A stretch of 23,084 nt of DNA, the filler included, from Barthelona sp. PAP020 (taxonomy: Eukaryota), in the NCBI GenBank assembly GCA_040182905.1. It is 20 parts of 20 records of this genome, joined end to end, with 100 filler letters (N's around TTAATTAATTAA, not from the genome) between each part and the next. Parts side by side here need not be neighbours in the genome. Positions count along the whole stretch, not along the records: positions 1 to 1,115 come from JARQWU010001015.1; 19 more parts are not named here. One strand, written 5' to 3'. The notes beneath the pieces were generated by a model. The model did not search any database and had not been told where the DNA came from. It worked only from the letters and a program-made list of their open reading frames with translations. Each line of letters starts with the position of its first letter. Positions within the stretch are counted from its first letter, which is position 1. Made by a program: the position numbers and the translations under genes. Below, in pieces: positions 1 to 23,084 of the stretch.

Positions 1-316
1 CTCTGTTACGATAATCAGGGCGTCTATAAACGTAAATGAAAACTTATTTGATGAGACCAAATATTATTTTTTTTTTTTGAAGTTTTCTATTGAAGAGTGT
101 TCGTTATTATTGATGCAGAGAGTATGTTTCTGTTATCTTCCCATAATCAGGAAACTAACATTTCTTGAAATCACAAAGACTCCACTACAATTTGCATTAA
201 AGCATTAAATTCTCAAATAGATTATTTCGCCAAGCTTGTAAGTCTCATCAAAATAATAGTACTGAGATATTCTTTTCTTTTCTAATACTAAATTTGATTT
301 TTAATAAGAGTGGTAT

Positions 317-704
317 TTATTTCTAAGCCAAGAAGCACTATAGATATGAATGAACAGAAAAGAATGCTGTTTATTTGGTTAAAAAAATTTAGATACTCGA
401 TTAATCAGTTGAAAAGTTTCAGATTTTCTAAAAAAGGTGTGAACTTTTAATTTTACTCCATAAAAAATAAAAAATTAAAGGAATAAAAACTTTCTCTAAA
501 ATTTTCATTTCTTTACTTTTCCTCTAAGGTTTTGACTATTTATTTCCAGACCTAGTAGTAGTATGTGTATGAGTGAATAAAAAAGAATGGTGTTTGTTTG
601 GTTAAAGGTTTTCGAGGCCCAATTGATTTATTGATAAACTTTAGATTTTCTAAGGTAAGACCAGTATAAAAAAATTTATTTAACTCACAAAAAGAATATA
701 AATT
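317..704 (+). repeat. Two degenerate direct copies (223-nt period) of an AT-rich repeat family ('F') upstream of tRNA-Lys
   Basis: AAAAGAATGCTGTTTATTTGGTTAAA...AGATTTTCTAA (about 358-431) aligns with AAAAGAATGGTGTTTGTTTGGTTAAA...AGATTTTCTAA (about 581-652). Homologs occur at about 15700-15860 (+) and 16003-16110 (-). Confidence 0.75.
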
Positions 705-829
705 ACTTTAGTAATTAATTAAATAAATGAATTTTTGTTCTTCTATTATGCTTATATTATTAAATAAAAACATTAAATAATTAAAGCCAACCTAATATAT
801 TAATCGTAACTATTTACTCTTAACTTAGT

Positions 830-903
830 TCCTCTCTAGCTCAGTACGGTAGAGTTTCCGGCTTTTAACCGGACGGTCGCGGGTTCGAGCCCCGTGGGAG
901 GAG
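830..903 (+). tRNA. tRNA-Lys (anticodon TTT)
   Basis: Acceptor TCCTCTC/GGGAGGA with discriminator G; D arm GCTC/GAGT; anticodon arm TCCGG-CTTTTAA-CCGGA; T arm GCGGG-TTCGAGC-CCCGT. No encoded CCA. Confidence 0.96.
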
Positions 904-906
904 TGG

Positions 907-911
907 TTTTT
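907..911 (+). terminator. Pol III oligo-T terminator of tRNA-Lys
   Basis: TTTTT 3 nt after the discriminator. Equivalent T6 runs follow tRNA-Leu (8584-8589, -) and tRNA-Arg (15529-15534, -). Confidence 0.75.
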
Positions 912-930
912 CCAAACCTTTTTAAGGAGG

Positions 931-942
931 AGGATCGAGTCT
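931..942 (+). promoter_or_regulatory. Extragenic downstream B-box-like element AGGATCGAGTCT (tRNA-Lys)
   Basis: GATCGAGTC matches the B-box consensus GWTCRANNC. It lies 27 nt after the discriminator, with identical sequence and spacing at the other two tRNAs. Confidence 0.85.
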
Positions 943-966
943 TTAAAAAATACAAATTAAAACAAA

Positions 967-1115
967 TTCACACGACAATTCACGTTAGGTACAAGAAAAG
1001 GTATACGAAAGCTTTCACTCGACAAAATAATAAACATTTAATAAAAGCTTTTACTGTTCAAGGTTAGAGTTTGGGTTACTTGTCACTGGTCTGTTGTGCG
1101 TAGATTGGTTCAGAA
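967..1115 (+). mobile_element. Stack of three TTCAC-initiated repeat units (12-nt C stub, 35-nt B unit, diverged long C unit running off the contig)
   Basis: TTCAC at 967, 979 and 1014. The B unit TTCACGTTAGGTACAAGAAAAGGTATACGAAAGCTTT is identical to the minus-strand copy ending at 8481. 1014-1115 aligns with 21111-21212. Confidence 0.75.
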
Positions 1116-1215
1116 NNNNNNNNNNNNNNNNNNNNNNNNNNNNNNNNNNNNNNNNNNNNTTAATTAATTAANNNNNNNNNNNNNNNNNNNNNNNNNNNNN
1201 NNNNNNNNNNNNNNN
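1116..1215. other. Artificial contig linker (44 N + TTAATTAATTAA + 44 N); first of 19 identical linkers
   Basis: Same 100-nt unit starts at 1116, 2326, 3525, 4721, 5909, 7097, 8282, 9463, 10640, 11795, 12937, 14077, 15217, 16351, 17483, 18610, 19733, 20855 and 21975. TTAATTAATTAA gives stops in all six frames. Contig lengths never increase (1115 down to 1010). Confidence 0.99.
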
Positions 1216-2048
1216 TTTACGTTGGGATTGGGTAGTCTAAATGTCCACAAATCAACGTCATGTGAATATTCTAAAAATAAAAGTTGATCATAAATAATGT
1301 TTATTAGACCAATTTTCTCTTCTTTTTCAATCCAAAAATTCAATTGTTTGTTAGTTATGAATAAATAGTTGTTAAAATTTAATAATTCTTTTCCATTTAT
1401 CTCGCAAAACAAACATTCTTTATCAAAAATCATTGTATCTTTACTTTTTAATAATACATGTCGATAAGAAAACAAAATGTCTTCAATTGAACTCAAATCA
1501 TTACCATTCAATTTTTGTAGCTTTAATTCATCTACAATATATTGTTTTTCGTTAAATAATAATAAAATTTCGATACAACATCTTTGACAAGGTTCAAAGA
1601 AATTGTATTTTAATATATTCAGAATTTTGCTTTTAAGTTCAGTATTATAGTTAATGTTCAAACGTTCACGTTTGGTTATAATTGATAATAAACATGAAAA
1701 CAATTCTAGATACAATAATTGAAATTCACATTCTGGTTTTTCAATGGCTGTCAGGATTTTTTGTAATAAATCGACAGATAAATTTTTGCAATGCTTTTGA
1801 TGAATAGAATTAATTAAATTTTTTAATTCATCAATTGACAATTTGGATTCTTCAATTAATTCCTCCAAAACTTGAAATTGAACATTTTCCAATGTTTTGC
1901 ATTTAATAAGTTGCTGAAATCGATCCTCATTGGCAGGAGTTTCCAAAGAGAAGATAGAATTCATCTTTTCTTTCAAAATAGTTAAAGCAGGCAAATCAAA
2001 AGAAAATGTTTCTTCTTGTCTCAAATGATATCTGCAGTTTCTATTCAA
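1216..2048 (-). CDS. Hypothetical helical protein, 3'-truncated (first ATG at 1964)
   Basis: Open frame of about 277 codons in very AT-rich DNA; Leu/Glu/Lys-rich; no motif recognised. Confidence 0.7.
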
Positions 2049-2202
2049 TTGTATACTTTACTATCTTTGTTTACATAACAATAAAACAAATAAATAAAAA
2101 AATTTACAACAAAATTTACAAAAAGATTATTCTTGATATTAAAAAACTGTTATCTTTTGTTTTTTTTTTCTTTAAATATTCACATAAAGTCCATGAACTG
2201 TT

Positions 2203-2325
2203 TTATTCAACAGTTTTCAAAGCCCAAACAGAAATTTGCCCATCTGTTGTAGACATAGCAAATTTAGAATCTCCAACAACAGAAATTGCAACAACAGGGG
2301 ACTTTTCAGAAGAGTAACCTCCCAA
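2203..2325 (-). CDS. C-terminal fragment of a probable WD40-repeat protein
   Basis: Manual translation: LGGYSSEKSPVVAISVVGDSKFAMSTTDGQISVWALKTVE*. The STTDGQISVW segment fits a WD40 blade end. Confidence 0.65.
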   Translation of the reverse strand: MGGYSSEKSPVVAISVVGDSKFAMSTTDGQISVWALKTVE

Positions 2326-2426
2326 NNNNNNNNNNNNNNNNNNNNNNNNNNNNNNNNNNNNNNNNNNNNTTAATTAATTAANNNNNNNNNNNNNNNNNNN
2401 NNNNNNNNNNNNNNNNNNNNNNNNNA

Positions 2427-3524
<1,098 letters not shown>

Positions 3525-3625
3525 NNNNNNNNNNNNNNNNNNNNNNNNNNNNNNNNNNNNNNNNNNNNTTAATTAATTAANNNNNNNNNNNNNNNNNNNN
3601 NNNNNNNNNNNNNNNNNNNNNNNNT

Positions 3626-4030
3626 GGTTTTGTTCCTTCTTTAGATTCCACTGTTTGGAGAGTCAAATTCTTTGAAAGTGATGGAAAAGATTTTTTGGTT
3701 GCATCAATGGCTGATGGATGCATCAAGATATTTGACATTGTATTTGATATTGAAGAGGCAGATAGCACTGATATTATAGAAATTTTTTCACTTAAAGCAC
3801 ACAATGGACCAATTTATGACATTGCGTGCGTCAATGGCATGTTTGTATCTGTTGGTGGGGATGGATATTTGAGGAAATTTGAGTTTAATGCGGAATCAAA
3901 AAGTATTTCTTTAATTGCTGAAGCAAAGGTGTCACGTTGTGAATTAAACACACTGTGCGTTTTGAACGAGAATGTTTTCTTGGTTGGTGATGACAAAGGT
4001 GATGTGTATAGAGTTGTTGGTGATATTTGA
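3626..4030 (+). CDS. C-terminal part of a WD40-repeat protein
   Basis: VWRVKF...LVASMADGCIKIFD; AHNGPIYDI...FVSVGGDGYLRKF; FLVGDDKGDV. Frame is open from the contig start to TGA. Confidence 0.85.
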   Translation, partial: GFVPSLDSTVWRVKFFESDGKDFLVASMADGCIKIFDIVFDIEEADSTDIIEIFSLKAHNGPIYDIACVNGMFVSVGGDGYLRKFEFNAESKSISLIAEAKVSRCELNTLCVLNENVFLVGDDKGDVYRVVGDI

Positions 4031-4339
4031 TTATCTTCAAATTAATTTTTTAATTTAACTTTTTTTTTCTATTTTATAGCCTTTCTTTTTTACATGTGAA
4101 TTCAATGTTGCATTTCTCTTTCGAACTTGACTTTAAAAAGTAGAGAATTTTAGACATTTTACACAGAACCTATAAAAATAATTACCTTGATTGTTTCATT
4201 TTGATTTGAAACAGATAGAAAAAAGTCAATGGAATGCATTCTCCAAAATTACGAAATAATTCAAGGGCATTCATCAAATGTCGGGAAGGTTAATAGTTGT
4301 TTACAAAAGAACATAAACATGTTTATGATTTCTTTTCTT

Positions 4340-4720
4340 TGCAAAGCGACGGATTTCATGCAAATAGACAATATAAATGTGTTTAAAGTTTCTTCTTGCG
4401 ATTTCTGATATTGATGGAAATCAAAATTGACAGTGAAATGACAACATAGAATCATATGATTCAGAGTAATAAGGATACAAGTGTACATAGTAGGTTAACA
4501 AGGAATTACAAGGTTTCATCAAGGAAACCCAGGGAAGAACAATCAAAAGTTATTGGCAAGAAGGGAAAAGATTATCATTTATTTATTTAGATAATCGCCT
4601 CATCCACCTAAAGTATTTCTATTTTTTTTTAAGAGTGTTCTGAACCATCCACGCAAAACGACTCAGTTGCAAGTACCCCCAAACTCTAACCGAGAACAAT
4701 AAAGATCTTTATAAACATTT
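4340..4720 (-). mobile_element. C-family TTCAC element copy (terminus lost at contig end)
   Basis: 4631-4720 is nearly identical to 8073-8162 and to the reverse complement of about 21130-21219. The body aligns more loosely with 7770-8060, 20555-20766 and 21230-21423. Confidence 0.8.
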
Positions 4721-4949
4721 NNNNNNNNNNNNNNNNNNNNNNNNNNNNNNNNNNNNNNNNNNNNTTAATTAATTAANNNNNNNNNNNNNNNNNNNNNNNN
4801 NNNNNNNNNNNNNNNNNNNNAGGTTCAATATTATAATAAATATGTTTAATGACTGAATAGTATGGAAATGAAAGTGTCATAACAAAAAAAGATTTTATCT
4901 TGAAAGCAATCAAATTGAAAATCATTTTTAATCTTTGTTTTTCAACTAA

Positions 4950-5908
4950 ATGAAGGGAAAAAATTTCCTTATTACATTAGGATTCCTTTTATGTTGCTTT
5001 ATTAGTGGTTTTTGTGAGACATTGTTTCAACCAGATGGTACGATTTACTTATCGGAAACTGCAACAAATTTATACACGGATTTTTCTTTCTCATCGTCAA
5101 AAATGTTGCTAGTTGGGGATGAAAATTTATTGGTTTATCATTCAAGAAGAAAAACTAACTATTCATATGAATCGAAGTTAGGATTTCGTGTGATAGATAT
5201 GAACCAATCAACACCTGTTTCAAATTGCCATCATTATGATTCATATGAAATTTTGAATGTTGCTCCCGTGGTCTCTAGCAAGTACCAAAAATTTGCTTTT
5301 TTTGGACGGGATCAAATCTCAAAGGACGTTTACGTTGTAATTTATGAAACAAATTATTCCTCTAATCAAGAATGTAGGCATGTAAAATCAATAAAGATTG
5401 AATCTCTCTTCTCTTTTGCTTCAGGTTCATTGAGTTTTGTTGACAATATCATATATGGTTCCATTTCATCTTATTATTTTAGTGGGACATGTGGGACGTA
5501 TGTTTTTGCCTTTAATGTAGAAACCGATAGCTTCATATATGAAAAGGATGATTACTACGTCCTAACGTTTGACTTCAAGGACCATTATATGTTTTATACA
5601 AAAAACGCTGCGCTTAAAATCCGTGTTTTTAATGGTTCACTGGCCAAAGATTATTCTTTAGACGGTTATGATGCACACACTTGCAATACTGGAAGTTGGA
5701 TGGATGGATACTTTATTGTTTACTGTGAGAATTATGGAAACAAAAAATTGGTTCTGTTTCTTGAGGAAAGCAACTCAAAGCTCTTGGTGAAGAGGCAAGT
5801 CTCTTTGGACGATTACAACTTCATATTGCCATCCCCTGTGCTTGCCGTTGGACACAATTGGTTTAGTTTGTGTGACGTTGAAGCTGATCCATACATTAGA
5901 TATGAATC
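4950..5908 (+). CDS. Predicted secreted or surface protein, beta-rich, 3'-truncated
   Basis: Long ORF from ATG with a signal-peptide-like N-terminus (MKGKNFLITLGFLLCCFISGFC); Tyr/Phe/Ser-rich alternating pattern with scattered Cys. Confidence 0.8.
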
Positions 5909-6008
5909 NNNNNNNNNNNNNNNNNNNNNNNNNNNNNNNNNNNNNNNNNNNNTTAATTAATTAANNNNNNNNNNNNNNNNNNNNNNNNNNNNNNNNNNNN
6001 NNNNNNNN

Positions 6009-7095
6009 TTTCCGCCATAGATTTTATAGACAAATGCCAATGATCTTTCATCAACAACAATTCCCATGCAGAAGAACGTAATGCATTATCAGGAACATAG
6101 TCCAATGGATCAAATAAATCAGGACCCTTTGGTATTGGAGGAAATTGATTTTCAGACACATCAGCTTCAATAACAATTGAAGATATTGACTCCATGTCCT
6201 TTCTATGTAATAAAGCAACACACGTGTTGTGTCTTAAAATGAGCATATGACAAACTGACAATGAAAAGAGAATTTGAGGGGGAGGCAAAGTTATGCAAAG
6301 ATTGACTAATTTTTTGAAAAAAAGTGCGGCATCTGCTGCAGATAATGTTTCTGAAGTGAGAACCAATTGAAAAAGATTCAAAAATTGTTGTCTAAACTGA
6401 GAAGTCATCATTGTATGGGACAAAATTTTGAACAAATGTTCAAAGAACTTTGGAAAATCAAGATTATATTTCGTCATCAATGTAAACAATGAATCCAAAG
6501 CCAACACTGAAATTTCTCCACCCAAAGAAAAAAAATTGCTTAAGGCGTCTAATAACCTGGTAGGATCTGTTAAATTGGGCATAATTTTATCATTCAACAT
6601 TAATAAAATAGGTTTTAGCAAAGCATTAGGAAAAGGCTTGAAACAGAGAAGTTTCATCCAAGCATTGGTAAACTCTTTTTTGTAAGTTTTATATTTAGCC
6701 AAATGTTGATAGCCTTTTACTTCATCTTCTAAGGCCAAATCATAAAATTGAGGAAAAAAAAACTTATCTTTTGAAATTTCTTCTAAGTTGGCAACCGATA
6801 ACAAATCAAAAAGATGCGTAAAAGCTTCATTATCATTCTTAGTCAATTCATCAAAAGAAGATTCTAATAATCGTTGAACAATAGTAAAGAAATAATATTT
6901 GATATCAATAAACTTTAAAAAATAATGATAAAATGTGGAAAAAGTTTCATCATCAAATGAATCACTTGTGATAAATGACAAAATCAATGATTGAAATTGT
7001 TTTGAAGGAAAAGTGTATGGTTCTTTGGACAATATCAAATTTCGTAAATCGTTTGCACTATTTTCAATATTTTTCTTTGTAAATTGAATAGACAT
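6009..7095 (-). CDS. NOC4: Nucleolar complex protein 4 (CBF/Mak21 domain), partial
   Basis: GGEISVLALDSLFTLMTKYNLDFPKFFEHLF, AALFFKKL, LILRH, DLFDP and SSAWEL..MKDHWH match Noc4 motifs. Confidence 0.88.
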
Positions 7096-7197
7096 TNNNN
7101 NNNNNNNNNNNNNNNNNNNNNNNNNNNNNNNNNNNNNNNNTTAATTAATTAANNNNNNNNNNNNNNNNNNNNNNNNNNNNNNNNNNNNNNNNNNNNT

Positions 7198-7341
7198 GGA
7201 ACAGAACCAAAATTAAAATGGTATGGTGAATCAAAAGCAAATTCAGTTGAAGAAGCTAAATTGAAAATAGATGCAATAGTCGAAGAGATAATTCAAAAAT
7301 GGATTCGTCCTGATGAAAGAGGCTTTGAAAAGAGTGTTTAA
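7198..7341 (+). CDS. C-terminal end of a phosphoglucomutase/phosphomannomutase (PGM2-like)
   Basis: Manual translation GTEPKLKWYGESKANSVEEAKLKIDAIVEEIIQKWIRPDERGFEKSV*. GTEPKxKxY is the domain IV phosphate-binding loop of alpha-D-phosphohexomutases. Confidence 0.85.
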   Translation, partial: GTEPKLKWYGESKANSVEEAKLKIDAIVEEIIQKWIRPDERGFEKSV

Positions 7342-7542
7342 GAAACAATCTTGAATTGGAAACACGCATTATCATTTTAAAGACTGAGTTATCACATCAG
7401 ACGATTATAAACATGTTCAATTTTCTTTTTAAAGGGTATTTTACAAACTAGATTCAGAGACAAATACTTACTTACCTTGTTTCCATTCAATAATCCAAGT
7501 TAAAGTGCTTTGATCAGCATTTTCAATTTTGAAGATGTGAAC

Positions 7543-8181
7543 TTTTGAGCTGGGACAGCGAAATTTAAAGCATAAAATCATTCAAGTCGCACAGGTTTCA
7601 GAACACATGCAGAAAGAAAGTAAAAGTTTTCACCAGAACTCCTCCATCAACGTAGAGGGGAAATTTGGCAAGTATTGAAGAAAGAAAAATTTCCCCAAAA
7701 AAATTATAAACTTATCAAAAGTTTTATCCCAAAGTTTTGATTATTTTATTTACTGTTGTGATGTGTTCGTAGCAAAAGCGGATGGATTTCAGGCAAAAGA
7801 GAATATAAATGTGTCTAAGGTTTCTTCTTGCAATTTCTGATATTAATGTGTATTAAAATTGAAAAGCTCAAGTAATAATAAACGTAATCGGAGAATTCAA
7901 AGATTAAGGATACAAGTAAAAAGAATAGGTCAACAAAACAAAGAATATCAAAGTATTACCAAAAGAACATAAGTGGCGACATTTAAAGTGAATCAAGGGA
8001 CTAAAGGAAAGTATTTCACTTTTCTTTAAATACATGCCTCATCTAAACCCAAAGCATTTCCTTTTTTTTTAAAAGAGTGTTCTGAAGCATCCAGGCAAAA
8101 CGACTCAGTTGCAAGTACCCCCAAACTCTAACCGAGAACAATAAAGATCTTTATAAACATTTATTATTATTGTCGTGTGAA
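7543..8181 (-). mobile_element. Longest C-family TTCAC element copy (at least 640 nt), with a degenerate body
   Basis: Begins TTCACACGACAATAATAAT at 8181 on the minus strand. Has a conserved ~110-nt terminus, an A-run, then a body homologous to 4340-4620, 20555-20766, 21230-21423 and 19452-19580. Confidence 0.8.
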
Positions 8182-8445
8182 TTTTAAATCTGGAAAAGAG
8201 GAGATCAAAACAATAAGAATTTCTTTTTCTAAAGGACCGCACCTCTTAACAATTATGAGTTTTTTTTTTTTTTCCAGACTTNNNNNNNNNNNNNNNNNNN
8301 NNNNNNNNNNNNNNNNNNNNNNNNNTTAATTAATTAANNNNNNNNNNNNNNNNNNNNNNNNNNNNNNNNNNNNNNNNNNNNAAACAGCCAGGATTCAAAT
8401 TCAAGGCTTTCCCAACTACTCATTTCAATAACACACCGTATATAA

Positions 8446-8547
8446 AAGCTTTCGTATACCTTTTCTTGTACCTAACGTGAAATTCCCCAACCCCAGTTAG
8501 TAAATATATATTAAAGCCTTTAATTTTGCCCTTTTGTCTAACGTGAA
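8446..8547 (-). mobile_element. Stack of two TTCAC units (A then B) downstream of tRNA-Leu
   Basis: Minus strand reads TTCACGTTAGACAAAAGGGCAAAATTAAAGGCTTTAAT...GGGGTTGGGGAAT from 8547, then TTCACGTTAGGTACAAG...GAAAGCTTTT from 8481. Confidence 0.75.
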
Positions 8548-8552
8548 ATGAG

Positions 8553-8564
8553 AGACTCGATCCT
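8553..8564 (-). promoter_or_regulatory. Extragenic downstream B-box-like element AGGATCGAGTCT (tRNA-Leu)
   Basis: Plus strand agactcgatcct; 27 nt after the discriminator at 8592. Confidence 0.85.
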
Positions 8565-8591
8565 CCGTTTCATTTTTTCCTTCAAAAAACT

Positions 8592-8674
8592 TGTATGAGA
8601 CGGGATTCGAACCCGCGCATCCGGAGATACCAGAGCCTTAATCTGGCGCCTTAGACCAACTTGGCTACCCATAC
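8592..8674 (-). tRNA. tRNA-Leu (anticodon AAG)
   Basis: Acceptor GTATGGG/CTCATAC with discriminator A; anticodon arm CCAGA-TTAAGGC-TCTGG; long variable arm; T arm GCGGG-TTCGAAT-CCCGT. Confidence 0.96.
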
Positions 8675-9563
8675 GAGGATTGATTACAAAAGAAAAATTG
8701 AACAAAAATTATCAACTTCGCAAAAAGTATCAAAGAAAATATTAAAATTATATTTTTAAAGAATTTGTATAACAATTTTTTTATTTAAAGTGTTCTAATT
8801 CTTCAACTAAAAGACAGCAAAATACCACGTTGGAACCACTTGACATTTTCATCCTATTTATCACCACAAGTAATTCACTTGAAATTAAGGCAAGATTTGA
8901 ACGTATTGCCTTACTAAGCACAATAAAGAAGAGTAAACCTTTCCTCAATCATAATAATGGGAATGCATCATATATCTTTTTCAGAGAAATCAATAAATTG
9001 TTTAATTGTGTCTTTTCAAGTTTTATTTTCAAAAGTGGAAATAAAAACTTTAAAATTTTACTTTTCTTTTAATAAAAGCGAAATTTCAGTCACTCAATTC
9101 CCCCTGGATTTTGATTGAAAAATTTGCCAAATTGTGTCTTCTGAGTCAAGATTCTTTGTAAATAAACATAGTTTCACAATTAAACCAAATTAGTTCATTT
9201 TGAAATGATCTTGTCTAAGAATGGTTTAACAATAAAATTTCTTTTGAAACTGTTCATTTTAAATAGTAAACAAAAGAGGAACACTGTTTAAGTTAATGGT
9301 TTCCCAAAAAATCATTTAAACCCTCTTTAAGTTACACAGCTAGTGACTAACTATTCCCAAAAGTAATATATAAAAACAATCAAACTGCGATTTATAAGGA
9401 AAGAAGAACTATTTACAAAGCATGAATTGGATAAACATGAAACCACAAACCCACCTTTCTAANNNNNNNNNNNNNNNNNNNNNNNNNNNNNNNNNNNNNN
9501 NNNNNNTTAATTAATTAANNNNNNNNNNNNNNNNNNNNNNNNNNNNNNNNNNNNNNNNNNNNA

Positions 9564-9818
9564 ATCGAAATTACTGAAATAGAAAAAATTGTAAGGAACA
9601 AAATTGACAATTTATATACATTGAATGAAGAAAATCAATTGATTTTGGAAGGAGGAATTGAAAAATCAGCCAAATCTGTTGATGAAGTGATGGCAAAAAT
9701 ATATGAAACTTTGAACCAAACAAGGATTGAACTTCAAAATTGTTTTGCATATGATGATAGAATGAATTGTGATGACCCCAAATCCAACAATTGTGAAACA
9801 GAAGATATTTCATCATAA
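9564..9818 (+). CDS. C-terminal fragment of a hypothetical protein
   Basis: Frame is open from the contig start (IEITEIEKIVRNKIDNLY...TEDISS*) and converges on thymidylate kinase with a 33-nt gap. Confidence 0.65.
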   Translation: MEITEIEKIVRNKIDNLYTLNEENQLILEGGIEKSAKSVDEVMAKIYETLNQTRIELQNCFAYDDRMNCDDPKSNNCETEDISS

Positions 9819-9851
9819 AGTTAAAACGTCATGCAGAATAATGTTTTTTTT

Positions 9852-10478
9852 TTACCACAAGTGCAAAATTTCGTTTGTTTTTACTCTTTCTTGTGTTTCC
9901 AAAATATGTGTTTTCATTTCTTCAAAATTAATTTCTTGAGATCTGGAAGCGTCAATTTTCACCATTTTGAATTTGTTATTTGGTGTTTCAAGCAATTCAC
10001 ATAAATATTCTCTAACTTTTTTTTGAAATTGGGGAACTTCATATCTCTCAGCACCAAAAGTTTCTTTCGATTCAATATTCCTAACACTTGAATCCATAAA
10101 TATTACTAGATCAGGTGAAATTAATCCTTCATCTGTTGATTTACACCATTCCACATTTAAACCATCAATTTCTTTAGCTGCTGTGTATGCAACACCACTG
10201 GGAGCATATCTGTCACAAATGATTGATTTGCCGGAAAGGAGAATTTGTTCAATTTCATTCACTTTTTCAAAACGGTTTTTAGAATATAATTCATGAATAT
10301 TTTGATCTGATAATTCGATTTCCCGTCTAAGATACTTGTCAATATCTTGCCCTGAAGGTAAAGTTCTATCTGGAAATCGAAACATCGTGCAATTCAATTC
10401 TTGTGAAAGATTGATACATTGAGTAGTTTTCCCAACTTTGTCTATACCTTCCAGTACAATAAAAGCACCTCTATTCAT
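9852..10478 (-). CDS. DTYMK: Thymidylate (dTMP) kinase, complete
   Basis: RGAFIVLEGIDKVGKTTQ P-loop, FRFPDRT, CDRY, PDLVIFMD, FGAERYE. Confidence 0.96.
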   Translation of the reverse strand: MNRGAFIVLEGIDKVGKTTQCINLSQELNCTMFRFPDRTLPSGQDIDKYLRREIELSDQNIHELYSKNRFEKVNEIEQILLSGKSIICDRYAPSGVAYTAAKEIDGLNVEWCKSTDEGLISPDLVIFMDSSVRNIESKETFGAERYEVPQFQKKVREYLCELLETPNNKFKMVKIDASRSQEINFEEMKTHILETQERVKTNEILHLW

Positions 10479-10539
10479 GTTAGCAAATCAAAAAAAAAGA
10501 ATTTCCTTTTGAACCCCAATTTTTTTTAAATCAAATATT

Positions 10540-10639
10540 ATGAGTTTTCAGTTGCTTTTTGTTTCAAATGCAGCAAAAACACCACAAAGACGAGTTCCTC
10601 CTCCGTTACCGCCTCCATCATTGACGGTTGTCGATTTTG
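10540..10639 (+). CDS. Probable N-terminus of a proline-rich protein, divergent from dTMP kinase
   Basis: MSFQLLFVSNAAKTPQRRVPPPLPPPSLTVVDF, open to the contig end; higher GC than the flank. Confidence 0.5.
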
Positions 10640-10788
10640 NNNNNNNNNNNNNNNNNNNNNNNNNNNNNNNNNNNNNNNNNNNNTTAATTAATTAANNNNN
10701 NNNNNNNNNNNNNNNNNNNNNNNNNNNNNNNNNNNNNNNTAATAAATAACCAAAAAGAAATGTATTCTCAAAAATTTACCGGTTAAAC

Positions 10789-11793
10789 TTAATCATCATC
10801 ACTTTCATCAGCATTTTCATCAATATATTGATGCATATTACCACCATTCTTTTTATTAATGTCGACCAGATCCCAACATGTATTAATAACTAAGCCAAAG
10901 TCCATTTGATTCATATATACGCCGGAAGTAACAAATTGTCGTATTAGAGAACTTTTTGCCTTCACTAAAACAAGTGTTGAAATGAGATATCCTTGATTTT
11001 TGACCAATTCAATCAGTTGAGATTGAGAAACGTGACAAAATGTCACATCAACATCTCCTTTGGTTGATGCCTCTCCAGAATTTGCAACATTAATGTATAA
11101 TTTTCCAGACGATTCTTTATGTGCATCCCACAAATCAGAGGGCATATAATATTTGTTGAAAAATACATACATGTCGAATCCATTAACATTAATTTCTGGA
11201 CGATTTAAAAGCATCAAAGCAATATCCAAATGGCCATGATAGGCACTGATAGAAAATGGAGAATGCCTCTTAGAACCTCGCTTATTAACATCAGCACCAT
11301 GGTCCAACAACATTTTGATGATATCAAGATGTCCTTGTCTGCAACTGATGCACAAGGAAGAATATCCTGTGAAGCATAAGTTAACATCAGCACCATGAAT
11401 CAAAAGATATTTGACAATTTCAAAATATCCCAATTTGCAAGCAATATACAATGAAGAAGTACCAATATTGTTGCATGAATTAACATCTGCACCCATTTTT
11501 AGAAGGGTTTTAACAAAATCAAGATTGTTTTCTTGACAACAAACAAACAAGGGAGATTTTCCCAAATTGAGATCTATATCATAATTTTTCAATAAAAAGG
11601 TTGCCATATCAAATGAATGTTTTGAAATGCACCAACAAAATGGAGAAATACCATTTGCATCACATACGTTCACATCAGCACCATTCTTTAATAAAAGATG
11701 AATGATATCAAAATAACCAGACTGGCAACTGACACATAATGGATTAAACTTATTGTTAGGACTTATATTGACATCAGCACCATGGTCCAACAA
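10789..11793 (-). CDS. Ankyrin-repeat protein with a family-specific C-terminal domain, 5'-truncated
   Basis: About 6 repeats of SPL..SC..G..DI..MLL.HGADVN, then a tail ending CWDLVDINKKNGGNMHQYIDENADESDDD. Confidence 0.93.
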   Translation of the reverse strand: MLDHGADVNISPNNKFNPLCVSCQSGYFDIIHLLLKNGADVNVCDANGISPFCWCISKHSFDMATFLLKNYDIDLNLGKSPLFVCCQENNLDFVKTLLKMGADVNSCNNIGTSSLYIACKLGYFEIVKYLLIHGADVNLCFTGYSSLCISCRQGHLDIIKMLLDHGADVNKRGSKRHSPFSISAYHGHLDIALMLLNRPEINVNGFDMYVFFNKYYMPSDLWDAHKESSGKLYINVANSGEASTKGDVDVTFCHVSQSQLIELVKNQGYLISTLVLVKAKSSLIRQFVTSGVYMNQMDFGLVINTCWDLVDINKKNGGNMHQYIDENADESDDD

Positions 11794-11895
11794 TNNNNNN
11801 NNNNNNNNNNNNNNNNNNNNNNNNNNNNNNNNNNNNNNTTAATTAATTAANNNNNNNNNNNNNNNNNNNNNNNNNNNNNNNNNNNNNNNNNNNNT

Positions 11896-12141
11896 GAGGC
11901 GGAACTCATTCGATTGTCAAGGGATGGTGGCTATGTATTGTCGAATCTTATGGCTTTGAATATTGATACTCAAGTCATAAGACAATTGGTAGCCGTAGGG
12001 ATATACATGAATGAAGAGGAGTATAACATGATTGTTGACACATGTTGGGATTTATCTGACATTAATGAAATGAAGGGTGGAAATATGCACTCATTTTTCA
12101 ATGAACAAAGTGATCATGAAAGTGATGAAGTTGATGATTGA
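11896..12141 (+). CDS. C-terminal domain of a paralog of the ankyrin family
   Basis: EAELIRLSRDGGYVLSNL...IRQLVAVGIYMN...TCWDLSDINEMKGGNMH aligns without gaps to the tail of 10789-11793. Confidence 0.88.
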   Translation, partial: EAELIRLSRDGGYVLSNLMALNIDTQVIRQLVAVGIYMNEEEYNMIVDTCWDLSDINEMKGGNMHSFFNEQSDHESDEVDD

Positions 12142-12264
12142 TTAGTTGGAAAAATGATCCAAAACATCATTTTAGGAATGCACTGAGAATTTTCTGTTCT
12201 AAAAATTATTTCTTTCATTTTCATTTGGCAGATGTTCCTTGGTATTTTTTTTATTGTTCTTTAA

Positions 12265-12936
12265 TTTGAGTTCAAATCCAACAGTTTTCGTTTCCATCAC
12301 AAGGTCTGTCAAATTTTGATTGATGATTGGGACATGAGAAACAGATTTTTGGATTTCTTTGAAGAAAATGAATTCAATGAGGCCATTCGTCGAGAACTAA
12401 GGGTTTTGACAAAGAATAGGTCTCCCAATATTGTCACTCTGAACCGCATTGTCTTTGTTGTTGATGAAGATTCAGATATCGTTGCCCTCGCTCTCGAGCT
12501 TGAGAAGGCTCCCATGGATCTTGAGCAGTATCTTAACGAGTACAATCCTGATAGAGCCACACTACTTTGGATATTTGAACAAGTATGTGCTGGTCTTCAC
12601 CAACTGCACGATCGTGATATTGTTTGGAGAGATGCAAAACCACAGAACATTTTGGTGTGGGTTGATGATGAGGACAAAGTGTCACGAGTGGCTCTCTGTG
12701 ACTTTGCAACAGCATATCAAACTGAAGGTACAATGTCCAGTGGTACTATGATACAGGGTACGGCTCTTTACATGGATCCAACATCATTAGTAAGCAGAAA
12801 TGTTGACTTTTCAATGGATATTTTTGCTTTGGGTAAATTACTGATTCGTATGTTTTATCCAACTCTTTTGGAAGAAAGCGTTATCACCATACAAAACCAC
12901 TTTGAAAATGCAGGTGATAAAACTGATGAACTCTAC
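12265..12936 (+). CDS. Divergent Ser/Thr protein kinase domain; N-lobe incomplete or atypical; 3'-truncated (first ATG at 12334)
   Basis: RRELRVL...PNIVTL, LHQLHDRDIVWRDAKPQNIL, LCDFA, GTALYMDP, DIFALG. In-frame TAA at 12262. Confidence 0.85.
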
Positions 12937-13036
12937 NNNNNNNNNNNNNNNNNNNNNNNNNNNNNNNNNNNNNNNNNNNNTTAATTAATTAANNNNNNNN
13001 NNNNNNNNNNNNNNNNNNNNNNNNNNNNNNNNNNNN

Positions 13037-13226
13037 AAAGAAAAACCTTACCTTTTTTTTCCATGATGGTTGCATATGATGAATTAGCAAGTTCACAACT
13101 TCTTCTGTTGCACAAACCAGTAACATTGTGAGGATTCTTACAAAATGTTTGTTTCGGCGTTTTTACCTTGAAACAACAAAAATATTCGTTAACACATGAC
13201 CATATGTGGTCATCTGAAGCTGACAT
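13037..13226 (-). CDS. MAK16: Ribosome biogenesis protein Mak16, N-terminal part
   Basis: SDDHIW...[36 protein letters not shown] matches the Mak16 N-terminus. Confidence 0.95.
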
Positions 13227-13573
13227 ATATAATCAAAAGAAAAAATCAAAATATTGTGAAACAGTTTGTTTGTATTGACCATGTTCACAAAATTTGTAAA
13301 TAAATTGTATGAATGAGTTTCATTTATTGATAAAAATTAATTGGACTAGCTTTTAAAAGGAACCTATTTTTACTGTAAAAATGAAGGAATTTATCGAATT
13401 TTAATTTAGACCTTTTTAATAACAATAAAAATATTACCTAATCATTCATAAACAAATTCGATGGACGATGAACAAAAAAAAATGCTGTTTCTTTCCTGCT
13501 GTTTTGCAAATTATTTCTTTTAATTATCCAAAATGAGTTGGTTATCAGGGTAATCATACATATATTTTAAAAC

Positions 13574-14076
13574 ATGAAATCTAACCAATGTAGAAATGAA
13601 TATGATACAGGTGTTAACACTTTTTCACCTGATGGTCGATTATATCAGTTAGAATATGCTTGTAAAGCTATTGATTTAGGTCAGACATCGATTGGTATTC
13701 AAACTTCAGAGGGTGTTGTATTAGCTTGCGAAAATTTATCAGAACCATTGTTGGTTCCAAATAAGCTTCCGAAATTGTCAAAATTGGAAGAACATGTATG
13801 TTGTGCATCGTCTGGATTAATGGCAGATGCCACAATTATTGTTGATCATGCAAGAGACACTGCACAAGACCATTGGTTCAATTTTGATGAACCAATCCCT
13901 ATTCGTACTTTAACACAAAACATATCTGATCTTTGTTTGAAATTTTCTGATTCTGATGAAGAAAAAGCCATGTCTAGACCTTTTGGTTGTGCTGCTTTGG
14001 TTGCTGGTGTTGATGATAAAGGCCCTCAATTATTTTTGGTTAACCCAACATCAACTTTCTTAAGATATGATGCTAA
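13574..14076 (+). CDS. PSMA5: 20S proteasome subunit alpha5, 3'-truncated
   Basis: RNEYDTGVNTFSPDGRLYQLEYA, SGLMADA, AQDHWF, and the alpha5-type MSRPFG motif. Confidence 0.92.
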
Positions 14077-14177
14077 NNNNNNNNNNNNNNNNNNNNNNNN
14101 NNNNNNNNNNNNNNNNNNNNTTAATTAATTAANNNNNNNNNNNNNNNNNNNNNNNNNNNNNNNNNNNNNNNNNNNNC

Positions 14178-14300
14178 ATGTCAATCAACTATTGTTGGGA
14201 TTTGATTGACATCAATGAAAGGAATGGTGGTAATATGCGTCATTATATTGATGAAGAGATAGAAGATGACAGTGATGATGATGATGAGATTGATGATTAG
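14178..14300 (+). CDS. Extreme C-terminus of a third paralog of the ankyrin family
   Basis: Manual translation MSINYCWDLIDINERNGGNMRHYIDEEIEDDSDDDDEIDD*. Confidence 0.85.
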   Translation: MSINYCWDLIDINERNGGNMRHYIDEEIEDDSDDDDEIDD

Positions 14301-15351
14301 AAAGGTCTAACTTCACATTAAACTTCCTCTTTCATTCACTACAAAACTCAGACTCTTTGTTTAAAAAACAGAAAATACCTTATTGGACAATTCTTTTAAA
14401 AAGCAAAAGAGCAATTGCTGTATTGCATTGTGTTGTAACTGTTAAAGAGTTCATCATTAAATTTTCGTTGTGCCATTTAATAATGAAGGTAATGTGCTAC
14501 AAATCTTTTTTGGAGTGATCAAAACCAACCAATATTTCTATGTTAACCCCTTCAATTTTTAATTTTCAAAAAAGTAAGTCAGAACTTTAAAATTTTGCTT
14601 TTGCAAAAATACAAAAAAATCAGGGTCAGGAATTTTTTCCAAAGACACAACCTAAATTCACACAATGTACTTTCAGTCTGGATCTCACACCCTGTATTTT
14701 TCCGAAATTCACTAAAATGACTCTTTGGGTTTTTTTTCACTGTAAATAAGTTTATGTCACTACTGGAGCAAAATATAGGGTCACTTTTATCTTTTCTTAT
14801 TGTTACCATATCAATTATTGGAGTCCAATACAACAAGAACAAAAAATATTGATAATAAATGATGTTGCTTTTATTAGTTAAATTGAAGGTCGACACACTA
14901 ACAACATTGGAGACTCTCATTGAAGAAGTGAAAAAGGTTTCATCAATGGAAAAAAACTGGAAATTTGATTCCACATATCGCACTCTTGCAAGTTTAATTT
15001 GTGAATTTCGTGAGTGCAAATATGTCAACACCATCACTACATCAACAAATCTGCAAAATAAATTGGAACAATGTCTTTTGTTAAAAATATTCGAACAAAC
15101 ATCATCATGACAAACTTTCAGAATTGTGTGACATTTTGGCAATGTTTAAATCAATAGCGAAAGTTCAATTGGGTGCATTAATTCGAAAAAGAAGGTCTTA
15201 AGAAAGAATCAAAAACNNNNNNNNNNNNNNNNNNNNNNNNNNNNNNNNNNNNNNNNNNNNTTAATTAATTAANNNNNNNNNNNNNNNNNNNNNNNNNNNN
15301 NNNNNNNNNNNNNNNNCGGTTGACCAAAACAGCAAAGATACCATGGAGTAA

Positions 15352-15457
15352 TTTCCCCAACCCCAGTTAGTAAATATAAATTAAAGCCTTTAATTTTGCC
15401 CTTTCGTCTAACGTGAATTTACCCTTTCGTCCAACATGAAATGCCCTTTTGTTCAAA
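15352..15457 (-). mobile_element. Stack of A-type TTCAC units downstream of tRNA-Arg
   Basis: Minus strand: degenerate TTTGAACAAAAGGGCA, then TTCATGTTGGACGAAAGGGTAAA from 15440, then TTCACGTTAGACGAAAGGGC...GGGGTTGGGGAA from 15417, nearly identical to 8483-8547. Confidence 0.75.
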
Positions 15458-15511
15458 GTAAGCGCTATATCAGTATTTCAGAGATTGGTGCTGAATTTTT
15501 CCAAGTTTTAG

Positions 15512-15523
15512 AGACTCGATCCT
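15512..15523 (-). promoter_or_regulatory. Extragenic downstream B-box-like element AGGATCGAGTCT (tRNA-Arg)
   Basis: Plus strand agactcgatcct; 27 nt after the discriminator at 15551. Confidence 0.85.
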
Positions 15524-15550
15524 GTGGTAAAAAATTAAACTTTGTAAATT

Positions 15551-15624
15551 CGACCGTGAGAGGACTCGAACCCCTAACCTTCTGATCCGTAGTCAGATGC
15601 CCTGTCCAATTAGGCCACACGGTC
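15551..15624 (-). tRNA. tRNA-Arg (anticodon ACG)
   Basis: Acceptor GACCGTG/CACGGTC with discriminator G; anticodon arm TCTGA-CTACGGA-TCAGA; T arm AGGGG-TTCGAGT-CCTCT. Confidence 0.96.
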
Positions 15625-15699
15625 ATGAAAGGTTTTTATAAAGAATATTTCTAAATAAAATTTTTATTTTGAATAAAATTGAAAATGTAAGTGTGTTAA

Positions 15700-16110
15700 T
15701 TTTTTTCAAACCAAAAAACACTGTATGTATGAATAAGCAAAAAAATAATATTTATTTGATTAAAAAAATTTCAAATTTCATTAATTTATTAAAAATTTTA
15801 ATTTTTTTTAAGTGAAAAGTATAACCATAATTTTGTTTTTATTATACAAGAAAATAAAAGCAAAAATGTATTTATAATTTTTTTGGTCAAGTTGTTTCAC
15901 AACTATATTTTTATTTATAAAGAGTAAGCAATCAGAGAAAACTTATTTTATTAAATTTCAGCCACAAAAAATGTGTGACTTTAATAAAATCTTGCTCATC
16001 AAGTGTGAAAATTTTTGGAAAAAGTTTCCATTCCCATTCTTTTGTATTTTGGTAAAAAGTAAAATTTTAAAGTTTAAACTTTACTTGGAAAATCTAAAGT
16101 TTTATTAGAT
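15700..16110. repeat. Two F-family repeat copies in opposite orientations upstream of tRNA-Arg
   Basis: 15719-15771 (CACTGTATGTATGAATAAGC...TTTATTTGATTAAAAAAATTT) aligns with 336-390. The reverse complement of about 16003-16110 aligns with about 415-510. Confidence 0.65.
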
Positions 16111-16317
16111 ATTTATGAGGTATGAGTTGTTCAGTGAACAACGAAACGAGTTAGCTTAAGGTTTGGGGAAAACTCACGTGGATTCAGATGCCTAAGTAAC
16201 TTAAAAAAATTGGACCTAAAGGTGGTCAAGAAACAACAAATATTGGTCCAGTTGTGAAACAACTATATTTATTTACAAAGAAAGTAAACTCAGAAAACTC
16301 ATTCTAGCAAATTTCAG
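15883..16317 (+). repeat. Degenerate ~75-nt direct repeat, copies 360 nt apart
   Basis: TTGGTCAAGTTGTTTCACAACTATATTT...AAATTTCAG at 15883 versus TTGGTCCAGTTGTGAAACAACTATATTT...AAATTTCAG at 16243. Confidence 0.7.
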
Positions 16318-16450
16318 TCAAAATCCCAGGAGGGGAATTGAGGGACTGAANNNNNNNNNNNNNNNNNNNNNNNNNNNNNNNNNNNNNNNNNNNNTTAATT
16401 AATTAANNNNNNNNNNNNNNNNNNNNNNNNNNNNNNNNNNNNNNNNNNNN

Positions 16451-17482
16451 GGCAACATCAAGATGACCATTTTGACAACTTACGTACAATGAAGAACTAC
16501 CATCATTAGAATACAAATTAACATCAGCTCCATGATCCAAGAGCATTTTAGCAACATCAAGATGACCATTATAACAACTAACATACAATGGAGAACTACC
16601 ATCATTAGGAAACAAATTAACATCAGCGCCATGATCCAATAGCATTCTGGCAACATCAAGATGACCATTTTGACAACTTACGTACAATGAAGAACTACCA
16701 TCATTAGAATACAAATTAACATCAGCTCCATGATCCAAGAGCATTTTGGCAACATCAAGATGACCATTATAACAACTAACATACAATGGAGAACTACCAT
16801 CATTAGGAAACAAATTAACATCAGCGCCATGATCCAAAAGCATTTTGGCAACATCAAAATGACCAATTTGACAACTGATGTACAATGGAGAAGCACCATT
16901 TTTTGTACATTGATTGGCATCAGCTCCATGATCCAAGAGCATTCTGGCAACATCAAGATGGCCCTTTTCACAACTGATGTACAATGAAGAAGCATCATCA
17001 TTCATACTCAAATTAACATCAGCCCCATAATCCAAGAGCATTCTGGCAACATCAAAATGACCATTTTGACAACTAATGTACAATGGAGAAGCACCATTAT
17101 CATTGCACAAATTAATATCTGCTCCATAAATCAAGAGCATTTTGGCGACATCAAGATGACCATTTTGACAACTGACGTACAATGGAGAAAACCCCTTTTC
17201 ATCGCACAAATTAACATCAGCTCCATGATCCAAGAGCATTTTGGCAACATCAAGATGACCATTTTGACAACTGATGTACAATGGAGAACTACCATCATTC
17301 ATACTCAAATTAACATCAGCGCCATGATCCAACAAAAACTCAACAACTTCAATTTGCCCATCAAAAGCAGCTCCCCAAAGCGATGTCCTTCCTTCCTTGC
17401 CCTGTTTGTTCACATCAACGCCAGATTTGATACACTGCTTGACAACCTCAAGATTACCATCACATGCTGCATAATAGATCTT
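16451..17482 (-). CDS. Ankyrin-repeat protein (at least 10 repeats), partial at both ends
   Basis: 99-nt tandem units encoding DG.SPLY.SCQNGHLDVA.MLLDHGADVNL; the frame is open across the whole contig. Confidence 0.96.
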
Positions 17483-17582
17483 NNNNNNNNNNNNNNNNNN
17501 NNNNNNNNNNNNNNNNNNNNNNNNNNTTAATTAATTAANNNNNNNNNNNNNNNNNNNNNNNNNNNNNNNNNNNNNNNNNNNN

Positions 17583-17789
17583 CACTTTTATTTTCCTGAT
17601 TGTCAATATCTTCAATTGATTCAACTTTGCCTTGTAATGTTGATTTTTTTTCATCAGGTGCAACATCAATTGCCCAAGATTCCTAAAGTTAGATTTGTGA
17701 ATTTTTTTTTGGATTACATTTAGATCATCATTAATATCAGCAGAATAAAAATCGTGGTCAAAATTATATGATTCTTTCGGAGAATCCAT
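17583..17789 (-). CDS. Possible N-terminus of a hypothetical protein
   Basis: MDSPKESYNFDHDFYSADINDDLNVIQKK..., open to the contig end; divergent from INO1. Confidence 0.45.
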
Positions 17790-18212
17790 GTACAAATGTA
17801 ATAAAAAATTGTGATTTGTTGTTTATTACCTTTATACATTTTTTTATAAAAATCTTTGTTGTATATGATTGTTCATTATCCCAATAATGTGAATAACTTT
17901 ATGTTTTTTCAAAATAGTACAATGAAAAAATTTCCAAAACTGGTTATATGCATATAATTGTATATATTTACATCAAATGTTGTATATCATCAACATTTGG
18001 GTAAAATTATTTTTCACCAATATTATCAGTTTATCCAACAAAAAAAGTTTCTTGACCCACTGTTTCATGCAAATATCAAAAATTCAATGAAATCAAATGG
18101 TGTTGTTTTCTTAAAAAAAAAAAATTCCTTGATTGGTTATTGGGTCTAAGATCAACCCCACCCAGGATTTCCAAAGATTCAAAAAAAAAAAATTTAAACT
18201 TTTTTTTGCGTT

Positions 18213-18609
18213 ATGTTATTACACAAATATCACAGTCCCAGTGCGACTATTACCGAATCAACGATTGAAACCGTCTACAATTATGAACAGTTTGACTATT
18301 CATTTTATTTTTCTAACTTTTAGACCTGTTGTTACTGTTGAAAATAATGAGGCCACTGTTTCTTCTAAAACCACTGCTGTTCTCTTTAAAACAGATAAAG
18401 TTGTTCCCAAAACTGGTTTTATGATTGTTGGTCTTGGTGGTAACAATGGTACTACCCTTACTGGTGGTGTTTTGGCTAACAAGCACAATATTACCTGGAA
18501 CTCAAAGAAGGGTGAAATGAAATCTAATTTCTGGGGTTCTGTTTCTCAAAGCACTTGCATTCAATTGGGTTTGATTAATGGTGAACAAATTCTTCTTCCC
18601 ATGAAAAAT
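18213..18609 (+). CDS. INO1: myo-inositol-1-phosphate synthase, N-terminal part, two exons (18213-18289, 18324->18609)
   Basis: Exon 2 has VPKTGFMIVGLGGNNGTTLTGGVLANKHNITW...NFWGSVSQS. Exon 1 (MLLHKYHSPSATITESTIETVYNYEQ) resembles the INO1 N-terminus and joins in frame after splicing. Confidence 0.94.
18290..18323 (+). other. 34-nt spliceosomal intron in INO1
   Basis: GTTTGACTATTCATTTTATTTTTCTAACTTTTAG: GT...AG with branch motif CTAAC. Removal restores the frame (CA|A CCT). Confidence 0.85.
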
Positions 18610-18709
18610 NNNNNNNNNNNNNNNNNNNNNNNNNNNNNNNNNNNNNNNNNNNNTTAATTAATTAANNNNNNNNNNNNNNNNNNNNNNNNNNNNNNNNNNN
18701 NNNNNNNNN

Positions 18710-18812
18710 GGAAACAGGCTAGCATATTGTGGGTTTTGCTTGACTCACACAAACGCATCCAAACATTTTCTTGTTGTTGCTCTCTTATGAAATGCCCGCT
18801 GCGCTTCACAAA
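18710..18812 (-). repeat. Terminus of young repeat 'D' (copy 1)
   Basis: 18725-18812 is the exact reverse complement of 20767-20854 (88 nt). Flanks differ and both contigs break inside the repeat. Confidence 0.85.
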
Positions 18813-19451
18813 AATATTCAAAATCGATTGATGTTGTTTTTGAGTAGTTTTAGAGTTTAAAACTAATATTTAGGTTCATCTTTTTGCTTGTTCTTTTTGA
18901 TTCTTTGATCATTCTGTTGAAAGCTGCAAAGATTCTTTTTTATCATTTTTATTTGGAGATACAGATATATTTTTTCATCAAATTTATAAAATGTTGGAAT
19001 GATGTAGAAAAAAAAAAAAGAGGGGTGTTTGGAAGCCTTTTATTTTTGGCGAATCGAAATTTTCCGATTCTTCCTTTTTCCCCCGAGGCACGGAACTTTT
19101 CCTTAACCTACCCCCAAATTTTTGACCTGCCATGGTGAATGCACGAATACTTGCACAATTAGGATAAATATTAAAGAGTTCTGAGCGTTAGGCTCTTTTG
19201 AGCAATTAGTAATGCAATATTTCACACTCCCCTCATAGAGCGTAGCTCTCCTACGAAAGCCTATGAAAGAATAGGTCTCAAAAAAGAGAGGTTCCTTTTA
19301 GGAACGCTGAACCCCTTGAAAAGAATAAATATTTAGGTTTATTATTTATTAATCAACTGAGTTTCCCAGTCTCTGATTTGGGAAAGTTCTGGAAAAGGTT
19401 CGTACAAGAAGAAAAAATTTGGAAATCTCTTTGTATGTATTTCTTTTTCTT

Positions 19452-19580
19452 TTTTGAGCTGGTACAGCGAAATTTTCAACATCTGAACATGTCCAACTCC
19501 TACAGGTCTCAATACTTGTACGTTAATAAATGAATCAGTTTTCAACCAGAACTCCATAAATGTGGAAGAGATATTATTGG
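19452..19580 (-). mobile_element. Degenerate distal body of a C-family element
   Basis: TTTTGAGCTGGTACAGCGAAATTT...ACAGGT...AGTTTTCAACCAGAACTCC aligns with 7543-7670. Confidence 0.6.
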
Positions 19581-19624
19581 TTTTGTTGTTTCGTTAGTCC
19601 AGTTTCTACGAATTCAATTCATTA

Positions 19625-19732
19625 ATTTGGCAACAACAAAAATTTCACCGAAAGAAGACGCAAAGGAAGAACTAACCAAAATACTCCTGCATATAAAGCT
19701 AATAATCCCATAAGAAAGAAAATTTTAAATCT
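19625..19732 (+). repeat. Terminus of young repeat 'E' (copy 1)
   Basis: 19625-19730 is the reverse complement of 20955-21060 with one mismatch in 106 nt. Confidence 0.85.
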
Positions 19733-19832
19733 NNNNNNNNNNNNNNNNNNNNNNNNNNNNNNNNNNNNNNNNNNNNTTAATTAATTAANNNNNNNNNNNN
19801 NNNNNNNNNNNNNNNNNNNNNNNNNNNNNNNN

Positions 19833-19949
19833 ATCAGGAGGAATACCTTCTTTGTCTTGAATTTTTCTCTTAACAGAATCAATAGAATCAGTAGGTTCAA
19901 CTTCAAGAGCAATAGTTTTGTTGGTAAGGGTTTTAACAAAGATTTGCAT
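19833..19949 (-). CDS. Ubiquitin (divergent), first 39 codons
   Basis: [39 protein letters not shown]. Confidence 0.93.
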
Positions 19950-20554
19950 ATTATACAATAATAAAAAATACAATTGAAAAAAAAAATCGGTGATGAAAAG
20001 TGACAAATTTGGGTTCGCACTAAGGTTCCTTTTTTTTTTTTTTAAATTGTTTGTTATCTCAATTTATCTGTTCATATATCTATTTATCCAATAAATTATA
20101 ATATTTTTCAATGAATTAAGTTGTTGGTACTGTATTTTTTGATGATTGCTTTCTTCAAATTCTCTCTTTTGCAAAGAACTTTCAATTGATGTGAAATATT
20201 TTATTGAAATTCTGTGCTTTAACAGGAATAAGTAAAACGAAAATAATTTATTCATTTTTATTCCTTCATCAAAAAATTTAGTAAATTAACAAATAATATT
20301 AATGCAAATTCAAAAAAATATAATGTCAAACAAAAATCTGCAGACATTATGTAATAGCAAGCATAAATTTTTGTAGAGACTTTTCCAAAGAAAGAATTTT
20401 CACCACCTTTAATTAAAAAAAAAAAAATAGCTTCATCCTTCTCTCGTACAACCATTCTTATCAGTGTTGTTTGACAGCGAGAAATAATAGGTTTTTACAA
20501 GTGAATAACCACCAAAAAAATGTCTAAACCAGCTTTTCCTGAAGATTTACTCCA

Positions 20555-20766
20555 AGCAAATGGGGAAGGATTTCACATAAAAGACAATATAAATGAATTT
20601 CTGGTATTAGTTGGTATCAAAATAAAAGCTCAAGTAGTAAAATGGAATTGTAAGAATTCTAAAATCAAGGATATAAGTAAATAAAACGGGTTAAGAAAGA
20701 ATATCAAAGTTTTTCAAAGAGAACATGAGTGGAAACATTTAAAGTGAATATAGGGGGTGAAGGAAA
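20555..20766 (-). mobile_element. C-family element body, interrupted by repeat D
   Basis: GGATTTCACATAAAAGACAATATAAATG...AAAAGCTCAAGTA...AAAGAATATCAAAGT...ACATTTAAAGTGAAT aligns with 7785-8010. Confidence 0.75.
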
Positions 20767-20854
20767 TTTGTGAAGCGCAGCGGGCATTTCATAAGAGAGC
20801 AACAACAAGAAAATGTTTGGATGCGTTTGTGTGAGTCAAGCAAAACCCACAATA
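20767..20854 (+). repeat. Terminus of young repeat 'D' (copy 2)
   Basis: TTTGTGAAGCGCAGCGGGCATTTC...; identical to the reverse complement of 18725-18812. Confidence 0.85.
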
Positions 20855-20954
20855 NNNNNNNNNNNNNNNNNNNNNNNNNNNNNNNNNNNNNNNNNNNNTT
20901 AATTAATTAANNNNNNNNNNNNNNNNNNNNNNNNNNNNNNNNNNNNNNNNNNNN

Positions 20955-21060
20955 ATTTAAAATTTTCTTTCTTGTGGGATTATTAGCTTTATATGCAGGA
21001 GTATTTTGGTTAGTTCTTCCTTTGCGTCTTCTTTCGGTGAAATTTTTGTTGTTGCCAAAT
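20955..21060 (-). repeat. Terminus of young repeat 'E' (copy 2), abutting a TTCAC stack
   Basis: 105/106 identical to the reverse complement of 19625-19730. Confidence 0.85.
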
Positions 21061-21064
21061 AAAT

Positions 21065-21423
21065 TTCACTTGACAAAATTCACGTTAGACGAAAGGGCAA
21101 AATTAAAGGCTTCACACGACAATAATAATAAATGTTTATAAAGATCTTTATTGTCCTCGCTTAGAGTTTGGGGGTACTTGCAACTGAGTCGTTTTGCGTG
21201 GATGATTCAGAACACTCTAAAAAAAAAAAGAAATACTTTAGGTGTGGATGGGGCAGGTATTTAAATAAAAGTTTATTAATCTTTTCCTTCTTACCAATAG
21301 CTTTTGATTCTTCTTCCAAGGGTTTTCCTTGATAAAACCTTGTAATTCCTTGCTAACCAATTAGATTTCTATCAATAACAGAAATTGCAAGAAGAAACCT
21401 CAAACACGTTTATGTTGTCGTTT
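21065..21423 (+). mobile_element. Stack of three TTCAC units (14-nt C-type stub, 32-nt A unit, long C unit)
   Basis: TTCAC at 21065, 21079 and 21111. The A unit is identical to the start of the minus-strand copy at 15417. The C unit is nearly identical to 8073-8181 (-). Confidence 0.8.
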
Positions 21424-21750
21424 GGGAGAAATTATTCCTCCTTGCTATCAAAACTTCAGATGTAATTTGGGCAATTATATCATTATCTCATTGTTTGACA
21501 TTGATATATTTGTGATATCAAGAATAGTTGGTATCTTTCTTTCTTATTCCATATATTTGGAGAACAATAAATTTGTAATAAGTTGGACCCCATCATTTAA
21601 ACCTTGTAATGAAAAACAAAAAAATCAAAAAATTATTGCACATAAACTGAATGCAAAAAAAAAACATGACCTCAACAATTTCACATTTATAACACAAAAA
21701 AGAAAAACAACGTCTCCAAGACAATGTTTCTCTTAAAAGATGATTTGCAA

Positions 21751-21972
21751 TCATTTCGATCTGACAGCATTCCTTAAATTGTAAATTTCAGATTTCAAAA
21801 TGTTCTCAGACTGTTCATATTGAATATCTCTTTCGTTAATAGCTCTTGAAAGATCATTAATATCCTTCTTATAATCATTTTCCTTTTGTTTGAAGGTTCT
21901 TTCCATTGTTTTATATCTTTTGGCCATCACTTCAATTCTGTTAGTTAAAATTTCAATATTGTCATCTTTTTC
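21751..21972 (-). CDS. C-terminal fragment of a coiled-coil protein
   Basis: Manual translation EKDDNIEILTNRIEVMAKRYKTMERTFKQKENDYKKDINDLSRAINERDIQYEQSENILKSEIYNLRNAVRSK*; heptad-like and open from the contig end. Confidence 0.7.
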   Translation of the reverse strand, partial: EKDDNIEILTNRIEVMAKRYKTMERTFKQKENDYKKDINDLSRAINERDIQYEQSENILKSEIYNLRNAVRSK

Positions 21973-22081
21973 TTNNNNNNNNNNNNNNNNNNNNNNNNNN
22001 NNNNNNNNNNNNNNNNNNTTAATTAATTAANNNNNNNNNNNNNNNNNNNNNNNNNNNNNNNNNNNNNNNNNNNNAAACACA

Positions 22082-23083
22082 TTACAAATGCAATAAATAC
22101 TTGGGAGTTGCTGAAAATTTGGCATATCCTTTCACAACTTTATTAATAGCATCCAAGAAATCCTTTTCAGTTACTACTTTTCTTCTGGCTCTTATAGCAT
22201 ACATTCCAGCTTCTGTACAAACAGATCTTATATCAGCACCAGTAGTATTCGTACATAATCTTGCTAAAAGATCAAAACGAATGCCCTTTTCAATAGCCAT
22301 GTTGCTGGTGTGTATCTTAAATATGTGTGCTCTTCCTTCTAAATCAGGTAAACCAAATTCAACTTTTCTATCAAGTCTACCAGGTCTTAATAAAGCAGGG
22401 TCTAATGTGTCAGGACGATTTGTGGCCATGATAACCTTCACATTACCTCTGGTTTCAAATCCATCAAGTTGATTCAACAATTCAAGCATGGTTCTTTGGA
22501 CTTCATTATCGCCAAACTCTGAATCTCCAAAACGAGTCCCACCAAATGCATCAACTTCATCAAAAAATATCACACACGCTGGCTTTGTTCGAGCAAGCTT
22601 AAACAGTTCACGAATCATCCTAGCACCTTGTCCAACATATCTTTGGAGCAATTCAGATCCAATAACGCGAATAAATGAAGCTTCAGTTGCGTTGGCAACT
22701 GCCCTGGCAATAAGCGTCTTTCCAACACCAGGAGGACCATAGAGAAGAACACCTTTAGGTGGATCAATTCCCAAACGTGTAAAATGCTCAGGATGCAACA
22801 ATGGACGTTCAATAACTTCACGTAATAGTTCTATTTGTTCCGAAACACCACCAACATCATTATATGTAACATCAGGACGATCTTCAACTTGCATTGCAGA
22901 AACAGAAGGATCGATCTTGGGAGGCAATGGTAATTTAATCGCTAATTTCTGTCTATCAACACCAACTCTCATATCTTCTTGTATATCTTCTTCCTTTGTG
23001 TTATTGGCAAGTCCTGTTAAAAATTTTTGATGCTGGACATTTATTACATACATTTTGGAATCTGATGGATCATCTGGTTCAAG
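22082..23083 (-). CDS. PSMC2: 26S proteasome AAA-ATPase Rpt1, 5'-truncated
   Basis: [29 protein letters not shown], Walker A GPPGVGKT, Walker [21 protein letters not shown]-terminal FSATPKY. Confidence 0.96.
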
Positions 23084-23084
23084 T

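Follow-up and report, generated by a model that had tools for sequence, protein, structure and literature searches.

Why does the same 12-nt sequence, AGGATCGAGTCT, stand at the same distance behind three tRNA genes that agree at only about half of their positions? The window is the whole stretch of DNA analyzed here, 23,084 nt in length. ARAGORN and Rfam called three tRNA genes in it (n = 3), and these lie on three of 20 separate contigs (1010–1115 nt, N linkers). The sequence-only reading had called them different isoacceptors on different contigs; the contigs do differ, but the Lys, Leu, and Arg genes are different isotypes, each for another amino acid, and not isoacceptors. We ask what the motif is, what could read it, and how it relates to the repeats that follow it.

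A constrained motif behind three tRNA genes

The three copies of AGGATCGAGTCT are exact matches on the tRNA sense strand (Table 1), and no further copy with up to two mismatches exists elsewhere in the window. Shuffled sequence is expected to give 0.03 matches at one mismatch or fewer, and three such matches were reached in 0 of 100 shuffles. The gap between the discriminator and the motif is 27 nt at all three genes, which places the motif 28–39 nt after the discriminator, and the distance from the internal B box is 50 nt in each case. The surrounding DNA is not conserved in this way. The 27-nt spacers do not align (pairwise identities of 11/27, 6/27, and 10/27), the 30 nt directly past the motif are identical at 7/30, 12/30, and 11/30 positions, and the tRNA genes themselves agree at about half of their aligned positions (37/74, 43/85, and 45/83). 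When 200,000 triplets of 100-nt segments were drawn at random from the window, the longest identical run at the same offset was 7 nt. At all three genes, the first run of four or more T residues is over before the motif starts, and at the Arg gene it ends only 5 nt ahead. The positions, fixed spacing, unrelated spacers, and location beyond the oligo-T run described in the sequence-only reading are thus all confirmed, and its proposed count of the 12-mer away from tRNA genes gives 0 within the window.

Chance placement is ruled out by the spacing, the shuffles, and the unalignable spacers. Recent tRNA duplication is ruled out because the tRNAs are only about 50% identical and the spacers cannot be aligned. 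These data show that AGGATCGAGTCT is a real, tightly constrained cis-element at the three genes. All three copies have T as the second base past the 12-mer (943–944, 8551–8552, and 15510–15511), which may mean a motif of 14 nt. The two bases that precede the 12-mer are common to the Lys and Leu copies.

Table 1. Positions of the tRNA genes, the 12-nt motif, and the downstream repeat modules in the window
Feature	Position	Strand	Details
tRNA-Lys(UUU), no encoded CCA	830..903	+	Internal B box 882-892; T5 run 907-911
External B-box-like 12-mer behind tRNA-Lys	931..942	+	Exact match, discriminator alignment, B-box scoring
Modules after Lys motif: 12-nt repeat end, 36-nt TTCACGTTAG unit, diverged end of long dispersed repeat	967..1115	+	Start 24 nt past 12-mer
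tRNA-Leu(AAG), no encoded CCA	8592..8674	-	Internal B box 8603-8613; T6 run 8584-8589
External B-box-like 12-mer behind tRNA-Leu	8553..8564	-	Exact match, discriminator alignment, B-box scoring
Modules after Leu motif: two TTCACGTTAG units	8446..8547	-	Start 5 nt past 12-mer
tRNA-Arg(ACG), no encoded CCA	15551..15624	-	Internal B box 15562-15572; T6 run 15529-15534
External B-box-like 12-mer behind tRNA-Arg	15512..15523	-	Exact match, discriminator alignment, B-box scoring
Modules after Arg motif: one degenerate and one intact unit	15352..15440	-	Start 71 nt past 12-mer

Relation of the motif to the B box

The idea that the motif is a B box was examined against the human tauB–DNA structure. 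The available text of PMC11811891 lists base-specific contacts to G66, T68, C69, and G70 on one strand and to G69, G74, and G75 on the other, and it equates C69 with tRNA C56 and G70 with tRNA G57. Our own mapping from these two equivalences puts the contacts at tRNA positions 53, 55, 56, 57, 61, and 62. On these human contacts, AGGATCGAGTCT keeps five of the six positions (G53, T55, C56, G57, C61, C62), with C62 replaced by T in all three copies. The internal B boxes of all three tRNAs keep six of six, and the loss of the C62 contact in every external copy argues against B-box function. Read in reverse, the motif keeps four of the six human positions, so the better reading is the one in the orientation of the internal box. 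T54 is changed to A, at a position absent from the human contacts listed. Positions 51, 59, and 60 differ from, or vary among, the internal boxes.

The B-box assignment of the sequence-only reading therefore stands in part. The relaxed form G(A/T)TCRANNC is matched, and the five tauB-read positions, the shared orientation, and the Dictyostelium precedent discussed below speak for it; the strict consensus GTTCRANNC, as quoted in the part of PMC5391098 available, is failed by the A at position 54.

The flanks contain no A-box-like site besides the tRNA's own, which shows that AGGATCGAGTCT is not part of an independent Pol III gene. Such a gene, or a tRNA-derived SINE, was rejected on three grounds: there is no A box of its own 30–60 bp upstream, the flanks are unalignable, and Rfam has no match at the motif or in the flanks. 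The att site of an integrative element, which would duplicate the host tRNA's own 3' end, was also rejected; three different tRNAs share one and the same motif, and none of their internal boxes is identical to it. A bacterial promoter scan of the window found nothing and has no bearing on Pol III.

A probable gene-external site for TFIIIC

The explanation that we favor, with moderate confidence, is that AGGATCGAGTCT is a gene-external B box for TFIIIC, similar to that of Dictyostelium but stricter in sequence and spacing. It is carried by all three tRNA genes and by no other site in the window at up to two mismatches, and the 27- and 50-nt spacings are fixed even though the spacers are unrelated and the tRNAs agree at only about half of their positions. 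AGGATCGAGTCT would be a binding site for the tauB module of TFIIIC, 50 bp beyond the internal B box. The DNA resolved under human tauB spans 35 bp according to the available text of PMC11811891; 50 bp just exceeds this length, so two modules could fit side by side with both boxes occupied. The external box would keep TFIIIC at the locus while Pol III crosses the internal box, and TFIIIC held there might help re-initiation or keep the 3' flank open. An open flank could allow short repeat modules to gather 5–71 nt further on, as TRE3 does in Dictyostelium.

Two properties of the motif go beyond this model. The flexible linker between tauA and tauB tolerates A-to-B spacings of 30–67 bp (PMC11811891, available text), so rigid spacing is not predicted by TFIIIC alone and would need something more to explain it, for example contact between two complexes on the DNA. 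The 12 invariant bases are also more than TFIIIC needs, which could be explained by another reader or by homogenization through gene conversion. A bolder proposal, which we advance tentatively and consider doubtful, is a three-box tRNA promoter in a metamonad lineage. It would consist of an A box, a B box, and an obligatory external box with a sequence of its own at a rigid 50-bp spacing. This promoter would have arisen independently of the Dictyostelium arrangement, would have a second tauB or a dedicated partner as its reader, and would determine where small mobile modules land.

The same properties could point to a reader other than TFIIIC: a DNA-binding protein peculiar to this lineage, perhaps dimeric, whose position is set relative to TFIIIC or the terminator and whose role is in termination, recycling, or the formation of a boundary. 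Invariance at all 12 nt, rigid spacing, and departure from the internal consensus at positions 54 and 62 in every copy are consistent with such a protein, and AGGATCGAGTCT is symmetric about a dyad at 8 of 12 positions, the pair A51 and T62 among them. However, the internal B boxes are equally symmetric (8–10 of 12), so the symmetry is not special, and the core of the motif is B-box-like and oriented as the internal box is. We consider this protein an unlikely reader of the motif.

Repeat modules downstream of the motif

Repeat modules follow the motif at all three loci. The units begin with TTCAC and end in a short palindrome, and modules have been shuffled between loci at 95–100% identity. 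One of the Leu-flank units is common to the Arg flank (95.6% over 68 nt), and the other is common to the Lys flank (100% over 37 nt). Of the five exact TTCACGTTAG units, four belong to the 3' flanks of the three tRNA genes, each in the tRNA sense, and the fifth is on a contig that lacks a tRNA gene. These units occur on four contigs, three of which carry the tRNA genes (hypergeometric P = 0.0035, calculated once the pattern was known). The bases between AGGATCGAGTCT and the first module are unrelated, and their number varies (24, 5, and 71 nt at the Lys, Leu, and Arg loci), which shows that the motif is not the end of the repeat modules.

The sequence-only reading had suggested that the motif could be a landing signal for the elements behind it. 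All three motifs have an enrichment of modules just behind them, the distance to the modules is variable, and no transposase or reverse transcriptase domain was found among the 11 window proteins scanned. AGGATCGAGTCT may mark where repeat modules land. The units resemble the TRE3 insertion pattern, and their mobility is putative.

The 12-mer could also belong to a mobile element that integrates a set distance past tRNA genes, either as its conserved end or as a mark of its target, with the downstream modules as its remains. The concentration of sense-oriented TTCACGTTAG units in the tRNA flanks, with its post hoc P value, and the near identity of modules between loci are compatible with this origin. 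However, the bases right past the 12-mer cannot be aligned, the variable start of the first module means that the motif is not contiguous with a shared element body, and the repeat copies at 8181 and 21079–21111 have no 12-mer in at least 100 nt upstream. The protein scan gave no enzyme for such an element either. An element end or target mark is quite unlikely. It is very improbable that AGGATCGAGTCT is a functionless relic of a tRNA T-arm whose copies gene conversion between the 3' flanks of tRNA genes has kept the same. The Lys and Leu copies do allow pairing at four of five T-stem positions (G-U counted) and the flank modules are shuffled at near identity, but the Arg copy pairs at two of five and folds at -0.2 kcal/mol, and conversion would not hold the exact spacing while the spacer and the following bases diverge.

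Two further repeat arrangements were observed. A dispersed repeat of at least 600 nt, apparently non-coding, is present in copies that are 71–91% identical (4343–4720, 7543–8181, 19437–19555, 20555–20766, 21057–21432, and 1014–1115); the six copies were translated and contain no open frame longer than 77 codons. Its end starts with a TTCAC unit bearing a 14-nt palindrome, and one TTCACGTTAG unit abuts it. At 967–1025 and 21065–21122, a 32–36-nt TTCACGTTAG unit lies between imperfect 12-nt direct repeats. This arrangement resembles either a small insertion that duplicated its target or related units in tandem.

Host lineage and contigs

The 11 proteins scanned, which include a kinesin, proteasome subunits, a CBF/Mak21 protein, a thymidylate kinase, and ankyrin-repeat proteins, are eukaryotic, and the GC content of the 20 window contigs is 25–38%. 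Among the best 120 of 7996 sequences scored, none is more than 75% identical to the proteasome ATPase. This ATPase pairs with Barthelona sp. PCE in a FastTree analysis of 117 sequences (support 0.998; records P0001 and P0003–P0005 left out) and in an IQ-TREE analysis of 38 chosen sequences (99.7/100), where the pair joins Paratrimastix at 96.7/96. The two proteins have 10 rare residues in common, compared to two or fewer for any other sequence. The window organism is likely a metamonad near barthelonids and far from amoebae, a placement that uses one gene with both branches long and a sequence set with no named fornicate. The tRNA contigs would belong to the same organism as the proteasome gene, based on their common assembly. 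The window kinesin is 100% identical to record P0124 over the 215 residues searched, with an exact run of 239 residues, so there is a protein set from this organism or one very close to it.

The three tRNA contigs have no open frame longer than 99 codons, and their upstream sides share further AT-rich repeats without fixed position or orientation (305–431, 537–653, 9015–9195, 15688–15811, and 15883–16350). The contig ends 18710–18812/20767–20854 and 19621–19730/20955–21064 overlap by 88–110 nt at 98–100% identity, indicating that repeats break the assembly at these sites. Intron-like stretches of 34–35 nt occur at 18290–18323 (+) and 17683–17717 (-), and in both the branch motif CTAAC lies exactly 5 nt upstream of the 3' end. 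A C-terminal domain with an acidic tail is found on three contigs (10792–11180 (-), 12002–12152 (+), and 14193–14303 (+)) and in one case is joined to ankyrin repeats; it is covered by no Pfam family, and an Atlas search gave no usable match. The protein kinase domain at 12265–12936 has WRDAKPQN at the position of HRD, the usual protein kinase motif.

Search for relatives and significance

The pattern of tRNA box plus motif had 0 matches in viral contigs, and the 30-nt repeat unit had 0 matches in metagenome contigs. A relaxed pattern of internal and external box matched 17 loci, all of 49–68% GC. Five of the 17 start in a tRNA, with gaps of 34, 37, 40, 42, and 43 and none at the expected 39, and the three loci with a gap of 39 have no tRNA. 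We read these 17 loci as chance. The literature searched, including the available parts of PMC13063481, PMC6673722, and PMC13437025, contained no tRNA external B box outside Dictyostelium, although supplements or subscription papers could hold one. The word "tRNA" does not occur in the main text, as available, of the barthelonid and skoliomonad genome paper (PMC11316075), and nothing relevant to Pol III control in metamonads was found in the literature searched.

The one precedent found for external tRNA B boxes, that of Dictyostelium, comes without a settled function in the available text of PMC3159450. The arrangement itself is already known, and what is new here is most likely the distant lineage, the invariant sequence, and the rigid spacing. 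If the TFIIIC reading of AGGATCGAGTCT is true, it would add a second case from a different eukaryotic supergroup, in which the sequence is invariant and the spacing exact to a single base, and the arrangement would have been selected repeatedly or be old. AGGATCGAGTCT would then bear on Pol III control in metamonads. It also makes it possible to test sharply whether having two TFIIIC sites at one gene matters.

Comparison with known systems

The S. cerevisiae U6 gene SNR6 has a B box beyond its terminator that acts as DNA and is the only B box of the gene. In contrast, each tRNA gene here also has an intact internal box. The motif resembles the solo B boxes of extra TFIIIC (ETC) sites in being a B box without an A box of its own outside the transcribed region; ETC sites are solitary, as described in the available part of PMC5391098, whereas every copy of AGGATCGAGTCT in the window accompanies a complete tRNA gene at a fixed distance.

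Dictyostelium discoideum is the closest parallel. The portion of PMC3159450 available, citing Siol et al. 2006, reports external B boxes for 66% of the tRNA genes of this amoeba, at about 41 bp downstream, and gives them a consensus distinct from that of the internal boxes. Both systems have a B-box-like motif a few tens of bases downstream of the tRNA gene and outside the mature RNA, here also beyond the first run of four or more T residues, and in both its consensus departs from the internal one. Both are AT-rich protists with repeats at tRNA 3' flanks, and in Dictyostelium TRE3 inserts 14–228 bp downstream of tRNA genes (PMC5006619, available text). The two systems also differ. The host here is likely a metamonad and not an amoebozoan. 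The motif follows three of three tRNA genes, counted in the window only, compared to 66% in the Dictyostelium genome, and the gap is exactly 27 nt compared to about 41 bp, a value for which the available Dictyostelium text gives no reference point or spread. The downstream repeats are short non-coding modules here and LINEs (TRE3) in Dictyostelium. Unlike the Dictyostelium boxes, those described here are an invariant 12-mer with A54 and T62.

Follow-up and report, generated by a model that had tools for sequence, protein, structure and literature searches.

Short non-coding units that start with the terminus TTCA(C/T) lie behind all three tRNA genes in a stretch of AT-rich DNA from Barthelona sp. 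PAP020 (23,084 nucleotides, called the window here), and they constitute a real feature, which reads as tRNA-gene-targeted mobile DNA and is notable for single-base precision and for the probable lineage of its host. The window consists of 20 contigs of 1010-1115 nt joined by linkers, and all evidence on the repeats comes from these 21 kb and the three tRNA loci. Mobility directed by tRNA genes is probable, whatever the class of the element, and the units are best explained, tentatively, as non-autonomous mobile elements of the Helitron2/Helentron rolling-circle type. The combined reading, in which a rolling-circle family tethered to Pol III genes would insert with single-base precision at +110 in a non-amoebozoan, possibly metamonad, host whose external B box at a fixed +28 evolved independently, appears somewhat unlikely as a whole.

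A mobile habit downstream of tRNA genes has so far been described only for retrotransposons of social amoebae, and the occurrence of both an external B box and downstream-targeted elements in another lineage would show convergence across eukaryotic supergroups. The rolling-circle type, if true, would mean that host transcription complexes can steer one more class of transposase; ruler-type targeting was not found described for eukaryotic rolling-circle elements in the literature searched. An exact start at +110 would give a sharp tether geometry, with possible use for safe-harbour insertion.

Position of the units behind the tRNA genes

Three tRNA genes were detected in the window (Table 1), and Rfam returned only these and one sub-threshold riboswitch match. 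The motif GGATCGAGTC is identical behind all three intact genes and starts exactly 28 nt after the discriminator in each case. The B-box-like 10-mer is absent from the rest of the window, and the pattern of a tRNA B box with GGATCGAGTC downstream gave 3 matches in the window and 0 in 100 shuffles. The extra box, which reads GATCGA, departs in one base from the B-box consensus (GTTCRANNC), and A is the base that eukaryotic initiator tRNAs have there. For the evolution of Pol III promoters, too, it is of interest that three unrelated tRNA genes have an identical B-box-like 11-mer at exactly +28. Elsewhere, the tRNA-plus-extra-box pattern matched 1 viral, 37 metagenome and 36 genome contig loci, and these 74 were treated as chance because all have 45-75% GC and nothing in common with the window except tRNA sequence in 2 of them. 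The terminus patterns had no match in the viral or metagenome contigs.

Table 1. Position and strand of the features in the window. Offsets (+) are in nt after the discriminator, on the strand of the tRNA gene.
Feature	Position	Strand	Remark
tRNA-Lys(TTT) gene	830..903	+	
Extra B-box-like motif behind tRNA-Lys	932..942	+	28 nt after discriminator
C-type stub, 12 nt	967..978	+	+63 from tRNA-Lys
B stub, 35 nt	979..1013	+	+75 from tRNA-Lys; identical to start of 8481
Diverged C-type unit (C1)	1014..1115	+	starts +110 from tRNA-Lys; leaves contig
C element	4341..4720	-	first 19 nt absent (contig end); far boundary visible
Complete C element, 410 nt	7772..8181	-	both ends visible; preceding 100 nt without tRNA
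B unit	8382..8481	-	starts +110 from tRNA-Leu; leaves contig
A stub, 66 nt	8482..8547	-	+44 from tRNA-Leu
Extra B-box-like motif behind tRNA-Leu	8553..8563	-	28 nt after discriminator
tRNA-Leu(AAG) gene	8592..8674	-	
A unit	15317..15417	-	starts +133 from tRNA-Arg; leaves contig
A-type stub, 23 nt	15418..15440	-	starts +110 from tRNA-Arg; 3 differences from A
Possible third A-type stub, more decayed	15441..15461	-	judged by eye
Extra B-box-like motif behind tRNA-Arg	15512..15522	-	28 nt after discriminator
tRNA-Arg(ACG) gene	15551..15624	-	
Block X	18710..18812	+	end at 18812 matches contig 18 base for base
Block D	19621..19732	-	98% identical to 20955-21064; no TTCAC unit after this copy
C element remainder, ~+170 to far boundary	20556..20766	-	abuts end of X directly
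Block X, second copy	20767..20854	-	88/88 identical
Block D	20955..21064	+	left flank of three-unit cluster; without tRNA or extra B box
C-type stub, 14 nt	21065..21078	+	
A stub, 32 nt	21079..21110	+	
Complete C element, 335 nt	21111..21445	+	68-nt internal deletion; no stub remainder behind

The sequence-only reading had described TTCA(C/T) units past the extra B box of every tRNA, on its own strand, and this was the case for 3/3 genes; all 11 unit starts that it listed, with their strands, and its distances to the first unit (63 nt for Lys, 44 nt for Leu and 110 nt for Arg) were also confirmed. TTCA(C/T) alone is common (224 sites, 5.3 per kb per strand of the window). The blocks behind it, however, are shared well beyond chance (BLAST E 1e-10 to 1e-78), and the A/B terminus pattern gave 5 matches in the window and 0 in 100 shuffles. 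The family had been placed on 8 of the 20 contigs; A, B or C sequence was found on 7, while contig 17 is tied to them only through two other repeated blocks. Two stretches given as C, 4340-4720 and 20555-20766, are indeed C sequence but have no TTCAC end.

The starts range from +44 to +133, and a start at exactly +110 is common to all three loci. In a simulation devised after the pattern had been seen, with 3, 2 and 2 starts drawn from the observed window, a common offset arose in 0.12-0.15% of 200,000 random trials. At the Lys locus the +110 start lies 35 nt into a B unit and at the Leu locus 66 nt into an A unit, and the B and A units interrupted there each exist uninterrupted on another contig. 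The +110 targets thus differ in sequence, not in distance, and it is apparently the tRNA gene, not the target sequence, that fixes where a unit lies. Nested insertion at a measured distance would produce such a pattern, with the same distance inside different older units. The addition of truncated copies on the tRNA side is not expected to give it, since each added stub would displace the outer start by its own length. A helical period in the offsets, tried on 5 values, is not claimed.

Three of the five clusters with a visible left flank lie within 135 nt of a tRNA gene in the same orientation (chance ~9e-6), and this, with the 3/3 genes and the common +110, supports the earlier proposal of a tRNA-aimed mobile family in fixed orientation. 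In the other two clusters (8181 and 21065), the 100 and 110 nt up to the contig end contain neither a tRNA nor an extra B box. Host repeats flanking tRNA genes could also be spread by gene conversion or segmental duplication, the link being inflated by contigs breaking at repeats. The window does consist of 1-kb contigs only, of which several end about 100 nt inside a repeat (the three tRNA contigs end 100-102 nt into the last unit, as is expected where an assembler meets near-identical repeats); in addition, all three tRNA contigs have other upstream repeats in common, the bodies of the units are mosaic, and no empty tRNA allele was seen. Nevertheless, we consider such a non-targeted origin quite unlikely, because all 11 junctions start at the same terminus, which faces the tRNA at the tRNA loci, because stubs of three subfamilies are stacked in different orders, and because the spacers between tRNA and first unit are unrelated among the three loci, the extra B box excepted. 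The contig bias would also leave the orientation and the +110 offset unexplained.

A second AT-rich repeat family (305-653, 9015-9195, 14551-14643, 15688-15811 and 16006-16350; 70-83% identity; tandem period of 223 nt at 314/537) was found upstream of each of the three tRNA genes and also on contig 13, its copies varying in orientation and order; it had no Pfam match. The left flank of the complete C element in contig 7 (8182-8281) contains a 13-nt A run, and its last 10 nt match the end of contig 17 exactly; this flank may belong to block D as its upstream part. The idea that an extra B box is cut by the end of contig 7, so that 8181 would lie at +133, was set aside, as it rests on 5 letters.

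Structure of the units and their candidate class

CA is preceded by 2-3 T at 11/11 starts, and CAC follows 2-3 T at 10 of them. A, B, C and the diverged unit C1 (the 1014 copy) have little in common beyond the terminus and a palindrome, AAAG-N0-2-CTTT, which occurs 11 times in the window, 8 of these at +27 to +31 of such units. Short units end at the start of the next unit. At the other end, all four C copies with a visible far end lose similarity at the same boundary, placed to within a few nt, and block X, likely the far end of another subfamily, ends at the same base in 2 copies. Identity among three C copies is 94-100% in the first 120 nt and falls to 42-90% in the body, which is a mosaic in that one segment pairs contig 7 with 18 and contig 4 with 19. 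Indels of 5, 20 and 68 nt between C copies, with a longest stop-free run of 63 codons, argue against coding. Just past the C far boundary at 4305-4336 there is an imperfect 32-nt palindrome not common to other copies.

None of the three far ends that could be checked (7772, 21445 and 20767) has a target-site duplication next to it; the best candidate consists of 6 AT-rich letters about 23 nt beyond 7772. No poly(A) tail was found, the run at the TTCAC end being at most 3 nt; the far ends are A-rich in 1/4 C copies and have 3-5 A in X. In the 9 stretches around the repeats, 54 read-through frames had no Pfam family at E 1 and no match to RepHel, RT or another transposase. The sequence-only reading had assumed variable truncation of the end away from the terminus and, from this, target-primed reverse transcription, for which target-site duplications and an RT or transposase domain were to be sought. 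This does not agree with the far boundary common to the C copies, with the cutting of short units by the next unit, or with the lack of duplications and domains in the places and frames just given. The analogy with TRE3 for an RNA ending GUGAA beside the gene is not supported either, as TRE3, according to the cited passages of PMC5911963, lies in the transcriptional orientation of the tRNA itself, i.e. the opposite one.

Even with the truncation argument dropped, the units could be SINE-like passengers of a non-LTR retrotransposon, made from an RNA ending ...GUGAA with its 3' end toward the tRNA, with T-rich sites some 110 nt downstream of the tRNA nicked by a tethered endonuclease. At 5/8 junctions the uninterrupted parent also has the T or TT with which the unit begins, as short priming would give, and the identity of C copies peaks in the 120 nt that begin with TTCAC. 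A 13-codon stretch near the C far end reads alike toward GTGAA in three copies, possibly as a decayed reading frame, with 2/1/4 variable columns by codon position and only sub-threshold Pfam matches; its codon-position bias is not significant (4 of 7). The 3' stem-loop that serves L2-type elements as an RT recognition signal, and their short-repeat tails, would be a precedent. We regard this SINE-like origin as unlikely, given the boundary common to 4/4 C copies, the base-exact end of X, the lack of a duplication, of a tail longer than 3 nt and of an RT match, the orientation opposite to TRE3, and the fact that TREs make tandems without inserting into each other. The hallmarks of non-LTR elements are 5' deletions and variable target duplications, in the part of PMC5391098 cited. 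A SINE derived from tRNA was rejected, since the three tRNAs are different and intact, have their own T-runs and unrelated spacers, and C copies have no tRNA-like part.

In 3/4 C copies and in X, the terminus recurs as an inverted, imperfect copy 14-21 nt in from the far end; in the fourth C copy it is decayed. Under three scoring schemes these inverted copies rank 5-21 of 268 candidate TTCA(C/T/G) sites, which amounts to two independent positives, as the three C copies are not independent of each other; block D was negative (98-124 of 268). In pairwise tests the inner inverted repeat was not significant (C far ends p 0.14 or worse), and a profile of the C far ends matched neither X nor D. The candidacy of block D as the far end of subfamily A failed on both the profile and the ranking. 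Terminal folds were no better than shuffles in 11 of 12 cases: one of six 5' ends was better, and none of six far ends was, with no shared stem there.

CAC ends are typical of Transib, Chapaev and CACTA elements. With CAC after 2-3 T at nearly every start and GTGAA or a variant near each far end, the units could be a decayed CAC-ended MITE of one of these groups, or a recombinase element with a T-rich core, which the lack of a duplication would suit. However, similarity runs 14-21 nt past the inner GTGAA though the left flanks differ, so that the inverted repeats are not terminal, and no constant core lies behind the X far end; another non-autonomous DNA class of this kind is thus very unlikely.

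The exact start, the defined far boundary, the lack of a tail or duplication, the variable T count and the stacks of 5' stubs match derivatives of Helitron2/Helentron elements. Helitron2 begins with a 5' T, and its inverted repeat sits 0-2 bp from one end (5') and 20-30 bp from the other (3') (PMC3627910, in the portion cited). According to passages of PMC5148889, Helitron2 in Fusarium start with TCAG and have several short 5' termini, which are explained by self-insertion; their 5' duplications of 31-85 nt are put down to self-insertion together with movement of the composite, and FoHeli3-5 are also without a 3' hairpin. Helentron derivatives have no duplication and vary in terminal T number (extracts of PMC4067079), and a further description of Helitron2/Helentron derivatives that matches these units appears in the cited part of bioRxiv 10.1101/2025.11.06.686955. 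With HINE, DINE-1 and FoHeli the units share the T-started 5' end of variable T number, the lack of a duplication, rows of short 5' termini, and subfamilies with little in common but the terminus; the palindrome near the 5' end and the asymmetric inverted repeat (8-15 bp in that class, weak here) are candidate further parallels. Unlike that class, they have no conserved 3' hairpin, an imperfect inverted repeat 14-21 nt from the end, no partner found, and a link to tRNA genes; no report of a Helitron tied to tRNA or Pol III genes was found in the open-access literature searched. As for the Helitron2/Helentron target rule of insertion between T and T/C, with T on both sides, the parent continues with T at 5/8 starts, and X is followed by TT in one copy and by AA in the other. 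The lack of an empty allele among the three tRNA loci and the two clusters without a nearby tRNA stand against the reading of the units as tRNA-targeted rolling-circle elements. Because of the missing 3' hairpin, the weak inverted repeat and the partner not found, the Helitron2/Helentron reading, though the best of those considered, stays tentative, and the units are not filed as members.

We infer that the units are mobile. In the proposed mechanism, the transposase would come from a putative autonomous partner at another place in the genome, and a protein complex sitting on the tRNA gene and the extra B box behind it, presumably TFIIIC, would position the enzyme. Each new copy would land at a set distance from the tRNA gene and split the copy already at that site, producing stacks of 12-66-nt 5' stubs, and the remainders would sometimes be lost through composite moves or recombination between nested copies. 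Contig 18 shows a remainder of a split copy, X being followed there by C sequence that starts near +170, and contig 7 shows one weakly. In contig 19 no stub remainder follows the C copy, for which reason simple nesting alone was rejected there. Composite movement like that in the cited passages of PMC5148889 would also remove remainders.

Known tRNA-targeting systems and placement of the host

According to a 2018 review (PMC5911963, in the passages cited), dictyostelid genomes are the only ones in which elements are found to insert downstream of tRNA genes, and the origin of such insertion has been called open (PMC5006619, likewise). TRE3 resembles the units in its fixed orientation downstream of tRNA genes (40-150 bp) in hosts with an external B box (PMC3159450; PMC5911963, both in part), which 66% of the tRNA genes of Dictyostelium have, at a distance of about 41 bp downstream (same part of PMC3159450). 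Whereas TRE3 are APE-RT elements of 4-5 kb that have poly(A), occupy a broad window and form tandems but do not nest, the units here are 335-410 nt long and non-coding, with one exact start at three loci, nested stubs and no tail or duplication. The extra box also differs from the dictyostelid one in its position at +28, its GATCGA and its apparently non-amoebozoan host.

LTR retrotransposons as a rule have TG...CA ends and a 4-6-bp duplication. The units could be solo LTRs of an element like Skipper-2, which integrates 7-133, 54-136 or 26-97 bp downstream of tRNA genes and has LTRs of 208-315 bp (PMC5006619, in the sections cited); this 7-136 bp window and LTR size come close to the range of 44-133 and the 335-410 nt seen here, and both ends are defined and the bodies mosaic. 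Such an origin is improbable in view of the ends, which are not TG...CA on either strand, the lack of a 4-6-bp duplication at 3/3 sites, the lack of a primer site or internal region beside any copy, and the placement of the host outside amoebozoans by RPT1. Dada DNA transposons target tRNA genes and those of other small RNAs; they are sequence-specific and insert inside the gene with 6-7-bp duplications (extracts of PMC3706591), whereas here the tRNA genes are uninterrupted and the units start 44-133 nt away from them in unrelated sequence. No report of external B boxes in other protists or of Barthelona transposons was found in the open-access literature searched.

Eukaryotic genes in the window encode a kinesin, RPT1, a proteasome alpha subunit, a CBF/Mak21 protein, a thymidylate kinase and ubiquitin. 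The CBF protein has 28-29% identity to its 2 matches, and RPT1 (22085-23083) is at most 75% identical to any of its best 120 matches. In the RPT1 tree the host joins Barthelona with SH-aLRT 99 (119/120 matches) and 100/99 (26 chosen rows), and a clade with Ceratiomyxa and Clastostelium was rejected (p-AU 0.010); this is one gene with both branches long, and no named dictyostelid is among the matches. The host is probably not an amoebozoan and perhaps a metamonad, as far as this gene indicates. The RPT1 divergence and the grouping with Barthelona suggest that it may be an unsampled deep lineage.

Some further observations concern reading frames. The open frames 1216-2057 (280 codons) and 4950-5906 (319 codons) had no Pfam family. 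A decayed reading frame at 19267-19620 gave weak F-box-like leads (atlas scores <0.9), and its ORF 19267-19530 had no homologue among longer proteins; a 71%-identical stretch is present at 7543-7642, beyond the far end of the C copy in contig 7, and this sequence is possibly a captured or pseudogene fragment. Paralogous C-terminal ends (...CWDL.DINE..GGNM...acidic tail) occur at 10792-10919, 12002-12152 and 14193-14303, one of them on an ankyrin-repeat protein, and the ankyrin family appears expanded, with nine 99-nt repeats also at 16451-17482.
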